From the NCBI GenBank assembly GCA_038065715.1, contig JBBTQL010000002.1, positions 1-56,275 of the forward strand: a stretch of DNA of 56,275 nt. Direction: 5' to 3'. The notes under the pieces are model-generated. The model saw only the letters and a program-made list of their open reading frames with translations. It did no database searches and had not been told where the DNA came from. Numbering within the stretch: position 1 is the first letter of the stretch; each line of letters starts with the position of its first letter. The position numbers and the translations under genes were made by a program. Of the stretch, positions 1 through 56,275 are shown piece by piece. This DNA comes from Patescibacteria group bacterium (GTDB taxonomy: Bacteria; Patescibacteriota; Minisyncoccia; Minisyncoccales; Staskawiczbacteraceae).

Positions 1-10174: not shown

Positions 10175-10915
10175 ATGGTAAATCAAAAAAAGGCAAAAGA
10201 GGCATACGAATTATATTTAGAAAAAGCAAAAAACGACGATCGAATTATCGGAGTAATTTTGGCTGGAGGCAGGGGAAAGGGTATCGCCACAAAAAATTCT
10301 GATTACGATATTTTATTTATTACAACCGATGATGGTTTAAATAACGTTATAAAAAATTATCCTGGTACAGAATATGTTGATTCCTTGCCTCACGCAATTT
10401 CAGACTTCCGAGAATATGCTAAAACAGGTTCTGCGACAGAGTGGGATAAATATTCATTTACACATATTTCAGCGGTGATTGATAAAACTGGTGAAATTCA
10501 AAAGCTGGTAGAGGAAAAAGGTTCACTTATGCCAGATGTAGCTCACAAAATTGCTCGCACCGCTTTGGGCGGTTATCTAAATTCAGTCCATCGTTCACTT
10601 AAACATATTAGGGACGGAAAATCGTTAGCCGCACAATTAGACGCCGCTGAAAGCATATCAAATCTTCTTGTTTTTCTTTTTGCAGTAGAGAATCGTGTGT
10701 GTCCGTTCAATAAATTTTTAGAGTGGGAGCTTAAAAATTATCCATTGAAAAATTTACCTATTAAGCCATCGGATTTTCTTAAAAAGATATTGATTATTAT
10801 TAAAAAATCTAATCCCAAAATACAGAAGGAAATTTTAGAAATTGTAAAAAAAGTAGCCATTGAGAACGGGCATTCTGACGAAATTAAAGATTGGGAAGGT
10901 TACTATTTTGGATAA
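10175..10915 (+). CDS. Nucleotidyltransferase-fold protein (KNTase-like)
   Basis: GGRGKG...SDYDILF (G-x-n-DxD) motif at the N-terminus and a helical C-terminal domain. Confidence 0.6.
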   Translation: MVNQKKAKEAYELYLEKAKNDDRIIGVILAGGRGKGIATKNSDYDILFITTDDGLNNVIKNYPGTEYVDSLPHAISDFREYAKTGSATEWDKYSFTHISAVIDKTGEIQKLVEEKGSLMPDVAHKIARTALGGYLNSVHRSLKHIRDGKSLAAQLDAAESISNLLVFLFAVENRVCPFNKFLEWELKNYPLKNLPIKPSDFLKKILIIIKKSNPKIQKEILEIVKKVAIENGHSDEIKDWEGYYFG

Positions 10916-10994
10916 AAACAATGAAATTAAAAAATTTGATAAAAATACCGAAAGATTATAAAATATATTAAATAAATATGTCTCCTTATTCTAA

Positions 10995-11615
10995 CACGTG
11001 TGAAAATTGTAAGACAAAAGTTATAAAAAAGCTATAAAATTTAATTATTTATGAAATTACCGCTCACAGAACAATTTTTATGGGATATTTACCACATAAT
11101 GCGGGAAGCCGGAGACACTTTGGATTCTATGTATAAACCTATAACTTTTGCCAATTATTTACCCGGGCCCAAAAATCCAGTTTTTGAAAAATATCGGAAA
11201 AATAAAGGAGAAAGGGAATTCTCAAAATTTATTTCTTATTTAAAAAGAAAAAATTATATTAAGGTAGAAAATTTAAAAGAGAAAAAAACTATAATTTTAA
11301 CAAAAGAGGGGATAGGTAAAGCATTAAAAGCAAGTTTTATTATGGAGGGGATAAAAAAAAGAAAAGATGGCAAATGGATAATGTTAACTTTTGATATGCC
11401 TGCAAAAAATAAGCGAGCCAGGGATTTAATGAGAAGCATTTTACACGACCTAGGATATAAAATATTTCAGCATAGCGTTTGGATAACCCCTTATGATGTT
11501 TATAAAAAAACCGAAGAATTACTGCAATTTTATAGTTTGGACAAATACGTTAAAATATTTTTAATAGAAAAAATTTAATCTTATATTCTTTTATGTTCCA
11601 TATTTTTCACACGTG
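10995..11615. repeat. Exact 12-nt inverted repeat CACGTGTGAAAA (10995-11006) / TTTTCACACGTG (11604-11615) flanking the PaaX-like gene
   Basis: The perfect reverse-complement match was read directly. It contains a palindromic CACGTG core. Confidence 0.9.
11051..11578 (+). CDS. PaaX-like / Cas2-fold putative regulator
   Basis: The C-terminal segment IMLTFDMPAKNKRARDLMRSILHDLGYKIFQHSVWITP has the beta-alpha-beta pattern typical of PaaX C-terminal and Cas2-like folds. The family call is tentative. Confidence 0.45.
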   Translation: MKLPLTEQFLWDIYHIMREAGDTLDSMYKPITFANYLPGPKNPVFEKYRKNKGEREFSKFISYLKRKNYIKVENLKEKKTIILTKEGIGKALKASFIMEGIKKRKDGKWIMLTFDMPAKNKRARDLMRSILHDLGYKIFQHSVWITPYDVYKKTEELLQFYSLDKYVKIFLIEKI

Positions 11616-11659
11616 CGGAATTTATAGGACATGCTAATAAACTTTATAAACTTTATAAC

Positions 11660-12916
11660 TTGATAACTTCGTTTCAACAATCTATTAGGGCATTAAAGTC
11701 AAATCCTGCAAGAACACTACTTACAACGCTTGGCATTGTTATTGGCATTGCCACAGTTATTTTGGTTTTATCAGCAGGAGCTGGATTTCGCAGTTTAATA
11801 GACCAGCAGCTGGCTGCCTGGGGTACAGACACGCTTTTTATTGAAACAAGAGTTCCGCCCACCACAAAAAATCGGGCAAACAGCAATGCGGCTTCGGCTG
11901 ATTTTAGCCGGGCTACAACAACTGTGCAAATTACTTCTTTTAAATCAACTGACCTTGATGCAATAAAAAAAATAAATAATGTTGCGGGAGCATATGGCAT
12001 TGCAACTGGTCAGGCAGTGGTGAGTTACAGGGACAGGGCAAAAAGTATAATTTATTACGGGGCAGGAGCTGAAATGTTTTTAATAGACAAACACACATTA
12101 AAGACGGGCAGATTTTGGACAGAAGCCGAAGACACCGGAGCTAGCCAAGTTGCTATTTTAGGCAGCAACATAGCCAAAGATTTATTTTTACAGGACGATC
12201 CGATAGGAAAATTAGTAAGAATAGGAAATTTGAATTTTAAAGTGATAGGAGTTTATGATCCTCAAGGAGCCTTAAGCGGAGGAGCAGATGATATTATTTA
12301 TATGCCCCTTGCAACCGCTCAGAAAAAAATGTTGGGAATTAACTATTTGCTTGTGGGAGTCGTGCAGGTTAAAGATGTAAATTTGGCTCCAGCCACAGCA
12401 GAAAACATCCGCGATACTTTAGGGCGTTTGCATAATATTAAAGATCCGGCAAAAGAAGATTTTACTGTTACAACACAAGCTCAGGCAATGGAGACATTCA
12501 ATACAATATTTAACGGAATAACTGTTCTGCTTATTTCTATTGCCGCCATTTCTTTAATTGTGGGCGGTGTTGGAATTATGAATATTATGTATGTCATTGT
12601 TACAGAAAGAACAAGCGAAATAGGCTTGAAAAAAGCATTGGGAGCCAAAAATTCAGATATTTTAAGCGAGTTTTTAATAGAATCTATTTTAGTTACTGTG
12701 ATAGGCGGAATTATAGGAATTATTGCCGGAGCTGCTTTGAGCTGGGTTATTTATTTTATAGCATTGTCGTTTGGCTTGGCATGGGCATTTGTTGTTCCTT
12801 TATATGCAATAATTATTGGAGTTGGCGTTTCAGGAACCATAGGTATTGCTTTTGGAGTTTTTCCAGCTGTGTCGGCTGCAAAAATGGATCCAATAGAAGC
12901 ATTAAGATACGAATAA
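11660..12916 (+). CDS. ABC transporter permease, FtsX/MacB type (paralog of 8020-9291), TTG start
   Basis: Same architecture as the first permease; ends DPIEALRYE. Confidence 0.85.
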   Translation: MITSFQQSIRALKSNPARTLLTTLGIVIGIATVILVLSAGAGFRSLIDQQLAAWGTDTLFIETRVPPTTKNRANSNAASADFSRATTTVQITSFKSTDLDAIKKINNVAGAYGIATGQAVVSYRDRAKSIIYYGAGAEMFLIDKHTLKTGRFWTEAEDTGASQVAILGSNIAKDLFLQDDPIGKLVRIGNLNFKVIGVYDPQGALSGGADDIIYMPLATAQKKMLGINYLLVGVVQVKDVNLAPATAENIRDTLGRLHNIKDPAKEDFTVTTQAQAMETFNTIFNGITVLLISIAAISLIVGGVGIMNIMYVIVTERTSEIGLKKALGAKNSDILSEFLIESILVTVIGGIIGIIAGAALSWVIYFIALSFGLAWAFVVPLYAIIIGVGVSGTIGIAFGVFPAVSAAKMDPIEALRYE

Positions 12917-12992
12917 ACAAAACGAGTTGTATGGGTTGACACCGTCTTATGGTATAATAAAAAAATTAAAATGAAATTAAAATTTATACTAT

Positions 12993-15900
12993 ATGATGAA
13001 AATTTTTTCTAAAAACCGTTTATTATTTTTATTAAGCGGTTTATTATTTTTATTGATAATATTATTTTTTTTAAACAATGTTTCTTTTTTGAACCATTTA
13101 ATAAAAAGGTTATGGTCAGCAAGTTTAAGTGCCGCCGTTGATCAAAAAAATAGCGTCGGCAATGAAGCGGAAAAATATAACGGATATATTGTAGAATTTA
13201 CAAATGATCCTTCTATTATTAAATATAAAGATATTTCTTCTTCAAAAAGCGGCACAAAAGCGCCATCAGCGCTTGCAGCGCAATCAAACATTTCTTTGTA
13301 TGATAATACCCTTAAATCAAATGGTGCTTCTATTGAAGTCCAAATAAAAAAAGCATTGAAGAAGGATGTAATTAAAACAACACCCAATTTGATAAATAAA
13401 GGAGGATCGCAAACAGAATTAAAAGTTTTGGGCAGGTATTATAAAACTTTTTTTGGCGCTACTTTAGATATTACTGATGCAGAAGCCCAAATAGTCAAAA
13501 CAATACCGGGAGTTAAAAATGTTTATAAAAATTATGAAGTGAAAGCAAATTTAATGGATGCTGTACCCTTAATTGGCGCTAATAAGGTATGGCAATTTGA
13601 CTCAAGTGGAAATAATTGTGCGTCGTCAGGAAAAGAATGCTTGACAGGAAAAAATGTGACTATTGCTGTTATTGATACTGGAATTGACTATTCGCATCAA
13701 GATCTTGGTGGAGACGGAACTATAAATGAAAGAACGTTTGAAAAAATAACAACTACTCCTATGGTTTTTAAAACTCACTATGTGGGTTTTTTACCTGATC
13801 AGATAATAGGTATGGATGAAAATAGATTATTATATATTTCAAATTGTAAAATAAATATTTATAATTTTTTATCAAGGAGCACTGAAATATTTAATGCACC
13901 TGAAAATTATTGTCCTGAAGTTGGCGTCTTAAAAGGAGATTATATTGCATATACTGCCAATAATAACTTAAATTATACAATAAGCAAGATTTATCTTCTT
14001 AATTTGAAAAGTGGAGTATCATTAGAAATTGCAAATTTATCCAATAGTGATGGAATATACGGTAAAATAGAACTTGATGGGAATTATTTAATATATAATT
14101 TAATTAGAAATGGAGATTCTACAAATTCTAGCTTAATTCTATACAAGATTGATGAAAAAAAAGAGGTTTTAATTGACAATGGTTGGGTTGTTTCTCAAAG
14201 TATTGATAAAGGTGTAATAGCATATACAATTTTAGATGCTAATAGTTATCCTTCTGGCTATTACCTGTATAATATTAGTTCTGGAAATAAAATAGAATTT
14301 AATTTACCAAGACAAGGAAACATCCTCGATTATAAAAATAATGAAATCATATATAGTATCTATTCCGCTAATTTTAAAGGATATGGGGTTTATAATACTG
14401 AAACTGGAAATTCAAAGTTTTTGTTAATAGATGAAGCCTCAAATATTAATAATGTCAATGGGATTAATGAAATTGATATTAAAGATTATGGTAAAAGCTG
14501 GTCGATAATGGATGCACAAATAGAAAAAGGGTATTATTTCTATTCAAATGATAGATTGTTTAAAAAAGTATATCTAAAAGATGATTTTTTAAATCGCACG
14601 ATTCAGATTAATCTTCAAAAAAATATAGGAGATTTTGACACTGAAGATAATAAAATATGTTTTGTTGCAGAAGATTATAATATATATTGTTTTTATTATG
14701 ATCCTAAAATTAATTATTCTCAACCATTATTGCAATTTCCAAACTCAAAAGTAGTCGGAGGTTATGATTTTGTAAATAATGATATTAGTCCCATGGATGA
14801 CCACGGACATGGAACACATGTTGCTGGAATTGTTGCTGGAAGCGGAGTTGGCGGATTAAAAGGTGTTGCGCCTGATGCAAAATTATATGCATATAAGGTT
14901 TTGAATTCTGGTGGAGTTGGAAGTTTTTCTAATATTATTTCTGCAATTGATAGAGCGGTTGACCCAAACAATGATAATGATTTTTCAGACAAAGTTGATG
15001 TTATGAATCTTAGTTTGGGAGGCCAAGGAAATCCAGACGATCCTCTATCAATCGCAATAGATAATGCCGTTAATGCTGGAGTTGTGGCGGTTGTTGCGGC
15101 TGGAAATTCTGGGCCTAACGAAAAAACAATTGGCAGTCCAGGTACTGCTCGAAAGGCTATTACTGTTGGCGCAACTGATAAATTCGATAAAATTACAAGT
15201 TTTAGTTCAAGAGGTCCTGTTGAATGGATTGATTCTAGTGGTAATAATCAGGTCTTAATTAAACCTGACATTGTTGCACCAGGAGTTAATATCTGTTCTT
15301 CTGAATATGATTCTGCATGGAGTGATAAAAAATGTTTGGATGATAAACACGTTGCCATTTCTGGCACTTCAATGGCAACTCCAATGGTGACTGGAAGTGT
15401 TGCTCTATTAAAACAAATGCATCCTGATTGGACCCCCGATAAAATAAAAATAACATTAATGAATACTGCCAAAAATTTAGGTTATAATATTAATACCCAA
15501 GGTTATGGTAGAATTGATATTATAAAAGCCTTGAATTTACCCCAACCTTTAGTAGTAACCGTCTTCAAAGATATTAATTATAAAGGAGTTTCCCAAGAAT
15601 ATGGCGTTGGGTCTTATACTCTTTCTCAAATGCGCGCCAAAGGCACTTTAAACGATGATATTTCTTCTGTAAAAGTAGCTCCAGGATATATTGTAACATT
15701 CTATTTGGACGACAACTTCAAAGGCGCTTCAATTGTAAAAACAGCGGACGATTCTACTCTTGTTGATGACACATGGAATGACAAAGTTTCTTCAATGATA
15801 GTGGCATTAGGGTCTGTATTTAGCAATAGCCAGATATATAATGATGCTAACAGTAAGGTGCCTGCATTGTCTTGCACTAATTATAAATGCAATGGCGTTT

Positions 15901-16142
15901 TTGGATATTGCACTGCTCCTTGTGGCGGCGGGTATTATCCAGATAATTCAACTGCCCAGAAATTGTGCCAGAAAAAAGGATATGATTCGGCCTCAAGCTT
16001 TACCATAAAAAATAGTTTTTTTGCCTCATGCGGTGACAACTATATGTGGAAATGGAATGGAGCTGCTGCTGAATATATTTGGTCTTGCGCTAAAAATAGC
16101 GGCATAGACACTGTTATTTGTTCAAAAACTACCAGTCCTTAA
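12993..16142 (+). CDS. Secreted subtilisin-like (S8) serine protease with a large insert and C-terminal beta/gamma-crystallin-like and Cys-rich modules
   Basis: Catalytic triad in VIDTGID (Asp), HGHGTHVAG (His) and GTSMATPMVTG (Ser). About 330 aa of repetitive beta-rich sequence lies between the Asp and His. The C-terminal VFKDINYKG...SSVKV / FYLDDNFKG...SSMIV pair has Greek-key character. Confidence 0.88.
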   Translation: MMKIFSKNRLLFLLSGLLFLLIILFFLNNVSFLNHLIKRLWSASLSAAVDQKNSVGNEAEKYNGYIVEFTNDPSIIKYKDISSSKSGTKAPSALAAQSNISLYDNTLKSNGASIEVQIKKALKKDVIKTTPNLINKGGSQTELKVLGRYYKTFFGATLDITDAEAQIVKTIPGVKNVYKNYEVKANLMDAVPLIGANKVWQFDSSGNNCASSGKECLTGKNVTIAVIDTGIDYSHQDLGGDGTINERTFEKITTTPMVFKTHYVGFLPDQIIGMDENRLLYISNCKINIYNFLSRSTEIFNAPENYCPEVGVLKGDYIAYTANNNLNYTISKIYLLNLKSGVSLEIANLSNSDGIYGKIELDGNYLIYNLIRNGDSTNSSLILYKIDEKKEVLIDNGWVVSQSIDKGVIAYTILDANSYPSGYYLYNISSGNKIEFNLPRQGNILDYKNNEIIYSIYSANFKGYGVYNTETGNSKFLLIDEASNINNVNGINEIDIKDYGKSWSIMDAQIEKGYYFYSNDRLFKKVYLKDDFLNRTIQINLQKNIGDFDTEDNKICFVAEDYNIYCFYYDPKINYSQPLLQFPNSKVVGGYDFVNNDISPMDDHGHGTHVAGIVAGSGVGGLKGVAPDAKLYAYKVLNSGGVGSFSNIISAIDRAVDPNNDNDFSDKVDVMNLSLGGQGNPDDPLSIAIDNAVNAGVVAVVAAGNSGPNEKTIGSPGTARKAITVGATDKFDKITSFSSRGPVEWIDSSGNNQVLIKPDIVAPGVNICSSEYDSAWSDKKCLDDKHVAISGTSMATPMVTGSVALLKQMHPDWTPDKIKITLMNTAKNLGYNINTQGYGRIDIIKALNLPQPLVVTVFKDINYKGVSQEYGVGSYTLSQMRAKGTLNDDISSVKVAPGYIVTFYLDDNFKGASIVKTADDSTLVDDTWNDKVSSMIVALGSVFSNSQIYNDANSKVPALSCTNYKCNGVFGYCTAPCGGGYYPDNSTAQKLCQKKGYDSASSFTIKNSFFASCGDNYMWKWNGAAAEYIWSCAKNSGIDTVICSKTTSP

Positions 16143-16275
16143 AATATTTTAGTTTTTTGCAGGAAGAATACATTAAACCCCGTCAATTGATCTGTACCCC
16201 AAAAAGTGGCACAAAAGTGTCTGCAAAATTAAATTGAAAAAATACGAATATTGTGTTATCTTAAAAACAATAAAT

Positions 16276-16346
16276 AGGGGCATAGTTCAATGGCAGAATA
16301 ATGGTCTCCAAAACCATTGATCAAGGTTCGAATCCTTGTGCCCCTG
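16276..16346 (+). tRNA. trnW: tRNA-Trp (anticodon CCA)
   Basis: Cloverleaf: acceptor AGGGGCA/TGCCCCT, anticodon arm ATGGT-CTCCAAA-ACCAT, T arm CAAGG-TTCGAAT-CCTTG. Confidence 0.93.
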
Positions 16347-16406
16347 CCTTCGCTTCGCTGTAGCGAAGCTTCGGCAAGGCGAAGCCTGCCTAAGATTCGC
16401 GAAGGC
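16346..16406. repeat. GC-rich palindromic repeat element, copy 1, directly abutting the tRNA-Trp 3' end
   Basis: Overlapping hairpins GCTTCGC-TGTA-GCGAAGC (16352-16369) and GCTTCG-GCAAGG-CGAAGC (16368-16385), with an outer GCCTTCGC (16346-16353) / GCGAAGGC (16399-16406) pair. Confidence 0.85.
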
Positions 16407-16418
16407 GAGAACAATAAA

Positions 16419-16649
16419 ATGTTTTATGTTTATAATTTAAAATGTAAAGATGGGTTTTATACAGGTTGCACGAACGATATTGTAGATAGGCTAAAAAGGC
16501 ACGAAAACGGCGAGGTTATCGCTACTGCAAATCGCTTGCCGGTTAGTTTGCATTTCTATATGGCTATTGAGGATAAATATAAAGCATACGAATTAGAAAA
16601 GTATTTCAAGTCTGGATCAGGAAGGGCATTTGTAAATAAGCATTTATAA
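16419..16649 (+). CDS. GIY-YIG nuclease-domain protein (76 aa)
   Basis: FYVYNLKCKDGFYTGCTNDIVDRLKRHENG matches the GIY-YIG (URI) motif. The ORF-track start at 16317 overlaps the tRNA, so it is trimmed to the ATG at 16419. Confidence 0.8.
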   Translation: MFYVYNLKCKDGFYTGCTNDIVDRLKRHENGEVIATANRLPVSLHFYMAIEDKYKAYELEKYFKSGSGRAFVNKHL

Positions 16650-16786
16650 TGAATCGAACTATTCGCTAATATTATGCGACATAAATAAAAAAATCACCTT
16701 TTAATTGAGGTGGTTTTTTAATGCGTTGTATGTATTAGTTGAATTTAGTAACCAAGCCCTGTACCTTATCATTGGGTTAGTGTACG

Positions 16787-16809
16787 AAAAAAGTTCCAAC
16801 CAATGGAAC
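16787..16809 (-). terminator. Intrinsic terminator of the GC-rich operon
   Basis: On the minus strand: GTTCCA-UUGGU-UGGAAC followed by UUUUUU. Confidence 0.75.
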
Positions 16810-16857
16810 TTTTGAGAGCGTCTAAGCAGGTGAACAAAATATAAAATCTGCTGAGCG

Positions 16858-17226
16858 CTATTCGCCGATGAAATCAGGATCAGTATTCTCGAAGAACTCC
16901 TCGGTCTTCATATACTTTTCCAACTCACGCTGGAAGTACTCGTCGAACTGGTCATCGGCGATGCCCAGTTTCTTGGCCGCCTCTCGGAGCTCGGGCTCCA
17001 GCTTGCGGGAACCGATTTCAGCCGCACGCTTTACGTACCTCGTGAGGAACGTGTAAGCCGCGAGATCCTCCAAAGGAACCCCCATCTTTACGGCAAGCTT
17101 GTCTAAGTCACCGAAAAGATCGTACCAGTCCAGCATGGCCTTCCAGCCTCCCTGACGATTCAGTTCGGCTTCTTCTTGGATGGCTGTCTGCCGGAGAAGT
17201 TCCTCCATTATTTTCACACCAGTCAT
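16858..17226 (-). CDS. Orphan protein D (122 aa, net acidic), 4th cistron of the GC-rich operon
   Basis: SD GAAGGAG lies 6 nt upstream of the ATG. GC-rich codon usage. No motif recognised. Confidence 0.7.
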   Translation of the reverse strand: MTGVKIMEELLRQTAIQEEAELNRQGGWKAMLDWYDLFGDLDKLAVKMGVPLEDLAAYTFLTRYVKRAAEIGSRKLEPELREAAKKLGIADDQFDEYFQRELEKYMKTEEFFENTDPDFIGE

Positions 17227-17254
17227 GTTTCGCTCCTTCTAAATGTACAAATTT

Positions 17255-17306
17255 CTGTTTTCGTCCTTTCGGACTCATCAGTTCCGATAACACATCGGAA
17301 TAACAG
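17255..17306 (-). ncRNA. Type III hammerhead ribozyme motif (HHR-1)
   Basis: Minus strand: CUGUUA / UUCCGAU-GUGUU-AUCGGAA / CUGAUGA / GUCC-GAAA-GGAC / GAAA / ACAG. All core nucleotides are present and stem III is a 5-bp CUGUU/AACAG. Confidence 0.8.
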
Positions 17307-17360
17307 GAGGGTTTTGTTTTAGGCAACCCTCATGCCTTTCTTATCGTTGCATTTAACCCG

Positions 17361-17537
17361 TTAGGGTTTGGTCTGGCTGGGCGAATTCGCATTCTGCCTT
17401 GCCAGCTTCGCGTCGAGCCTCCGGATCATTGCCTGCCTTTCGGCAGATGTCATACTCTTCAGCTCGGCGTAACGCCTTTTCCCTAGAAGCCGTTGAACGG
17501 CTTCGGGAGTCAGTTCTCTCGCTTCCTCATCCGTCAT
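17361..17537 (-). CDS. Unannotated 58-aa basic helical ORF C (MTDEEARELTPEAVQRLLGKRRYAELKSMTSAERQAMIRRLDAKLARQNANSPSQTKP)
   Basis: Translated by hand codon by codon. ATG at 17537, TAA at 17363-17361, SD AAAGGAG 7 nt upstream. It starts 23 nt after the stop of cistron B and is below the 60-aa ORF-track cutoff. Confidence 0.6.
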   Translation of the reverse strand: MTDEEARELTPEAVQRLLGKRRYAELKSMTSAERQAMIRRLDAKLARQNANSPSQTKP

Positions 17538-17560
17538 TGGATGACTCCTTTTTGGTTGTT

Positions 17561-17971
17561 TCAGCAGATGTCGCCGTTGGCATTGAAGTTTACGGCTGTA
17601 CCATAGAACTCCTGCTTGGCTGACTTTCGGTAGAACCGAATTTCAACTCTCACCGTGCAGTTGATAAATGCCTTCAAAGTTGCCTCAATTCGCACTGACT
17701 CGCGGAATTCTCTGAAAATCCTATCCGATTCCGCATGGCAGCCATCAAAAAACTTGTATATGATCTGCAACTGCGGACGCAACTCTTCACGGTCGTGATA
17801 GCCACTCATCAGAAGCCCGACAAGTTCAGCCGGAAATACGACTGCATGATTGAAGGCTTTCGCCAGTAATCCGCTATCTTTCACGCCGGTCTCGCACTCG
17901 AGATTCTTCTTATTCGTCAAACGCTGGCGGAGGTAGTTGTCGATAAAAATCGACACTTTCTTGAGTAACAT
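17561..17971 (-). CDS. Orphan protein B (136 aa), 2nd cistron
   Basis: The internal ATG at 17971 has SD AAAGGAG 7 nt upstream. The longer ORF-track start (18061) would read through the hammerhead motif. Confidence 0.65.
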   Translation of the reverse strand: MLLKKVSIFIDNYLRQRLTNKKNLECETGVKDSGLLAKAFNHAVVFPAELVGLLMSGYHDREELRPQLQIIYKFFDGCHAESDRIFREFRESVRIEATLKAFINCTVRVEIRFYRKSAKQEFYGTAVNFNANGDIC

Positions 17972-18022
17972 CGCGATTCTCCTTTTGGGAAATGGCTCGC
18001 TATGGCCAATAAAAATGTGCAA

Positions 18023-18071
18023 CTGTTTCGTCCTTTTGGACTCATCAGGGAAAGCACACACTTTCCGACAG
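18023..18071 (-). ncRNA. Type III hammerhead ribozyme motif (HHR-2)
   Basis: Minus strand: CUGUC / GGAAAG-UGUGUG-CUUUCC / CUGAUGA / GUCC-AAAA-GGAC / GAAA / CAG. The core is complete with a GUC cleavage triplet. Confidence 0.82.
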
Positions 18072-18139
18072 ATGGAGAAATTTGGATGTGTCGGTATTCT
18101 CCGTTGCGCTGGCGCGCACCGACTTATTATCGTGGGAGG

Positions 18140-18709
18140 TTACTCCTCGTGTTCACTCTCCGGGTAGAGAGTTAGCTCTGAAACGGGTTTCCATTTCTTC
18201 CCGTCCCACAAGCGGCTTCCGTTCGGAAGCTCCACGACATCGTTGTCGAACTGATCGTTGAAGGCCATCCAGTGATTGATATCCTTTCTGCACCGGAACT
18301 TCCCGCTGTGGCCCATGTCAGCGCTATACAACCTTGACCCCCACGGCACCGCCAGTAAGCGATATCCGTAATGATCTCCGCTGTTATGGCTGAACGTGGA
18401 CGCCACGACGAGAGCATCTCGCGAACCAATCCCTGCCAGTGCCTGATCAACTCCGACCAGGCAATCTAGCAACTCGACCTCCTGTCCGCGGAACACATAG
18501 ATCCGCTCCTCTTCCACGCCGAGGTTGGCGAAGCGCACGAAGTCCTCCTTTGGCCTGGGCTGGGGTTTGAACCCCACTTTCTCCAGTGCCAAGTTGAAGG
18601 CTTCGAGCACCTTCTCGCTTCCCATCTGGACATCCGAGTCCAGGGCGAACAAACGATCGATGCCACAGAAATCGTTGACCGGACCGACGAAGTAACGGTA
18701 AGTAGCCAT
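18140..18709 (-). CDS. Orphan protein A (189 aa), 1st cistron
   Basis: GC-rich ORF with GAAAGGA 9 nt upstream of the ATG. No motif recognised. Confidence 0.7.
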   Translation of the reverse strand: MATYRYFVGPVNDFCGIDRLFALDSDVQMGSEKVLEAFNLALEKVGFKPQPRPKEDFVRFANLGVEEERIYVFRGQEVELLDCLVGVDQALAGIGSRDALVVASTFSHNSGDHYGYRLLAVPWGSRLYSADMGHSGKFRCRKDINHWMAFNDQFDNDVVELPNGSRLWDGKKWKPVSELTLYPESEHEE

Positions 18710-18789
18710 GAGATTTGTTCCTTTCAGGAAAACGGGCTCTCTATGGCCCTAAATCAGGGGAAGCACCTATACTACAATGTACTATATTA

Positions 18790-18818
18790 AGTATATAATA
18801 CTCTAACCATATTGTCAA
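18790..18818 (-). promoter_or_regulatory. Sigma70-type promoter of the GC-rich operon
   Basis: Minus strand: TTGACA (18818-18813), a 17-nt spacer, TATACT (18795-18790), then TAATATA. Confidence 0.7.
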
Positions 18819-18863
18819 GGGGTCGTTCTTGCAAAGTGGAATAGGTGAGGAATAAAGCACCAT

Positions 18864-18892
18864 CCTTCGCTAAAGCTTCGGCATGGCGAAGC
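18864..18892. repeat. GC-rich palindromic repeat element, copy 2
   Basis: CCTTCGCTAAAGCTTCGGCATGGCGAAGC shares CCTTCGCT and AGCTTCGGCA-GGCGAAGC with the copy at 16346-16406. Hairpin GCTTCG-GCATGG-CGAAGC. Confidence 0.8.
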
Positions 18893-18969
18893 AACAAAGT
18901 CCTTTGGTTTTCTGACCATAGGGCTTTTTTATTTGCAAAAAATATGAGAATATGAAATAACAATTTTAT

Positions 18970-21939
18970 ATGGCATTAAATTTGTCTGAATTAAATAACG
19001 AACAAAAAGAGGCTGTTTTGCATAAAGACGGCCCGCTTTTAATTGTGGCCGGCGCAGGAACCGGAAAAACCACAGTTATTACTCAAAGAATAGTAAATTT
19101 AATTGAAAAAGGGCTGGCAAAACCCGAAGAAATTTTAGCTGTAACTTTTACCGAAAAAGCAGCTTCTGAAATGGAAGAAAGAGTAGACAGGCTTTTAGAA
19201 TATGGCTATGTTGATTTGTGGATTTCAACATTTCACTCGTTTTGCGAAAGGATTTTACGCGAAAACGCTTTAGATATTGGGCTTCCTTCTGATTTTAAAA
19301 TTTTAAATTCCACAGACGCATGGCTTTTAATCAGGCAAAATTTAGACAGATTTGACTTAGACTATTACAAAGCTTTGGGCAATCCTGCAAAATTTATACA
19401 GGCATTAATTTACCATTTTTCACACTGCAAAGACCAGGAAATTTATCCTGAAAATTATTTGGAATATGCAGATAATTTAAAAACAAGAGACGATGCTCCA
19501 GAAACAGAAGAAATAGAAAGAATAAAAGAGGTGGCAAATGCTTATCATATTTATCAGCAGATACTTTTAGAAAATAGTTTTTTGGATTTTGGCGATTTGA
19601 TAAATTATTGTTTAAAGTTATTTAAAAAACGCCAGTTAATTTTAAAAAAATATCAGGAAAAGTTTAAGTATATTTTAGTTGACGAGTTTCAAGATACAAA
19701 CTGGTCGCAGTATGAGCTTGTAAAAATGCTGGCTGAACCAAAAAATAATTTAACTGTCTGCGCCGACGACGATCAGGCAATTTATAGGTGGCGAGGGGCG
19801 AGTTTTTCAAATATAGTGCAGTTTATAAACGATTTTAAAACATCTAAACAAATTTCTTTGATTAAAAATTACAGGTCAAGCCAAAATATTTTGGATTTAT
19901 CATATAAATTTATAAAGCAAAACGATCCAGATAGATTAGAATTTGTAAATAAAATTGATAAAAAACTTGTTGCCATGCCTACCGGCAGGCAGGCAGAAAT
20001 AAAAGAAGAAGGAATCATAGAGCACATTCATGCAACAACATTAGATGAAGAAGTTGGCAAAACAATAAGAAAAATTTTAGAAATTTTAAAAAAAGATAAA
20101 GATGCAGATTATAATGATTTTGCTATTTTAGTAAGGGCAAATGATTCTGCCGTGCCCTTTATTAAAGCATTAGACAGAGCTAATTTACCTTATCAATTTT
20201 TGGCTTCCCGCGGGCTATATTCAAAACCCTGTGTTTTAGACGTTATTTCATATTTTAAGCTTTTAGACAATTACCACGAGAGCGCCGCGGTTTACAGAAT
20301 TTTAAATTTAGAATTTTTAGAAATTTTAGACACAGACATTGCAAAACTTACCCAGTACAGCCATAAAAAAACAAAATCTCTTTTTGAAACATTAGAAGAG
20401 CTCCCTTTGGTGCAAGGCATTTCTAAAAAAACGCAAGAAAAAGTTGCTTTTATTTTAAGCTTAATAAAAAAGCACAGTTTAGCTGCCCGCGAGAAATCAG
20501 CTTCAGAAATATTGGTCGCCTTTTTGGAAGATTCTGGATATTTAAAAAATTTAATTGATAATAATCAACAAGAAAAAATTGATTTGTTAAACCAGTTCTA
20601 TAAAAAAATAAAAAGTTTTGAAGAGGCAGCCGCAGACTCTTCTTTAAAAAATTTTGTTGAAAAAATTAATATGGAATTGGAATCTGGCGAGGAAGGGAAA
20701 CTGGAATTTGATCCAGAACAGGGACCAGATATGATAAAAGTAATGACAATCCACGGAGCAAAAGGATTAGAGTTTAAATATGTGTTTTTGGCGAATATGG
20801 TTGATAAAAGGTTTCCTACAATTGGAAGAAAAGATCCAATTGAGCTTCCAGATGAATTAATTAAAGACATAAAGCCAAAGGGAGATGTCCATTTGCAGGA
20901 GGAAAGGCGAATTTGCTATGTGGCAATGACAAGGGCAAAAAAGGGGCTTTATTTCACTTCAGCTGATGATTATGGCGGGCAAAGAAAGAAAAAATTATCG
21001 CGCTTTTTAGTTGAAATGGGATATAGTGAAAAATCCCAAAGCCCAAATCTCAAAGCCCAAAACGGGGTATTGGCGGAGAAGATTTCGGCGCCGGAGTTAA
21101 AGAAAAAAGTAAAACCAGAATATCTGCCTGCGCATTTTTCTTTTTCGCAATTGGCTGCTTTTGAAAAATGCCCTTTGCAATATAAATTTGGCTTTATTAT
21201 GAAAGTTCCTGTGCGGGGCAAAGCAGTTTTTTCTTTTGGAAAAACAATGCACAACACTTTGTATAGTTTTTTGAAAAATATTAACGGAAACAATAATATA
21301 AAACAAGAAAATTTATTTGGTTTTTCAGAGAAGCTGATACAAGAAAAGAAACATAAAAATTTTGATTATCTCATAGAACTATATGAAAAGAACTGGATTG
21401 ATGAATGGTATCCTGATAAAAAAAATAAAGACGAATACTATAAATTAGGCAAGCAAATATTAAAAGATTTTTATGCGCAATTTGAAAAAGATGAGCCAAA
21501 AATTTTAAAAATAGACCATTCGCCGGGCTCAGGGCAAGCTACATTAGCATTAGAACTGCCGTTTAATTTAAAGATAGCAGATTACACTTTATTTGGAGTA
21601 ATTGACCGCATAGATGAATTAGAAAATGGCGTTGAAATTATTGATTATAAAACAGGCGCATCAAAAAATAAATTAGATTTTGAAAATAAAGAACAGCTTT
21701 TAATATATCAAATTGCGGCAGAAGAAGTGTTAAAAATAAAGCCAAAACAGCTTTCGTATTATTATTTGGAAGAAAATAAAAAAGCATCATTTTTGGGGAC
21801 AGAAAAAGAAATTGCTTCCCAAAAAGAAAAAATAATTAAAGAAATAGAAAAAATAAAAAACAGCGAATTTAAGGCAACTCCTGGCTGGCAGTGCCAATAT
21901 TGCGACTTCCGCGACATTTGCGATTTTGCCCAGCGCTAA
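18970..21939 (+). CDS. UvrD/PcrA-type helicase fused to a C-terminal PD-(D/E)XK (AddB/Cas4-like) nuclease domain
   Basis: Walker A AGAGTGKTT, DEFQDT, and a C-terminal IDYKTG plus Cys cluster (EKCPLQY ... CQYCDFRDIC). Confidence 0.88.
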   Translation: MALNLSELNNEQKEAVLHKDGPLLIVAGAGTGKTTVITQRIVNLIEKGLAKPEEILAVTFTEKAASEMEERVDRLLEYGYVDLWISTFHSFCERILRENALDIGLPSDFKILNSTDAWLLIRQNLDRFDLDYYKALGNPAKFIQALIYHFSHCKDQEIYPENYLEYADNLKTRDDAPETEEIERIKEVANAYHIYQQILLENSFLDFGDLINYCLKLFKKRQLILKKYQEKFKYILVDEFQDTNWSQYELVKMLAEPKNNLTVCADDDQAIYRWRGASFSNIVQFINDFKTSKQISLIKNYRSSQNILDLSYKFIKQNDPDRLEFVNKIDKKLVAMPTGRQAEIKEEGIIEHIHATTLDEEVGKTIRKILEILKKDKDADYNDFAILVRANDSAVPFIKALDRANLPYQFLASRGLYSKPCVLDVISYFKLLDNYHESAAVYRILNLEFLEILDTDIAKLTQYSHKKTKSLFETLEELPLVQGISKKTQEKVAFILSLIKKHSLAAREKSASEILVAFLEDSGYLKNLIDNNQQEKIDLLNQFYKKIKSFEEAAADSSLKNFVEKINMELESGEEGKLEFDPEQGPDMIKVMTIHGAKGLEFKYVFLANMVDKRFPTIGRKDPIELPDELIKDIKPKGDVHLQEERRICYVAMTRAKKGLYFTSADDYGGQRKKKLSRFLVEMGYSEKSQSPNLKAQNGVLAEKISAPELKKKVKPEYLPAHFSFSQLAAFEKCPLQYKFGFIMKVPVRGKAVFSFGKTMHNTLYSFLKNINGNNNIKQENLFGFSEKLIQEKKHKNFDYLIELYEKNWIDEWYPDKKNKDEYYKLGKQILKDFYAQFEKDEPKILKIDHSPGSGQATLALELPFNLKIADYTLFGVIDRIDELENGVEIIDYKTGASKNKLDFENKEQLLIYQIAAEEVLKIKPKQLSYYYLEENKKASFLGTEKEIASQKEKIIKEIEKIKNSEFKATPGWQCQYCDFRDICDFAQR

Positions 21940-21960
21940 AAATCTAAAAATTTAAAAAAC

Positions 21961-22821
21961 ATGGCTCAAGATAAATACAATGCTCAAGACAAATATAATT
22001 CAGTTTGGGTTTCACACTCTTCAATAGGGGATTTTTTAAAATGCCCAAGGCTTTATTTTTTACATAATGTTTATAAAAATGAGCATGGCAGAAAAATAAA
22101 CATAACCAGCCCCTCGCTTTCTTTGGGGATAGCAGTGCACGAAACATTAGAAGGGCTGACAAAATACAAAGCAGAAGAAAGATTTTTAAAACCATTGGAA
22201 GAAAGTTTTGAAGAAGAGTGGAAAAAAGTTGCAGGAAAACAGGGCGGGTTTAAAAACGAGCAAGAGGAAAAAGAAGCTAAGGAACGCGGAAAGAATATGA
22301 TATTAAAAGTTGCTAAAAATCCAGGACCGCTTTTGCACAAAACCGTAAAATTAAAGCCTGCAAATAATGATATGCCGCCAAACTTTTTTTTATCTGAAAA
22401 TGAAAATATTGTTCTTAACGGAAAAATAGATTGGTTGGAATATATTGAGGAAGATGATAGTATCCGTGTAATTGATTTTAAAACCGGCAAAAATGAAGAA
22501 AAAGAAAATTCGCTTCAACTTCCTATATATCTTTTACTTTTAAAGAATCTTCAAAAAAGAAAGGTTTCTGGCGCAGCCTATTGGTATTTAGACCGTGATG
22601 ACGAGCCGGTTTCAGCTAAATTGCCAGACGCTAGAAAAGCTTATGATGATGTGCTTTTAATTGCCAGAAAAATTAAAATTGCGAGAGAAAAAAAGGAATT
22701 TAATTGCCCGAAAGGGTCTGGCGGATGTTTTGCTTGCCATCCTTTTGAGAAAATATTGAAGGGAGAGGCGGAATTTATAGGAGTTGGAGGATATGGCCAA
22801 GAAATGTATTTATTGCCTTAA
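21961..22821 (+). CDS. PD-(D/E)XK nuclease (AddB/Cas4-like) with a Cys cluster
   Basis: FLKCPRLYF at the N-terminus, VIDFKTGK, and C-terminal CPKGSGGCFAC. Confidence 0.7.
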   Translation: MAQDKYNAQDKYNSVWVSHSSIGDFLKCPRLYFLHNVYKNEHGRKINITSPSLSLGIAVHETLEGLTKYKAEERFLKPLEESFEEEWKKVAGKQGGFKNEQEEKEAKERGKNMILKVAKNPGPLLHKTVKLKPANNDMPPNFFLSENENIVLNGKIDWLEYIEEDDSIRVIDFKTGKNEEKENSLQLPIYLLLLKNLQKRKVSGAAYWYLDRDDEPVSAKLPDARKAYDDVLLIARKIKIAREKKEFNCPKGSGGCFACHPFEKILKGEAEFIGVGGYGQEMYLLP

Positions 22822-22880
22822 ATTAAGATATGTAATATAATACATAAAATAATATATAAAAATTAATAATCGACAAAATT

Positions 22881-23360
22881 ATGAATAAAAAAACTTTAAT
22901 AATAATTTTAATAATAGTATTAATAATTATAATTGGCGGGGCATATTTTCTTTTCTTAAAGCCAGCGAATAATTCAAATGACAACAGGCAAACTGGCCAG
23001 CAAGACCAGAATCAAAACCAAATCAATTACCAAATTCAGGGAATGAAAATTGAAATATTAAAAGAGGGAAACGGCCAAGAAACAAAAAATGGTGACAATG
23101 TTACGGTAAATTATGTTGGAACCTTAACAGACGGAACTAAATTTGATTCAAGCATTGACAGAGGCCAGCCATTTTCTTTTCCATTGGGGGCTGGGCGCGT
23201 TATTAAAGGCTGGGATATGGGGGTTTTAGGAATGAAAATTGGGGAAAAAAGAAAATTAACAATTCCGCCGGAGCTAGGTTATGGAGCATTTGGAGCAGGA
23301 GAGGTAATTCCGCCAAACGCAACTTTGGTTTTTGAGGTTGATTTGTTAAAAATTAACTAA
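22881..23360 (+). CDS. FKBP-type peptidyl-prolyl isomerase, membrane anchored
   Basis: [16 protein letters not shown]...[15 protein letters not shown]...IPPELGYG. Confidence 0.9.
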
Positions 23361-23401
23361 TTTTTAAAGGTCGTTCAGCGAAAAAATAAATATATAAAAA
23401 T

Positions 23402-23674
23402 ATGTTTTTTGGAATATTAATTATCACAATCGGCGTGGCAATTTTACTTAATGCTTTAGGGGTGTTTAATGGAGCATTTTGGGGAATTTTTTGGGGAGTT
23501 TTATTTATAGCAATTGGAATAAAATTAATGATTAAAAGAGGCATGTGCCCTATGTGCGGGTGGCGCGGATTTGAAGGAAAAATGCACAGTAAAATACACG
23601 AAAAAATGCACGGACATTGCTGTGAAGGCCATAATCACGGCAACGAAGAGCAAGAAGAAGAGCAAAACCACTAA
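23402..23674 (+). CDS. Small membrane protein with a His/Cys-rich tail
   Basis: Two TM helices followed by CPMCGW...HSKIHEKMHGHCCEGHNHG. Confidence 0.55.
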   Translation: MFFGILIITIGVAILLNALGVFNGAFWGIFWGVLFIAIGIKLMIKRGMCPMCGWRGFEGKMHSKIHEKMHGHCCEGHNHGNEEQEEEQNH

Positions 23675-23766
23675 TAAATAAACAAAAAATCGTCCTTTTA
23701 CAAGTTTGGGCGATTTTTTGTTTACGCACTTGCAAAATTAATTAAAAAAACATATTATTTAAAATT

Positions 23767-23841
23767 AGGGTCGTAGCTCAATGGGAGAGCGCCCGGAGCC
23801 ACGTGGTCTGGGAGGTGTGGGTTCGAGTCCCACCGACTCTA
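23767..23841 (+). tRNA. tRNA-shaped gene with a non-canonical expanded anticodon loop; identity unresolved
   Basis: Canonical acceptor (AGGGTCG/CGACTCT), D arm (GCTC-AATGGGA-GAGC) and T arm (GTGGG-TTCGAGT-CCCAC). The anticodon stem CCCGG/CTGGG encloses 11 nt, AGCCACGTGGT, instead of 7. Confidence 0.6.
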
Positions 23842-23903
23842 TTTCATTGTTCATTGAAAACTAGATTACCAATACTGAAAAACACAACCCAAGGAGAACC
23901 AAG

Positions 23904-24209
23904 ATGAAATTTTTAGCTGAGATTGCCGACCATGAATTGCTTCAAAAATTGGTTAGATGCAGAAACCCGATTAATATTGCTGGCATAAAAGCAGAAATTC
24001 TGCGCAGAATATCTCAAGTTACTCAAGCCGATACAGATCTAATCGATCAGATAGTCATTTTAGAAGAAGATATGAATGCCGTAGATTCAGATTTTATTGA
24101 ACCAACAGAAAAAATGAGAGAATTAGGTTTAGAATCTTTTGCAGTCAAGCAGCAACTGCTGAAAAGAATGAGCGATACTCAAACAACAATGGTGTTATGG
24201 AACAAATGA
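23904..24209 (+). CDS. Hypothetical 101-aa protein
   Basis: Strong SD AAGGAG 7 nt upstream and its own terminator downstream. No motif recognised. Confidence 0.55.
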   Translation: MKFLAEIADHELLQKLVRCRNPINIAGIKAEILRRISQVTQADTDLIDQIVILEEDMNAVDSDFIEPTEKMRELGLESFAVKQQLLKRMSDTQTTMVLWNK

Positions 24210-24221
24210 AAAGACATAAAG

Positions 24222-24253
24222 GCTCAAGGATTATCTTTGAGCTTATTTTTTTT
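24222..24253 (+). terminator. Intrinsic terminator
   Basis: GCTCAAGGA-TTA-TCTTTGAGC hairpin followed by a T-run. Confidence 0.7.
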
Positions 24254-24325
24254 GTTCAGGCAATCTATCACTCTTGACAGGCGATTGATAATTTTATAAG
24301 ATGAGTTATCAATCATTAATTTTAA

Positions 24326-24772
24326 GTGATAATGATAACAGAAAGGCAGGAAAAATTATTAAATTTTTTGATTAAAGAATATATAACCACAGCAGAACCT
24401 GTGAGCTCTATGGCGTTAAAAAAAGTTATTGATTTGGATGTTTGCTGCGCAACTATAAGAAACGATTTGCAGGTATTAGCTAAAGATGGATTTATAGAAC
24501 AGCCGCACACATCAGCTGGCAGAGTACCAACTAAAAAAGCATATAAATATTTTGTCTGGCTAAGCCAGATCTCGCGAAGCGAGACAGATAAAATAATTGC
24601 CGAGCAACAAAGAGAATTCGATAATTTTATTGAGAAACAAATTAAACAGGCGCATCAGGAAATGGAACAGGAAATAAAATTTATGGAGGAACTTATGGAA
24701 ACGCTTGAAAATGATAATTTATTTGAAATATTAAATATCTTAGACATATGGCACAAGAAAACAATGATGTAA
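24326..24772 (+). CDS. hrcA: HrcA heat-shock repressor, short form (winged-helix N-terminal domain only)
   Basis: ERQEKLLNFLIKEYITTAEPVSSMAL...ATIRNDLQVLAKDGFIEQPHTSAGRVPT. It sits upstream of grpE. At 148 aa it is far shorter than typical HrcA. Confidence 0.75.
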   Translation: MIMITERQEKLLNFLIKEYITTAEPVSSMALKKVIDLDVCCATIRNDLQVLAKDGFIEQPHTSAGRVPTKKAYKYFVWLSQISRSETDKIIAEQQREFDNFIEKQIKQAHQEMEQEIKFMEELMETLENDNLFEILNILDIWHKKTMM

Positions 24773-25263
24773 AAAATAACGAAGCAGATTTAAAAGCTAA
24801 ATGCGAAGAATATCTCAATGGCTGGAAAAGGGAACGGGCTGATTTTTTAAACTACAAAAAAGAGGAAATGGAAAGAATTGGCCAGCTAGTAAAATACGCC
24901 AATGAAGAAATAATCTTAAAGCTTTTGCCGATTTTGGATAATATTTGTCTGGCAGAGAGACATGTGCCAAAAGATTCCGCGAATACCGGGAATTCGCGGG
25001 AAAACGAGTGGGTTGAGGGTTTTTTGCAGATAAAAAAGCAGTTAGTGGATTTTTTAGAGAAGGAAGGTATAAAATCAATTGATGTCTTAGGTAAGCCTTT
25101 CGATGCAAACACTATGGAATCTGTTGGGGTTGGAGAGGCAAAACCCGCCTTCGTCAAAGACTTCGGCGAGGCGAAGGAGGGGATTATAGTTGAAGAGGTC
25201 CAACGTGGCCACACCCTGCATGGAAAACTAATCCGTCCCGCAAAAGTGAAAATTTCAAAATAA
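24748..25263 (+). CDS. grpE: Nucleotide exchange factor GrpE
   Basis: RERADFLNYKKE...LLPILDN...G.PFDAN...IRPAKVKISK pattern. Confidence 0.88.
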   Translation: MAQENNDVKNNEADLKAKCEEYLNGWKRERADFLNYKKEEMERIGQLVKYANEEIILKLLPILDNICLAERHVPKDSANTGNSRENEWVEGFLQIKKQLVDFLEKEGIKSIDVLGKPFDANTMESVGVGEAKPAFVKDFGEAKEGIIVEEVQRGHTLHGKLIRPAKVKISK

Positions 25264-25278
25264 TTAAAACAAAAATTT

Positions 25279-26301
25279 ATGGATAAAAAAGAATTAATAA
25301 AAAAAATTGAGGAACAGAGAAATTCAAAAGTTATTACCTACATAACCAGTGACAGGCAAGGGCCGGTGAATGCGCGAGTTGCTATGGATATTATTCCAAT
25401 AATTAGCAAGCAACTTAGGCAAATTGGAAAAGTGGAGAGTATAGATTTATTTTTGTACAGCACTGGCGGAGACACAATGGTTCCTTGGAGATTGGTCTCA
25501 ATGGTTAGGGAATACTGCGATAAATTTTCAGTTTTAATTCCGTACAAAGCCCACTCGGCCGCTTCAATGATTTCTTTGGGAGCTGATGAAATTGTAATGA
25601 CAGACTTGTCGGAACTTTCACCAATTGACCCGTCAACCGCAAATGTTTTTAATCCTGCCGACCCTCAAAATCCGCAAAGCAAAATTCCAATTTCTGTTGA
25701 GGATGTTATGGCATACTTTGATTTGGCAAAAAACAAATTTGGAATTAAAACCGACGAAGATTTAACAAAAATTTTCAACAAGTTTGTAGAATCTAATCCG
25801 CAGATTCACCCCTTGGCTTTGGGGAACGTAAACAGAACTCATAATTTAATAAGAAGATTGGCAGAAAGGCTTTTGAAAAGCCATAAAAACCCGATGAAAG
25901 ATGAGGAAATTACAAAAATTGTTGATTATTTCACAGAAAAACTTTATTCGCACCAATATTTTATTGGCAGAAAAGAAGCAAAGGAGGATTTAGGAGTAAA
26001 AACCGTTGTGGAAGCTCTGGCAGAATTGGCAAAAATAATGACAGAATTATTTGAAAGCTATGTTAAAGAAATGGAATTAGACAAACTCTGGAATCCGGAA
26101 ATGGAATTAGGTAATAATTTTCAAATACAAAAAGACCATAAAATTGCCTATATTGAAAGCGAAAAAATGGCAAACTATTTTGAACTTTCTTTAGATTATA
26201 AAAAAGGTCAGATAAATATACCTCAACAAACGCCCCAAGGCCTAATTCAGGTTCCTCAAGAACAAGTAATGTGGAAAGTTATCGGCCAGGGATGGAAGTA
26301 A
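25279..26301 (+). CDS. ClpP-fold serine protease of the SDH (serine dehydrogenase proteinase)/S49-like type
   Basis: ITSDRQGP...LYSTGGDTMVPWRLVSMVREY...PYKAHSAASMISLGADEIVM. Confidence 0.6.
   Translation: MDKKELIKKIEEQRNSKVITYITSDRQGPVNARVAMDIIPIISKQLRQIGKVESIDLFLYSTGGDTMVPWRLVSMVREYCDKFSVLIPYKAHSAASMISLGADEIVMTDLSELSPIDPSTANVFNPADPQNPQSKIPISVEDVMAYFDLAKNKFGIKTDEDLTKIFNKFVESNPQIHPLALGNVNRTHNLIRRLAERLLKSHKNPMKDEEITKIVDYFTEKLYSHQYFIGRKEAKEDLGVKTVVEALAELAKIMTELFESYVKEMELDKLWNPEMELGNNFQIQKDHKIAYIESEKMANYFELSLDYKKGQINIPQQTPQGLIQVPQEQVMWKVIGQGWK
26242..26301 (+). repeat. 60-bp direct repeat, copy 1 (3' end of the protease gene)
   Basis: 54 of 60 positions are identical to 27001-27060 (hand alignment). 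Confidence 0.9.
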
Positions 26302-26342
26302 TAATTTAGTAAATGAATTATTAATGTAAAATAAAATTAATT

Positions 26343-26693
26343 ATGCAAGTAAAAATAATAAAAGAAAAAATAAGTTTTAATGAGTTGAAGAATATCGCCG
26401 GTGATGGCTATGGTGAAATGGTAAAAGCAGTGGTTGATGTTGAAACGGGAATTATGGCGGTGGGGGGAGAATTGCACGCAGACGAGAGTGAGGAGTTGTT
26501 TGAGCATGGGTCAAAAAATGAGAACCTCTGGGGAGTAAACATTTATTTAGACAGGCCGAAAAATGATTATTTAGAATACAACTCTTTGATTAATGTAAAG
26601 CCATCGATTAACAGGTCAATGGATATTCAAAATTTAGAAGTAAAGGAAAAAATAATGAAAATTGTTAATAATTTGATAGAATGGAAAATATAG
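26343..26693 (+). CDS. Hypothetical 116-aa protein (possibly DUF5674-like, from memory)
   Basis: Coherent ORF that overlaps the next ORF by 13 nt. Confidence 0.5.
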   Translation: MQVKIIKEKISFNELKNIAGDGYGEMVKAVVDVETGIMAVGGELHADESEELFEHGSKNENLWGVNIYLDRPKNDYLEYNSLINVKPSINRSMDIQNLEVKEKIMKIVNNLIEWKI

Positions 26694-27004
26694 TCAGTAA
26701 AAATTTAGATGCAGAGCGCTGGCAAAAACTTTCTTTGAGCCAACAACTTGCGAATATCGGTAGCGAGGTTAGTCGCGCTTCGAGTTTGAGGCAAAAAAAA
26801 GATAAAGAAAATATGGATAAGTCCTTTTTCCGCGCAATAGAATTAATTGATTTGACTATTGCCGATAAAAGGTGGAAAAATCGTCTTTCTGAAATTTTTA
26901 AACTGCGTGAGATTGTTTGCGATTTATTTTTTGGAGAAAATGTTTTTAAAACAAACCCAGAATTTTTGAAAAATTATTTTTTATTCTTCGCTTTAAACAT
27001 CTAA
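26681..27004 (+). CDS. Hypothetical 107-aa helical protein
   Basis: Translationally coupled to the upstream ORF. Confidence 0.5.
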   Translation: MENIVSKNLDAERWQKLSLSQQLANIGSEVSRASSLRQKKDKENMDKSFFRAIELIDLTIADKRWKNRLSEIFKLREIVCDLFFGENVFKTNPEFLKNYFLFFALNI

Positions 27005-27060
27005 TTCAAGTTCCGCAAGAACAAGTAATGTGGAAAGTTGTCGGCCAAGGCTGGAAATAA
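27001..27060 (+). repeat. 60-bp direct repeat, copy 2 (orphan copy of the protease gene 3' end, still encoding IQVPQEQVMWKVVGQGWK-stop)
   Basis: See copy 1. Confidence 0.9.
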
Positions 27061-27109
27061 AAATTTATTAAAATAAAAAAACGCTAAATCTTTTAATATT
27101 AATAAAAAT

Positions 27110-27553
27110 ATGGCAGAATCATTAAAATTCAATGACGAAAATGAAAATAAGGAAAAAGTAGAAAGGCCAGTTATTTATTCTGCATTTTTTGTTGACGACC
27201 CAGAAAAGTTAAAACAAAAATATCCACCCGTTTTTCCAAAGGAATTTTATCATCACTCCACAATTGAATATAGGCCTAAGAATGGAAAACAGGGATTAGA
27301 AGTCGGTAAAAAAGTACAATTAGAAATTATTGGAAGAGTTACAAGTGATAAAGTAGATGCATTATTGGTTGTAAATTAAAAATCCGAGAAGGGAAATCCG
27401 CACATCACACTTTCAACCGCAGAAGGGACTAAATCAAACGCGAGTAACTCTGAAATTGAAAAAGCAGTCAAGAAAGATGCTGTTGAAAAATTACAAGATT
27501 TTGTTGAAGCCACCGAAGGATATTTTGACGGAACAAACGATATTAAAGAATAA
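27110..27553 (+). pseudogene. 2H-phosphoesterase-family gene interrupted by an in-frame TAA at 27377-27379
   Basis: The first H-x-T/S motif (HHSTIEY) lies before the stop. The second (PHITLS) lies 8 codons after it in the same frame. The frame continues to the TAA at 27551-27553. Confidence 0.6.
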
Positions 27554-27576
27554 ACTTTTAGATAGTTCTTTCAAAT

Positions 27577-27613
27577 AAAAAAGCCGTTATCAAACAATAA
27601 AGTTGACAACGGC
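27577..27613 (-). terminator. Intrinsic terminator of GC-rich cassette 2
   Basis: Minus strand: GCCGTTGTC ... GATAACGGC hairpin followed by UUUUUU. Confidence 0.7.
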
Positions 27614-27641
27614 TCTGAAAATCACTCAGCGTTGTTCCAGC

Positions 27642-28271
27642 CTACGCCGGTACAATTTGGACAGTGCCACCCCTGACGCACAGTTGGCGTTTGGGGACGA
27701 TGGGCACAGGCCCTTCGCCAATGCGATTTCCCTGGTCATCCTTTTCCCACCGCTTGATGAGTTCGCCATTTGGCTGGACGATCGTATCGCGGGCCGCGAG
27801 GTTCACGCTCAAGGCGCGTTGGTCTTGGACTTCCTCGTCCTTAAAAAAGAACGGGTTGTCGAAGACACGGACTCGCCACATCGCATTTTCAGCCATGTTC
27901 TGTAAAGCGAAGCGAATCTCGTCACGCACCGAACGGAATTCGTCGCTGAGCTCCGCGGACTCGCGGCGGCAGAAGACAAAGCGAACCATGTGATAAGTCC
28001 GTCTCTGCCGGGGATCCTTCGGGTCAATGCGCTCTTTGTAGGACGCGTCAACCAATTCGAATCCCGCCTGCTCGAGCCCGAGAGGGAACTCTACGAGTCC
28101 ACACCCCGGCGTTGGCTCAATAACGAGCACGCCGTTTGAGTGGGTCTTCCGTTCCTTGTGCTCCGCAGGCGACTCCTTCTCTGTCCGCTTCACCACCTCC
28201 GGAATCGCGGCAGGGTTGGTGAAAGAAAACTGCACCACAACCATTCTAACACACTCGCGCAAGGTCACCAT
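27642..28271 (-). CDS. Orphan protein (209 aa) of GC-rich cassette 2
   Basis: GC-rich ORF with SD GAGGAG 7 nt upstream of the ATG. No motif recognised. Confidence 0.7.
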   Translation of the reverse strand: MVTLRECVRMVVVQFSFTNPAAIPEVVKRTEKESPAEHKERKTHSNGVLVIEPTPGCGLVEFPLGLEQAGFELVDASYKERIDPKDPRQRRTYHMVRFVFCRRESAELSDEFRSVRDEIRFALQNMAENAMWRVRVFDNPFFFKDEEVQDQRALSVNLAARDTIVQPNGELIKRWEKDDQGNRIGEGPVPIVPKRQLCVRGGTVQIVPA

Positions 28272-28316
28272 TGCTGGTCTCCTCGGGAAAAGGAAAAAGT
28301 GAAGTGTATTATATTA

Positions 28317-28345
28317 AGTATAGCATATATAAATAATCTTGTCAA
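28317..28345 (-). promoter_or_regulatory. Sigma70-type promoter of cassette 2
   Basis: Minus strand: TTGACA (28345-28340), a 17-nt spacer, TATACT (28322-28317), then TAATATA. This is the same 13-mer TATACTTAATATA seen at 18795-18783. Confidence 0.7.
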
Positions 28346-28491
28346 GAGCAACATCAATAATTAAAAACATAATAAAATTAATTAAAAATAAATAATAAAT
28401 AAAGAAACGGAATATTCTTCTATTTAGATAATGAATAATTATATATTAATCTAAATATCAGAATGATTTACTCGTTTCACTTATAAATCAT

Positions 28492-30414
28492 ATGAGTAAA
28501 ATTTTAGGAATTGATTTAGGTACGACATTTTCGGCGATGGCGGTGGTAGAAAGCGGCGAGGCGAAAATTATAGAAAATAAAGAGGGGGCAAGAACTACGC
28601 CTTCAATTGTTGCAATGTCAAAATCTGGCGAGCGGGTTGTTGGCGTGCTTGCAAAAAGGCAGGCTGTAACAAATCCGCGCAACACAATTTTTTCTGTTAA
28701 AAGATTAATTGGCAGAAAATTTACCGACGTAGAAGTTCAAAGGGATAAAAAGTTATTGCCTTACGAAATTAGAGAATCAGCTGACGGCGGAGTTGATGTA
28801 AAAATGGGCGATAAATGGTTAAATCCAGCAGAAATTTCGGCAATGATTTTGCAAAAATTAAAAGCAGATGCTGAAGCCAAACTTGGCGAAACAATTACAG
28901 AGGCAATTATTACCTGTCCGGCATATTTTGACGATGCGCAAAGAAAAGCAACAAAAGTTGCAGGCGAAATTGCAGGTTTTAATGTAAAAAGGGTTATTAA
29001 CGAGCCAACAGCCGCGGCTTTGGCTTATGGATTAAATAAAAAGAAAGACGAAAAAATTGTTGTTTATGACTTCGGAGGCGGAACATTTGACGTTACCGCT
29101 ATGGAAATTGTTATGTCTGAGGGCGACGACAAAGAATCGCAGGGCAGTATTGAAGTAAAAGCAACCGGAGGCGACACTCATTTAGGCGGCGACGATTTTG
29201 ACCAAAAAATTATAGACTGGGTGGTTGCTGAATTCAAAAAAGATAACGGAGTTGACTTAGCAAAAGACAATTTGGCTTTGCAGAGAATAAAAGAATCAGC
29301 AGAAAAAGCAAAAATTGAACTGTCTTCAAGTATGGAAACAGAAATAAATTTGCCGTTTGTAACTTCTGACCAATCGGGACCAAAACATTTGCTTTTAAAA
29401 TTAACAAGGGCTAATTTAGAATCAATGGTTCACAGCTATATTGAAAAGTCTATTGAACTGGTAAAAAGCACATTAAAAGAAGCTGGGTTAAAAGCATCAG
29501 AAATTAATGAAATAGTTTTGGTTGGAGGTCAGACAAGAATGCCAAAAATTCAGGAAGAAGTTAAAAAACTTTTTGGCAAAGAGCCTAATAAAGAAGTAAA
29601 TCCCGACGAAGTTGTGGCAATTGGCGCTGCAATACAAGGAGGAATTTTGTCGGGAACTGCAGGTAAAAACGTGTTGTTGTTAGACGTTACTCCGCTTTCT
29701 TTGGGTATTGAAACTTTTGGAGGAGTTGATACAATTTTAATTTCAAAAAATACAACTGTGCCAACTGCAAAAACACAAGTGTTTTCAACCGCAGCCGATA
29801 ATCAAACGCAGGTTGAAATTCATGTTTTGCAGGGCGAGAGGCCAATGGCGCAAGACAATAAAACTTTGGGCAAATTTATTTTAGACGGCATACCGCCAGC
29901 ACCAAGAGGTTTGCCGCAAGTTGAGGTTTCTTTTGACATTGATGCTAATGGCATATTAAATGTTTCAGCAAAAGACAAGGCTACTGGAAAATCGCAGTCA
30001 ATTAAAATTGAAGGTTCTGCCGGGCTTTCAAAAGATGAAATTGAAAAAATGAAAAAAGAGGCAGAAATTCATGCAGAAGAAGACAAAAAGAAACAAGGAT
30101 TAATTGAAGCAAAAAATATTGCCGACGCTTTGGTTTATACTTGTGAAAAAACTTTAAAAGAAAACGAGGCAAGAGCGTCAGAACCCGCCTTCGCTAAAAG
30201 CTTTCTCGAGGCAAGGGATAAAATAAATGCCTTGAAAGAATCGCAAAAAGGTGATAATATGGAAGAAATTAAAACCAAAACACAGGAGCTGTCAGACGCC
30301 ATACAAAAAATTGGGGCAGAACTTTATAAACAGCAAACTCCGCCAGTTGAAGAAGACAAGCCGAAAGACGGAGAAGAACCAAAAGCGGAGGAGGGAGAAT
30401 ACACTGAGAAGTAA
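28492..30414 (+). CDS. dnaK: Chaperone DnaK (Hsp70)
   Basis: [25 protein letters not shown] and EEDKKK motifs. Confidence 0.97.
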
Positions 30415-30505
30415 TTTTATAATTTTTAAATGATATAATTTTTTAAAATTAAGAAATTAAGTCATTATTTAAAAATTAAAAATTGGAAATTAAAAATTTT
30501 CTAAA

Positions 30506-31594
30506 ATGGATTATTACGAAATTCTTGGCGTGGCAAAAGGCGCCACGCAAGATGAAATAAAAAAAGCCTTCCATAAACTGGCTCATAGGTATCATCCTGA
30601 CAAGGGCGGAGACGAAAAAAAATTTAAAGAGATAAATGAAGCTTATCAAGTGCTTTCGGATAAAGAAAAAAGGGCTCAATATGACCAATTTGGCAGACTG
30701 TTTGATGGAGCCGCGCCAGGAGGAAATCAAGGTTTTAATTATAATTGGGCTTGGGGAAACAGAAATCAGGGTCAAAATTTTGAATTTGATTTTGAAGATT
30801 TAGGCGATGTGTTTGAAGACTTTTTTGGATTTGGCGGGCAAAAAAAAGCCAGAAAAGATGTTAAAAAAGGAAAAGACATTCAGGTTGATATAGAAATAGG
30901 GCTTGAAGAAACTTTAAAAGAAACTGTTAAAAATATAACCTTGCACAAAACAGTGGTTTGCCACAGGTGCCAAGGGACAGGAGGGGAGCCTGGAACAAAA
31001 ATTAAAGAATGTTTTTCTTGCCGCGGAACAGGCCAAGTTCAGCAAGTTAAAAAAACATTTTTTGGCTCTTATACAACTATTGGCGTGTGTCCTGAATGCC
31101 AAGGAGAAGGAACAATACCTGAAAAGCCGTGCAATGTTTGCAAAGGCCAGGGAAGAATAAAAACAGAAGACAATATTAAAATAATTATACCGGCTGGCGC
31201 TGATACAAATCAGGCAATAAAAATTGAAGGAAGAGGGGAGGCGGGAAAAAGAGGAGGCAAACCAGGAAATTTATATGCAAAAATATTAGTAAAAAAACAT
31301 CCTGTTTTTGAAAGAAGGGGAGACGATTTATTCACTTTATTGCAGATTAATTTTTCGCAGGCGGCGCTTGGAGACGAAATTGAAGTTGAAACATTGCAAG
31401 GAGCAAAAATTTTATTAATTGTTCCACCCGGCGCCGAATCAGGAAAAATTTTAAGAATATCTGAAAAAGGAATTCCGCATTTTGGAGGCAGGGGAAAAGG
31501 AAATTTGTATATTGAATTAAAAATTACAACGCCAAAGAAATTAACAAAAGAGCAGAAAGAACTGTTAAACAAACTTAAAAAAGAAGGATTATAA
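30506..31594 (+). CDS. dnaJ: Co-chaperone DnaJ
   Basis: J-domain HPD (YHPDK), G/F region and four CxxCxGxG zinc motifs. Confidence 0.96.
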
Positions 31595-31600
31595 AATAAG

Positions 31601-31673
31601 GCTCTCGTAGCTCAACTGGTAGAGCAGTAGCCTTTTAAGCTATTGGTTCTGGGTTCGAGTCCCAGCGAGAGCA
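31601..31673 (+). tRNA. trnK: tRNA-Lys (anticodon UUU)
   Basis: Acceptor GCTCTCG/CGAGAGC, anticodon arm GTAGC-CTTTTAA-GCTAT, T arm CTGGG-TTCGAGT-CCCAG. Confidence 0.92.
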
Positions 31674-31729
31674 CCGTCGTTTTTTGCACCTTTACAATAC
31701 AACCGTTTCTAAAAAGAAATGAGGCCTCT

Positions 31730-32407
31730 ATGACAAGACGCTTTTTATGCCGAGCGATATTTCTTCGCCACGGTCAGAGCGATTATACTGGCGATTTTCC
31801 AGATCTAACGAGTGACGGAGTTGAAAGTATTAAAAAAAGCGCTACCGTAATAGAACCCCTTACCGTTGGCTTTAAAGAAGTGGCTATTGTTTCTTCTCCA
31901 ACGCCAAGAGCGTTTGGGTCTGCTGATATTATTGCAAGAAAACTTGGCTATAAAAAAAGCATTTGCCAAGAGCCGGCTTTGCAGGCAGCAGTTGTCAAAG
32001 ATATGACAATAGCAAGCGTTCTCTTCAAAGAACACGCAAAAAATGGAGATGTAAGAAAATTTTATATGACAGATCCTCGCTATGAGGATTCGCTCATAAT
32101 TGAACCAAGGTCAGAAGTGCGCAGGCGTTTTTTTTGTTATTTTGCAAAGATGATAAGGAGTTTGCTTATAAACTCATCAGCGCCCCTGTGCGTTATACAT
32201 GTATGCCACTACGAAAATTTGTACCATCTTGTAGAATATCTATTTGAATTAGATTTTGCAAAAGATGAACCGTTAGAGTGCGGAGAAATAATAGTAATCT
32301 CCATTTATTATTGTGAAGAACAAAACACAATTGAAGTCAGAGCGTGCTTTAGGGGCAAAAAATCGCCCTTAAGAATTTTTAATTGCATAGAAAAAACATT
32401 CCAATAG
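31730..32407 (+). CDS. Histidine phosphatase superfamily (phosphoglycerate-mutase-like) protein
   Basis: FLRHGQSDY (RHG motif) at the N-terminus. The start is trimmed to the ATG at 31730 because the ORF-track start overlaps tRNA-Lys. Confidence 0.65.
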   Translation: MTRRFLCRAIFLRHGQSDYTGDFPDLTSDGVESIKKSATVIEPLTVGFKEVAIVSSPTPRAFGSADIIARKLGYKKSICQEPALQAAVVKDMTIASVLFKEHAKNGDVRKFYMTDPRYEDSLIIEPRSEVRRRFFCYFAKMIRSLLINSSAPLCVIHVCHYENLYHLVEYLFELDFAKDEPLECGEIIVISIYYCEEQNTIEVRACFRGKKSPLRIFNCIEKTFQ

Positions 32408-32410
32408 CAT

Positions 32411-32446
32411 AGCTTTCGCCATAAACAGGTTGAAAGCTTTTTTTTA
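32411..32446 (+). terminator. Intrinsic terminator (identical copy at 35231-35264)
   Basis: AGCTTTC-...-GAAAGCT hairpin followed by a T-run. Confidence 0.75.
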
Positions 32447-32473
32447 TGATATAATATTATATTATATTATAAT

Positions 32474-33466
32474 ATGAATAATATTATGAATCTTATTGAA
32501 GCTTTCGATAAAAATTTAATAAGCTGGCTGGATGGCCCGCCCGATAAAATTATAGAAACAATCGTTTCTAAATTATATTTTTACGGAGATAAGGTTTACA
32601 AAGTTTATAAATACGAAAAATATTTTTTCGGCGATTTTGGTTTTTTTGATTTCAGAAAAAATTTTTACGAAGATGATTTTGCCTGGAACCATGCAATGGC
32701 GCCAGATGTATATTTAAATTTGAGGGGAGTTGAAATTATTAATAACCAATATAAATTAACTAACCTGTCTAAAGCTGAAGATTTTTATATTGAAATGAAA
32801 AAAATTAATGTTTCAAAAAATTTAACCAATCTTCTTTTAAAAAAACAGGCAAGCAAAAAAGATTTAACAAAAATTACAACTGAAACCATTTTAAGAGTTA
32901 AAAAATTAACTAATGAAAGAAAAAGTAAATCAGAAAATTTATTTAAAAGAAAATTAAAAGATATGCATAAAGAAGACTTAGAAAGCGATAGAAATTTGTT
33001 ATATATGATATCTTCTTATATGCCAAAAGCAAAAACCGATGAAATAATTGATTTTCTTAAAAAAACATCAGAGAAAAATAATTATTTTGAAAAATATGAT
33101 TCAAAAAATTTTTTATTTCTGATTGATAACCATTCTGACAATATAATTTTATTTGAAAATAAAATAGGATTTATAGATGTTCTGCCGCCAAAAGAAAGCT
33201 GGAGAGTAGGAAACCCTTGTTTCATCATTTGCCGTCTTGCCACAGATGTTGCGGTTTTGTTTAACGACGAAAAAGCCGAGTTAATATATAAAACATACGA
33301 AATTTTTAATGGCTCTCTTCCAAAAGACATAAGGGCAATTTATGAAATACGCAGCGCCTTAATTCAGATTTGGTGTTTTTATTCGCAAAAAAAAATACAA
33401 ATAGCTGAAAAATATCTTAAATTTGCGGAAAACAAGGTAACTTATCTAAAAAACCTGCAAATTTGA
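32474..33466 (+). CDS. Hypothetical protein, possibly with a kinase-like (APH/choline-kinase) fold
   Basis: IDNHSDNIILFENKIGFIDV resembles the HxDxxxxN ... xID catalytic segment. This is weak evidence. Confidence 0.4.
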   Translation: MNNIMNLIEAFDKNLISWLDGPPDKIIETIVSKLYFYGDKVYKVYKYEKYFFGDFGFFDFRKNFYEDDFAWNHAMAPDVYLNLRGVEIINNQYKLTNLSKAEDFYIEMKKINVSKNLTNLLLKKQASKKDLTKITTETILRVKKLTNERKSKSENLFKRKLKDMHKEDLESDRNLLYMISSYMPKAKTDEIIDFLKKTSEKNNYFEKYDSKNFLFLIDNHSDNIILFENKIGFIDVLPPKESWRVGNPCFIICRLATDVAVLFNDEKAELIYKTYEIFNGSLPKDIRAIYEIRSALIQIWCFYSQKKIQIAEKYLKFAENKVTYLKNLQI

Positions 33467-33485
33467 TAAATCTAATAAAAAACTA

Positions 33486-33513
33486 TTGACAAATATATAA
33501 AATATACTAATAT
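33486..33513 (+). promoter_or_regulatory. Putative promoter of the IMPase-like cassette
   Basis: TTGACA (33486-33491), a 16-nt spacer, TAATAT (33508-33513). It overlaps TATACTAATATA. Confidence 0.5.
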
Positions 33514-33613
33514 ATGTTTGTTATAGTGTGTCGCTATAACCTGTTTCTATAGGAGATAGAACGCTCTTTGAAAAGTAAAAATGGAATTGAATTCATAGAT
33601 TAGGAGAATGACA

Positions 33614-34480
33614 ATGAGGCAATCAGTCAAAAACATCGGCCTCGAGAGGGCTATTAGGTTTTTACTTCCGCATTTTGTTACTGCGGGTGATCTCGCAAAA
33701 GGTATTCAGCAGTCAATCATCAATGGTGACAAAATTTCTCAGCCGACACAGAAAAGTGGAGATCGTTTTCCTTCAGCACTAACAGACGCGGATCTTTTGG
33801 TGGAAAGTTTTCTGGGAATTCACCTCTACACGATGTTTGACGACATTGTTTTTGAGGGTGAGGAGAAAGAGAACGATCGAATTTCTGCTTACTTTCCTAA
33901 GCAAGCAGAATATTGGGTGACATTAGACCCTATTAACGGAACAGTGTTCTTCCAAGATGGACTCCCATTTTTTGAGATTATTCTCACCATCTGTCACAAC
34001 TGGAGGATCGGTGCCTCGGTGGTTTACATGCCTCACGAGGAAGTGTTCTATATTGGTATTACTGGAAATGGGGCTTTCAAAACCACAGCCGATGCTGTTG
34101 CCAGAGGTATCCCTTGGGAACAATTCCGACTAGGAAATAATCCACAGCATGTAGCTACATATCAAGCTGATAAGGAAACCCTTCAAAATCTTCAGTCCGC
34201 AGGTTTTCGCGCAGTAGGGATCGATCAGTATGATGGTAGTTCAGGATGGAGATATCACCATCATGGATTACTGACTGGTGGAATCTGCGGGTTCGTAAAA
34301 AAAAGGGCTAAGCTCATTGATTGGGGGGCATTTGCTCATATTGTTTCCCTCGCCGGGGGCAAGAATAATGAGCCGGAGTACGATATGGTAACTCTCAGGA
34401 CAGAACTCTTAGTGGTTGGGACAAATCCGGAAATTTACGAACAGATTTTTTCTGCTGTCGTTCCCAAAAAAAAGGAATAG
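33614..34480 (+). CDS. Inositol monophosphatase-family protein (GC-richer paralog-like copy)
   Basis: LTDADLLVE and LDPINGT motifs. SD TAGGAG lies 7 nt upstream of the ATG at 33614; the ORF-track ATG at 33608 is only 1 nt from the SD. Confidence 0.7.
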   Translation: MRQSVKNIGLERAIRFLLPHFVTAGDLAKGIQQSIINGDKISQPTQKSGDRFPSALTDADLLVESFLGIHLYTMFDDIVFEGEEKENDRISAYFPKQAEYWVTLDPINGTVFFQDGLPFFEIILTICHNWRIGASVVYMPHEEVFYIGITGNGAFKTTADAVARGIPWEQFRLGNNPQHVATYQADKETLQNLQSAGFRAVGIDQYDGSSGWRYHHHGLLTGGICGFVKKRAKLIDWGAFAHIVSLAGGKNNEPEYDMVTLRTELLVVGTNPEIYEQIFSAVVPKKKE

Positions 34481-34503
34481 GTTCTTTTTTTTGGAAGAGC
34501 AAT

Positions 34504-34536
34504 ATCCTCAACTTAGTAATGTGTTGAGGATTTTTT
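34504..34536 (+). terminator. Intrinsic terminator
   Basis: ATCCTCAAC ... GTTGAGGAT 9-bp stem followed by TTTTTT. Confidence 0.8.
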
Positions 34537-34654
34537 GTATTTCATTTTTATTAAACCTTAATTTTATTGAATTTTTTTTGTTGGTTATGTTATTTTTATT
34601 TGTAGCACTTACTAATTACTAATAACAACTTTTTCTGCAAGAAAGGAGTTTGCT

Positions 34655-35227
34655 ATGGCAAGACGCCTTTTGTGTCAAGCAATATTTTTTTGTTCTGACC
34701 GAAATCAAAACAGCAATACTGGCGATTTCCCATGTCTTACGAACGACGAAGTTGAAACTATCGGTAAAAACATTGCCGCAATAGAACCCCTTGTTAATAG
34801 TTTTCAAGAAACAATTATTGTTTCTTCTTCTGCAAAAAGCGCGTTTGGATTTGCTGATATTATCGCAAGAAAGCTGGGATACAACAAAAGCATAAAGCAA
34901 GAGCCGAATTTGCAAGCAGGGGATTGTCGCGCGTCGGGAACACACGAACATTTTTTAGCATATTTTGCAAAGATGATAAGGCATTCGTTGATAAGCTTAT
35001 TCCCTCAGTGTATTATTCACGTATGCCACTATGAAAATTTGGGTTGTTTTACAGAGCATCTGTTTGGGTCAGAATTCACAAAAAATAAACCATTAGAATG
35101 CGGAGAAATAATTGTAATCAATGTTTACTATATAGAAGAGCAAAACAGGATTGAAGTTAGAGCGCAATTTAGAGGAGAAAAATCTTCTCTAATAACTTTT
35201 AATTGCAAAGAAAAAGCGTTTCAATAA
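34655..35227 (+). pseudogene. Decayed paralog of the 31730-32407 histidine phosphatase gene (RHG motif lost, internal deletion)
   Basis: It aligns with the 31730 gene at both ends. FLRHGQSDYTG is replaced by FFCSDRNQNSNTG and about 60 codons are missing in the middle. Confidence 0.6.
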
Positions 35228-35230
35228 CAT

Positions 35231-35264
35231 AGCTTTCGCCATAAACAGGTTGAAAGCTTTTTTA
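35231..35264 (+). terminator. Intrinsic terminator, identical to 32411-32446
   Basis: CATAGCTTTCGCCATAAACAGGTTGAAAGCTTTTTT is identical in both copies. Confidence 0.75.
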
Positions 35265-35313
35265 CTATAATGTATATTAGCTCATAACGTTCATTGAAAA
35301 AAAGGAGGCAAAA

Positions 35314-36042
35314 ATGAAAGAAAGAATAAAAAGATTTCTTGAGCTTGTGGCTATAACTCTGGTTATTTATCCTTTTGGGGTTATTTTAACTGCCGCGTTT
35401 TTACTGCTGCGACGGTTAAAATACATAAAGGTTTTGCACTGGGAAAGATTTCCTCACTTTAAGGAAAAAATAATCTTAGTGGCAAATCATCCCTCTATGT
35501 TAGACCCATTTTTAGCGGTGGCATTGTTTTTCAAGGGGTATTTGTTAAACCCTTTGAAATACGGCCCATTAGTTGTTTCAGACAAAAAAAACTTTTGGGA
35601 CTCTTGGTATTGGTTTTGGTTAAGGCCGTTTTTAATTCCAGTTGATCGGGGAAATAAACGGGACGAGGCTGTGTCTTTTTTGCGAATAAAAAAAGCCCTT
35701 GAAGCAGGAAGAGTAATTATTATTTTCCCAGAGGGCGGAAGAACTTTCTGCGGAGATAGATTTTTACACAGCGAGTCTGGCAAAAAGATAAGGACTTTAA
35801 AGGGTGGAGTTGCTCTTTTAGTTCGTAAAACCAACGCATCAGTAGTTCCTGTTTGGTTTGAAGGAACTGATAAAGTTTTACCGAACTCAAGAACAAAGCT
35901 ATTTACGAAATTTAGATTTAGAAAAAAAACACTCATACTTATAAAAATTGGGGAATCACTCCGCTTTCAAACAGAAGAAAGAGAAGAAATTACCCAAGTT
36001 ATTGCCAGTGCCCTCCTATATTTAGCAGACGAACCTTTCTAA
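35314..36042 (+). CDS. plsC: 1-acyl-sn-glycerol-3-phosphate acyltransferase-family protein
   Basis: NHPSMLD (HxxxxD) and FPEGGRT motifs. Strong SD AAGGAGG. Confidence 0.8.
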   Translation: MKERIKRFLELVAITLVIYPFGVILTAAFLLLRRLKYIKVLHWERFPHFKEKIILVANHPSMLDPFLAVALFFKGYLLNPLKYGPLVVSDKKNFWDSWYWFWLRPFLIPVDRGNKRDEAVSFLRIKKALEAGRVIIIFPEGGRTFCGDRFLHSESGKKIRTLKGGVALLVRKTNASVVPVWFEGTDKVLPNSRTKLFTKFRFRKKTLILIKIGESLRFQTEEREEITQVIASALLYLADEPF

Positions 36043-36046
36043 CCCC

Positions 36047-36078
36047 ATCCGCAGCAAAAAAACTGCGGATATTTTTTT
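36047..36078 (+). terminator. Intrinsic terminator
   Basis: ATCCGCAG ... CTGCGGAT hairpin followed by a T-run. Confidence 0.8.
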
Positions 36079-36090
36079 ACTGCGCCAGAC

Positions 36091-36119
36091 TTGACAATGG
36101 TATTTTTATACTATATAAT
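36091..36119 (+). promoter_or_regulatory. Consensus sigma70-type promoter
   Basis: TTGACA (36091-36096), a 17-nt spacer, TATAAT (36114-36119). Confidence 0.7.
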
Positions 36120-36189
36120 AAAATATTATTGAGGTTTCTCAATAGTCCCCGCGCTAAGGGTTTTAGCGCTGTTCTTTAAGGAGAAGGCA

Positions 36190-36270
36190 ATGGTTGTGGC
36201 AAGAATTTTGGGCTGGCTATTCGTGCTTTATTGCGCGATGAAGGCGGTCTCTACCTTTTTCCAAGGGTAA
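36190..36270 (+). CDS. 26-aa hydrophobic peptide MVVARILGWLFVLYCAMKAVSTFFQG
   Basis: SD AAGGAG lies 6 nt upstream. It has its own consensus promoter, a two-hairpin leader and a terminator. Hand-translated; not in the ORF track. Confidence 0.5.
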   Translation: MVVARILGWLFVLYCAMKAVSTFFQG

Positions 36271-36303
36271 CCGTTGAGCAGAAACCCACACAAATCGCCG
36301 CCA

Positions 36304-36336
36304 GCCAGAGTATTGACCCTACTTTGGCTTTTTTTT
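36304..36336 (+). terminator. Intrinsic terminator
   Basis: GCCAGA ... TTTGGC hairpin followed by T8. Confidence 0.6.
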
Positions 36337-36384
36337 ATAAAAACTTGATACTTAGCGTTAATTATTTTATACTATAAAATAATA

Positions 36385-36455
36385 GGGCCCATAGTAAATT
36401 GGCATTACGCGTCCATGGCATGGATGAGGGCCGGGTTCGATTCCCGGTGGGTCCA
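36385..36455 (+). tRNA. trnA: tRNA-Ala (anticodon GGC)
   Basis: Acceptor GGGCCCA/TGGGTCC with G3:U70, anticodon arm CGTCC-ATGGCAT-GGATG, T arm GCCGG-GTTCGATT-CCCGG. Confidence 0.9.
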
Positions 36456-36564
36456 CAAACTAAAAAGTGCCAAGCGAACTCAGCCTTAATCTTCTATTCC
36501 TAAATAACAATTGAAACTTTCCTTATATTGCTTTGCAGAACATTCTTTGGTATAAAGATTAAAT

Positions 36565-37782
36565 ATGCTTATTTCTAAAAAGAAAATAGTTTTTTTATTT
36601 ATAGGGTTAGTGATATTGCTTGCAGGTGTTTTTACTGCTGGAATTTTTGTCGGTAAAAATCAAGTTGTATGCAAAGTTTGCGCGCCGGAAAAGCTTGACT
36701 TTTCTCTTTTTTGGGACGCTTATTACAAACTTTCCGATAGTTTTATAGACCGCGGAAAAATAGATACGCAAAAAATAATTTACGGCGCGATTGATGGAAT
36801 GGCAAAATCTCTGGGAGATCCCTATACATCGTTTTTTAATCCAGGCCAAGCAAAAATATTTAATCAAAATCTTTCAGGGTCATTTAGCGGCATTGGCGTA
36901 GAAATCGGAATTAAGAAAGACATGCTTACTGTGGTGGCTCCATTGCCAGATACCCCGGGCCAAAAAGCCGGACTAAGAGCAGGGGATATAATTTTAAAAA
37001 TAGACGGCAAAGATGCGTCCAATATGAGTACCGACGAAGCTGTAAGTTTAATAAGAGGCCAAAAAGGCACAAAAGTTACCCTAACAATTTTTAGAGAGGG
37101 TTTAAAAGCTCCAAAGGACATAAGTATAATAAGAGAAACAATAAAAATTCCTTCTGTGAAGTGGGAATTATTCGCCTCGACTGGCGGAGCCGGCGGGAAA
37201 GAGGGCGATATTGCTTATATCCACATTTACCAGTTTGACCAGTCTTTAGAGCCTGATTTCAGAAAATTTGCTGTAAGTATTTTATCAAGCCCTGCTAAAA
37301 AAATTGTTTTAGATTTAAGAAATAATCCCGGCGGGTATCTTGAAGTAGCTCAGGATATTGCAGGCTGGTTTTTACAAAGCGGACAAATTGTGACAATTGA
37401 GGATTTTGGCAAAAATAAAGAACAGATACAATATAAAACAAAAGGAAATTCAACTTTCGCAAATTATCCTATGGTTATTTTAATAAATGGGGGATCTGCA
37501 TCGGCTTCTGAAATTTTAGCAGGGGCATTAAGAGACAATAGAAATATAAAATTAATTGGTGAAAAATCTTTTGGCAAGGGTTCTGTCCAGGAAGTGCAAA
37601 ATTTAAGAGATGGCTCATTTTTAAAAATTACCATTGCAAAATGGCTTACTCCAAAAGGCAGTTTAATTTCAGAAATAGGATTAAGCCCCGATATAAAAGT
37701 AGAAATAACCGATGACAATATTTCGCAAGATAAAGACCCGCAATTAGACAAAGCCCTTGAAATTATTAAAACATTACAGTAA
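36565..37782 (+). CDS. Carboxy-terminal processing peptidase (S41)
   Basis: PDZ segment GIGVEI...PGQKAGLRAGDIILKIDG, catalytic GSASASEI and a downstream GKGSVQ. Confidence 0.9.
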   Translation: MLISKKKIVFLFIGLVILLAGVFTAGIFVGKNQVVCKVCAPEKLDFSLFWDAYYKLSDSFIDRGKIDTQKIIYGAIDGMAKSLGDPYTSFFNPGQAKIFNQNLSGSFSGIGVEIGIKKDMLTVVAPLPDTPGQKAGLRAGDIILKIDGKDASNMSTDEAVSLIRGQKGTKVTLTIFREGLKAPKDISIIRETIKIPSVKWELFASTGGAGGKEGDIAYIHIYQFDQSLEPDFRKFAVSILSSPAKKIVLDLRNNPGGYLEVAQDIAGWFLQSGQIVTIEDFGKNKEQIQYKTKGNSTFANYPMVILINGGSASASEILAGALRDNRNIKLIGEKSFGKGSVQEVQNLRDGSFLKITIAKWLTPKGSLISEIGLSPDIKVEITDDNISQDKDPQLDKALEIIKTLQ

Positions 37783-37833
37783 TATATAAAATAGTAATAG
37801 AAACTAAAAACAAAAAAAACTAAAAACATAAAG

Positions 37834-38283
37834 ATGAAAGTAATTCTTTTACAAGACGTTGAAGGTTTGGGGAAAAAATATGATGTTAAAGAAGTTAAAA
37901 ATGGCCACGCCAGAAATTTTTTGATACCTCAAGGCATTGCAAAAATAGCTACAAAACAGGCTTTAAAATGGCTGGAAACCCAAAAAGAATTAATAGAAAA
38001 AGAAGCAGAAGAAGACTTGCATAGAGCGCAGGAAATGGCTTCAAAATTAGACGATCTGGAAGTTATAGTTGCTTTAAAAGTTGGAGAAGAAGGGCAATTT
38101 TTTGAATCAGTTAACAGCCAAAAAATCTCTGAAAAATTAAAGGAATTAGGCTTTGAAATTAAAAAATCGCAGGTTCTTCTTGAGAATCCTATAAAAGAGC
38201 TCGGAGAATTTCCGGTAAAGATTAGTTTAGACCATAATTTGGAAATTGAAATAAGAGTAATAGTAGTAGAAGAAAAAAAATAA
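37834..38283 (+). CDS. rplI: Ribosomal protein L9
   Basis: MKVILLQDVEGLGKKYDVKEVKNGHARNFLIPQGIA. Confidence 0.93.
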   Translation: MKVILLQDVEGLGKKYDVKEVKNGHARNFLIPQGIAKIATKQALKWLETQKELIEKEAEEDLHRAQEMASKLDDLEVIVALKVGEEGQFFESVNSQKISEKLKELGFEIKKSQVLLENPIKELGEFPVKISLDHNLEIEIRVIVVEEKK

Positions 38284-38291
38284 TAATATTT

Positions 38292-39911
38292 ATGGCTCGT
38301 TATATTTTCGTTGCAGGAGGCGTGATGTCTGGCATTGGCAAAGGCATAGCTACTGCCTCTATTGGAAGAATTTTAAAAAGCAAAGGATTTAAGGTTACAG
38401 CTATAAAGATTGATCCATATATAAATGTGGATGCCGGAACAATGAACCCGATAGAACATGGAGAAGTTTTTGTGACTGATGACGGCATAGAATGCGACCA
38501 GGATGTTGGAAACTACGAAAGATTTTTAGACGAAAATATTTACGCTGACAACTACATAACAACCGGGCGGGTTTACCAAACAGTTATAAATAGGGAAAGA
38601 AATTTAGAATATGGAGGAAGATGCGTTGAAGTGGTGCCTGATATTCCAAATGAAGTAATAGCAACAATTCAAAGAGCCGGAAAAAAAGTTAAGGCAGATT
38701 TTGTTTTAATTGAAATCGGCGGAACAGTTGGCGAATACCAGAATATGCTGTTTTTGGAAGCCGCCAGAATGTTAAAATTACAACATCCAAAAGATGTTCT
38801 TTTTATTTTGGTAAGTTATTTTCCTGTCCCAAAAATGATTGGGGAAATGAAAACAAAGCCGACTCAATATGCAGTTAGAACTTTAAATTCAGCTGGAATA
38901 CAGCCAGATATGATTTTAGCCAGGTCTGTTTTTCCATTAGACGAGCCAAGAAAAAGAAAGGTTTCAAATTTCTGCAATGTGGAAAAAGACGATATAATTT
39001 CTGCCCCGGATGTTAAATCTGTTTACGAGGTCCCGGTTAATTTTGAAAAAGAAAACTTAGGAAACAGAATTTTAAAAAAATTCAGAATAAAAGCCAGGCA
39101 AAGCGATTTGAAAGAATGGGAGCATTTGGTAAAAATGATAAATAATTCGCCAAAACTTATTGAAATAGGAATTGTTGGAAAATATTTTGAAACTGGGAAT
39201 TTTACATTATTAGATTCGTATATTTCAGTTATTGAAGCAGTAAAGCACGCCGCATTTTTCCAAAATAGAAAAGCCAATATTACATGGATATCTTCAGAAA
39301 ATTTTGAAAAAAATCCAAAAACCCTTGAAGAACTAAAAAAATACGACGGAATAATCGTGCCAGGCGGATTTGGCAACAGGGGAGTAGAGGGCAAAATTAA
39401 AGCAATTGAGTATTGCAGGAAAAATAAAATTCCGTTTTTTGGCTTGTGTTTAGGGCTGCAATTGGCTGTAATAGAATTTGCAAGAAATGCTTGCTCGTTA
39501 AAAGACGCCACATCTGCTGAATTTAAAACAAAATCAAAAAACAAAATAATTGACGTAATGCCAGAGCAAAAAACTCTGCTTAAAGAAAAAAAATATGGCG
39601 GAACAATGAGGCTGGGCGCTTATAACTGCAAATTAAAGCCAGAAACCGTTAGCCATAGGGCTTACGGTTTAACAGATATTACTGAAAGGCACAGGCACAG
39701 ATATGAAGTAAATAATGATTATAGAAATTTACTTGAAAAAAACGGAATGATAATGGCAGGGTTGAATCCTGAAAAAAATTTAGTTGAAATTATTGAAATA
39801 AAAAACCATCCATTTTTTGTGGCAACTCAATTTCATCCAGAATTTAAGTCTAGGCCTATAAAACCGCATCCTTTGTTTAGAGAGTTTATAAAAGCTACTA
39901 TAAAGAAATAA
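38292..39911 (+). CDS. pyrG: CTP synthase
   Basis: GGVMSGIGKGI N-terminus, GLCLGLQ glutaminase Cys, HRHRYEVN. Confidence 0.96.
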   Translation: MARYIFVAGGVMSGIGKGIATASIGRILKSKGFKVTAIKIDPYINVDAGTMNPIEHGEVFVTDDGIECDQDVGNYERFLDENIYADNYITTGRVYQTVINRERNLEYGGRCVEVVPDIPNEVIATIQRAGKKVKADFVLIEIGGTVGEYQNMLFLEAARMLKLQHPKDVLFILVSYFPVPKMIGEMKTKPTQYAVRTLNSAGIQPDMILARSVFPLDEPRKRKVSNFCNVEKDDIISAPDVKSVYEVPVNFEKENLGNRILKKFRIKARQSDLKEWEHLVKMINNSPKLIEIGIVGKYFETGNFTLLDSYISVIEAVKHAAFFQNRKANITWISSENFEKNPKTLEELKKYDGIIVPGGFGNRGVEGKIKAIEYCRKNKIPFFGLCLGLQLAVIEFARNACSLKDATSAEFKTKSKNKIIDVMPEQKTLLKEKKYGGTMRLGAYNCKLKPETVSHRAYGLTDITERHRHRYEVNNDYRNLLEKNGMIMAGLNPEKNLVEIIEIKNHPFFVATQFHPEFKSRPIKPHPLFREFIKATIKK

Positions 39912-39917
39912 AAACTT

Positions 39918-40202
39918 TTATTTTTCTGAGGAGATTACGTTTACAATTTTAACAATTCTTTGCGAGCCGTTAAATATTTTTTTCTTTTTAGTGGCAAACT
40001 TGACAACGCCGTTGCAAAGGGCAAATAACGTGTCGTCTGATCCTCTTTTTACATTTTTGCCGGCAAGGAGTTTTGTGCCCCGTTGCCTTACAATAATCAT
40101 TCCTGTTTTTACTTTTTCTCCGGCATAGGCTTTAATGCCCAATCTCTGCGCGGCTGAATCCCTTCCTAATTTAGATGAACCGCCTTGTTTAGTTTTTGAC
40201 AT
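39918..40202 (-). CDS. rpmA: Ribosomal protein L27
   Basis: [12 protein letters not shown]...IIVRQRGTK...DDTLFAL. Confidence 0.93.
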
Positions 40203-40236
40203 ATGTTTTTACTTTTTATATTTTAGTTAATAATAT

Positions 40237-40431
40237 ATGTTAGCAAAGATATCTGATTTTGTCAAAGCCCATTTTAATGATATAATATTAATTACTATTG
40301 TTTTTTTGCTTATATTATTATCATTTGCAATTGGCTACATAATGGCAAGTTATCAAAATAAAGGAAAAATTGAAATTGAACAGCCAAAAATAAGCATTAA
40401 TATTTTATGGAACACATACCAAAACACATAG
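40237..40431 (+). CDS. Small single-TM hypothetical protein
   Basis: ORF with one TM helix that overlaps the uppS start. Weak evidence. Confidence 0.35.
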   Translation: MLAKISDFVKAHFNDIILITIVFLLILLSFAIGYIMASYQNKGKIEIEQPKISINILWNTYQNT

Positions 40432-41093
40432 TTTTATTTCCCGATGGCAATAGGCGATGGGCAAAACAAAAAGGCATTGTTAGCCTTCAGGGCCATAAAC
40501 AGGGCTATGAAAATCTTTTAGATTTTTCAGAATGGTGCAAAAATAAAGGAGTGAAAGTGCTCACTGCTTTTGGTTTTTCAACAGAAAACTGGAACAGAAC
40601 AAAAGAAGAAGTTGATTATTTAATGAATCTTTTAGAGAAATGCCTAATTGATAACTTGGAAAAATATAATAAAGAAAGCACAAGAGTAAGGGTTATAGGC
40701 CAAAGGGAGCGGCTGCCAGAATCTTTGCAAAAAGCCATAAAAATAACAGAAGAATCAACAGCAAAAAATTCAAATCTTTATTTAAATTTAGCAATAAGCT
40801 ATGGCGGCAAGTGGGATATTTTGCAGGCTGTAAAAAAAATAATTGAAGACAAACTACCTGCTGAAAAAATTGATGAAAAACTGTTTGAAAGTTATTTATC
40901 AACTGCTGGTTTGCCAGCTCCAGATTTTATAATAAGAGCTGGCGGCGAAAAAAGAATGTCAAACTTTGTTTTATGGCAGGCAGCTTATTCAGAATTATAT
41001 TTCTCTCCAAAACTTTGGCCAGATTTTACGGAACAGGATTTAGACGAGGCGCTTGAAGAATTTGACAAACGTTCCCGCCGCTTTGGGAAATAA
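40407..41093 (+). CDS. uppS: Undecaprenyl diphosphate synthase
   Basis: PDGNRRWA, FSTENWNR, IRAGGEKRMSNFVLWQ. Confidence 0.94.
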   Translation: MEHIPKHIVLFPDGNRRWAKQKGIVSLQGHKQGYENLLDFSEWCKNKGVKVLTAFGFSTENWNRTKEEVDYLMNLLEKCLIDNLEKYNKESTRVRVIGQRERLPESLQKAIKITEESTAKNSNLYLNLAISYGGKWDILQAVKKIIEDKLPAEKIDEKLFESYLSTAGLPAPDFIIRAGGEKRMSNFVLWQAAYSELYFSPKLWPDFTEQDLDEALEEFDKRSRRFGK

Positions 41094-41189
41094 CTTTTTA
41101 TTGTGCGACAAATTAATACAGAGGCGCCGAGTAGGGAAGCGAGAGCGCTAAAAAAACAGGGCTAACCCTGTTTTTTAAATTTTTTATTT

Positions 41190-41684
41190 TTAAATTGTTT
41201 TTGCCAGCAGTTGAGCCATTTCTATCCATTTTAATTGTCTTGGTTTGCTTTTATATTTTATTGATGATTTTTGAATTTCTATAAGTGAGAGAAGATCATT
41301 CTTTTTCCAGCTGGCAAAATATTTGCCTTTATTTTTATAAATAATATCAACTGCTTTCCGCCATAATTCAAAATCCTTTTTCTTTTTATCGGCTAATTGA
41401 TTTTTTCTGAAAAATGGCACAACAATGCCGGTAATATCATCTATTTTTTGAACAGAAAATCTTGCTTGGCCTTTATTAACGCCAACCTTGCCGCAGCCAA
41501 AGATTTTTTTAACTTTTTCAAGCGTTTTTATGCTGTCTTTGGGACAAGTAATAACAAACTGAATTTTCCACCTATAATATGTAGGAGAATTTGTTCTTTC
41601 GCGCCTTATATCTTTGCGGAATTGCAAATCAAAACATCCGTCAGAATTTACCAATGATGCAATATTTAAATTTTCTTTTGTCAT
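41190..41684 (-). CDS. Free-standing LAGLIDADG-type homing endonuclease
   Basis: The N-terminal LVNSDGCF segment and overall pattern resemble the intron-encoded enzyme. There is no interrupted host gene around it. Confidence 0.6.
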   Translation of the reverse strand: MTKENLNIASLVNSDGCFDLQFRKDIRRERTNSPTYYRWKIQFVITCPKDSIKTLEKVKKIFGCGKVGVNKGQARFSVQKIDDITGIVVPFFRKNQLADKKKKDFELWRKAVDIIYKNKGKYFASWKKNDLLSLIEIQKSSIKYKSKPRQLKWIEMAQLLAKTI

Positions 41685-41759
41685 ACAATTTTAAATTATT
41701 ACTTAATTTAAAAAACACCTTAATAATATCATGCTTTATATTATGCGACAAGCGTTTTG

Positions 41760-42749
41760 TTACTTTTTAAGGTCTTTGCCGCTGTGGAATTGGCGGTGTA
41801 TGTCGCGCAGGCGTTTATTAGTGACGTGGGTATATATTTGAGTAGTCATTATGCTGCGATGGCCCAAAAACTCCTGAATTGCGCGCAAATCAACACCTTG
41901 GGAAAGCAAATCAGTTGCATAAGAATGCCTTAATGTGTGAGGCGTTGTAAATATCGGAATTCCAGATAAAATTGCATATTTTTTAACGATTCTTTCTATG
42001 GAACGGGCTGTGAGGCGGCTATCTGCGCCCTTTTTTACGCTGGCTGACACAAACAACGGCTTTTCCATATCTTTGCGAGCTTCAAGATATTTTTTAATCC
42101 AACCCAAAGCTCTTTCTGAAAAGTAAACTGTCCTGGGGTTTCCCCCTTTTCCAATTACGCCCAGTTCAAAATCTTTTTTATTTTTTATGTTTGCGAATTG
42201 GTCAATATTAAGAGACACAAGTTCGGCAATTCTCAGCCCGGTAGAAAAAAATGTCTCTAAAATAGCCCTATTTCTTATTCCCGCCTCGTCTTTAGGTTCT
42301 ACGACTGTTAAAAGCTTTTCAACCTGCTCTAAAGTCAGAAATTTAACGGTTTTTACGCTTTTATCTGCCTTAGGAAGCGTTACTTTGCCAGGGGGCAGGG
42401 AAAGTATGTCTTTTGCCACAAAATAGGCTAAAAAGGCTCTTAAAGCGATTAAATAGTAGTTTTGGGTGGTCTTTTTAAGGGTTTTACCGCTTTTTGGGTT
42501 TTGATAGCGGGAAAGGTATAATCGGTAGTCCCAAATATGCTCTGGAGCCAATTGATGGGGAAGCAGGGCATCTAAATTCTTATTTCTCAACCAGCCAAAA
42601 AATTTATTTAAATATTTTTCATAATTATTTTGAGTATTGTTGCGCAATCCTTTTTCTACTTCGCAATAATCCAAAAAATCATTTATGTGTTTTATTAAAG
42701 GAGTGTTTGATTTGTTCATAAATAATTTTGCGCCCAGATTTTGCGACAC
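41760..42749 (-). CDS. xerC: Tyrosine recombinase XerC/XerD family (true start may be the ATG at 42719)
   Basis: Conserved R...HxxR...Y pattern: GLRIAEL, HTLRHSYAT, LGHRSIMTTQIYTHV. Confidence 0.88.
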   Translation of the reverse strand: MSQNLGAKLFMNKSNTPLIKHINDFLDYCEVEKGLRNNTQNNYEKYLNKFFGWLRNKNLDALLPHQLAPEHIWDYRLYLSRYQNPKSGKTLKKTTQNYYLIALRAFLAYFVAKDILSLPPGKVTLPKADKSVKTVKFLTLEQVEKLLTVVEPKDEAGIRNRAILETFFSTGLRIAELVSLNIDQFANIKNKKDFELGVIGKGGNPRTVYFSERALGWIKKYLEARKDMEKPLFVSASVKKGADSRLTARSIERIVKKYAILSGIPIFTTPHTLRHSYATDLLSQGVDLRAIQEFLGHRSIMTTQIYTHVTNKRLRDIHRQFHSGKDLKK

Positions 42750-42834
42750 ACATATATTGTTGTAAAATCTGGGCTTGGTAAACCGTCATTTAGCTTTTAT
42801 AAGCTGAATGACGGTTTACCAACATTTTGCGACA
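42739..42834. repeat. 20-bp-stem palindromic element flanked by a 10-bp direct repeat TTTTGCGACA
   Basis: Arms GGTAAACCGTCATTTAGCTT (42777-42796) and AAGCTGAATGACGGTTTACC (42801-42820) pair with one mismatch. Direct repeats at 42739-42748 and 42825-42834. Confidence 0.85.
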
Positions 42835-42887
42835 TTGTGTATATTCATAATAATCTGCCCCTACAACCATGTCAATACTTAAAAAAC

Positions 42888-43292
42888 TCATTTGGCGGCA
42901 GGACAGCTTTGCGGGCAATTTTGCTGAGATGCATTTTGAGATGCATTTTTAGAAGGATTAAATACGCTATCCACTATTCCAGAAAAATAATTTTTTATTT
43001 TTTCTCCAAAATTTTCTGAAACTTTTTCTTTTTGCAAGGTAAGCTCGTTTTTTATGCCCTCTCCCCTATCTTGAGCCTCAGAGGAGGCTTTAGAATAAAC
43101 ATCGCCTATTTTAGGATATATGTTTGATTTAGCCCAGTTTTCGGCATTTGACCAATATGGCCCGATTTGAGTTACGGCTTTATTATAAAGATCTTTGCTG
43201 GTTTTCTTAAAATATGGCTGTTGGCTCAAAAAAACAGCTGTTAAAATAATAACTACTATTGAAATATTTTTTATAATTACACTTTTTTCCAT
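42888..43292 (-). CDS. Membrane-anchored hypothetical protein
   Basis: N-terminal TM helix followed by a low-complexity C-terminus. Confidence 0.5.
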   Translation of the reverse strand: MEKSVIIKNISIVVIILTAVFLSQQPYFKKTSKDLYNKAVTQIGPYWSNAENWAKSNIYPKIGDVYSKASSEAQDRGEGIKNELTLQKEKVSENFGEKIKNYFSGIVDSVFNPSKNASQNASQQNCPQSCPAAK

Positions 43293-43295
43293 ATT

Positions 43296-44792
43296 TTATG
43301 TGTTTAATATTTTAATTGCATCATTAATTCTCTTTGAAGTTTTTTCGCGGCCGAGTATATCTGCAATTTCAAACGGACCGGCAGACGCCTGTTTTCCAGA
43401 CAAGGCAACACGCAACGGCCACAATAAAAATCCCCTGTTTTTTTCAGGATATCCTTTTTTATTATTAAACATTACTGCCTCGCCCATTAGCGCTTCCTCT
43501 ATTTTATTAATATCCCATCCTTTCAATTCTGATAGAATTATGTCGCACAATAAAAGCGCCTCTTTAACATCGTTGTCTTGCATATTGTCCCATTTTAATA
43601 AATTTTTATCAAAATTTAATTTGTCTATGAAGAAAAAATCAGATAGTTCTACGATGTCTGATAATTTTTTCATTCTGGTCCTTGAAACCTCAATAATTTT
43701 TTCGAATTTATTCTCTGAAACTTGGCCTGCCACTAAAAGCCCTGCATCTTTAAGATAGGGCTTGCAAAGTTCGGCGAGCTTTTCAACCGGCTTTTCACGG
43801 ATGTAAAAACCATTTATAAAATCTAATCTTTGAATATTAAAAACAGCTCCGCCTTTTTGCGCTTTTTCTATTGAAAATTCTTTTGCCAGCTCTTGCAGTG
43901 AAAAAATTTCTTCTTCAGTGCCGGGATTCCAGCCTAAAAGCGCCATGAAGTTTGTTAATGCCTCTGGCAAATATCCCTGATCATGATAATCTTTTAATGC
44001 AACGTCTCCTTTGCGTTTTGAAAGCTTGCTTCTGTCTGGATTCAGCATTAGGGGCAAATGGGCATATTCTAATTTTTCAAAATCCAATGCCTCTTGCAGC
44101 AGAATTTGCCTTGAAGTATTTGATAAATGCTCTTCTCCTCTGATAACATGGCTTATTTCCATTTCAAAATCATCAACCACAACTGCAAAATGGTATAAAG
44201 GAGCGCTTGTATTTTTGGCAATTACAATATCCCCCATCAAGCCCATATCAAATTCAACATCTTGCCTTATTAAATCTTTAAATTTAACTTTTTTATCTGC
44301 TACCCTAAATCTTATAACCGAAGGCTTGCCCTCTGCTAAATTTTTTTGCGTAATTTCTTCATCTAAACGAGAGCACTTGCCGTCATATTTTGGCGCCACT
44401 CCCCTGCTCATCTGGTCTTGCCGTTTTTCTTCCAGCTCTTCTTCAGAACAGAAACAATAATATGCCTTGTTTTCTGCCATCAGTTTTTTTAAATATTTTT
44501 CATATATTTCTATTCTTTGTGATTGCTTATATGGCCCGAATTTTCCATCAATATCTGGCCCTTCATCCCACTCAATTCCAAGCCATTTTAATTCTTCTAA
44601 TATTTCTTGCGTCCATTTTAATTCAGATCTTTCCAAATCCGTGTCTTCTATGCGCAACACAAATCTGCCGTTATTTTTTTTAGCAAACAAATAATTAAAC
44701 AAAGCAGTTCTTGCTCCTCCCACATGTAAAGGCCCTGTTGGCGAAGGCGCAAATCTTACCCTTATTGATTTTAGTATTTTTTTTGCTGGCAT
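43296..44792 (-). CDS. gltX: Glutamyl-tRNA synthetase
   Basis: RFAPSPTGPLHVGGART (HIGH) and KLSKRKG (KMSKS). Confidence 0.95.
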   Translation of the reverse strand: MPAKKILKSIRVRFAPSPTGPLHVGGARTALFNYLFAKKNNGRFVLRIEDTDLERSELKWTQEILEELKWLGIEWDEGPDIDGKFGPYKQSQRIEIYEKYLKKLMAENKAYYCFCSEEELEEKRQDQMSRGVAPKYDGKCSRLDEEITQKNLAEGKPSVIRFRVADKKVKFKDLIRQDVEFDMGLMGDIVIAKNTSAPLYHFAVVVDDFEMEISHVIRGEEHLSNTSRQILLQEALDFEKLEYAHLPLMLNPDRSKLSKRKGDVALKDYHDQGYLPEALTNFMALLGWNPGTEEEIFSLQELAKEFSIEKAQKGGAVFNIQRLDFINGFYIREKPVEKLAELCKPYLKDAGLLVAGQVSENKFEKIIEVSRTRMKKLSDIVELSDFFFIDKLNFDKNLLKWDNMQDNDVKEALLLCDIILSELKGWDINKIEEALMGEAVMFNNKKGYPEKNRGFLLWPLRVALSGKQASAGPFEIADILGREKTSKRINDAIKILNT

Positions 44793-44805
44793 TTAAAATC
44801 TTAAT

Positions 44806-45921
44806 TTATTGTATCATAAAAAACTCTAAAATTTCCCTGGCAATAGCTTTTGCGGCAAAAGGCTTTGAAAATTTTAATGCCTTTTCTTTCATTTCTTCTA
44901 GTTTTTCTGGATGTAAAAACAAGGAACGGAATTTTTCTAAAAAGAAATTAGGGGTTAAATTATCCTGCTCTATAACTAACGTGGCTCCAGTTTCAGAATA
45001 TGCGTAAGCATTTTTTGCCTGATGGTTAGCCGCGGCCGAAGGTAAAGGAATTAAAATACTGGGCTTGCCCAAGGCCGCTATCTCAAAAATAAAACCAGAA
45101 CCAGAACGGGAAATTATGAAATCTGCCGCCCTATAAGCGTGCTTTAGTTTTTCCTCGTCTAAAAATGCTAAAGGATGATAATATTTTTTTAAGTCTTCAT
45201 TAATTACCACTTCTGATTCTGCCTCGGTTTCCTTTAATTTATCTCTGCCGCAGATATGTATTAACTCAAAATCTTTTAAAAGTTCGTTGAAAATTCTTAT
45301 GACAAAATCGTTAATTGCTTCAGCCCCTTGCGAGCCTCCTAAGAATAAAACTATTGGTTTTTGAAAAGTTAAATCAAACAACTCCCCCGCTCTTTTACTG
45401 TCTCCTTCTAATAATTCTTTTCTTATTGGATTTCCTGTTAAGATTGTTTTATCTAAACTAAAATATTCGGTTTTAGGAAAAGATGTAAAAATTTTCTTCG
45501 CCCACCTTGAAGCAATTCTATTAGATAATCCTGGCGAAATGTCTGATTCGTGCAAAAACAACGGTATTCCTAGAATTTTAGCCCCCAAAGCCACAGAAAT
45601 TGAGCCCGATCCCCCTTTGCTAAAAACCAAATCTGGTTTTATTATTAAAATAAAAAATAAGCTTTGCAAAAAGCCAAAAGGAATTTTAAGTAAAATATCT
45701 ATAAAATTTTGGAAAGAAAAATATCTCCTGATTTTCCCAGATATTATTGTCTTTATTTTAAAATCTTCCTGTGATAATAAAATTAAATTTAGTTCGTCTT
45801 TCGGCCCAATATAATAAAACTCTAAATCTTTTTTAGAATATATCCGCCTAATTTCTCTTGCGATGGCGATTATGGGAAAAATGTGCCCCCCAGTGCCGCC
45901 GCCTGTAAAAACTATTTTCAT
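44806..45921 (-). CDS. murG: UDP-GlcNAc:lipid I transferase MurG
   Basis: MKIVFTGGGTGGHIFP N-terminus. The ORF-track extension to 45969 reads through a repeat and is rejected. Confidence 0.9.
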   Translation of the reverse strand: MKIVFTGGGTGGHIFPIIAIAREIRRIYSKKDLEFYYIGPKDELNLILLSQEDFKIKTIISGKIRRYFSFQNFIDILLKIPFGFLQSLFFILIIKPDLVFSKGGSGSISVALGAKILGIPLFLHESDISPGLSNRIASRWAKKIFTSFPKTEYFSLDKTILTGNPIRKELLEGDSKRAGELFDLTFQKPIVLFLGGSQGAEAINDFVIRIFNELLKDFELIHICGRDKLKETEAESEVVINEDLKKYYHPLAFLDEEKLKHAYRAADFIISRSGSGFIFEIAALGKPSILIPLPSAAANHQAKNAYAYSETGATLVIEQDNLTPNFFLEKFRSLFLHPEKLEEMKEKALKFSKPFAAKAIAREILEFFMIQ

Positions 45922-45926
45922 AATAC

Positions 45927-46127
45927 ATGATGCAAATAATGCTAATGATATGCCAATTATGCAAATCACGCAATATCAGCTTTGCTATTTAAAACTCTTT
46001 TTGGCCTCAAAAACTTTTGGCGAAAATTAACCAAACAATATAATTTATAGAAGAAAAACTCATTTTTTTAAAAATTTTATTCGCAACATTCGCGTCATTC
46101 GCATACCATTCGCATTATTGGCATCAT
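45927..46127. repeat. Imperfect ~50-bp inverted repeats built from GCGAATG-type units, in the murG-ftsW spacer
   Basis: ATGATGCAAATAATGCTAATGATATGCCAATTATGC... (45927-45977) aligns with the reverse complement of 46077-46127 (ATGATGCCAATAATGCGAATGGTATGCGAATGACGC...). Related to 820-870 in intron 1. Confidence 0.75.
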
Positions 46128-46128
46128 G

Positions 46129-47256
46129 TTAAGTATTTTTTGATATGTTTAATAAAATTCCCATGCTGGTTAACTCAACAAATATATGCGAGCCGCCGTA
46201 GCTGAAAAATGGCAAAGGAATGCCGCCTAATGGAATAACCCCCGCAGCAGAACCTATGCTTATAAATGTTTGAATCATTATCCAAGAAGTAATTCCTATG
46301 GCTGTTAATTTTGAAAATTTATCGGTTGACGACCTGGCAATTTTTAATCCTAAATACAGAAAAAATAAAAAAATAATAATTAAAATAATACAACCCAAAA
46401 TGCCGGTTTCTTCGCCCAATATGGCAAAAATAGAATCAGACATTGATTGCGGCAAAAATCCAAACTTTTGGCTGGACATGCCAAGCCCTTTTCCAAAAAA
46501 TCCGCCGGAACCTAATGCAATTAAAGATTGTTTTATTTGAAGCCCCTTTCCTAGGGGGTCTGTTTCTGGATGAAAAAAAGTTGTCAGTCTGGCCATTCTA
46601 TACGGTTCAAGTTTGATAAAAAACAATAATGTGCCTATGCCTCCAGCGATTATTAATAATGTGTGCCAAAAAGGAGTTTTTGCTGAAAAATAAATTGAAA
46701 GCAATGTAAGATTGATAATTCCCAGCGTGGTAATATCTTTTTGAAAAACCATTATTGCCGATATTGCAATTAAAAATATCGCAAAAGGAACAAATATGTG
46801 GATTAATTCATAATAACCTTTTTTTATTGAAAATGCTCGGTCTTTTTTTGAATTTCCCAAAGATTTATTAGACAGCCAAGCAGAAACATACAAAATAGTT
46901 GTGATTTTCAATAATTCTGAAGGCTGTAAAGTGATAATTCCTATATTTATCCAACGTTTTGCCCCCCAAAACTTAGATCCTATGCCCGGTATAAAAACAG
47001 CAATCAAAAGCGCTAAATTTATAAAAATCAGAATTGGCGCCCATTTTTTTAAAATATGAAGAGGAGTTTTAAATGCGACAGCTCCTAAAATCAAACCAAC
47101 TGCTATGGCGGCCAATTGATGGAAAAAATAATAATTAGTTACGCCAAACACCCTAAATGAAGCGGGGGCTGAAAGCGTTGATAAAAATAAAACGCCAAAA
47201 ACAGTTAAAGAAATAACTGTAAAAAACAAATAATAATTAAAATGGTTTTTTGGCAT
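46129..47256 (-). CDS. ftsW: SEDS-family lipid II flippase/polymerase FtsW
   Basis: Ten-TM SEDS pattern with QPSELLKI and SYGGS. Positioned between murD and murG. Confidence 0.88.
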   Translation of the reverse strand: MPKNHFNYYLFFTVISLTVFGVLFLSTLSAPASFRVFGVTNYYFFHQLAAIAVGLILGAVAFKTPLHILKKWAPILIFINLALLIAVFIPGIGSKFWGAKRWINIGIITLQPSELLKITTILYVSAWLSNKSLGNSKKDRAFSIKKGYYELIHIFVPFAIFLIAISAIMVFQKDITTLGIINLTLLSIYFSAKTPFWHTLLIIAGGIGTLLFFIKLEPYRMARLTTFFHPETDPLGKGLQIKQSLIALGSGGFFGKGLGMSSQKFGFLPQSMSDSIFAILGEETGILGCIILIIIFLFFLYLGLKIARSSTDKFSKLTAIGITSWIMIQTFISIGSAAGVIPLGGIPLPFFSYGGSHIFVELTSMGILLNISKNT

Positions 47257-49747
47257 ATTTTTTTACGGCTGACTGAAACTGGTTTCCTTTTTCTTCAAAA
47301 TTTTTCCATAAAGAATAGCTTGGAGATGCGCAGGATAAAAGACACACCCTTCCCTCTTTTGTATGTTTATATGCAAATTTAACCGCTTCTTCCATACTTT
47401 TTACCCTTAAAATATTTAAACTTTTCAATTTCATTCTTTTACCGCTCTCTGGGAAAAGCACAATATTATTTATTTTATATTTTTTTATTGTTTTTTCCAA
47501 GTGTAAAAAATCATATCCCCTATCCTCTCCGCCAAGAAAAATTGTATCAATGTTTTTCAACGACTTTATAGCCATTATTGTTGATTCTGGGGTTGTAGAA
47601 ATTGCATCGTCATAAAATTTAATTCCTTTAAATTCTCCTATAAATTCTAATCTATGAGGAAGGGATTTAAAATTTTTAATTGCCTTTTTAATTGTTTCGT
47701 CAGAAACATTAAACTCTTTAGCAACAGTAATAGCAGCTCTCATATTTTCAATATTATGTTCCCCCAATAAAGGAATATCTGATTTATCTAATAATATTTC
47801 GCTGGTATAAGGAACTGCTTTTGCCATGCAACTGCTTGCCCACTTTTTCAACTCTTTATTTTTTTGATTATAAATAAACAAATCTTTTTTGTTTTGAAAA
47901 TTGATTATATTTTTTTTAGCTTCGTAATAATTTTCAATACCCGAATGGTAATCCATATGTTCTGGAAACAAATTAGTCAAAACTGCGATATTTGGCGAAA
48001 AATCAATATCGTCTAATTGATAGCTTGAAAGCTCTAAAACAAAAATTTCGTCTTCATTTATTGGCTGTAAAAAAATTTCAAGCATTGGATTTCCAATGTT
48101 GCCCAAAAGCTTTACATTTTTTCCAGCTTCTTTTAAAATTGCGTAAATTAAGGAAGCTGTTGTGCTTTTGCCCTTGCTACCAGTGACACCAATAGTTTTA
48201 TTTTTAATTCTTGAGAAAAAAATATTAGTTGCCGTTGTATATGGAATTTTGACTAAATTTTTTTTAATTCCAGGGGTTTTAATAGCAATATCAAATTTTT
48301 TCTGTTTTTCAAGATATTTTTTACCTAACTTTTCGTCGGCAATTCCGATTTTTAAATTTGGAAAATTATTTTCTAAATATTTTTTAGAAATTTTCCCCTC
48401 TTTTCCATAGCCTAAAATTAAAACATTTTTCATGCCAGAAAATCTGAATTGGCTGGGAATATTAAGGCTTTTGCGCGTTGCATATAATTTTTTTATTTCA
48501 CTTTCTTTAATTTTTATTTTATGCAGGAGCTCTTTCACTATCAAATCAGTTTTAAACTTTTTACTTCCCAACTTGAAAGTAGCTTTTGATTCTTCAAATG
48601 TGCCTACACAGTCAAACGGCTTCATTTTTCCTAAACCTAAAATATCTTTAAATAAAGACAAAAGATTTTTATCCTGATACAGATTTTTTTTAAAAACACT
48701 CAAAAGTTCTTCTTTTTGTAAAAAGGCCGATAATAAAGTAAAAGCGAAAACACATTTTGGACACTCTCCACACCAAAGCCCTTCTGTTTTCTTTACCTCT
48801 TCAACCTTAAAATTTTTATTGCAACTAGAAAAATAAGAAAAGTATTTTTTATATTTTAAAAACATTTCTGCTATTCTTATTTCGTAAAATGGCCTTAATA
48901 ATGAAAAATATTTAACATCTGGAGTAATAAAATTATATACATAATCTGAAAACAAACTTTCAAATTCAGATGACTTTGACCATTGATGATTTACTATTTC
49001 TCCCTTGTATTTTATGTTGCCAAAATTACTGCTGTATTCATTTGCAACAACAAAATAAGAATATTTATAAAGCGCTGCGTATAAAATACCTAAAAAACCA
49101 TATATAGCAGATATTGGTATGTGGCCGTCATAATCGTGCTTATCAAATATTTTACTGTCTAAAAAACGCTTAATTTTAAAAAGGTTAACGCCCATTTTTT
49201 TGGCAATGTTATCTGGCAAATCAGTATCTTTTTGCGTTTCTACAAAGAAAGCAGTTACATCAATCCCCTGCTCTTTTAATAATTCAGCTGCCACAATTGA
49301 ATCTTTGCCGCCAGACAAAGCAACTAAGCATTTGTTATTCTTTGGCAAGGAAAATATTTGATATTTTGTTTTTTTATCAAAAGAAAATTTTGGCGATTTA
49401 TTAGGATTTATTTTATTTCTAAAATAAAATTCTCCCAAACCCTGCCTATAAATTGTATTCCAAAAATCAGCCTCTTTTTTAGACAGCGTATAACGAATTT
49501 TTATTTTTGTCGCGCAATAAAACTTATAATAACTAATCCCCAATATTAAGTGCAAACCTTCTAAAATTTTATTCAAAAGATTGGGCGGTATTCCATTTAA
49601 ATCGGGTATTTGCGGCAAGATTATGGTTTCTGTGAATAAAATAGGGTTCTTATCTTTAAATTCCTGCTTGTAATTAAAAAAAATCCTTTTTTGTTCAGGT
49701 TCAAATTCATAAGAAACAAATTCAAAATTTGTAGAATTTTTATTCAT
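47237..49747 (-). CDS. murD: Fusion protein: N-terminal PP-loop ATPase-like domain (about 430 aa) plus C-terminal MurD ligase
   Basis: N-terminal half: ALSGGKDS PP-loop and WCGECPKC. C-terminal half: GVTGSKGKSTT, LELSSYQL, GEHNIENMRAA, LPHRLE. Confidence 0.85.
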   Translation of the reverse strand: MNKNSTNFEFVSYEFEPEQKRIFFNYKQEFKDKNPILFTETIILPQIPDLNGIPPNLLNKILEGLHLILGISYYKFYCATKIKIRYTLSKKEADFWNTIYRQGLGEFYFRNKINPNKSPKFSFDKKTKYQIFSLPKNNKCLVALSGGKDSIVAAELLKEQGIDVTAFFVETQKDTDLPDNIAKKMGVNLFKIKRFLDSKIFDKHDYDGHIPISAIYGFLGILYAALYKYSYFVVANEYSSNFGNIKYKGEIVNHQWSKSSEFESLFSDYVYNFITPDVKYFSLLRPFYEIRIAEMFLKYKKYFSYFSSCNKNFKVEEVKKTEGLWCGECPKCVFAFTLLSAFLQKEELLSVFKKNLYQDKNLLSLFKDILGLGKMKPFDCVGTFEESKATFKLGSKKFKTDLIVKELLHKIKIKESEIKKLYATRKSLNIPSQFRFSGMKNVLILGYGKEGKISKKYLENNFPNLKIGIADEKLGKKYLEKQKKFDIAIKTPGIKKNLVKIPYTTATNIFFSRIKNKTIGVTGSKGKSTTASLIYAILKEAGKNVKLLGNIGNPMLEIFLQPINEDEIFVLELSSYQLDDIDFSPNIAVLTNLFPEHMDYHSGIENYYEAKKNIINFQNKKDLFIYNQKNKELKKWASSCMAKAVPYTSEILLDKSDIPLLGEHNIENMRAAITVAKEFNVSDETIKKAIKNFKSLPHRLEFIGEFKGIKFYDDAISTTPESTIMAIKSLKNIDTIFLGGEDRGYDFLHLEKTIKKYKINNIVLFPESGKRMKLKSLNILRVKSMEEAVKFAYKHTKEGRVCLLSCASPSYSLWKNFEEKGNQFQSAVKKYAKKPF

Positions 49748-49779
49748 AATTCTCTTTAAATTATAACATAAATTGGCTT

Positions 49780-49810
49780 AAAATCAAACTGTCCCGCCAT
49801 GCCGGGACAG
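49780..49810 (-). terminator. Intrinsic terminator
   Basis: CTGTCCCG ... CGGGACAG 8-bp stem with a U-rich tail on the minus strand. Confidence 0.6.
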
Positions 49811-49843
49811 TTTTCATGTTTTTTAAAATTTGTTATTTATTTG

Positions 49844-50818
49844 TTATTTATCAGACGAAAGCCGCCTGAATATAACAATAAATATAAAAATTGCTACAAT
49901 TGCCACTAAAATCCATAAATACCATTCTTTGAAAAAATTCACTATTGTAGCCGCTAAAGACGGCTTTGAGACAGAATTTGTTGAAGATCCTAAAACAGCT
50001 CCAAAGCTTACTGAACTGGAATCTGAATTGCTAATTTTTCCTGACGAGGCATTAACTGTAACTTGTTTCTGGCTTTGAATGTTTATTGTTTGGGTTTTTC
50101 CGTCAAATGTAATAATTTTTGCTATATACGGCTGAATTGCGCTTAAATTTAACCCAGAAAGATTATCCCCTATTCTTAAAATATTATCAACTTTAATATT
50201 ATCCAAATTAGTTATTTCTGAGGGAATATCAGCCTTAAAAATAATGTTTGTTATTGGAGACACTGAATTATTTTTGACAACTGCCATAAAATAAACCTTA
50301 TCGCCAGACGCTAAACTTAAATTTTTCTCCCACTGTAAATTTTGAGCTTCTTTGGATATAAACATAGATACAGATAAAGCATCCGCTTGATTCTGATTCT
50401 GGTCTTGAGTTTGTGGCGGAGTTTGCGGTGGATATTGAGAGGGTGGATTATAAACTGGCTGAATAATAACGCAATTTCCCGATTGGCAAGCTTGGTTTGA
50501 ACTGCAAATTTTTACTAATTCTGTGTCTGTATAGCTGGCGTTCTGGCAGGCATTGAAGGAACAGCCTTTTATATAACAGGTTCTGTCATGAAAAACTCCG
50601 GCTCCAGAACAATAATTAGCGCCGAAATTATTACAATAATTTGTTCCGCAATCTTGATACAGATTTTGCGGCTGGCCATAACTATTAAACCAATAAACAT
50701 TATTATTATAACAACTCAAATAACTTGTTTCTGCAGAAGAAACAAATACGAAACCGAAAATAGCTGCAAAAATAATTACAACAAATATGAGAAATTTTGT
50801 TTTATTTTGGGATTTCAT
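49844..50818 (-). CDS. Secreted Cys-rich protein with a C-terminal TM anchor
   Basis: Signal/TM N-terminus, many Cys in the first 120 aa, a PPQ-rich linker and a C-terminal TM helix. Confidence 0.55.
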   Translation of the reverse strand: MKSQNKTKFLIFVVIIFAAIFGFVFVSSAETSYLSCYNNNVYWFNSYGQPQNLYQDCGTNYCNNFGANYCSGAGVFHDRTCYIKGCSFNACQNASYTDTELVKICSSNQACQSGNCVIIQPVYNPPSQYPPQTPPQTQDQNQNQADALSVSMFISKEAQNLQWEKNLSLASGDKVYFMAVVKNNSVSPITNIIFKADIPSEITNLDNIKVDNILRIGDNLSGLNLSAIQPYIAKIITFDGKTQTINIQSQKQVTVNASSGKISNSDSSSVSFGAVLGSSTNSVSKPSLAATIVNFFKEWYLWILVAIVAIFIFIVIFRRLSSDK

Positions 50819-50853
50819 GTCCGCTTTTTAGTCTATCTAAATTATAAAATCTG

Positions 50854-51915
50854 TCAACCAAGCAAACGTATAGCTATGCCAATTATTGCAAGACCTATGC
50901 CAATAACCCAAAACCGCATTGTAATTTTATAAGCGGGCCAGCCGATTGCCTCAAAATGATGATGAATTGGCGTTGAAAGAAAAACTTTTTTCTTTCTGAA
51001 TTTTTTTGATAAAAGCTGTATTATTACAGATCCTGTTTCTAATACTAAAAGTCCGCCTATAATTGGCAAAACAAATATAGAATCTGTTAAAAAACTGACT
51101 ACCGATAAAACTACAGTAAGGCCTAAAATTCCAGTTTCTCCCATATAAAATCTGGCTGGGGGAATATTAAACCACAAAAAAGCTAATAATGTGCCAGCAA
51201 TTACAGCGCAAAAAGTGGCTAGATCAACCTTGCCTTGAGAAAAAGCAATAATTGTAAAGGCGCCAAACATTGAGGCAAAAGCTCCGCCGGCTAATCCATC
51301 TAACCCATCAATAATTCCTCCAGACCATGTTGCAACTGTAACAAATACAAACAATGGAATATACCAAATGCCAATTGGAAAATTTCCTAAAAGAGGAATA
51401 TGAATGTAATCCCATCCTAATTTTGCAAAAAACCACCAGCCGGCAATTAACCCAATAAGAATTACAAGAAATAGCCGTTTTTTAAAAGAAAGCCCTCCGG
51501 CTATATATTTTCCTTTTCCAAAAACTTGCAAAACGTCGTCAACAAGGCCAAGCAAAGAAGCCGCCACCAATGTAAAAAGAGGAAGCCATGTTTGTGACCT
51601 AGACAAAAAGTTAAATTGAGAAAAAAAGGAATCAGGAAAAATTAAAGAAAGGGCATAAAATAAAAAAATAATAAATATAGTGGTGATCCAAATTAAAAGC
51701 CCGCCCATGCGCGGAACCCTTGTTTCCCTTTCTTTATGCAATTTATTAAAAATTACAGCGTCTTCACCACTAATTGCCTTAATTCTTGCCTCTTTTTTCC
51801 AAAATCTGTATTTATATAAAAAATGAGTAAGCAGCGGGCACCAAATTACGGCTACAATAGAGGCTAATGATGATATTACTAAAACTTTTATAACGTTGAA
51901 AGCAAGTTGTGTCAT
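50854..51915 (-). CDS. mraY: Phospho-MurNAc-pentapeptide translocase MraY
   Basis: Polytopic protein with VPRMGGL, DDV..., IDGLDGLA and HHHFE. Confidence 0.94.
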   Translation of the reverse strand: MTQLAFNVIKVLVISSLASIVAVIWCPLLTHFLYKYRFWKKEARIKAISGEDAVIFNKLHKERETRVPRMGGLLIWITTIFIIFLFYALSLIFPDSFFSQFNFLSRSQTWLPLFTLVAASLLGLVDDVLQVFGKGKYIAGGLSFKKRLFLVILIGLIAGWWFFAKLGWDYIHIPLLGNFPIGIWYIPLFVFVTVATWSGGIIDGLDGLAGGAFASMFGAFTIIAFSQGKVDLATFCAVIAGTLLAFLWFNIPPARFYMGETGILGLTVVLSVVSFLTDSIFVLPIIGGLLVLETGSVIIQLLSKKFRKKKVFLSTPIHHHFEAIGWPAYKITMRFWVIGIGLAIIGIAIRLLG

Positions 51916-51924
51916 TTTTATTTT

Positions 51925-52899
51925 TTAAATTCGCCATTCATAAGCGGCGTTTGTCCAATCAATTATTTTTTTTATTTCTGTAAACCTGTCTTTAGAATTT
52001 AAAATAACATTAATTAAATATCCTTTGTTATTTGAAGCTTTTAAAATTAAAATTAAACACTCCCCCGCCTCTTCATTTGTGCCTGTTTTACTGCCTACAA
52101 TTTTATTTGACCAATCAACAAAAGAATTATCAAGCAGTTGGTTTGTGCTTATAACTTTATGATGAAAAGTGCCGTCCAAATTATTTACTTGAAATTCTTG
52201 ATTTGTTGTAATTTGAAAAATCAATGGATAATCTTCTAATAACTTTTTAGTTAACTTTGCTAAATCTTCAGCAGTTGAATAATTATTTGTATCAGAACCA
52301 ACTGGGTCTGAATAATAAGTGTTTAAAAGCTCAAATTTTTCTGCCATAGCATTCATTAGGCCAACAAATTTTTCTTTGTCCATTACTTCCGAAAGCGCGT
52401 AAGCTGCGCTATTGTCTGATCCAATTAACATAGCTTGCACAAGAGTGTCTGTTGAAAATGTTTCTCCTGCCTTGAAAAGTCCTCCTTGCGCTGCGGCTTT
52501 TTTGCTTATTTTTACCTCTTGCGAAGAATTATAATTTTCTATTGAGATTACAGCTGTCATTAATTTTGTTAAGCTGGCAATCGGCAGTTTTTTGCCCGAG
52601 TTTTTTTCAAAAAGAATTTTTGCTTGACTGCCGTTATCAGTAATATTAACAGAGATTGCTGAAGGCGCATCGATTTCCAAATCTTTTATTTGCCAATTGC
52701 GGGCCGGAAATAAAATTTCTGGATTAGAAACATTATTTATAATACTGGCCAACAAGGATTGGTTGCTATAAGCTGTTTTCCACAAAAAAAACTGCTCTAA
52801 ATTATTGGAAAAAATTTGTGTAAATATCCAAAAAAATCCAACAAATATAAAAATAATAAAACAGAAAACAATGGCTTTGAGTATCTCGTGGTAATTCAT
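51925..52899 (-). CDS. D-alanyl-D-alanine carboxypeptidase (S11, PBP5-like)
   Basis: SLTKLMT (SxxK), SDN (SxN) and KTGT motifs. Confidence 0.85.
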   Translation of the reverse strand: MNYHEILKAIVFCFIIFIFVGFFWIFTQIFSNNLEQFFLWKTAYSNQSLLASIINNVSNPEILFPARNWQIKDLEIDAPSAISVNITDNGSQAKILFEKNSGKKLPIASLTKLMTAVISIENYNSSQEVKISKKAAAQGGLFKAGETFSTDTLVQAMLIGSDNSAAYALSEVMDKEKFVGLMNAMAEKFELLNTYYSDPVGSDTNNYSTAEDLAKLTKKLLEDYPLIFQITTNQEFQVNNLDGTFHHKVISTNQLLDNSFVDWSNKIVGSKTGTNEEAGECLILILKASNNKGYLINVILNSKDRFTEIKKIIDWTNAAYEWRI

Positions 52900-54365
52900 T
52901 TTTTTATCTTGCCCTGAACTTTGTTGAAGGGTTTTTTTGTTTCTTTTTTAATTGGACTAATTTTTTCTAATTTAGCAGAGCTTATTTTTATATGAAGTTC
53001 TTCTAACTGTTTTTTTGTAACTTCTGAAGGCGAGGACATCATTAAATCTCTGCCGTCTCCGGTTTTTGGAAAAGCAATAACCTCTCTAATGTCTGGCTCG
53101 TTTTGTAAAATTGATAAGTCCCTGTCTAATCCTAAAGCAATCCCGCCATGAGGAGGAGCTCCAAAGCTGAAAGCATCTAACATATGTCCGAATTTTTCTT
53201 TTATTTCCTCTTTTTTATATCCCATTATTTCAAAAACTTTTTCCAGCGCCTCTGGGCTATGATTTCTTATGCTTCCACCGCCTGCCTCCACGCCGTTTAA
53301 AACAATATCATACTGGGCGGTTAAAATTTCTTCTATATTTTTTTTATCCAATAAATTTTCCATAAATTTTGGTTGCGGAGCTGAAAAAGGATTGTGCGTA
53401 AAAGTCCATTTATTTTCGTCATTTTTCTCAAAAAACGGGAAGTCAATAACCCAGCAAAAAGCCAAAAGATTTTGGTCTTTTTTATCTTTTCTTAAATCGG
53501 GTTTATCGGAATTATATTTTTCCATCGCTTCTTTATAAGTAATTTTTGGAAACGGAAGTTCTTGAATTTTTTTATCGGGATAAAAAGTTTTAACAATCAT
53601 AATAAGCAGCCTTTCAATTAAATTCATCACATCTTCTTGTTCCACAAAACTCATTTCTATGTCTAATTGCGTATGCTCTAATTGGCGGTTGCCTCTTTGA
53701 TCTTCATCACGAAGGCATCTTGCAATTTGAAAATATCTCTCAAACCCTGCAACTTGCAAAAGTTGTTTATATTGCTGGGGAGATTGCGGAAGCGCATAAA
53801 ATTTTCCCGGTTGCAATCTAGACGGAACAATAAAATCCCGAGAGCCTTCTGGCGTTGATTTTGTGAGCATTGGAGTTTCTATTTCTATAAACCCTTCTTT
53901 GTCTAAAAAATCTCTGATAAATTTTATTACTTTATGTCGCATAGTAAGATTGTTTTTCATTCTTTCGCGCCTTAAATCCAAATATCTATATTTCATTCTT
54001 GTTTCTTCAGAAATGTCGTAGCCATCGCCGTCAATAGAAAATGTTAAAGTTTCGGCTTTTGATAAAACTTTTAAACTTTCTGCCGAAAGCTCCACCTGCC
54101 CGGTTTCAATTTTAGGGTTTACCATGTTTTCCGGCCTTTTCACAATTTGCCCGACAATTTCTATCACCCATTCAGGCCTTAATTGTTCGGCTAATTCATA
54201 AACCTCTTTATTTGAAGGCAAAAAAACAATCTGCAAAACTCCGCTTTTGTCCCGCAAATCAATGAATAAAATTTTGCCGTGAGCGCGCCTGGTATTTACC
54301 CAGCCCGCAACCCTGACCTTTTCTCCAATATGTTTTGATGTTTCATTAACTAAAAACCTATGCAT
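52896..54365 (-). CDS. aspS: Aspartyl-tRNA synthetase (compact type without the large insertion domain)
   Basis: OB-fold N-terminus and class II motifs FRDE-like CLRDED, GGGSIR and GLDR. Confidence 0.9.
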   Translation of the reverse strand: MHRFLVNETSKHIGEKVRVAGWVNTRRAHGKILFIDLRDKSGVLQIVFLPSNKEVYELAEQLRPEWVIEIVGQIVKRPENMVNPKIETGQVELSAESLKVLSKAETLTFSIDGDGYDISEETRMKYRYLDLRRERMKNNLTMRHKVIKFIRDFLDKEGFIEIETPMLTKSTPEGSRDFIVPSRLQPGKFYALPQSPQQYKQLLQVAGFERYFQIARCLRDEDQRGNRQLEHTQLDIEMSFVEQEDVMNLIERLLIMIVKTFYPDKKIQELPFPKITYKEAMEKYNSDKPDLRKDKKDQNLLAFCWVIDFPFFEKNDENKWTFTHNPFSAPQPKFMENLLDKKNIEEILTAQYDIVLNGVEAGGGSIRNHSPEALEKVFEIMGYKKEEIKEKFGHMLDAFSFGAPPHGGIALGLDRDLSILQNEPDIREVIAFPKTGDGRDLMMSSPSEVTKKQLEELHIKISSAKLEKISPIKKETKKPFNKVQGKIKK

Positions 54366-54372
54366 TTTATCT

Positions 54373-55572
54373 TTACTTAATTTTTATTTTTACAAATTTT
54401 CTGCTGCCGACTTTTATTATCATTCCATTTTCTAAATTTACTTCTTTTTTCCAATCGGCAATTCTTTCTTTTTTATCTCCGTTTTGCAATTCCACTCCCC
54501 CGCCCTCAACCAATCTTTTTGCCTCATTTTTTGAAGCGGCTAATTTTGCGTCAAATAATAAATCTAAAACAAAATATTGTTTTTTATTTGTTTTGAAAAC
54601 AGGAATATCAGTTGGCAGCTCTCTATTGCGGAAAATTTTATTAAACTCTTCTTCTGCTTTTTGCGATTTCTTTTCGCCGTGATACATTTTTACAATTTCT
54701 TTTGCCAGGCGAGCTTTTATATCCCTTGGATTATCTGAATTTTTTTTAATCTGAAAAATTTCTTCTTTTGTAAGCCTTGCAGCTAATTCAAAATACTCAT
54801 CAATCAATTCATCTTTCATTGACATTACTTTGCCAAACATATCGTTTGGCTCATCAATAATTGTTATTATATTGCCCCAACTTGTAGACATCTTCCTGCC
54901 GTCAAGCCCGTTAAGCATCTTAGACGTCATTATATCTTGCTGTTTTTGTTTAAAAAACTTTTGTATTTCTCTGCCTGCTTGCAGATTAAAAAGCTGATCT
55001 GACCCTCCAATTTCAACGTCAGATTTCACTGCCGCAGAATCATATCCCTGAAATAAAGGATAGTCTAATTCATGCAAGCCAATTGGTTTTGCTTCGTCCC
55101 ACCTTTCTTTAAAATTTCTCCTTTGAATTATCTGCTGAGCGGTAAAAATCATTTGCAAATTTACAAAATCTATTACTTTCATTTTTTTAAACCACTCGCC
55201 ATTATAACGAACTTCAACTTTTTTTATATCTAAAATTTTGTCAATTTGAAATAAATAATTTTTCAAGTTTTCTTTTATCTCTTTTTCTGTCAAAGGTTTT
55301 CTCATCGCCTGTTTATCTGAAGCATCTCCTATTTGAGCAGTAAAGTCTCCAATAATTAAAACAATTTTATGGCCCAAGTCCTGAAAATCTCTTAGTTTCC
55401 AAAACTGAAAAGCTCTGCCTATATGTATTTTAGGACCAGTAGGGTCAATACCAAATTTTATCCTCAATTGTTTTCCAGATTGCAATTTTTTAAGCAAACT
55501 TTCCCTTTCAAAAATCTCTTCCACTCCCCTGCTTAATATCTCTTCTATTTTTTTAGGATTTGTATCTATCAT
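54373..55572 (-). CDS. tyrS: Tyrosyl-tRNA synthetase
   Basis: GIDPTGPKIHIGR (HIGH-like), KMSTS (KMSKS) and a C-terminal S4-like domain. Confidence 0.9.
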   Translation of the reverse strand: MIDTNPKKIEEILSRGVEEIFERESLLKKLQSGKQLRIKFGIDPTGPKIHIGRAFQFWKLRDFQDLGHKIVLIIGDFTAQIGDASDKQAMRKPLTEKEIKENLKNYLFQIDKILDIKKVEVRYNGEWFKKMKVIDFVNLQMIFTAQQIIQRRNFKERWDEAKPIGLHELDYPLFQGYDSAAVKSDVEIGGSDQLFNLQAGREIQKFFKQKQQDIMTSKMLNGLDGRKMSTSWGNIITIIDEPNDMFGKVMSMKDELIDEYFELAARLTKEEIFQIKKNSDNPRDIKARLAKEIVKMYHGEKKSQKAEEEFNKIFRNRELPTDIPVFKTNKKQYFVLDLLFDAKLAASKNEAKRLVEGGGVELQNGDKKERIADWKKEVNLENGMIIKVGSRKFVKIKIK

Positions 55573-55644
55573 AATTATTAAATTACATTATTCTATTATA
55601 ATTACAAACGAGGGAAAAGTAAATAAGTTGCGCAGCGTGACAAC

Positions 55645-55681
55645 AAAACGGCTTTGCTAAAACCAGCAAAGCCGTTTTTTT
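55645..55681. terminator. Bidirectional intrinsic terminator
   Basis: CGGCTTTGCT ... AGCAAAGCCG 10-bp stem flanked by A- and T-runs. Confidence 0.75.
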
Positions 55682-55688
55682 ATGCATA

Positions 55689-56273
55689 TTATTTAATAAA
55701 AATGCTAAAAATAAACTTTATAATTTCTTGAATTGCTGTAGTAATAGAAGCCAGAAATATTACCGTAGATTTAATAATATTTTCTAATAGGCTTGCTAAA
55801 TTAGATTTTGTTGTCTTTGTTGCTAAAGGGGGATAACTCTCATAAAGTCCAAGAACTTCTGCTGCAGATAACGATCGGCTATAAATTTTTACATCATCAA
55901 TAGAACCGTCAAACCCACTTCTTACCGTGGTGTCAGTGCGATATGCCGCCCCAATAAAAAGATGATTTGATAATGAATCTATTCCTCCAACCCAATTTGC
56001 AGTGCCTTTTTCCACACCATTTTTATAGAAAGTAATTACTTGGTTTTTGAAAGTCATTGTCCATAGGTTCCAATTTAAATCAGAAGCGCCAGTTAGGGTT
56101 ACAATACTTTTACCCGTTGAGTCGCCAACAAGAGCCAGCATATTTCCAGCTGACTGCTGTATCACAAATCCATTTTTTCCAGTGGCGGGTTGATACTTAG
56201 AAACAATAGAACCACTATTAGTTAAATTATTTGATTTTGCCCATGCAGACACAGTTATTTCTAATGGAGTCAC
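55689..56273 (-). CDS. LamG/concanavalin-like domain protein, C-terminal part (N-terminus lies outside the window)
   Basis: FDGSIDDVKIYSRSLSAAEV is a typical LamG-domain end, followed by a C-terminal TM helix. Confidence 0.6.
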   Translation of the reverse strand: MTPLEITVSAWAKSNNLTNSGSIVSKYQPATGKNGFVIQQSAGNMLALVGDSTGKSIVTLTGASDLNWNLWTMTFKNQVITFYKNGVEKGTANWVGGIDSLSNHLFIGAAYRTDTTVRSGFDGSIDDVKIYSRSLSAAEVLGLYESYPPLATKTTKSNLASLLENIIKSTVIFLASITTAIQEIIKFIFSIFIK

Positions 56274-56275
56274 AA

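Follow-up and report, generated by a model that had tools for sequence, protein, structure and literature searches.

A GC-rich expression unit beside tRNA-Trp

The stretch of DNA analysed here (the window) comprises 56,275 nucleotides of a contig from a Patescibacteria group bacterium, and positions 16787-18818 form an island that differs from its surroundings in base composition. The GC content of the island is 0.503, versus 0.347 for the remainder of the window, and GC3 is 0.60-0.70 in its four ORFs, versus 0.21-0.32 in the flanking host genes. A previous description, made from the letters of the DNA (hereafter, the sequence-only reading), had presented the locus as a self-contained minus-strand expression unit of foreign make-up, with a flip in composition, a promoter, four ORFs preceded by Shine-Dalgarno (SD) sites, complete hammerheads in two of the spacers and a terminator. 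All of these elements were recovered in the present analysis, and its count of G+C was reproduced exactly (34 in 18421-18480 versus 11 in 19621-19680). The island sequence is identical across several samples.

The unit begins with a sigma-70-type promoter on the minus strand (18790-18818), composed of TTGACA, a 17-nt spacer and TATACT, in which 11 of 12 positions agree with the consensus; no other site in 16200-19100 matches better. At 28.3 kb, another GC-rich gene is preceded by an almost identical promoter context (TATACTTAATATA.TACA). The 5′-UTR carries a conserved box, GGCCAUAGAGAGCC (18735-18748, minus strand), some 30 nt before ORF A starts, with a small GGGC/GCCC hairpin for which folding yields no significant stability. 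A second copy of this box (GGCCAUAGCGAGCC; 17994-18007, minus strand) lies between hammerhead 1 and the SD site of ORF B, and CAUAGAGCC is also present in the leader of a related island, L005 (see below). The four ORFs, all on the minus strand, are A (18140-18709, 189 aa), B (17561-17971, 136 aa), C (17361-17537, 58 aa) and D (16858-17226, 122 aa), and an AAGGA or AAGGAG box is found 6-9 nt upstream of each of them (AAAAGGAG in the case of B). At the end of the unit, a 10-bp, A/U-flanked hairpin is followed by a run of U (16787-16813, minus strand), and this terminator folds at -11.9 kcal/mol (z -2.3) and is conserved in L005, where a new promoter is found downstream.

The site and the question of mobility

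The island lies between tRNA-Trp (CCA; 16276-16348, plus strand), which is the landmark of the insertion hot spot, and uvrD. In the closest relative (L222) the site is empty, with tRNA-Trp located 65 bp from the start of uvrD. Two marks of a tRNA-associated island, a foreign composition next to a tRNA gene and a close relative that lacks the insert, are thus both found at this locus; adjacency to a tRNA gene is not general among the islands of the A family. An imperfect direct repeat surrounds the island. Its left copy (16340-16385, plus strand) begins within the last 9 nt of tRNA-Trp and is a possible attL, and its right copy (GCACCATCCTTCGCTAAAGCTTCGGCATGGCGAAGC; 18857-18892, plus strand) is a possible attR. 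The 20-mer core of the repeat occurs only twice in the window, where no occurrences are expected, and the overlap with the 3′ end of tRNA-Trp covers only about 2-9 nt. Between the repeats there is also a small gene (16419-16649, plus strand; 76 aa), annotated as GIY-YIG by Pfam on L001, that has a host-like GC3 (0.32), is missing from the empty site of L222 and has homologues elsewhere with flanking repeats of their own. This gene is probably a separate mobile insertion, and the repeats may belong to it rather than to the island, so that their assignment to the latter is uncertain.

As the sequence-only reading had stated, no integrase or transposase is encoded in 16.3-18.9 kb, and the insert and its flanks carry no integrase, replication, structural or hallmark phage gene. 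Consequently, the description of the island as a mobile element relies on its composition, the repeats, the empty site and its relatives.

A GC break as sharp as this one could also be produced by an assembly chimera or by contaminating engineered DNA, a concern that had been raised from the sequence. In fact, the island has a synthetic look, with a consensus promoter, ribozyme “insulators”, strong ribosome-binding sites and a terminator, and its layout resembles that of designed operons with hammerhead insulators. However, both junctions are spanned at 100% identity in three independent assemblies (L001-L003), so that at least three further datasets have independently yielded the same junctions; blastn searches of phage and plasmid collections with the island gave no match; and natural relatives of A, D, the ribozymes and the pseudoknots described below are present in many environmental genomes. 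The concern is refuted by the identical junction-spanning sequences, and we consider the probability of an artefact to be negligible.

Two type III hammerhead ribozymes

The A/B and C/D spacers each contain a type III hammerhead ribozyme, both of them on the minus strand: hammerhead 1 (18023-18071), with predicted cleavage after C18067, and hammerhead 2 (17255-17306), with predicted cleavage after A17301. Both match a strict type III descriptor that includes every core nucleotide, and they are the only matches in the 56-kb window, with 0.005 expected per dinucleotide-shuffled window. The core is CUGAUGA...GAAA in both copies, the triplet at the predicted cleavage site is GUC in hammerhead 1 and UUA in hammerhead 2, and stems I, II and III have 7-8, 4 and 4-5 bp, respectively, with stems I and II looped and stem III open. 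Against the Hammerhead_3 model of Rfam (RF00008; gathering score 48.5), hammerhead 1 scores 49.7 bits and hammerhead 2 scores 19.4 bits, under the gathering score, while a clade model (R1), built from 72 related hammerheads with the window left out, gives 72.8 bits (E 7e-23) and 57.5 bits (E 2e-17), respectively. The three stems covary over the 72 relatives, a count that is inflated because the descriptor used to select the set requires pairing. The minimum-free-energy fold of hammerhead 2 is the canonical three-stem structure; hammerhead 1, folded within 76 nt of sequence, favours another pairing, in which stem I is disrupted.

Both ribozymes belong to a very uniform 49-50-nt subclass that we found in at least 90 viral contigs and more than 120 genome contigs, mostly from Patescibacteria, and whose members flank phage-type genes elsewhere. 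Our search of the literature on hammerheads in CPR/Patescibacteria returned nothing relevant. An additional pairing, between loop I and a downstream box (TTGYACAWTTT) that follows the hammerheads of the window and of L005, was considered and dropped, as there is no excess complementarity (3.64 over 256 hammerheads, versus 3.65-3.77 in controls).

The two hammerheads are in tandem on the same strand, 767 nt apart, and from their positions the transcript is predicted to be split into A, B-C and D pieces, as had been anticipated in the sequence-only reading. We infer from the sequence that such cleavage would take place in vivo, with the consequences for the fragments that are proposed below.

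Structures directly upstream of the ribozymes

Each hammerhead of the island is preceded by a predicted H-type pseudoknot on the same strand. The first one, PK1 (18074-18123), ends 2 nt before hammerhead 1 and is formed by helices S1 (GUCGGU/ACCGAC) and S2 (GGAGAA/UUCUCC), with an inner hairpin (GCGCgccaGCGC); it was seen by reading the sequence and was also recovered by an automatic search. The second one, PK2 (17307-17337), abuts hammerhead 2, was likewise found by the automatic search, and has helices S1 (AGGC/GCCU) and S2 (GAGGGUU/AACCCUC) and an A-rich linker. The architecture of PK1 recurs in L005 and in four other loci (L220, L217, L390 and L396), and compensatory changes are observed at 8 of 10 pairs over 12 instances, a count that is inflated by the selection of the segments by eye.

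The presence of structure at this position is general in the ribozyme subclass. For instance, the mean folding energy of the 45 nt just upstream of 246 non-redundant hammerheads of the same class is -12.1 kcal/mol, versus -6.7 for shuffled sequences, -8.1 further upstream and -4.0 downstream (p about 1e-32), and in 83% of these 246 hammerheads the last upstream helix ends at most 6 nt before the ribozyme. Judging from these predicted folds, a stable structure directly precedes each hammerhead and, in the family of this island, that structure is an H-type pseudoknot. We regard this as a new observation; in the literature searched, the pairing of a hammerhead with a conserved upstream pseudoknot or hairpin was not found described.

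Proteins and related islands

None of the four proteins has a significant match in Pfam, PHROG or NCBIfam, and PADLOC returned 0 hits, in agreement with the sequence-only reading, in which no catalytic, DNA-binding or structural motif had been recognised in them. Protein A is acidic (pI 5.1) and belongs to a small uncharacterised family with 11 homologues at 30-44% identity, so the designation of the operon as an orphan fails for this protein. Its AlphaFold model is confident (pLDDT 87), and no fold match was obtained with it in PDB or BFVD; nothing was retrieved when PDB sequences were searched with a profile, and running Pfam on all the members of the family identified no consistent family. 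Conserved residues of A include R74, E77, H108, N145 and D152. Protein B is basic (pI 8.9) and is a strict orphan, as a search of 5.8 billion proteins retrieved only B itself and the related islands hold no homologue of it. Protein C is very basic (pI 10.1) and predicted to be helical, with no family match above noise and no homologue among the fetched loci. As these searches gave no homologues of B or C, the case for their reality as proteins is made solely by ORF length, SD sites and GC3. Protein D is acidic (pI 4.6) and all-helical, and its single homologue (P0003, on L005) is 90% identical; its pN/pS of 0.14 indicates purifying selection. The AlphaFold model of D is weak (pLDDT 65) and unfit for a fold search.

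L005 is a much larger related island, of at least 4.7 kb and 13 ORFs. Positions 17281-16777 of the window match positions 646-1150 of L005 with 89% identity, with one limit of the match exactly at the hammerhead core and the other past the terminator (16777); the upstream genes differ. The only module that recurs is the one formed by hammerhead 2, D and the terminator, placed beside different genes. Homologues of A, in turn, are found in GC-rich islands of small ORFs in several CPR genomes, among other genes: in L393, the A homologue is followed by a hairpin and a hammerhead, and the A gene of L221 is solitary, with a promoter and a terminator to itself. The set of four genes is not conserved as a unit, and A and D are found separately, with other neighbours. 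These alignments indicate, as a second new observation, that the exchange of cassettes between elements occurs at the hammerhead modules.

The absence of an integrase and of other mobility genes, the existence of a far larger related island such as L005 and the lack of homologues of B and C could also be explained if the island were a decaying relic that was left over from the end of a larger integrated element or prophage and that is now neither expressed nor of use, its ribozymes and ORFs having simply not decayed yet. The island has not been ameliorated towards the composition of its host and is therefore recent, which would agree with this explanation. However, the four ORFs, the 11/12 promoter, both ribozyme cores, both pseudoknots and the terminator are all intact, D is under purifying selection, and the same sequence is found in several samples. 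Consequently, we consider it unlikely that the island is such a relic.

It had also been suggested, from the sequence, that the operon might be a toxin-antitoxin or anti-phage defence module, whose toxin and antitoxin messages would differ in stability as a result of the ribozyme cuts. Regulation by differential mRNA stability is plausible, the small genes are carried by a mobile island, and acidic and basic products alternate along the operon. Nevertheless, nothing was found in support of such a role: PADLOC, Pfam, NCBIfam and PHROG are all without matches, the four genes never occur together elsewhere, with A and D each moving independently among other genes, and the solitary A of L221 has its own promoter and terminator. 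Thus, a defence or toxin-antitoxin function appears quite improbable.

Other RNAs in the intercistronic slot

A hammerhead occupies the intercistronic slot in the window, L005 and L393. In homologous islands, other conserved structures, with no match in Rfam 15, are found in this slot, immediately behind A-family genes and behind the same pseudoknot, which is a third new observation. One of them, motif X (CGUGAGWGGGGAYC-hairpin-GNGAGACCWCAG), with examples at 581-680 of L220 and 7800-7900 of L407, is present in 15 further metagenome loci, has an inner stem that covaries and was not found in viral contigs. Another slot motif is a long hairpin (CACUUCAGAG...UCUGAAGUG), and a 5′-UTR motif (GGYAAGCCGUARG-hairpin-UAAGCGGUAGGCC) was recognised as well. 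An example of a long CUUCAGAG hairpin is located at positions 7555-7735 of L390. When viral contigs were scanned for motif Z, the sole return was a coding repeat of enteric prophages, unrelated to the motif. The notion of integron-like attC cassettes, which would account for a structured repeat behind every gene, was rejected, as R′/R″ (GTTRRRY) boxes are absent by eye.

Similar neighbourhoods have yielded the twister-sister, pistol and hatchet ribozymes. It may be speculated that the slot is a nursery of undescribed functional RNAs, in which at least one motif would be a new class of self-cleaving ribozyme or a processing site and the pseudoknot would be a new exonuclease-blocking 3′ cap, but we give this extended proposal a low, though not trivial, probability.

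Relation to known systems

Operons of prophage-like DNA that are punctuated by hammerheads are already on record (PMC3088659, PMC6765202). Clustered hammerheads flanking genes in such DNA were described in 2011 by Perreault et al. (PLoS Comput Biol; PMC3088659), with examples in Clostridium scindens, Azorhizobium caulinodans and Agrobacterium tumefaciens. Comparable clustered hammerheads cleave in vitro, and one array also did so in vivo once cloned (PMC3088659). What genomic hammerheads do in bacteria is described as still largely elusive (PMC6765202). As in the island, the hammerheads of those clusters are on the same strand, within about 2 kb and in intergenic spacers, and the single genes or short blocks that they flank differ from case to case. 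It was proposed that they divide a polycistronic RNA into mRNAs of gene length (PMC3088659), and the same reading may be applied here. By contrast, the host of the island is a member of the Patescibacteria, its locus lacks an integrase or any recognisable phage gene, its hammerheads are of the very uniform type III subclass, and a conserved pseudoknot or hairpin is found directly before each of them. As the layout was known from prophage-like DNA, the island is a well-built new example of it and not a new kind of system. Its promotion to lead candidate for a new system is thus not sustained, given that punctuated operons have already been described, the ribozyme subclass is common and the gene set is not conserved.

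Two type III hammerheads in tandem might also suggest that the B-C segment between them is released and circularised, as occurs with retrozymes or viroid-like RNAs, to act as a circular mRNA or a mobile intermediate. The 5′-OH and 2′,3′-cyclic-phosphate ends that would be produced are substrates of RtcB-type ligases, and the boundaries of the cassettes fall at the hammerheads. However, the 3′ strand of stem III of hammerhead 1 (ACAG) and the 5′ strand of that of hammerhead 2 (CUGUU) do not pair in register; as these strands are unmatched, a chimeric ligating hammerhead cannot form, and circularisation by this route was rejected. Additionally, no reverse transcriptase is present nearby, and Perreault et al. 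sought circular or spliced products of such arrays and obtained none (PMC3088659). Circular RNA or RNA-level mobility is, consequently, a very improbable explanation of the tandem.

Other systems share parts of this design. The island is comparable to the early region of phage T7, as structured intercistronic elements are predicted to divide a polycistronic transcript into separate mRNAs. In T7, RNase III sites between cistrons of the early genes are cut and the mRNAs keep a stabilising 3′ stem-loop, whereas cleavage in the island is predicted to be autocatalytic, leaving 5′-OH and 2′,3′-cyclic-phosphate ends with no need for the host RNase III. RiboJ-type insulators are synthetic and consist of an sTRSV-derived hammerhead plus a hairpin. 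As in RiboJ, a type III hammerhead is placed just before the ribosome-binding site, where it is predicted to strip the upstream RNA context and leave a folded 5′ end; unlike RiboJ, the element of the island is natural, has many environmental relatives and contains an additional upstream pseudoknot that is proposed to serve the upstream fragment. Finally, the island is comparable to phage morons and to cis-mobilisable mini-islands located next to tRNA genes. It is likewise a self-contained promoter-genes-terminator unit of foreign composition by a tRNA gene, with short flanking direct repeats and no integrase of its own, but there is no surrounding prophage and the repeats possibly belong to the adjacent GIY-YIG gene.

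A model for the working of the unit

The reading that we favour, and that we hold to be more probable than not, is that a mobile element of Patescibacteria contributed the island as an accessory, moron-like operon, with a self-processing mRNA and modules that act as cassette joints. In this model, the island would trace back to a family of mobile islands or phage-like elements, richer in GC, that reside in Patescibacteria (CPR) genomes, and would have been inserted in the tRNA-Trp/uvrD intergenic spacer of a Staskawiczbacteria-like host. A single RNA would be transcribed from the strong promoter of the island and split by two “punctuation modules”, each composed of a compact H-type pseudoknot, 0-2 nt and a type III hammerhead. 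Self-cleavage after C18067 and A17301 would yield three mRNAs (A, B-C and D). The upstream piece of each cut would carry a 2′,3′-cyclic phosphate end just behind the pseudoknot, which, as we infer, may shield the 3′ end from exonucleases in place of a terminator hairpin. The downstream piece would start with a 5′-OH and the folded body of the ribozyme, followed by an unstructured leader and the SD site. As an outcome, the stability and translation of the cistrons would be uncoupled, while the conserved modules would double as joints for the swapping of gene cassettes between elements. The cargo itself might serve the conflict between element and host. Of these points, the analysis itself establishes how the unit is built, that it is of foreign origin, that the ribozymes are genuine, and that the modules are conserved and the islands mosaic.

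As a complete promoter-to-terminator unit of 2 kb that can be easily cloned, the island is well suited for testing whether ribozymes uncouple the stability and translation of cistrons. The stable hairpin or pseudoknot that nearly always abuts the ribozyme points, moreover, to a testable role, the protection of the 3′ end of the upstream message. More generally, this hammerhead subclass abounds in Patescibacteria and in their mobile elements, and the related islands carry structured RNAs that have yet to be classified.

Anatomy and insertion site of the island

The GC-rich minus-strand operon between tRNA-Trp and uvrD (16787-18818) has a GC content of 0.503, versus 0.347 across the remaining window, and the hand counts of 34 and 11 G+C on which the sequence-only reading had based its compositional claim were exact on recount. 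GC3 is 0.60-0.70 in genes A to D, whereas the neighbouring uvrD, peptidase and GIY-YIG genes have 0.21-0.32; the DNA was therefore imported recently, from a donor with a GC content of about 50-55%. The transcription unit that had been described is present in all its parts: a TTGACA-17 nt-TATACT promoter (18818-18790, minus strand) that matches 11/12 positions, four ORFs (18709-18140, 17971-17561, 17537-17361 and 17226-16858), each preceded by an AAGGA or AAGGAG box, and a 10-bp terminal hairpin with a U-run (16813-16787, minus strand; -11.9 kcal/mol, z -2.3). A further box, GGCCAUAG(A/C)GAGCC or CAUAGAGCC, is placed about 30 nt ahead of three start codons, those of A, of B and of the first ORF of L005, a related island (window 18735-18748 and 17994-18007; L005 22-30); its pairing partners vary by copy, and no function is evident for these three copies.

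According to the protein index, A is present on seven contigs, and four of these places were fetched (L001-L004, from one MAG, two independently assembled runs and one ENA assembly). L004 spans 1,435 nt including the junction on the uvrD side, while L001-L003 match the window at 100% identity across 2,701 nt including both junctions. The possibility that the island is an assembly chimera or engineered DNA, to be judged at these junctions, is thereby effectively refuted, and the island is an insertion, not an artefact. Judged from uvrD relatives, the host belongs among Staskawiczbacteria-like Patescibacteria. In its closest relative (L222, UvrD 83% identical), 65 bp separate tRNA-Trp from the uvrD start codon, and this spacer is the empty site.

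An imperfect direct repeat bounds a 2.5-kb segment comprising a small GIY-YIG gene (16419-16649, adjacent to 16340-16415) and the GC-rich operon. Its left copy (16340-16385) starts within the last 9 nt of tRNA-Trp, its right copy lies at 18857-18892, and its 20-nt core occurs only these two times, with 0 occurrences expected. No integrase is present, as had already been noticed for the operon. Because the GIY-YIG gene has a host-like composition and its relatives elsewhere have their own flanking repeats, the direct repeats may be either att sites of the island or part of a GIY-YIG cassette. Small stand-alone GIY-YIG genes of these CPR (Patescibacteria) genomes adjoin or sit within tRNA sequences and are bounded by short direct repeats (in the window, L278 2449-2760 and L275 2700-3020), with a tRNA 5′ segment duplicated on either side of the gene in L278, which suggests homing-type mobility for such genes.

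Two other regions of the window deserve mention. Between host genes and dnaK there is a second GC-rich single-gene insertion (27642-28271, minus strand), encoding a 209-aa orphan with no family match and its own terminator; its promoter, CTTGACAAGATTATTTATATATGCTATACTTAATATAATACA (near 28300-28345), closely resembles that of the island, and the insertion appears to be a further moron with a donor of the same type. At 1-2100, the 23S rRNA match ends at model position 2632 (window 227), 5S starts at 1991, and there is a weak group I intron match at 1488-1711 (26.4 bits, E 4e-4), so an intron or insertion probably breaks up the 3′ region of 23S. Interrupted rRNA genes are common in CPR bacteria.

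The two hammerheads

Hammerhead 1 (18071-18023, minus strand, A/B spacer) scores above the Rfam curated threshold for Hammerhead_3; hammerhead 2 (17306-17255, minus strand, C/D spacer) scores poorly in Rfam (19.4 bits), and on inspection its core is complete and all three stems are there. Both pass a strict type III descriptor, for which 0.005 matches are expected per shuffled window, and are its sole two sites in the 56-kb window. A covariance model built from 72 related 49-nt hammerheads of other genomes (R1, alignment A2) gave 72.8 bits (E about 1e-23) and 57.5 bits (E about 1e-17), respectively, and no third match in the window. The complete hammerheads seen by the sequence-only reading are thus borne out, and on sequence grounds we regard both as genuine. 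Cleavage is predicted after C18067 and after A17301, in agreement with the proposed division of the transcript into A, B-C and D. That the pair would instead generate an RNA circle or a mobility intermediate is highly improbable, since the two hammerheads have stem III strands that do not match.

The subclass is very uniform (49 nt, loop I RUGNGUR, stem II UCC-AAAA-GGA). Its pattern, CTGAYGAGTCCNAAAGGACGAAA, was found in 90 viral contigs and, as a lower bound, in more than 120 genome contigs; among the matches listed, 58 of 80 genome records bear Patescibacteria-type names, as given by depositors. Arrays reach eight copies in 4 kb, and one example flanks a phage-type DNA helicase.

Structures upstream of the hammerheads

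An H-type pseudoknot lies 0-2 nt before each window hammerhead: PK1 (18123-18074, minus strand; S1 GUCGGU/ACCGAC, S2 GGAGAA/UUCUCC) and PK2 (17337-17307, minus strand; S1 AGGC/GCCU, S2 GAGGGUU/AACCCUC). A pseudoknot of this design also lies before the L005 hammerhead, and the design recurs in spacers of L220, L217, L390 and L396, loci from other islands. Compensatory changes were observed in 8/10 pseudoknot pairs (n=12 instances), a count biased upward because the segments were picked by eye. Among 246 non-redundant hammerheads of this class, the 45 nt upstream fold with a mean of -12.1 kcal/mol, compared with -6.7 for shuffled sequence, -8.1 for segments further upstream and -4.0 for those downstream (p about 1e-32), and in 83% the last helix ends at most 6 nt before the ribozyme. 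A stable structure abutting the hammerhead upstream is, therefore, a robust general rule. As no U-tract follows these structures, they are ruled out as terminators.

After cleavage, the upstream mRNA would end in a structured cap with a cyclic phosphate, and the downstream mRNA would start with a 5′-OH and the folded ribozyme, behind which an open leader and then the ribosome-binding site would follow. Similar outcomes are produced by the RNase III sites of T7 early mRNAs and by synthetic ribozyme insulators.

One group of viral contigs, among them many of about 60 kb, has a nearly invariant hairpin, GGGGUGGUGUCUUCAAAGACACUGCCCC, just upstream of the hammerhead (e.g., L011, L014, L020, L036, L042, L046, L059 and L062), a second, sequence-conserved form of the structure-plus-hammerhead module.

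Other RNA elements in the hammerhead position

In homologous islands, the slot that holds the hammerhead in the window is filled by other conserved structured elements, which have no match among the Rfam 15 families, even with E relaxed to 10, and are candidate new processing RNAs. In motif X, CGUGAGWGGGGAYC is followed by a hairpin that is variable and covaries, with a loop rich in A, and then by GNGAGACCWCAG; a GUCAGGU...ACCUGAC helix often comes before the motif. Its position, immediately behind A-family genes, is that of the hammerhead in the window (L216 1097-1200; L219 610-710; L220 581-680; L390 9034-9120), and it occurs in 15 further metagenome loci (L398-L412), its inner stem covarying.

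A long CACUUCAGAG/UCUGAAGUG hairpin occupies almost all spacers of L390 and L396. Nearly all spacers of these loci and L217 have a hairpin or pseudoknot followed by the conserved long hairpin CACUUCAGAG-(AU-rich loop)-UCUGAAGUGGA (L390 3295-3501, 3748-4035, 7555-7735, 8189-8499, 9034-9249 and 9700-9905; L396 3557-3775, 4118-4330 and 4850-4930; L217 4485-4639, 4970-5098 and 6061-6165). The long hairpin may be a processing site, perhaps RNase III-like, that replaces the hammerhead. Finally, a 5′-UTR motif, GUUCUUUYCA..GGYAAGCCGUARG-hairpin(AUGUUG loop)-UAAGCGGUAGGCC, immediately precedes each Shine-Dalgarno site in L220 (229-307, 745-825, 1465-1541, 1905-1987 and 2420-2499) and L219 (16-90); its GCCG/CGGU and GCGG/CCGU swaps look compensatory, and it has no Rfam match.

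Cargo genes and cassette mosaicism

No recognisable motif had been seen in the four proteins, and searches of Pfam, PHROGs, PADLOC and NCBIfam were likewise empty. The description of the operon as orphan did not hold for A. An orphan impression from a word-indexed search was overturned by an exhaustive HMMER search, which recovered 11 full-length homologues (30-44% identity) sharing R74, E77, H108, N145, D152 and two tryptophans. The AlphaFold model of A is confident (pLDDT 87, alpha/beta) and has no fold match in PDB or BFVD. D has a single homologue, of 90% identity with pN/pS 0.14, and is thus a real gene under constraint; its structure model is helical and weak. No homologue of B turned up in the large protein database or among the related islands, and C has none across the fetched loci. 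That the whole island is a non-functional relic seems unlikely.

The D homologue is carried by L005, a GC-rich island of greater size whose 13 small ORFs share one strand. Window 17281-16777 and L005 646-1150 match at 89%, the similarity starting exactly at the ribozyme core and ending past the terminator; hammerhead core, D and terminator form the sole common module, and the upstream genes differ. Several CPR genomes contain comparable GC-rich insertions with small ORFs in which A homologues occur; in L393, a hairpin and hammerhead again lie downstream of the A homologue, and in L221, the A homologue is the only gene, flanked by a promoter and a terminator of its own. The single module shared with L005, the A homologues of other islands and the lone gene of L221 show that island genes move as separate cassettes. 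As a unit, the four-gene set proposed as a new system is not conserved, the relatives of A and D having other neighbours.

Upstream of the A-family islands there is often a TrmB-like regulator, together with an ORF-poor stretch in which TTGACAAGATT-type promoters are repeated. The regulator (253-259 aa) is the islands' first gene, and the stretch (0.7-1.9 kb) has several near-identical TTGACAAGATT...TATAAT promoters with a predicted transcript start CAUAGGGUGAA (L217 304-2531; L390 4564-7204; L395 7274-8753; L396 1630-3083 and 4850-5927; L407 5496-8366; L409 9449-11570). Its transcripts may be small or large non-coding RNAs.

Our working view is that the cargo consists of accessory genes for element-host conflict, given its context of small genes in phage-like islands and the anti-restriction and replication genes that hammerheads flank elsewhere. 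A toxin-antitoxin or defence module is improbable.

Relation to known hammerheads

Perreault et al. (2011, PMC3088659) described multiple hammerheads in prophage DNA that flank genes of inconstant identity and cleave in vitro, and proposed that long transcripts are processed into gene-length mRNAs. The subclass studied here matches that description. A 2019 review called hammerhead function in bacteria “largely elusive” (PMC6765202), and our literature search found no paper tying hammerheads to CPR bacteria. Thus, the observations of the sequence-only reading stand and its interpretation does in part, while its “new system” is a known phenomenon: the island is a well-formed further case of hammerhead-punctuated mobile-element operons. 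Its cargo is uncharacterised and its RNA neighbourhood notable, and its “pseudoknot plus hammerhead” punctuation module is newly noticed.

What the first reader, a model, noticed from the sequence alone, without database searches (positions are those of the whole stretch)
17255..17306. Second type III hammerhead motif between cistrons C and D, with compensatory differences from the first
The minus strand reads CUGUUA UUCCGAU-GUGUU-AUCGGAA CUGAUGA GUCC-GAAA-GGAC GAAA ACAG. It has the same invariant core and the same stem II helix as HHR-2. Stem I is entirely different (7 bp) and stem III is a different 5-bp helix (CUGUU/AACAG), with cleavage after UUA. The helices are maintained with different sequences while the core is identical, which is the pattern expected of functional ribozyme paralogs rather than chance matches. 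It is again immediately preceded by a hairpin (GAGGGUU...AACCCUC, 17331-17307). The downstream leaders share TG(T/C)ACATTT before the SD.
Basis: seen in the sequence. Interest (0 to 1): 0.8.

Follow-up and report, generated by a model that had tools for sequence, protein, structure and literature searches.

The report
Second hammerhead ribozyme between two genes
This is a real, complete type III hammerhead (self-cutting RNA) motif between two small genes of a foreign four-gene insert in an ultra-small groundwater bacterium; it most likely cuts the shared transcript into separate messages, a use already proposed for phage hammerheads.

Summary
The minus strand 17306-17255 reads CUGUU-A | UUCCGAU-GUGUU-AUCGGAA CUGAUGA GUCC-GAAA-GGAC GAA AACAG, a full type III hammerhead. 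Its lowest-energy fold is the three-way junction.

Rfam's Hammerhead_3 model scores it only 19.4 bits (threshold 48.5), because it misaligns stems I and III. A covariance model I built from 67 independent hammerheads (66 on phage contigs, one on a 322-nt record), none from this window, hits exactly these coordinates at 56.6 bits (E about 5e-14).

The 7-bp hairpin directly 5' of it and the TGTACA leader are also real. The hairpin probably forms a small pseudoknot.

The motif lies between genes C and D of a four-gene, higher-GC operon. That operon sits in a 2.5-kb insert beside tRNA-Trp in a Staskawiczbacteria-like (CPR) genome; the closest relative lacks the insert.

In 68 of 70 related hammerheads a hairpin abuts the ribozyme, and in 69 of 70 a gene starts about 23 nt downstream.

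Best explanation: self-cleavage separates the cistrons. This leaves a structured 3' end upstream and a 5'-OH, ribozyme-capped leader on D.

Clustered prophage hammerheads with this proposed role were described in 2011, so this is a new member of a known kind. Cleavage is untested, and the UUA cleavage triplet is unusual.

The parts
17255..17306 (-). Type III hammerhead ribozyme (HHR-3). Stem III is CUGUU/AACAG, A17 is at 17301, and the predicted cleavage lies between 17301 and 17300. Stem I has 7 bp with loop GUGUU. The core is CUGAUGA. Stem II is GUCC/GGAC with loop GAAA, followed by GAA.
   Evidence: Sequence. The lowest-energy fold is the three-way junction. Custom model R1 scores 56.6 bits, E 5e-14, full length. 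Rfam RF00008 scores only 19.4 bits.
17307..17337 (-). Upstream hairpin GAGGGUU (17331-17325) / AACCCUC (17313-17307) with an A-rich 11-nt loop. AGGC at 17337-17334 can pair with loop GCCU at 17324-17321, which would make an H-type pseudoknot. After cleavage this structure would be the 3' end of the A-B-C RNA.
   Evidence: Sequence. A hairpin abuts 68 of 70 related hammerheads. The pseudoknot pairing recurs with covariation in 13 instances, and 0 of 2000 controls reach the observed total.
17227..17254 (-). Leader of gene D, 28 nt, containing TGTACA (17249-17244) and the Shine-Dalgarno GAAGGAG (17239-17233).
   Evidence: Sequence. The TTGYACA leader is shared with HHR-2, L001 and 19 metagenome loci. 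Median distance from hammerhead to ORF start in the family is 23 nt.
16858..17226 (-). Gene D (122 aa, no known family), the cistron downstream of the ribozyme.
   Evidence: ORF list. One homologue at 90% identity on L001, also preceded by a hammerhead. There are 22 synonymous against 12 non-synonymous codon differences.
17361..17537 (-). Gene C (58 aa, no known family), the cistron upstream of the ribozyme.
   Evidence: ORF list. No family above threshold.
18022..18072 (-).
   Evidence: Rfam RF00008 scores 49.7 bits, above the 48.5 gathering score. R1 scores 71.5 bits.
17561..17971 (-). Gene B (136 aa, an orphan), downstream of HHR-2.
   Evidence: ORF list. Only itself was found among 5.8 billion clusters.
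18140..18709 (-). Gene A (189 aa), the first cistron. It belongs to a small family with no fold match.
   Evidence: 12 relatives found. AlphaFold2 model with pLDDT 86, and no Foldseek match in PDB or BFVD.
18790..18818 (-). Promoter-like site TTGACA-17-TATACT, matching 11 of 12 consensus positions, for the A-B-C-D operon.
   Evidence: Consensus scan.
16787..16809 (-). Intrinsic-terminator-like hairpin GUUCCA-UUGGU-UGGAAC followed by U6, after gene D. It is identical in L001.
   Evidence: Sequence and alignment with L001. The consensus scan did not list it because it has only 2 G-C pairs.
16340..16385 (+). Left copy of the imperfect direct repeat that flanks the 2.5-kb insert. It overlaps the 3' end of tRNA-Trp.
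   Evidence: Repeat families D1 and D5. In L070, tRNA-Trp ends 65 nt before the helicase start.
18857..18892 (+). Right copy of the flanking direct repeat (attR-like).
   Evidence: Repeat families D1 (95%) and D5 (80%).

Best explanation
The motif is an active type III hammerhead ribozyme inside the intercistronic region of a single A-B-C-D transcript. That transcript runs from the promoter at about 18818 to the terminator at about 16790 on the minus strand.

Once transcribed, the ribozyme folds into its three-way junction and cleaves itself after A17, between 17301 and 17300.

- The upstream product (A-B-C, or B-C if HHR-2 has also cut) ends in the hairpin or pseudoknot at 17337-17307, followed by a 6-nt tail with a 2',3'-cyclic phosphate. 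This is a poor substrate for 3' exonucleases.
- The downstream product starts with a 5'-OH that is base-paired in stem I. It carries the folded ribozyme as a 5' cap-like structure, followed by a 28-nt unstructured leader with the Shine-Dalgarno of gene D.

The net effect is that each cistron becomes its own mRNA, with a defined end, its own stability and a translation start insulated from upstream sequence. No host RNase is needed for the cut.

Shown here: the motif, its family membership, its stereotyped placement, and its foreign mobile-element context. Inferred: cleavage in vivo and the effects on stability and translation.
For: - All invariant hammerhead positions and all three helices are present, and the lowest-energy fold is the junction.
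- A model built from 67 independent hammerheads (66 on phage contigs, one on a 322-nt record) hits exactly 17255-17306 at 56.6 bits, E 5e-14, with no non-canonical pair.
- Loop 1 (UGUGUUA) and loop 2 (GAAA) match variants seen in those hammerheads.
- In 20 of 20 metagenome matches selected only on core, stem II and leader, stems I and III are intact. In an alignment of these with the window and L001 copies, the stems covary.
- The nearest relatives (L154, L152, L160) share the unusual A15.2-U16.2 pair, with a UUC triplet.
- Placement is stereotyped: 68 of 70 hammerheads have a hairpin ending -1 to +2 nt from stem III, and 69 of 70 have an ORF start at a median of 23 nt downstream.
- The operon has one strong promoter, one terminator and no convincing internal promoter.
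- On L001 the D homologue is again preceded by hairpin, hammerhead and TGTACA leader, although the upstream gene differs.
- In related elements, intercistronic gaps of similar layout hold a hairpin followed by an 18-24-bp double-stranded hairpin (z -5.5 to -9.4). This resembles an RNase III processing site, which points to processing as the shared role.
- Literature: clustered prophage hammerheads cleave about 2-kb native polycistronic RNAs in vitro and are proposed to yield single-gene mRNAs (PMC3088659). The 2019 review says the same and notes that the purpose is still undefined (PMC6765202).
Against: - No cleavage data exist for this sequence.
- The UUA triplet is unique among 72 distinct hammerheads examined (56 GUC, 8 GUA). 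From my own knowledge of minimal hammerhead kinetics, UUA is among the slower NUH triplets, so cleavage may be slow or partial.
- In the 146-nt context, the lowest-energy fold pairs the stem III 5' strand (UGUU) with GGCA upstream of the hairpin instead of forming stem III.
- Rfam's curated model does not reach its threshold.
- The insert carries no integrase and may be a decaying remnant.
- The effects on RNA stability and translation are inferred by analogy only.
Confidence: 0.75

Rival explanations
1. The motif is a crippled or very slow hammerhead. It would be a relic in a decaying fragment of a mobile element, structurally intact but with little cleavage in vivo because of the UUA triplet and a competing upstream pairing.
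For: - UUA occurs in 1 of 72 distinct hammerheads.
- The closest relatives have UUC at the same place, so C17 to A is a recent change.
- The insert has no integrase or other mobility gene.
- The lowest-energy fold in long context sequesters the stem III 5' strand.
Against: - A17 is allowed by the NUH rule (PMC4191386), and 10 of the 72 distinct hammerheads examined (the window's included) have A17.
- Every other core position and all 16 pairs are intact.
- Gene D shows more synonymous than non-synonymous change relative to L001.
- The promoter, Shine-Dalgarno sites and terminator are intact.
- An identical copy was assembled independently from another sample (L167).
Confidence: 0.12
2. Cleavage is conditional. 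The stem III 5' strand can pair either with GGCA (17336-17333), extending the upstream hairpin and switching the ribozyme off, or with AACAG, switching it on. Formation of the AGGC/GCCU pseudoknot, or a bound factor, would tip the balance. Cleavage might also release the D leader from a long-range helix with the region just after the C stop codon.
For: - The lowest-energy fold and the centroid of the 146-nt region show the extended hairpin and a UUAAAUG/CAUUUAG long-range helix enclosing the hairpin and ribozyme.
- L001 shows an analogous extension, GGUUA/UGAUC, with one compensatory change, and its Shine-Dalgarno is paired in the uncleaved fold.
- The pseudoknot partner overlaps the GGCA strand, so the two pairings exclude each other.
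Against: - Only two sequences support it.
- The helices are short and rich in G-U pairs, and the z-scores of the long folds are weak (-2.2 and -1.3).
- Nearest-neighbour energies ignore the hammerhead's tertiary contacts.
- No ligand-binding or protein-binding element was identified.
Confidence: 0.08
3. The two hammerheads act together to excise the 767-nt B-C segment as a discrete RNA that is then circularised, as in viroid-like agents or retrozymes.
For: Two same-strand type III hammerheads flank B-C. Cleavage leaves 5'-OH and cyclic-phosphate ends, which RtcB-type ligases can join (general knowledge). Perreault et al. raised this possibility.
Against: - The two copies have different stem III sequences. 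Joining the ends would place U16.2 of HHR-3 opposite C15.2 of HHR-2, so no hammerhead is rebuilt across the junction, unlike in viroids and retrozymes.
- The segment carries ordinary protein-coding genes with Shine-Dalgarno sites.
- Perreault et al. looked for circular or spliced products and found none.
Confidence: 0.03
4. The conserved hammerhead core and leader serve mainly as a DNA-level recombination joint between gene cassettes of mosaic phage-like elements. RNA cleavage would be secondary.
For: - Homology between the window and L001 starts exactly at the D start codon and ends just after the terminator. The cassette upstream is a different hammerhead copy, and the upstream genes are unrelated.
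- The same hairpin-hammerhead-leader cassette precedes different genes in L150, L158 and L168.
Against: A recombination joint needs no maintained RNA helices, yet stems I and III are fully paired with covariation. This role does not exclude cleavage and would be an extra consequence rather than an alternative.
Confidence: 0.02

Closest known systems
Type III hammerhead ribozymes (Rfam RF00008 Hammerhead_3, clan CL00010), for example those of plant virus satellite RNAs and viroids
   Same: The core is the same (CUGAUGA ... GAAA), with the A15.1-U16.1 pair, an NUH cleavage site, stems I and II closed and stem III open. Stem II and loop 2 (GUCC-GAAA-GGAC) are identical to those of 322-457-nt records fetched from IMG/VR (L018, L020, L059). 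I take these to be plant satellite RNAs from their length and their hammerheads; I did not verify it.
   Different: The loops are very short (5 nt and 4 nt). The triplet is UUA and the second stem III pair is A15.2-U16.2, so the curated Rfam model misaligns it and gives 19.4 bits against a 48.5 threshold. It is DNA-encoded in a bacterial mobile element, between protein genes, not in a rolling-circle RNA replicon.
Clustered hammerheads flanking genes in prophages (Perreault et al. 2011, PMC3088659: Clostridium scindens, Azorhizobium caulinodans, Agrobacterium tumefaciens ardA locus)
   Same: Several same-strand hammerheads lie between small, variable, mostly hypothetical genes of a phage-like element. 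They are proposed to process a polycistronic RNA into single-gene mRNAs, and in vitro cleavage of about 2-kb native transcripts was shown there.
   Different: The host here is a CPR (Staskawiczbacteria-like) genome, and the element is a 2.5-kb insert without an integrase. The abutting hairpin or pseudoknot and the TGTACA leader did not come up in the passages of that paper that I searched by keyword; I did not read it in full.
HHphage of haloviruses HF1/HF2 (Perreault et al. 2011)
   Same: The hammerhead lies a few nucleotides upstream of a start codon (13 nt there, 28 nt here). The mapped 5' end of that transcript lies within 3 nt of the cleavage site, which suggests the ribozyme defines the mRNA 5' end in vivo.
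   Different: HHphage has an atypical core insertion and sits at the start of a polycistronic transcript in an archaeal virus. The motif here has a consensus core and sits between cistrons.
RNase III intercistronic processing sites of phage T7 early mRNA (general knowledge)
   Same: Both act as cuts between cistrons that leave a stem-loop at the 3' end of the upstream mRNA. In elements related to this one, intercistronic gaps of similar layout hold a hairpin plus an 18-24-bp duplex hairpin in place of a hammerhead.
   Different: T7 sites need the host enzyme RNase III. The hammerhead cuts by itself and leaves 5'-OH and 2',3'-cyclic phosphate ends rather than 5'-phosphate and 3'-OH.
Synthetic ribozyme insulators such as RiboJ (general knowledge)
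   Same: A self-cleaving hammerhead placed in a 5' leader removes upstream RNA context, so that the downstream gene has a constant 5' end and constant translation.
   Different: RiboJ is engineered from a satellite RNA hammerhead with an added 3' hairpin. Here the arrangement is natural and the accessory hairpin is on the 5' side.

Membership tests
Hammerhead ribozyme, type III | Conserved core strand C3-U4-G5-A6-N7-G8-A9 between helices I and II | tested here: met
   CUGAUGA at 17281-17275; aligned to the invariant columns of 67 hammerheads.
Hammerhead ribozyme, type III | G12-A13-A14 between helices II and III, and the A15.1-U16.1 pair | tested here: met
   GAA at 17262-17260. A15.1 at 17259 pairs with U16.1 at 17302. 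This pair is U-A in 67 of 67 family members.
Hammerhead ribozyme, type III | Cleavage-site nucleotide H17 (not G), within an NUH triplet | tested here: met
   The triplet is UUA with A17 at 17301. It is allowed by the NUH rule (PMC4191386) but occurs in only 1 of 72 distinct hammerheads.
Hammerhead ribozyme, type III | Three helices around the core, with helices I and II closed by loops and helix III open (this topology defines type III) | tested here: met
   Stem I has 7 bp with a 5-nt loop, stem II has 4 bp with a GAAA loop, and stem III has 5 bp and is open. The lowest-energy fold reproduces this, and all 16 modelled pairs are canonical.
Hammerhead ribozyme, type III | G10.1-C11.1 pair closing helix II next to the core | tested here: met
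   G at 17274 pairs with C at 17263. This pair is G-C in 66 of 67 family members.
Hammerhead ribozyme, type III | Loop 1 and loop 2 able to make the tertiary contact needed for fast cleavage at low Mg2+ | tested here: inconclusive
   Loop 1 with its closing pair (UGUGUUA) is identical to that of L005_4185 and L057_6201. Loop 2 (GAAA) is shared with many hammerheads on phage contigs and with the short records I take to be satellite RNAs.
Hammerhead ribozyme, type III | Score at or above the Rfam RF00008 gathering threshold (48.5 bits) | tested here: not met
   The score is 19.4 bits, E 2.5, with stems I and III misaligned. The same Rfam search also missed all of the more than 30 hammerheads in 12 phage loci, so the threshold is insensitive to this short-looped subgroup. 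The custom model gives 56.6 bits.
Hammerhead ribozyme, type III | Helices maintained by covariation in relatives | tested here: met
   In the 17-sequence alignment (14 from the pattern-selected metagenome loci, plus the two window copies and L001; nothing was imposed on stems I or III), 97.8% of cells are paired. There are 71 double-change cells against 20.5 (sd 4.1) in shuffles, and the covariation score is 0.71 against 0.10 or less for slid partners. The 67-sequence set gives 306 against 85, but that set was chosen with a pairing descriptor.
Hammerhead ribozyme, type III | Site-specific self-cleavage giving 2',3'-cyclic phosphate and 5'-OH ends | not testable with these tools
   This needs in vitro transcription or RNA end mapping.
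Clustered prophage hammerheads that flank genes (Perreault et al. 2011) | Two or more same-strand hammerheads between short genes of a phage or mobile element within one transcription unit | tested here: met
   There are two hammerheads 767 nt apart on the minus strand of a four-gene operon with one promoter and one terminator. The operon lies in a foreign insert at tRNA-Trp that is absent from the closest relative. R1 finds no hammerhead in 875 kb of 80 related CPR loci.

The most novel reading that the evidence does not exclude
The hairpin or pseudoknot, the ribozyme and the leader may form one modular intercistronic cassette that moves between phage-like elements. In this reading the pseudoknot is a dedicated 3'-end protector. 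The equivalent intercistronic gaps in sister elements hold other conserved structured RNAs with no Rfam match: the UACC-loop pseudoknot plus a long duplex, and an 85-nt element after the homologues of gene A. These could include an undescribed self-cleaving class rather than RNase III sites. It would also be the first hammerhead documented in a CPR/Patescibacteria genome, where a cut that needs no RNase might matter.
Probability: 0.15. Interest if true: 0.7.

Novelty: new member of a known kind. Interest (0 to 1): 0.35.

Why it matters
It adds a well-supported natural case in which hammerheads sit at a fixed position between cistrons: a hairpin directly upstream and a start codon about 25 nt downstream. 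That is the arrangement expected if the ribozyme defines mRNA ends. The biological role of bacterial and phage hammerheads is still described as undefined in the 2019 review.

Three practical points follow:

1. Rfam's Hammerhead_3 gathering threshold reported none of the hammerheads in 12 phage loci, where my descriptor scan had found more than 30. This short-looped subgroup is therefore under-annotated.
2. The abutting hairpin, probably a pseudoknot, is a testable candidate for a 3'-end stabiliser.
3. The element sits in a CPR bacterium, a group in which I found no published hammerhead.

None of this changes what a hammerhead is understood to be.

Tried and rejected
**Searches that gave nothing useful**
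- Direct search for loci encoding D relatives in genome contigs and viral contigs found nothing. Only one D homologue exists in 5.8 billion protein clusters.
- Gene B has no homologue at all.
- Alignment-based locus search for A relatives failed or found nothing.
- Contigs encoding A homologues (L063-L069) carry no hammerhead, so gene A is not a ribozyme-linked marker.
- Pfam, PHROGs, PADLOC and NCBIfam gave no family above threshold for A-D.
- The AlphaFold2 model of A (pLDDT 86) matched nothing in PDB or BFVD.

**Ideas considered and dropped**
- I recalled that the Rfam 'drum' motif accompanies hammerheads. The paper does not say so, and no drum hit was found.
- I tested whether the non-hammerhead intercistronic RNAs are known ribozymes such as twister, pistol or hatchet. 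There was no Rfam hit even at E up to 5-10.
- I considered the upstream hairpin as an intrinsic terminator and rejected it. No U-tract follows it, and there are 0 nt between it and the ribozyme.
- I considered a promoter between the hairpin and gene D and rejected it. There is no room, and the scan finds none.
- A chance match is rejected.

Full report
**1. The observation**

Read on the minus strand, window 17306-17255 is CUGUU-A-UUCCGAU-GUGUU-AUCGGAA-CUGAUGA-GUCC-GAAA-GGAC-GAA-AACAG. In hammerhead numbering:

- CUGAUGA is C3-A9.
- GAA is G12-A14.
- A15.1 (17259) pairs with U16.1 (17302).
- A17 (17301) is the cleavage-site nucleotide.
- Helices I (7 bp, or 8 with a U-G pair) and II (4 bp) are closed by loops, and helix III (5 bp) is open. 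This is the type III topology.

The 62-nt stretch folds into exactly this junction as its lowest-energy and centroid structure (-16.4 kcal/mol; 0 of 200 shuffles as stable).

A deliberately loose descriptor finds only this motif and the one at 18071-18023 in the whole window. It finds 3 hits in 200 dinucleotide shuffles.

**2. Is it a hammerhead by an independent yardstick?**

Rfam's Hammerhead_3 model finds the sister motif at 49.7 bits, just above its 48.5 threshold. It gives this motif only 19.4 bits, because it forces a GUC-type stem III and skips stem I.

I therefore searched IMG/VR for the core plus stem II only. This returned 61 contigs. I parsed them and aligned 67 distinct type III hammerheads, none from the window or from L001. 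From that alignment I built a covariance model, R1.

- R1 hits window 17255-17306 full length at 56.6 bits, E about 5e-14, with every pair canonical.
- It hits 18022-18072 at 71.5 bits and nothing else in the window.
- Rfam at gathering thresholds reports none of the more than 30 hammerheads in 12 of those phage loci. Failing that threshold says little for this short-looped subgroup.

**3. Covariation**

The 67-sequence set was chosen with a pairing descriptor, so its 99.7% pairing is circular. Its 306 double-change cells (85 in shuffles) only show that the helices vary.

A fairer test comes from a metagenome scan for core, stem II and a TTGYACA leader, which imposes nothing on stems I or III.

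- All 20 matches in 19 loci have complete hammerheads.
- In 17 distinct sequences (14 from these loci, plus the two window copies and L001), 97.8% of cells pair.
- There are 71 double-change cells against 20.5 in shuffles.
- The covariation score is 0.71, against 0.10 or less when the partners are slid.

One of those loci (L167, Hainich groundwater) is 100% identical to window 16459-18445, so it is the same element and not independent evidence.

The nearest true relatives (L154, L152/L160) read CUGUU-C-CUCGGAU...AUCCGAG...GAAAACAG. They have the same unusual A15.2-U16.2 pair, two compensatory swaps in stem I and a UUC triplet.

**4. Context**

- *Host.* The flanking helicase has 70-83% identical orthologues in Candidatus Staskawiczbacteria and other Patescibacteria MAGs.
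- *Insert.* In the closest relative (L070), tRNA-Trp ends 65 nt before the helicase start. In the window they are 2.6 kb apart.
- *Flanking repeats.* The extra DNA is bounded by imperfect direct repeats, 16340-16385 and 18857-18892. The left copy overlaps the tRNA 3' end.
- *Contents.* The insert contains a GIY-YIG gene with host-like GC. It also contains a minus-strand block of roughly 44% GC, in a window that is mostly 29-38% GC.
- *Operon.* The block has a promoter-like site TTGACA-17-TATACT (11 of 12), four small ORFs A-D with Shine-Dalgarno sites, and a terminator-like hairpin with a U6 tail.
- *Ribozyme positions.* The hammerheads lie between A and B and between C and D.
- *Related CPR genomes.* R1 finds no hammerhead in 875 kb of 80 related CPR loci.
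- *Proteins.* A-D have no family in Pfam, PHROGs, PADLOC or NCBIfam. A has 12 relatives and a confident model with no fold match. B is an orphan.

The ribozymes therefore came in with a foreign, phage-like cassette.

**5. The one homologous locus**

D has a single homologue (90% identity) on a 6-kb contig, L001. There too D is preceded by hairpin, hammerhead and TGTACA leader: ACUGAU-C-CGAGAAU-GUGC-AUUCUCG-CUGACGA-GUCC-AAAA-GGAC-GAA-AUCAGU.

The upstream gene is unrelated. Nucleotide homology (90%; 22 synonymous and 12 non-synonymous codon differences) begins exactly at the D start codon and ends after the terminator.

So the two hammerheads are different copies placed at the same slot, which suggests cassette exchange. 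They are not one copy that accumulated compensatory changes.

**6. Stereotyped architecture**

Across 70 distinct hammerheads in the fetched loci:

- The 37 nt upstream fold with a mean of -15.0 kcal/mol, against -4.2 for random 37-mers of the same loci (Mann-Whitney p about 1e-38).
- In 68 of 70, a hairpin ends -1 to +2 nt from stem III.
- In 69 of 70, an ORF of at least 40 codons starts at a median of 23 nt downstream (interquartile range 21-27).

The window's motif fits, with 0 nt to the hairpin and 28 nt to the start codon. Many contigs carry three or four such units.

**7. The hairpin is probably a pseudoknot**

In the window, AGGC (17337-17334) can pair with the first four loop bases, GCCU (17324-17321). 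The same geometry recurs in 13 instances with different sequences:

- GUCGGUG/UACCGAC before HHR-2.
- AGGU/ACCU in L001.
- CCGGUG/UACCGG in L068.
- UCCAG/CUGGA in L150.

The strand sits 2-4 nt upstream, or 13-16 nt upstream with a small inserted hairpin. It pairs with the 5' part of the loop and is followed by an A-rich tract.

Summed complementarity is 58.5. Permuting partners gives 47.5, and shuffling the upstream sequence gives 44.3. In both controls 0 of 2000 trials reach the observed value. Several instances are related by descent, so this is suggestive and not proof.

**8. Mechanism**

The best-supported reading is constitutive or near-constitutive self-cleavage of the A-B-C-D transcript after 17301.

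- The upstream RNA then ends in the hairpin or pseudoknot plus a 6-nt tail with a cyclic phosphate.
- The downstream RNA begins with a paired 5'-OH, the folded ribozyme and a short open leader with the Shine-Dalgarno.

This matches what Perreault et al. proposed and partly showed in vitro for clustered prophage hammerheads (PMC3088659). The 2019 review still lists it as a suggestion (PMC6765202).

Independent support comes from sister elements. In L001, L063, L064 and L068, intercistronic gaps of similar layout contain a hairpin followed directly by an 18-24-bp duplex hairpin (z -5.5 to -9.4). This looks like an RNase III site and has no Rfam match. Two unrelated devices in comparable slots point to RNA processing as the shared role.

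The stability and translation effects are inferred from general knowledge of 5'-end-dependent decay, 3' exonucleases, T7 RNase III sites and synthetic ribozyme insulators.

**9. Caveats and rivals**

- *Slow or inactive ribozyme.* The UUA triplet is unique among the 72 distinct hammerheads. It is allowed by the NUH rule but is probably slower than GUC.
- *Conditional cleavage.* In a 146-nt context the lowest-energy fold pairs UGUU with GGCA upstream of the hairpin, and a long-range helix brackets the whole unit. L001 shows something analogous. A conditional switch therefore cannot be excluded, but it rests on two sequences and weak helices.
- *Circular B-C RNA.* Excision of a circular B-C RNA is unlikely. 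The two copies have incompatible stem III sequences, and Perreault et al. found no circles.
- *Recombination joint.* A role as a recombination joint is compatible, but it would not explain the maintained helices.

**10. Verdict**

This is a genuine type III hammerhead and a new member of a known kind.

Modest novelty lies in four points:

- the CPR host (no paper in the library links hammerheads with Patescibacteria);
- the abutting pseudoknot;
- the UUA site;
- the blind spot in Rfam's threshold.

Noticed in passing
window 16340-18892: A 2.5-kb insert lies at the 3' end of tRNA-Trp. It is bounded by imperfect direct repeats (16340-16385 and 18857-18892) and is absent from the closest relative, L070, where tRNA-Trp ends 65 nt before the helicase start. 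It holds a GIY-YIG gene of host-like GC and the operon that carries the hammerheads, at roughly 44% GC. There is no integrase.
   Followed up: yes
window 17994-18007 and 18735-18748 (minus-strand leaders of B and A): Genes A and B share a leader element GGCCAUAG(A/C)GAGCC just upstream of their Shine-Dalgarno sites (repeat family D4). A related CAUAGAGCC...GGGCUCUG is present in the first leader of L001. Its function is unknown.
   Followed up: no
window 17249-17244 and 18016-18011; L001 678-683; L150-L168: A palindromic TG(T/C)ACA within (A)UUUGUACAUU follows the hammerhead by 3-20 nt in the window, in L001, in L016/L062 and in 19 metagenome loci. Its role is unexplained. It could be a protein-binding site, or one strand of a long-range helix with the region after the upstream stop codon.
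   Followed up: partly
L001 1990-2075 and 2650-2735; L063 452-530 and 1195-1268; L064 4893-4975; L068 2343-2425: In elements related to this one, intercistronic gaps of similar layout hold a hairpin (often with a UACC loop) followed at once by an 18-24-bp duplex hairpin (z -5.5 to -9.4). None matches any Rfam family. They look like RNase III sites but could be something new.
   Followed up: partly
L063 1097-1200; L067 610-712; L068 580-680: An element of about 85 nt follows or precedes homologues of gene A: CGYCAGGU..ACCUGRCGUGAGUGGGGAUC-hairpin-GCGAGACCACAG. Two of its hairpins covary among three sequences, and it has no Rfam match. It is a candidate structured RNA.
   Followed up: partly
L005, L007, L009, L012, L022, L027, L031, L036, L051, L057 (upstream of each hammerhead): In many marine phage contigs, the hairpin abutting the hammerhead looks like a tRNA acceptor/T-arm minihelix. 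It has the stem GUGUC/GACAC with loop UUCAAAG, stacked on a further 6-7 bp. ARAGORN calls no tRNA there (L009, L031). It may be a tRNA-like 3' end produced by ribozyme cleavage.
   Followed up: partly
L010 1359-1460: A hammerhead core starts 2 nt after tRNA-Gln, inside an array of 12 tRNA genes on a 69-kb viral contig. This suggests ribozyme-assisted processing of a tRNA 3' end.
   Followed up: no
L005, L007, L009, L016, L022, L027, L028, L036, L043, L051, L057, L060: At gathering thresholds Rfam release 15 reports none of the more than 30 type III hammerheads in these 12 phage loci. The short-looped phage subgroup is systematically under-called.
   Followed up: yes
L150, L151, L158, L162, L165, L154, L152/L160 (about 230 nt around each hammerhead): In contigs of 43-61% GC, the hairpin-hammerhead-leader unit is part of a larger conserved cassette. 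A long structured leader (GGCUCACUUCGUGAGUAGCACA...) follows the ribozyme. The same cassette precedes different downstream genes, which suggests a mobile expression module.
   Followed up: no
window 1-2099: The 23S rRNA match stops at model position 2632 of 2925 at window base 227, and 5S rRNA begins only at 1991. An ORF (1108-1587, 159 aa) lies in between. This suggests an intervening sequence in the 23S gene, as is common in CPR bacteria.
   Followed up: no
window 23766-23842: The tRNA-Arg (ACG) aligns to the Rfam tRNA model with 11 nt instead of 7 in the anticodon-loop region. I did not examine this further.
   Followed up: no

What the first reader, a model, noticed from the sequence alone, without database searches (positions are those of the whole stretch)
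18023..18071. Complete type III hammerhead ribozyme motif between cistrons A and B
The minus strand reads CUGUC GGAAAG-UGUGUG-CUUUCC CUGAUGA GUCC-AAAA-GGAC GAAA CAG. Every invariant core position is present: CUGAUGA, GAAA, the A15.1-U16.1 pair and the GUC cleavage triplet. Stem I is a closed 6-bp hairpin, stem II a closed 4-bp hairpin and stem III is open (CUG/CAG plus U-A), which gives type III topology. A GTCGGT...ACCGAC hairpin (18123-18090) lies between the stop of A and the ribozyme. After cleavage it would cap the 3' end of the upstream fragment. The ribozyme would remain at the 5' end of the B-C mRNA. From memory, the core and stem II (CUGAUGAGUCC...GGACGAAAC) are very close to the satellite tobacco ringspot virus hammerhead used in synthetic insulator parts. 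An engineered origin therefore has to be excluded.
Basis: seen in the sequence. Interest (0 to 1): 0.8.

Follow-up and report, generated by a model that had tools for sequence, protein, structure and literature searches.

The report
Two natural hammerhead ribozymes punctuating an operon
The reported motif is a genuine, natural type III hammerhead self-cleaving RNA, one of two that sit between the genes of a small foreign four-gene operon in a low-GC groundwater bacterium; this arrangement has been known from prophages since 2011, so it is a solid but fairly ordinary find.

Summary
The minus strand at 18071..18023 is a complete type III hammerhead (Rfam RF00008, 49.7 bits against a gathering score of 48.5). 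A model built only from other genomes' copies scores it at 72.4 bits.

It lies in the next intergenic gap, between genes C and D.

Both lie in a ~2 kb block of 49-60% GC inside a ~33% GC genome. The block has its own strong promoter, four unannotated genes (A, B, C, D) and a terminator. It is found with identical junctions in four independent assemblies.

An engineered origin is excluded:
- The copies differ from sTRSV/RiboJ in stem I and loop II, and lack RiboJ's 3' hairpin.
- They belong to a large natural subfamily, abundant in Patescibacteria genomes and phage contigs, with free covariation in stems I and III.

Most likely function: co-transcriptional self-cleavage cuts the A-B-C-D transcript into three RNAs (A, B-C and D). 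Each upstream piece ends in a hairpin. Each downstream piece starts with the folded ribozyme, a 5'-OH and an open leader. Cleavage itself is inferred, not shown.

A 90%-identical copy of gene D elsewhere shares homology that starts exactly at the ribozyme core, so the ribozyme marks a module boundary.

Verdict: new member of a known kind.

The parts
18790..18818 (-). Sigma-70-type promoter of the island operon (TTGACA, 17 nt, TATACT)
   Evidence: 11 of 12 consensus matches, the best site in the region; seen in the sequence
18140..18709 (-). Gene A (189 aa), unknown function. It belongs to a rare family of 11 distant relatives. The predicted fold is confident but has no structural relative.
18072..18139 (-). 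Structured spacer between the stop of A and HHR1. It contains the GUCGGU/ACCGAC arms (18123-18090) and a GGAGAA/UUCUCC pairing (18102-18097 with 18079-18074) that abuts the ribozyme. Candidate 3'-end-protecting hairpin of the A fragment.
   Evidence: MFE -17.6 kcal/mol; family-wide upstream structure
18023..18071 (-). HHR1, a type III hammerhead ribozyme (the finding). Predicted cleavage is between C18067 and G18066.
   Evidence: Rfam RF00008 49.7 bits; subfamily model 72.4 bits over 18076..18017
17994..18007 (-). Small hairpin GGCCAUAGCGAGCC in the leader of B. It is paralogous to one in the leader of A (18735-18748) and private to this island.
   Evidence: repeat family D5; no other locus has it
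17561..17971 (-). Gene B (136 aa), an orphan. Its Shine-Dalgarno sequence AAGGAG lies 51 nt after HHR1.
17361..17537 (-). Gene C (58 aa), unknown function, closely following B
17307..17331 (-). 7-bp hairpin GAGGGUU(11 nt)AACCCUC ending exactly where stem III of HHR2 begins. Candidate 3' cap of the B-C fragment.
   Evidence: an analogous hairpin of different sequence sits at the same place in L245
17255..17306 (-). HHR2, a second type III hammerhead: CUGUU-A|UUCCGA-UGUGUUA-UCGGAA-CUGAUGA-GUCC-GAAA-GGAC-GAAA-ACAG. Predicted cleavage is between A17301 and U17300 (UUA triplet).
   Evidence: subfamily model 62.4 bits over 17310..17250; its MFE structure is the hammerhead fold; Rfam gives only 19.4 bits
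16858..17226 (-). Gene D (122 aa), unknown function. One 90%-identical homologue (P0003) lies on contig L245, also preceded by a hammerhead.
16787..16813 (-). Intrinsic-terminator-like hairpin GUUCCA(UUGGU)UGGAAC followed by U6; end of the operon
   Evidence: seen in the sequence; conserved within the 89%-identical block shared with L245; not called by the simple scanner
16777..17281 (-). Module shared with L245 (89% identity): ribozyme core, stem II, leader, gene D and terminator. The homology starts at the first base of CUGAUGA.
16368..16385 (.). 18-nt palindrome GCUUCGGCAAGGCGAAGC just after tRNA-Trp. Its only other copy is at 18875-18892. Tentative att-like bracket of the GIY-YIG gene plus the island.
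18875..18892 (.). Second copy of the 18-nt palindrome, just outside the island promoter

Best explanation
**What it is.** The window carries two genuine, natural type III hammerhead self-cleaving ribozymes. They sit in the two long intercistronic gaps of a ~2 kb, horizontally acquired, minus-strand operon: promoter, A, HHR1, B-C, HHR2, D, terminator.

**How it most likely works.** As the polycistronic RNA is made, each ribozyme folds: two local hairpins are joined by the conserved core, and a short stem III closes them. Each ribozyme then cuts its own backbone, after C18067 and after A17301. This yields three RNAs:
- A, ending in a structured 3' region with a 2',3'-cyclic phosphate.
- B-C, 766 nt, starting with a 5'-OH and the folded ribozyme, and ending in a 7-bp hairpin.
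- D, starting with a 5'-OH and the ribozyme, and ending at the terminator.

The likely effect is to uncouple the stability and translation of the cistrons and to give each downstream gene a defined, open leader. This is the role the synthetic RiboJ insulator imitates.

**Shown here:** motif, topology, family membership, covariation, natural origin, operon anatomy, and the family-wide hairpin-ribozyme-open-leader layout.

**Inferred:** cleavage in vivo, and its effect on RNA stability and translation.

**Module boundary.** The ribozyme also coincides with a boundary of gene exchange. A diverged copy of D on another contig shares homology only from the ribozyme core onwards.
For: Motif and scores:
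- Sequence and core are intact in both copies.
- Rfam scores HHR1 above its gathering threshold.
- An independent model scores them at 72.4 and 62.4 bits, with nothing else above 12.5 bits in the window.

Family:
- 178 of 264 core matches in viral and genome collections fold as type III with the same architecture.
- In 125 distinct copies, 11 of the 13 variable pairs co-vary.
- One copy in a relative of the host (L298) has a compensatory stem II, GUCG/CGAC.
- The D homologue in L245 keeps a hammerhead with a completely different, fully paired stem I.

Context:
- Family members are intergenic and co-oriented with their flanking ORFs.
- Structure is raised upstream and lowered downstream.
- Many phage copies have a conserved hairpin abutting the ribozyme.

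Operon: strong promoter, terminator, GC of 49-60% against 33%.

Real locus: the same junctions occur in four independent assemblies.

Precedent: clustered hammerheads flanking variable genes in prophages cleave ~2 kb polycistronic RNAs in vitro, and one set cleaves in vivo (Perreault 2011).
Against: - No cleavage data exist for these sequences.
- HHR1 has only a 4-bp stem III, and a competing secondary structure is 2.3 kcal/mol more stable in the nearest-neighbour model.
- HHR2 fails Rfam's gathering score.
- The benefit of cleavage (stability, insulation) is a hypothesis even for the best-studied bacterial cases (review).
- The covariation set was selected for the ability to pair. The real evidence is therefore the 67% pass rate, not the percentage of cells paired.
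- The function of A-D is unknown.
Confidence: 0.8

Rival explanations
1. Circular RNA. Double cleavage releases the 766-nt B-C fragment with 5'-OH and 2',3'-cyclic phosphate ends. An RtcB-type ligase or the reverse ribozyme reaction then joins them into a circular mRNA, as in retrozymes and viroid-like RNAs.
For: Two same-strand type III hammerheads lie 766 nt apart, and the end chemistry would suit RtcB. Perreault 2011 raised this possibility for clustered bacterial hammerheads.
Against: - The two ribozymes differ, and a hybrid stem III between the fragment's two ends would have only 1 bp, so nothing brings the ends together.
- There are no flanking direct repeats around the ribozymes beyond the 23-nt core.
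- Perreault 2011 looked for circular or spliced products in comparable bacterial clusters and found none.
- The fragment carries ordinary Shine-Dalgarno-led ORFs.
Confidence: 0.06
2. Inactive passengers. The motifs are relics carried in with mobile DNA. They no longer cleave, or their cleavage has no consequence in this host.
For: - The island is foreign, and its genes are orphans or nearly so.
- HHR1 has a short stem III and a competing fold.
- Relatives of gene A in other genomes have no hammerhead next to them.
Against: - Every core position is intact in both copies, and the loop positions conserved across the family (U before the loop, G at loop position 1, A-rich loop II) are kept.
- The diverged D module keeps a fully paired ribozyme despite a complete change of stem I.
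- Inactive hammerhead-like relics typically show core mutations.
Confidence: 0.1
3. Engineered or contaminant sequence: a RiboJ/sTRSV-derived synthetic insulator that entered the assembly.
For: 40 of 50 positions are identical to the sTRSV hammerhead. Synthetic RiboJ does contaminate public assemblies: L183 is a 532-bp scaffold carrying RiboJ with its 3' hairpin.
Against: - Stem I and loop II differ from sTRSV/RiboJ, and RiboJ's 23-nt 3' hairpin is absent.
- 32 of 125 natural relatives are closer to HHR1 than sTRSV is.
- There is no match to 72,556 plasmids or 50,697 phage records.
- The same locus, embedded in the same chromosome context, occurs in four independent groundwater assemblies.
- A second, different ribozyme sits in the same operon.
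Confidence: 0.01
4. Conditional switch. HHR1 cleavage is regulated rather than constitutive. The competing fold (upstream CAUC with core GAUG), or the upstream GGAGAA/UUCUCC pairing, decides whether stem III forms, so the A : B-C ratio is tunable.
For: The alternative structure is 2.3 kcal/mol more stable than the active secondary structure. Perreault 2011 speculated about regulated cleavage for phage hammerheads.
Against: - Nearest-neighbour models ignore the tertiary loop-loop contacts that stabilise active hammerheads.
- Short 3-4 bp stem III is common across the family.
- No ligand-binding or extra domain is present.
- HHR2's minimum-energy fold is simply the ribozyme.
Confidence: 0.08

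Closest known systems
Clustered hammerhead ribozymes of prophage and mobile regions in bacteria (Perreault et al. 2011, PMC3088659; e.g. the Agrobacterium tumefaciens ardA cluster, Clostridium scindens, Azorhizobium caulinodans)
   Same: Several same-strand hammerheads flank single genes or short gene blocks whose identities vary. The regions are foreign or mobile and lie near tRNA or integrase-type sites. The proposed role is cutting a polycistronic RNA into gene-length mRNAs. Flanking genes in this subfamily are likewise heterogeneous and mostly unannotated, with a few ArdC/DUF932-type genes.
   Different: Here both ribozymes are type III, of one tight subfamily (GUGU loop I, GUCC-RAAA-GGAC stem-loop II). 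The host looks like a Patescibacteria-type groundwater bacterium. The island is only 2 kb and has no integrase. Cleavage has not been tested.
Satellite tobacco ringspot virus (+) hammerhead and its synthetic derivative RiboJ
   Same: Type III topology; identical core, stem II (GUCC/GGAC) and stem III (CUG/CAG); loop I begins UGUG. 40 of 50 positions are identical to HHR1. RiboJ's engineered role, cutting off the upstream RNA and leaving a defined leader, is what this natural arrangement is inferred to do.
   Different: Stem I is entirely different and loop II is AAAA/GAAA rather than GUGA. There is no 23-nt 3' hairpin. The context is a DNA chromosome, not a 359-nt circular satellite RNA or a vector.
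Retrozymes and viroid-like circular RNAs with type III hammerheads
   Same: Two same-polarity type III hammerheads bracket a 0.6-1 kb segment, which would be released with ligatable ends.
   Different: Those elements carry identical ribozymes within long direct repeats, so the ends re-form a ribozyme, and they are non-coding. Here the ribozymes differ, a hybrid stem III has 1 bp, there are no long repeats, and the segment encodes two ordinary ORFs.

Membership tests
Hammerhead ribozyme, type III (Rfam RF00008) | Conserved catalytic core CUGANGA ... GAAA with an A15.1-U16.1 pair and an NUH cleavage triplet | tested here: met
   HHR1: CUGAUGA, GAAA, GUC. HHR2: CUGAUGA, GAAA, UUA.
Hammerhead ribozyme, type III (Rfam RF00008) | Three helices around the core, with stems I and II closed by loops and stem III open | tested here: met
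   Both copies. HHR2's MFE structure is this fold. HHR1's active fold is 2.3 kcal/mol above an alternative.
Hammerhead ribozyme, type III (Rfam RF00008) | Covariance-model score at or above the curated gathering score (48.5 bits) | tested here: met
   HHR1 scores 49.7 bits. HHR2 scores only 19.4 bits with Rfam (not met for that copy), but 62.4 bits with a subfamily model built from 125 other copies. Rfam also misses the L245 copy.
Hammerhead ribozyme, type III (Rfam RF00008) | Helices supported by compensatory changes among relatives | tested here: met
   Stems I and III: 11 of 13 variable pairs have changes on both sides across 125 copies, and 178 of 264 core matches fold correctly. Stem II was fixed by the search pattern; one independent compensatory example is L298, GUCG/CGAC.
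Hammerhead ribozyme, type III (Rfam RF00008) | Site-specific self-cleavage giving 2',3'-cyclic phosphate and 5'-OH ends | not testable with these tools
   Needs in vitro transcription or end-specific RNA sequencing.
Hammerhead ribozyme, type III (Rfam RF00008) | Loop I-loop II tertiary contacts that allow activity at physiological Mg2+ | not testable with these tools
   Indirect only: the U before loop I is invariant, G at loop I position 1 is at least 90% conserved, and loop II is A-rich across 125 copies. Both window copies keep all three.
RiboJ / sTRSV-derived synthetic insulator | sTRSV stem I (ACCGGA/UCCGGU) and loop II GUGA | tested here: not met
   Stem I is GGAAAG/CUUUCC in HHR1 and UUCCGA/UCGGAA in HHR2; loop II is AAAA or GAAA.
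RiboJ / sTRSV-derived synthetic insulator | Appended 23-nt 3' hairpin CCUCUACAAAUAAUUUUGUUUAA and vector context | tested here: not met
   The hairpin is absent from the window. There is no plasmid match. The chromosomal context is reproduced in four assemblies.
Retrozyme / viroid-like circular RNA element | Identical ribozymes within direct repeats, so that the ends of the excised RNA re-form a hammerhead | tested here: not met
   Only the 23-nt core repeats (family D2). A hybrid stem III has 1 bp.
Retrozyme / viroid-like circular RNA element | Circular RNA product | not testable with these tools
   No transcriptome data are available here.
tRNA-associated integrated genomic island / prophage remnant | Composition deviating from the host genome, and absence from relatives | tested here: met
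   GC is 49-60% against about 33%. None of the 80 closest helicase loci carries A-D. D's only homologue is on a 45-52% GC contig of small co-oriented genes.
tRNA-associated integrated genomic island / prophage remnant | Insertion next to a tRNA gene with flanking direct repeats (att sites) | tested here: inconclusive
   tRNA-Trp lies at 16276-16348. An 18-nt palindrome occurs only at 16368-16385 and 18875-18892, with partial extra similarity and an 11-nt indel. No strict empty site was found.
tRNA-associated integrated genomic island / prophage remnant | Integrase or recombinase gene | tested here: not met
   None among A-D. Only a small GIY-YIG protein lies next to the island.

The most novel reading that the evidence does not exclude
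The unit 'stable hairpin - type III hammerhead - open leader' may be a portable punctuation mark of a pool of fast-turning-over, mostly orphan gene cassettes that is especially rich in Patescibacteria (CPR) genomes and their phages. The near-invariant 23-nt ribozyme core would then do double duty: an RNA processing site, and a patch of shared sequence at which cassettes are exchanged.

Three results point this way:
- 58 of the 80 listed genome hits for the core pattern are labelled as CPR lineages.
- Homology between the window and L245 begins at the first base of the core.
- Half of the 14 related locus pairs share only one flank of the ribozyme.

No paper in the searchable library links hammerheads with Patescibacteria.
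Probability: 0.2. Interest if true: 0.6.

Novelty: new member of a known kind. Interest (0 to 1): 0.35.

Why it matters
The biological purpose of bacterial and phage hammerheads is still undefined, beyond the proposal that they process polycistronic RNAs. This locus is a compact, self-contained test case: one promoter, two ribozymes, four genes and one terminator in 2 kb. It could be moved into a reporter system to measure what cleavage does to the stability and translation of each cistron.

Three wider points follow:
- Rfam's type III model under-detects this subfamily. It misses HHR2 and the L245 copy.
- The subfamily appears concentrated in Patescibacteria, an association I could not find in the literature.
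- The classic plant-satellite sTRSV ribozyme is a close relative of a bacterial and phage subfamily.

None of this overturns current understanding.

Tried and rejected
- **Third, vestigial hammerhead upstream of A.** The A and B leaders share GGCCAUAG(A/C)GAGCC, and the A leader has a CUGAU-like stretch. The subfamily model finds nothing there and the alignment is ambiguous. Rejected.
- **Anti-Shine-Dalgarno idea.** I considered whether the C-rich tract 5' of each ribozyme sequesters the downstream SD until cleavage. Family-wide, the tract is simply the 3' arm of an upstream G/C-rich hairpin. Dropped.
- **Conserved protein partner of the ribozyme.** None exists. A-D have no relatives in 240 hammerhead loci. 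Flanking ORFs elsewhere are heterogeneous. Relatives of A in four other fetched contigs have no hammerhead or other Rfam ribozyme nearby.
- **Function of A-D.** No significant hits in Pfam (only sub-threshold matches for C and D), PHROGs, PADLOC or NCBIfam. PDB sequence search and Foldseek against PDB and BFVD with a confident model of A gave nothing below E=0.09.
- **Strict empty site for the island.** Synteny upstream of the helicase gene is not conserved in 80 relatives. The two loci with a nearby GIY-YIG gene have housekeeping genes in the gap.
- **Compositionally foreign surroundings as a general feature.** The effect is small, +2.3 GC points.
- **Ribozyme-templated circularisation.** The hybrid stem has 1 bp.
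- **The search for related loci with the A-family alignment.** It failed for lack of a conserved stretch.
- **My first hand-written structure string for HHR2.** It was out of register (the +22.7 value is meaningless). The MFE result stands.

Full report
**1. The observation**

The minus strand at 18071..18023 reads CUGUC-GGAAAG-UGUGUG-CUUUCC-CUGAUGA-GUCC-AAAA-GGAC-GAAA-CAG, exactly as reported.
- Rfam's Hammerhead_3 model (RF00008) matches 18074..18020 at 49.7 bits. The gathering score is 48.5, and E=5.5e-8 for the whole window.
- A plain scan for CUGANGA, a closed stem II and GAAA finds only two sites in both strands of the 56 kb window.
- The hairpin arms at 18123-18118 and 18095-18090 exist. 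RNAfold prefers other pairings in that spacer, notably GGAGAA (18102-18097) with UUCUCC (18079-18074), which ends two bases before stem III.

**2. A second ribozyme**

The other site lies between genes C and D, at 17306..17255: CUGUU-A|UUCCGA-UGUGUUA-UCGGAA-CUGAUGA-GUCC-GAAA-GGAC-GAAA-ACAG.
- It is a complete type III hammerhead with a UUA triplet and a 5-bp stem III.
- Its minimum-free-energy structure is the hammerhead fold itself.
- Rfam gives it only 19.4 bits.

**3. Surroundings**

The window is a ~33% GC bacterial contig. It carries a 23S rRNA 3' fragment, a LAGLIDADG ORF in the 23S-5S gap, a 5S rRNA gene and four tRNAs. The ribozymes lie in a block of 49-60% GC from about 16.8 to 18.8 kb. 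On the minus strand this block contains, in order:
- a near-consensus promoter, TTGACA-17-TATACT, at 18818..18790;
- gene A (189 aa);
- HHR1;
- genes B (136 aa) and C (58 aa);
- HHR2;
- gene D (122 aa);
- a hairpin followed by a U6 terminator at about 16809..16787.

tRNA-Trp and a small GIY-YIG gene lie on one side, and a UvrD/PD-(D/E)XK helicase-nuclease gene on the other. The same island with the same junctions occurs in four independent assemblies: NCBI GCA_964366045.1, two Logan runs and an ENA Hainich groundwater assembly. It is therefore not an assembly chimera.

**4. Natural family, not an engineered part**

- Of the 80 genome loci listed, 58 are labelled as Patescibacteria/CPR lineages.
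- 178 of 264 matches fold as type III with one architecture: a 6-7 bp stem I, a (U)GUGU(R) loop, GUCC-RAAA-GGAC, and a variable stem III. A random sequence would pass that test with negligible probability.
- In 125 distinct 60-nt copies, 11 of the 13 variable pairs show changes on both sides. Sliding the partners destroys the signal. The set was selected for pairing, so the pass rate is the real evidence, not the percentage of cells paired.
- A covariance model built from those 125 copies, none from the window, scores HHR1 at 72.4 bits and HHR2 at 62.4 bits. The next hit in the window scores 12.5 bits.

The scans also returned sTRSV itself (L074) and a RiboJ contaminant scaffold (L183).
- HHR1 is 40/50 identical to the sTRSV ribozyme, but 32 of 125 natural relatives are closer.
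- Stem I and loop II differ from sTRSV, and RiboJ's 3' hairpin is absent.
- The island matches no phage or plasmid record.

**5. What the family looks like in context**

- Members are intergenic and co-oriented with their flanking ORFs. The median gaps are 30 and 27 nt in viral contigs, and 81 and 157 nt in genomes.
- The 50 nt upstream are more structured than control windows (-14.8 against -10.9 kcal/mol, p about 4e-9). The 50 nt downstream are unusually open (-6.2 kcal/mol).
- Many viral copies carry a near-identical long hairpin (GGNGUGUCUUCAAAGACACNCC) ending where stem III begins.
- The window follows this layout at both sites. Both the window and L245 have a 7-bp hairpin of different sequence abutting the ribozyme upstream of D.
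- Flanking genes are heterogeneous and mostly lack Pfam matches.

All of this matches Perreault et al. 2011. They described clustered hammerheads flanking variable genes in prophages, showed cleavage of ~2 kb polycistronic constructs, and proposed mRNA processing. A 2019 review still calls the purpose undefined.

**6. The island's genes**

- B matches only itself among 5.8 billion proteins.
- A also matched only itself in the word-indexed search. Exhaustive HMMER finds 11 relatives at 30-44% identity with shared motifs. An AlphaFold model is confident (pLDDT 87, pTM 0.79) but has no structural relative in PDB or BFVD. Contigs encoding four of those relatives have no hammerhead.
- D has one 90%-identical homologue on L245, a 6 kb run of 15 small co-oriented genes at 45-52% GC.
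- That homologue is also preceded by a subfamily hammerhead (65.9 bits). Its stem I is entirely different (CGAGAAU/AUUCUCG), its core is CUGACGA and its triplet is AUC. Rfam does not detect it.
- DNA homology between the window and L245 (89% over 505 nt) runs from the first base of the CUGAUGA core (17281) to just past the terminator (16777). The ribozyme therefore coincides with a module boundary.
- Among 14 related pairs of hammerhead loci, 7 share both flanks and 7 share only one. This is suggestive, but it is also what ordinary phage mosaicism at gene borders would give.

**7. Integration**

- None of the 80 closest helicase loci (69-79% identity, several from the same groundwater project) carries A-D.
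- The subfamily hammerhead occurs once in those 858 kb.
- Synteny is too loose for a strict empty site.
- An 18-nt palindrome occurs only at 16368-16385 and 18875-18892, bracketing the GIY-YIG gene and the island. I treat this as a tentative att-like signature.

**8. Mechanism and rivals**

The best-supported reading is constitutive co-transcriptional self-cleavage that splits the operon RNA into three pieces: A, B-C (766 nt) and D. Each upstream piece has a hairpin-protected 3' end. Each downstream piece carries the ribozyme at its 5'-OH end, followed by an open leader.

The rivals fare as follows:
- **Circular RNA:** disfavoured, because the two ribozymes cannot form a hybrid stem III (1 bp) and share no repeats beyond the core.
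- **Inactive relics:** disfavoured by the intact cores and by the compensated stem I in the diverged D module.
- **Engineered origin:** excluded (section 4).
- **Regulated cleavage of HHR1:** possible but unsupported.

**9. Verdict**

This is a real, natural pair of type III hammerheads in a foreign mini-operon, and so a new member of a known kind. Three side results may interest specialists:
- the apparent concentration of this subfamily in Patescibacteria, for which I found no literature;
- Rfam's under-detection of the subfamily;
- the module boundary at the ribozyme core.

Noticed in passing
window 1-2099: The 23S rRNA match stops at model position 2632 of 2925 and has a 27-nt insertion. 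The 5S gene follows about 1.8 kb later. The gap holds a LAGLIDADG homing-endonuclease ORF (1108-1587) and an 87-aa ORF (368-631). This looks like an intron-interrupted 23S gene, as is common in CPR bacteria (my own knowledge).
   Followed up: partly
window 16368-16385 and 18875-18892: The 18-nt palindrome GCTTCGGCAWGGCGAAGC occurs only twice in the window, bracketing the GIY-YIG gene and the hammerhead island. Partial extra similarity reaches into the 3' end of tRNA-Trp. Possibly att-like, possibly a REP-like hairpin.
   Followed up: partly
window 18735-18748 and 17994-18007 (minus strand): The leaders of genes A and B share a small hairpin, GGCCAUAG(A/C)GAGCC, with one compensatory flanking pair (G-C against U-A). 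It is found in no other fetched locus. Its function is unknown.
   Followed up: partly
L012, L016, L021, L030, L045, L049, L060, L066, L092, L095, L097, L109, L116 and others (viral contigs), directly upstream of the hammerhead: A nearly invariant long hairpin, GGNGTGTCTTCAAAGACACNCC, ends exactly at stem III of the ribozyme in many IMG/VR contigs. Eight of the upstream genes match Kyano_Gp96. It looks like a conserved composite hairpin-ribozyme element in one phage group.
   Followed up: partly
L183 (RAYF01000220.1, 'Bacterium D16-36', 532-bp scaffold): This scaffold carries the synthetic RiboJ insulator with its 3' hairpin and a cloning-site-like sequence. It is apparently synthetic-construct contamination in a public genome assembly.
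   Followed up: no
L245:618-677 and window 17250-17310: Rfam RF00008 misses or under-scores clear members of this subfamily: no hit in L245 at E<=1, and 19.4 bits for HHR2. A subfamily model gives 62-66 bits for the same sequences.
   Followed up: yes
L298:10676-10735: The one subfamily hammerhead found in 858 kb from relatives of the host has stem II GUCG/CGAC, compensatory relative to GUCC/GGAC. Its stem I is the same as that of the L245 copy.
   Followed up: partly
window 18140-18709 (protein A) and P0005-P0014: A small protein family (about 170-190 aa; motifs FRGxE, SHNSG, LLAVPKGS). The AlphaFold model is confident and mostly beta, and has no relative in PDB or BFVD. It may be an undescribed fold or domain.
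   Followed up: partly
L074 (sTRSV, 359 nt) compared with alignment A2: The plant-satellite sTRSV hammerhead shares its core, stem II, stem III and the UGUG start of loop I with this bacterial and phage subfamily. It is about as close to HHR1 as a typical family member is.
   Followed up: partly
window 23766-23842: For tRNA-Arg(ACG), the Rfam alignment shows 11 nt where the model has 7 in the anticodon-loop region, and the score is lower (54 bits). It may have an unusual anticodon loop.
   Followed up: no

What the first reader, a model, noticed from the sequence alone, without database searches (positions are those of the whole stretch)
27577..28345. Second GC-rich orphan cassette with a matching promoter, inserted just upstream of dnaK
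A single 209-aa ORF (28271-27642, minus strand) has clearly higher GC than its neighbours. It has a GAGGAG SD, its own hairpin plus U6 terminator (27613-27577) and a promoter TTGACA-17-TATACT. The 13-mer TATACTTAATATA in that promoter is identical to the one driving the four-gene operon at 18795-18783. The region generates four spurious shadow ORFs, which is typical of GC-rich coding DNA. I recognise no motif in the protein. The shared promoter layout, strand, composition and cassette architecture suggest both islands belong to one class of acquired element.
Basis: partly seen in the sequence, partly recalled or inferred. Interest (0 to 1): 0.65.

Follow-up and report, generated by a model that had tools for sequence, protein, structure and literature searches.

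The report
Mobile GC-rich gene cassette, hyper-structured mRNA
The GC-rich gene next to dnaK is not an orphan: it belongs to a large, unstudied protein family found almost only in Patescibacteria (ultra-small "CPR" bacteria), it travels between them as a ready-made promoter-gene-terminator unit, its messenger RNA is unusually tightly folded, and its protein has a confidently predicted fold unlike any solved structure.

Summary
ORF 27642-28271(-), GAGGAG SD, near-consensus promoter (TTGACA-17-TGcTATACT), hairpin+U6 terminator and four shadow ORFs are all present. ORF GC is 0.57 against about 0.34 for the window, and GC3 is 0.69 against 0.28.

The gene is acquired: none of 80 related genomes has it at dnaK, and DNA contigs span both junctions. 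It is not an orphan: a profile search finds 693 cluster representatives, nearly all 195-235 aa, with no Pfam or NCBIfam match.

The 13-mer promoter tag is generic. It gave at least 119 hits in unrelated AT-rich bacteria, with no GC-rich payload downstream. Island-1 genes do not co-occur with this gene.

New findings:
- In 26 genomes from many Patescibacteria lineages this gene alone is GC3-richer than its host.
- The conserved DNA block runs from promoter to terminator.
- dS of 0.29 between hosts of 33% and 57% GC indicates recent horizontal transfer.
- The mRNA is hyper-structured: mean ORF z is -3.4 against -0.65 in controls. The signal persists under synonymous-codon shuffling, is stronger on the sense strand, and shows covariation.
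- The AlphaFold model (pLDDT 92) has no PDB or viral structural match.

Best reading: a moron-like mobile cassette whose GC content reflects selection for mRNA structure. The protein's function is unknown; nucleic-acid binding is a weak inference.

The parts
28340..28345 (-). -35 hexamer TTGACA. It marks the 5' edge of the conserved cassette.
   Evidence: CTTGACA is conserved in homologous cassettes (A2). BLASTN similarity between cassettes in unrelated flanks starts 156-163 nt before the start codon, which is at the promoter.
28317..28325 (-). Extended -10 element TGCTATACT, 17-nt spacer from the -35.
   Evidence: 11 of 12 consensus matches, with TG before the hexamer. TGcTATAcT is conserved across homologue loci.
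28272..28310 (-). Short 5' leader with SD GAGGAG (28284-28279). It lacks the 25-bp leader hairpin that most family members carry. The transcription start is predicted, not mapped.
   Evidence: The hairpin in other members has 15 of 25 pairs with compensatory changes across 13 sequences (A6). L231 also lacks it.
27642..28271 (-). CDS of the 209-aa protein (stop TAG at 27642-27644). GC is 0.57 and GC3 is 0.69. The mRNA is hyper-structured.
   Evidence: dN/dS is 0.13-0.35. AF2 pLDDT is 92.1. Fold z is -4.0 against dinucleotide shuffles and -2.5 against synonymous-codon shuffles.
27577..27641 (-). 3' UTR and intrinsic terminator: an imperfect hairpin with outer arms AGCCGTT (27614-27608) and AACGGCT (27588-27582), ending in a T6 run at 27582-27577.
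   Evidence: An equivalent GC-rich terminator hairpin is conserved in homologues (helix 29 has 4 compensatory pairs). Similarity between cassettes ends 60-84 nt after the stop codon.

Best explanation
Window 27577-28345(-) is one copy of a horizontally mobile, single-gene expression cassette found almost only in Patescibacteria.

Shown:
- The unit conserved between genomes is a complete transcription unit: near-consensus sigma-70 promoter with extended -10, leader, strong SD, a roughly 205-aa ORF and an intrinsic terminator.
- It sits in unrelated chromosomal contexts and has no conserved partner gene.
- It was inserted in this genome between a small 2H-phosphoesterase-like gene and dnaK.
- Its synonymous sites are arranged so that the sense RNA folds far more stably than expected. 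This holds across the family and comes with covariation.
- The protein is real and under purifying selection. It has a confidently predicted alpha/beta fold with no structural match.

Inferred:
- The GC3 excess over every host is maintained by selection for this mRNA structure, not only by donor composition.
- The structure, together with the 5' hairpin that most members carry and the 3' terminator hairpin, makes a long-lived, nuclease-resistant message. The cassette therefore expresses strongly in whichever AT-rich host it lands in.
- The protein is a cytoplasmic accessory factor. Conserved Arg and aromatic residues on its beta-sheet (QFSFSN, YHMVRFxF, WRVR, R161) suggest that it binds nucleic acid, possibly RNA.

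The molecular function and the insertion mechanism remain unknown.
For: Family and distribution:
- 46 homologues with the single sequence, 143 with the profile, all 'hypothetical' and labelled Patescibacteria or Parcubacteria.
- 693 representatives in 1.84 billion proteins, nearly all 195-235 aa.
- 26 loci in Lipton-, Nealson-, Taylor-, Uhr-, Andersen- and Berkelbacteria, WWE3 and Minisyncoccales.

Single-gene GC island in every locus: driven by GC3 (for example 0.81 vs 0.35 in L011 and 0.83 vs 0.33 in L029).

Cassette boundaries run from promoter to terminator. No neighbouring gene recurs across loci.

Horizontal transfer:
- L011 (host GC 33%) and L017 (Uhrbacteria, host GC 57%) differ by dS 0.29.
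- The gene is absent at dnaK in 80 relatives.
- DNA contigs span both junctions.

Coding: dN/dS is 0.13-0.35. AF2 pLDDT is 92.1 and pTM 0.87.

RNA structure:
- Whole-transcript z is -6.7 (window) and -7.0 (L011).
- 27 family ORFs have mean z -3.4 against -0.65 for 20 control ORFs, including 14 GC-matched CPR genes. Mann-Whitney p = 7e-7.
- Synonymous-codon shuffles give z of -2.4 to -7.9 in 12 of 12 tested.
- The sense strand is more structured than the antisense in 11 of 13, Wilcoxon p = 6e-4.
- The consensus structure is 91% paired across 9 sequences. It has 37 doubly-changed pairs, against 16.4 +/- 3.1 in shuffles (0 of 500) and 13-16 with slid partners.

No structural or family match.
Against: - There is no expression data. 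No RNA run holds the sequence, and run X6 looked like low-coverage DNA. Promoter strength, mRNA stability and abundance are therefore inferred.
- The consensus structure was derived from the same alignment on which it was counted, and that alignment is dominated by close relatives.
- A few members show little excess structure (L021 -0.3, L031 -0.2, L024 -0.6).
- The window copy lacks the family's 5' hairpin.
- Nucleic-acid binding is weakly based. Mean family pI is 7.65, so the protein is not basic, and no known nucleic-acid-binding fold was matched.
- The mechanism of mobility is unknown. No recombinase, repeats or target duplications were identified.
Confidence: 0.55

Rival explanations
1. 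The GC-richness is only the un-ameliorated signature of recent transfer from a GC-rich donor. The extra RNA folding is incidental and has no function.
For: Horizontal transfer is clearly recent in one subfamily: dS is 0.26-0.65 between cassettes in hosts of very different GC. That subfamily keeps GC3 near 0.8 whatever the host. In GC-rich hosts (L017, L025) the gene is not distinguishable by GC.
Against: The GC3 excess is also present in deeply diverged subfamilies (35-45% identity: L024, L026-L028, 0.41-0.62 against 0.26-0.32 in the host), where dS to the window copy is saturated. Excess folding survives synonymous shuffles that keep composition and codon usage. It is absent from GC-matched native CPR genes, is strand-specific, and shows covariation. 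Named members are almost all Patescibacteria, and no GC-rich donor lineage was seen.
Confidence: 0.15
2. The transcript itself is the key entity. It could be a dual-function or 'selfish' structured RNA whose encoded protein binds or packages it, forming an RNP. Alternatively it could be an endogenised descendant of an RNA or ssDNA replicon. On this view the DNA cassette is only its launch pad.
For: CDS-wide conserved structure with z of -4 to -8 is typical of RNA-virus and viroid-like genomes, not of bacterial mRNAs. The RNA is about 0.75-0.95 kb and encodes one protein of about 205 aa with a novel fold, superficially like Obelisks (10.1101/2024.01.20.576352). The best, though weak, fold hits are uncharacterised Cressdnaviricota proteins (Foldseek probability 0.89, TM 0.29). 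The neighbouring island carries hammerhead ribozymes.
Against: The promoter lies upstream of the transcript yet is part of the transferred unit, so spread is at the DNA level. There is no ribozyme and no Rfam hit in the cassette. The short contigs checked are not circular. The MFE structure is branched rather than rod-like. No viral-contig relatives were found. The TM-score of 0.29 is below any same-fold threshold.
Confidence: 0.12
3. It is a stand-alone accessory defence, toxin or competition gene. The unusual mRNA is a secondary adaptation, for example resistance to RNases or to host shut-off.
For: Distribution is patchy, transfer is horizontal, the gene is single with variable context, it is often next to tRNA genes (6 of 29 within 200 bp), and dN/dS is moderately high at 0.13-0.35. 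All of these are typical of defence-island cargo.
Against: There is no PADLOC, Pfam or PHROGs hit, no nuclease, NTPase or TIR-like motif, no partner antitoxin or immunity ORF, and no clustering with known defence genes was seen.
Confidence: 0.15
4. It is an artefact: a mis-assembled or contaminating GC-rich fragment, or a non-coding region with a chance ORF.
For: There is a sharp GC step at both ends. The gene is on the opposite strand to its neighbours.
Against: Independent runs give contigs that cross both junctions at the depth of the flanks. The same protein is on 8 contigs from NCBI, ENA and Logan. There are 693 homologue clusters, purifying selection and a pLDDT of 92.
Confidence: 0.02

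Closest known systems
Phage 'morons': independent promoter-gene-terminator units spread by horizontal transfer (PMC3594210)
   Same: The architecture is the same: one ORF with its own promoter and factor-independent terminator, nucleotide composition unlike its neighbours, inserted between unrelated genes, and moved horizontally as a unit.
   Different: It is not in a phage or prophage. The flanks are hrcA-grpE...dnaK-dnaJ, there are no PHROGs hits and no relatives in 2.9 million viral contigs. The family is almost confined to Patescibacteria chromosomes. A CDS-wide selected mRNA structure is not a described property of morons.
Obelisks / Oblin-1 (viroid-like ~1 kb RNAs; 10.1101/2024.01.20.576352)
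   Same: A roughly 1-kb, highly base-paired RNA whose main ORF encodes a roughly 200-aa protein of novel fold with no homologues outside its own group.
   Different: The cassette is DNA-encoded, with a promoter and terminator. Its RNA is branched rather than rod-like, and there is no evidence of circularity. Oblin-1 is a helical 'globule' with a GYxDxG domain-A. This protein is beta-rich and lacks that motif.
IS200/IS605-type minimal insertion sequences
   Same: The unit is small (0.7-1 kb), carries a single gene and has conserved hairpins near its ends. It occurs in many genomic contexts.
   Different: There is no Y1/HUH transposase signature or Pfam hit, and the hairpins are transcript elements (5' leader and terminator). 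The element carries a consensus promoter. No multicopy occurrence was seen (one copy in the window).
The neighbouring GC-rich island at 16858-18818(-) of the same window
   Same: Both are on the minus strand, have a near-consensus promoter (18 of 20 identical from -10 onward), a GC-rich payload and an abnormally structured mRNA (z -5.1 for the 189-aa ORF). Both are apparently acquired.
   Different: The island has four ORFs separated by two type III hammerhead ribozymes. Its 189-aa protein has no homologue in 5.8 billion clusters. It is never found near p209 homologues.

Membership tests
Phage moron | Single ORF flanked by its own promoter and intrinsic terminator | tested here: met
   The feature is conserved in homologues. 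This is sequence-level evidence only; transcription was not measured.
Phage moron | Nucleotide composition distinct from the surrounding genome | tested here: met
Phage moron | Located inside a phage or prophage genome between conserved phage genes | tested here: not met
   The flanks are chaperone-operon and housekeeping genes. There is no PHROGs hit and no relative in viral contigs.
Obelisk / Oblin-1 | Circular RNA genome of about 1 kb with a rod-like fold, known as RNA only | tested here: not met
   The sequence is present in DNA metagenome assemblies within a chromosome. The MFE is multibranched. Short contigs have no terminal overlap.
Obelisk / Oblin-1 | Oblin-1 helical 'globule' and the GYxDxG domain-A | tested here: not met
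   The model has 10 strands and 3 helices. The alignment has no GYxDxG motif. Features were compared with the description in 10.1101/2024.01.20.576352. No Oblin model was available for a direct comparison.
IS200/IS605 | Y1 HUH transposase (TnpA) and/or TnpB | tested here: not met
   There is no Pfam or NCBIfam hit for any of 44 members. There is no HUH motif among the conserved columns.
Integron gene cassette | Promoterless ORF followed by an attC site, in an array next to intI | tested here: not met
   The cassette has its own consensus promoter and a terminator and is solitary, with no recurrent neighbour. A dedicated search for attC or intI was not run.
Hammerhead-ribozyme-bearing cassette (as in island 1) | Hammerhead or another known self-cleaving ribozyme within the transcript | tested here: not met
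   Rfam at permissive E-value on the window cassette and on L011, and at gathering threshold on 15 homologue loci, gave none. The CTGATGA...CGAAA pattern occurs only in island 1.
   There is no Pfam or NCBIfam match. It is absent from 80 of 80 related dnaK loci. Only 26 loci were found among 185,579 species genomes.
Known anti-phage defence proteins (PADLOC) | Profile match to a known or candidate defence protein | tested here: not met
   0 families at E <= 1.

The most novel reading that the evidence does not exclude
Patescibacteria exchange a previously unrecognised kind of mobile unit. It is a bare promoter-to-terminator cassette whose coding sequence doubles as a conserved, highly base-paired RNA. 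The novel-fold protein it encodes acts on or with that RNA, for example as a self-binding or packaging RNP or as a domesticated replicon protein. GC-rich 'islets' in these AT-rich genomes would then mark an RNA-centred element class. The hammerhead-bearing island at 16.8-18.8 kb would be a second example.
Probability: 0.12. Interest if true: 0.9.

Novelty: new variant of a known kind. Interest (0 to 1): 0.68.

Why it matters
Patescibacteria make up a large share of bacterial diversity, but their accessory genes are almost entirely uncharacterised.

This work defines a large protein family (about 700 clusters at 50% identity) with a confidently predicted fold that has no solved or viral structural match, which makes it a clear target for structural and functional study.

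It also shows something unusual at the nucleotide level. The gene is GC3-richer than every host it lives in, apparently because its mRNA is selected to be heavily base-paired across the whole coding region. That pattern is expected of RNA-virus genomes, not of bacterial mRNAs.

If confirmed, this would give three things: an explanation for GC-rich islets in AT-rich symbiont genomes that does not rely on donor composition, a natural example of expression tuning through CDS structure, and a marker for tracing gene flow among CPR lineages.

Tried and rejected
- Family libraries: Pfam, PHROGs, PADLOC and NCBIfam on the protein gave nothing, and Pfam on all 44 aligned members gave nothing consistent.
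- PDB sequence profile search: best hit E = 1.7.
- Rfam: gathering and permissive scans gave no RNA family in the cassette.
- Viral contigs: no relatives.
- RNA-seq evidence: no RNA runs were found, and the one candidate run (X6) looked like low-coverage DNA.
- Promoter-signature scan of 185,579 genomes: the signature is generic and has no GC-rich payloads.
- Co-occurrence with island-1 proteins: none. Paralogues in the window: none.
- Circularity of contigs about 1.4 kb long that carry homologues: none. They are chromosomal fragments flanked by tRNA genes.
- Fusion or extended homologues as functional clues: uninformative.
- Basic-protein (histone-like) idea: rejected, mean pI is 7.65.
- Oblin-1 relationship: rejected on fold and motif.
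- Literature linking hammerheads, GC islands and CPR: nothing relevant.
- Not used: the metagenome-contig scan and a custom covariance model.

Full report
**1. Observation**

- ORF: 28271-27642, 209 aa.
- SD: GAGGAG at 28284-28279, 7 nt upstream of the ATG.
- Promoter: TTGACA (28345-28340), 17 nt, TATACT (28322-28317), preceded by TG. It matches 11 of 12 consensus positions.
- Terminator: an imperfect hairpin of about 14 bp, then T6 at 27582-27577 (fold).
- Shadow ORFs: four, as stated.

The window averages about 0.34 GC, while the ORF is 0.57. The difference lies mainly at third codon positions: GC3 is 0.69 against 0.28 in 31 other ORFs.

The 13-mer TATACTTAATATA occurs only at 28310-28322 and 18783-18795. 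Chance expectation is 0.23, and 3 of 100 shuffles reached two hits.

The cassette is really in this chromosome. Contigs from independent DNA runs cross both junctions at the same depth as the flanks. The identical protein is on eight contigs from NCBI, ENA and Logan. DnaK is 84% identical to Staskawiczbacteria, so the organism is a Parcubacteria-group member of the Patescibacteria from groundwater.

**2. Not an orphan**

- A single-sequence search found 46 homologues of 35-56% identity, all about 200-220 aa and all unnamed.
- A profile search against 1.84 billion cluster representatives found 693 hits at E <= 1e-3 and 333 at E <= 1e-30.
- A profile search that returns source names found 143 proteins, all 'hypothetical', with only Patescibacteria, Parcubacteria or Andersenbacteria labels and no Pfam domain.
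- Invariant or near-invariant residues form the motifs QFSFSN, GYELVDA, YHMVRFxF and AMWRVRAFxNPF.
- Pfam, NCBIfam, PHROGs and PADLOC give nothing.

**3. Acquired and mobile**

In 80 genomes with related DnaK the local order is hrcA-grpE-(0-2 genes)-dnaK-dnaJ, and none has the gene.

Among 185,579 species genomes, 26 loci were found. They belong to Lipton-, Nealson-, Taylor-, Uhr-, Andersen- and Berkelbacteria, WWE3, Minisyncoccales and unclassified Patescibacteria. A few MAGs carry other labels (Omnitrophota, Gammaproteobacteria); I did not verify those.

No neighbouring gene recurs except between close relatives. Island-1 proteins are never nearby.

BLASTN between cassettes in unrelated flanks aligns from 156-163 nt before the start codon to 60-84 nt after the stop. 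That span runs from the promoter to the terminator (alignments).

Cassettes in L011 (host GC 33%) and L017 (Uhrbacteria, 57%) differ by dS 0.29. This is impossible for vertical descent between such hosts.

Six of 29 loci lie within 200 bp of a tRNA gene, and the tRNAs differ (Leu, Arg, Phe, Gln). This hints at permissive sites near tRNA genes rather than one attachment site. No relatives occur in viral contigs.

**4. A family-wide composition anomaly**

In every one of the 26 loci the gene alone stands above its flanks in GC, for example 61 against 33 in both L011 and L029. The excess is in GC3. It persists in subfamilies only 35-45% identical to the window protein. It disappears only where the host is itself GC-rich.

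**5. The mRNA is hyper-structured**

- Whole transcripts fold with z of -6.7 (window) and -7.0 (L011) against dinucleotide shuffles.
- ORF-only z is -4.0 for the window gene. Across 27 family ORFs it ranges from -0.2 to -7.9, with mean -3.4.
- Six host ORFs give -0.05 to -1.8. Fourteen native CPR ORFs of 52-61% GC give a mean of -0.5. Mann-Whitney p = 7e-7.
- Shuffling synonymous codons, which keeps the protein and the codon usage, still gives z of -2.4 to -7.9 in 12 of 12.
- The sense strand is more structured than the antisense in 11 of 13 cases, p = 6e-4. This points to RNA with G-U pairs rather than to a symmetric DNA property.
- A consensus structure over nine transcripts is 91% paired. 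It has 37 pairs with changes on both sides, against 16.4 +/- 3.1 in shuffles (0 of 500) and 13-16 when partners are slid. The caveat is that the structure was derived from the same alignment.
- Most members also carry a 25-bp hairpin in the 5' leader, with compensatory changes at 15 pairs. The window copy and L231 lack it.
- No Rfam family matches.

**6. The protein**

dN/dS of 0.13-0.35 shows purifying selection. AlphaFold2 with 44 sequences gives pLDDT 92.1 and pTM 0.87. The model has an N-terminal beta-alpha-beta-alpha-beta-beta-alpha unit, followed by a long beta-hairpin (130-163) and four short strands.

Structure searches found no match:
- Foldseek against PDB: no match, TM below 0.2.
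- BFVD: best TM 0.29, to uncharacterised Cressdnaviricota proteins.
- PDB sequence profile: nothing.

The protein has no signal peptide or TM segment by inspection. Family mean pI is 7.65. Conserved Arg, Tyr and Gln residues alternate with hydrophobic residues on strands 1, 4 and 5. From this I infer, weakly, a nucleic-acid or nucleotide-binding sheet surface.

**7. How it most likely works**

Shown: an autonomous, horizontally transferred transcription unit, and an mRNA under selection for extensive pairing.

Inferred: the GC3 excess is the compositional footprint of that selection. The pairing, plus the terminal hairpins, stabilises the message. A newly arrived cassette therefore expresses strongly from a promoter that any sigma-70 holoenzyme will read. 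The product is a cytoplasmic accessory protein of unknown activity.

Rivals are donor-GC carry-over, an RNA-centred element or RNP, and a defence or toxin gene. They are weighed in the fields above.

**8. The 'one class of element' claim**

The promoter tag is generic.

The two window promoters share 37 of 59 positions. The p209 promoter shares 26-36 of 59 with its own homologues' promoters. From the -10 onward they share 21 of 33, just above the maximum of 20 in 4,794 AT-rich 33-mers. This is suggestive at best.

The two islands do share GC3-richness and abnormal mRNA structure (z -5.1 for the 189-aa ORF). They differ in everything else. Island 1 has two type III hammerheads, four ORFs, and a 189-aa protein with no homologue anywhere.

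**9. Comparison with known systems**

Architecturally this is a 'moron' (PMC3594210) outside any phage. It resembles Obelisks only superficially. Oblin-1 is helical and carries a GYxDxG motif, and Obelisks are circular RNAs. It is not an IS200/IS605 element, not an integron cassette and not a known defence gene.

I rate it a new variant of a known kind, the autonomous horizontally transferred gene cassette. Two features are undescribed to my knowledge: the CDS-wide selected RNA structure and the novel-fold protein family confined largely to CPR bacteria.

Noticed in passing
window 18020-18074(-) and 17259-17318(-): There are two type III hammerhead ribozymes inside the other GC-rich island. 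The first scores 49.7 bits in Rfam RF00008 (gathering threshold 48.5). The second was found by the CTGATGA...CGAAA pattern and folds into the canonical three-way junction. They bracket the 136-aa and 58-aa ORFs, so self-cleavage would release an RNA of about 0.76 kb with ligatable ends. The island's 189-aa protein has no homologue in 5.8 billion clusters, and its ORF folds with z = -5.1.
   Followed up: partly
window 36091-36345(+): This is the third perfect-consensus promoter in the window (TTGACA-17-TATAAT). It drives a tiny GC-enriched unit: a 26-aa hydrophobic ORF (36190-36270, MVVARILGWLFVLYCAMKAVSTFFQG) followed by a terminator-like hairpin with a T-run, just upstream of tRNA-Ala. It looks like a small membrane peptide or a type I toxin-like cassette.
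   Followed up: no
window 27110-27552(+): The gene immediately downstream of the cassette's terminator looks like a 2H phosphoesterase (LigT-like), with HSTIEY and HITLS motifs. It is interrupted by an in-frame TAA at 27377-27379. It is either a pseudogene or a read-through candidate. The same sequence is present in independent assemblies.
   Followed up: partly
window 27000-27072: A segment of about 65-70 nt here also occurs, with 3-8 mismatches, on other contigs of the same metagenomes and about 270 nt away in the same contig (read laying joints and loose ends). It is a short dispersed repeat of unknown nature.
   Followed up: no
window 1-2099: The 23S rRNA match stops at model position 2632 of 2925 at window base 227, and 5S rRNA starts only at 1991. 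The 3' end of the 23S gene is therefore probably interrupted by an insertion of about 1.4 kb, an intron or intervening sequence of the kind common in CPR rRNA genes.
   Followed up: no
L007:1230-1400, L017:950-1125, L232:30-205: In three homologue loci an extra segment of about 190 nt lies between a tRNA 3' end and the cassette promoter. It ends in its own small terminator-like hairpin. It is conserved although the hosts differ (42% to 57% GC), so some cassettes may travel as a larger unit.
   Followed up: partly
window 16317-16649(+), overlapping tRNA-Trp 16276-16348: An ORF with a GIY-YIG-like N-terminus (by eye: YVYNLKCKDGFYTGCTNDIVDRLKRH) sits between tRNA-Trp and the 3' end of the hammerhead island. 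It may be relevant to how that island was inserted. I did not check it against Pfam.
   Followed up: no
L006-L031, L231-L233: Six of 29 family cassettes lie within 200 bp of a tRNA gene (Leu, Arg twice, Phe, Gln and one partial), and others lie within 1 kb of a tRNA or tmRNA. No statistical null was computed.
   Followed up: partly
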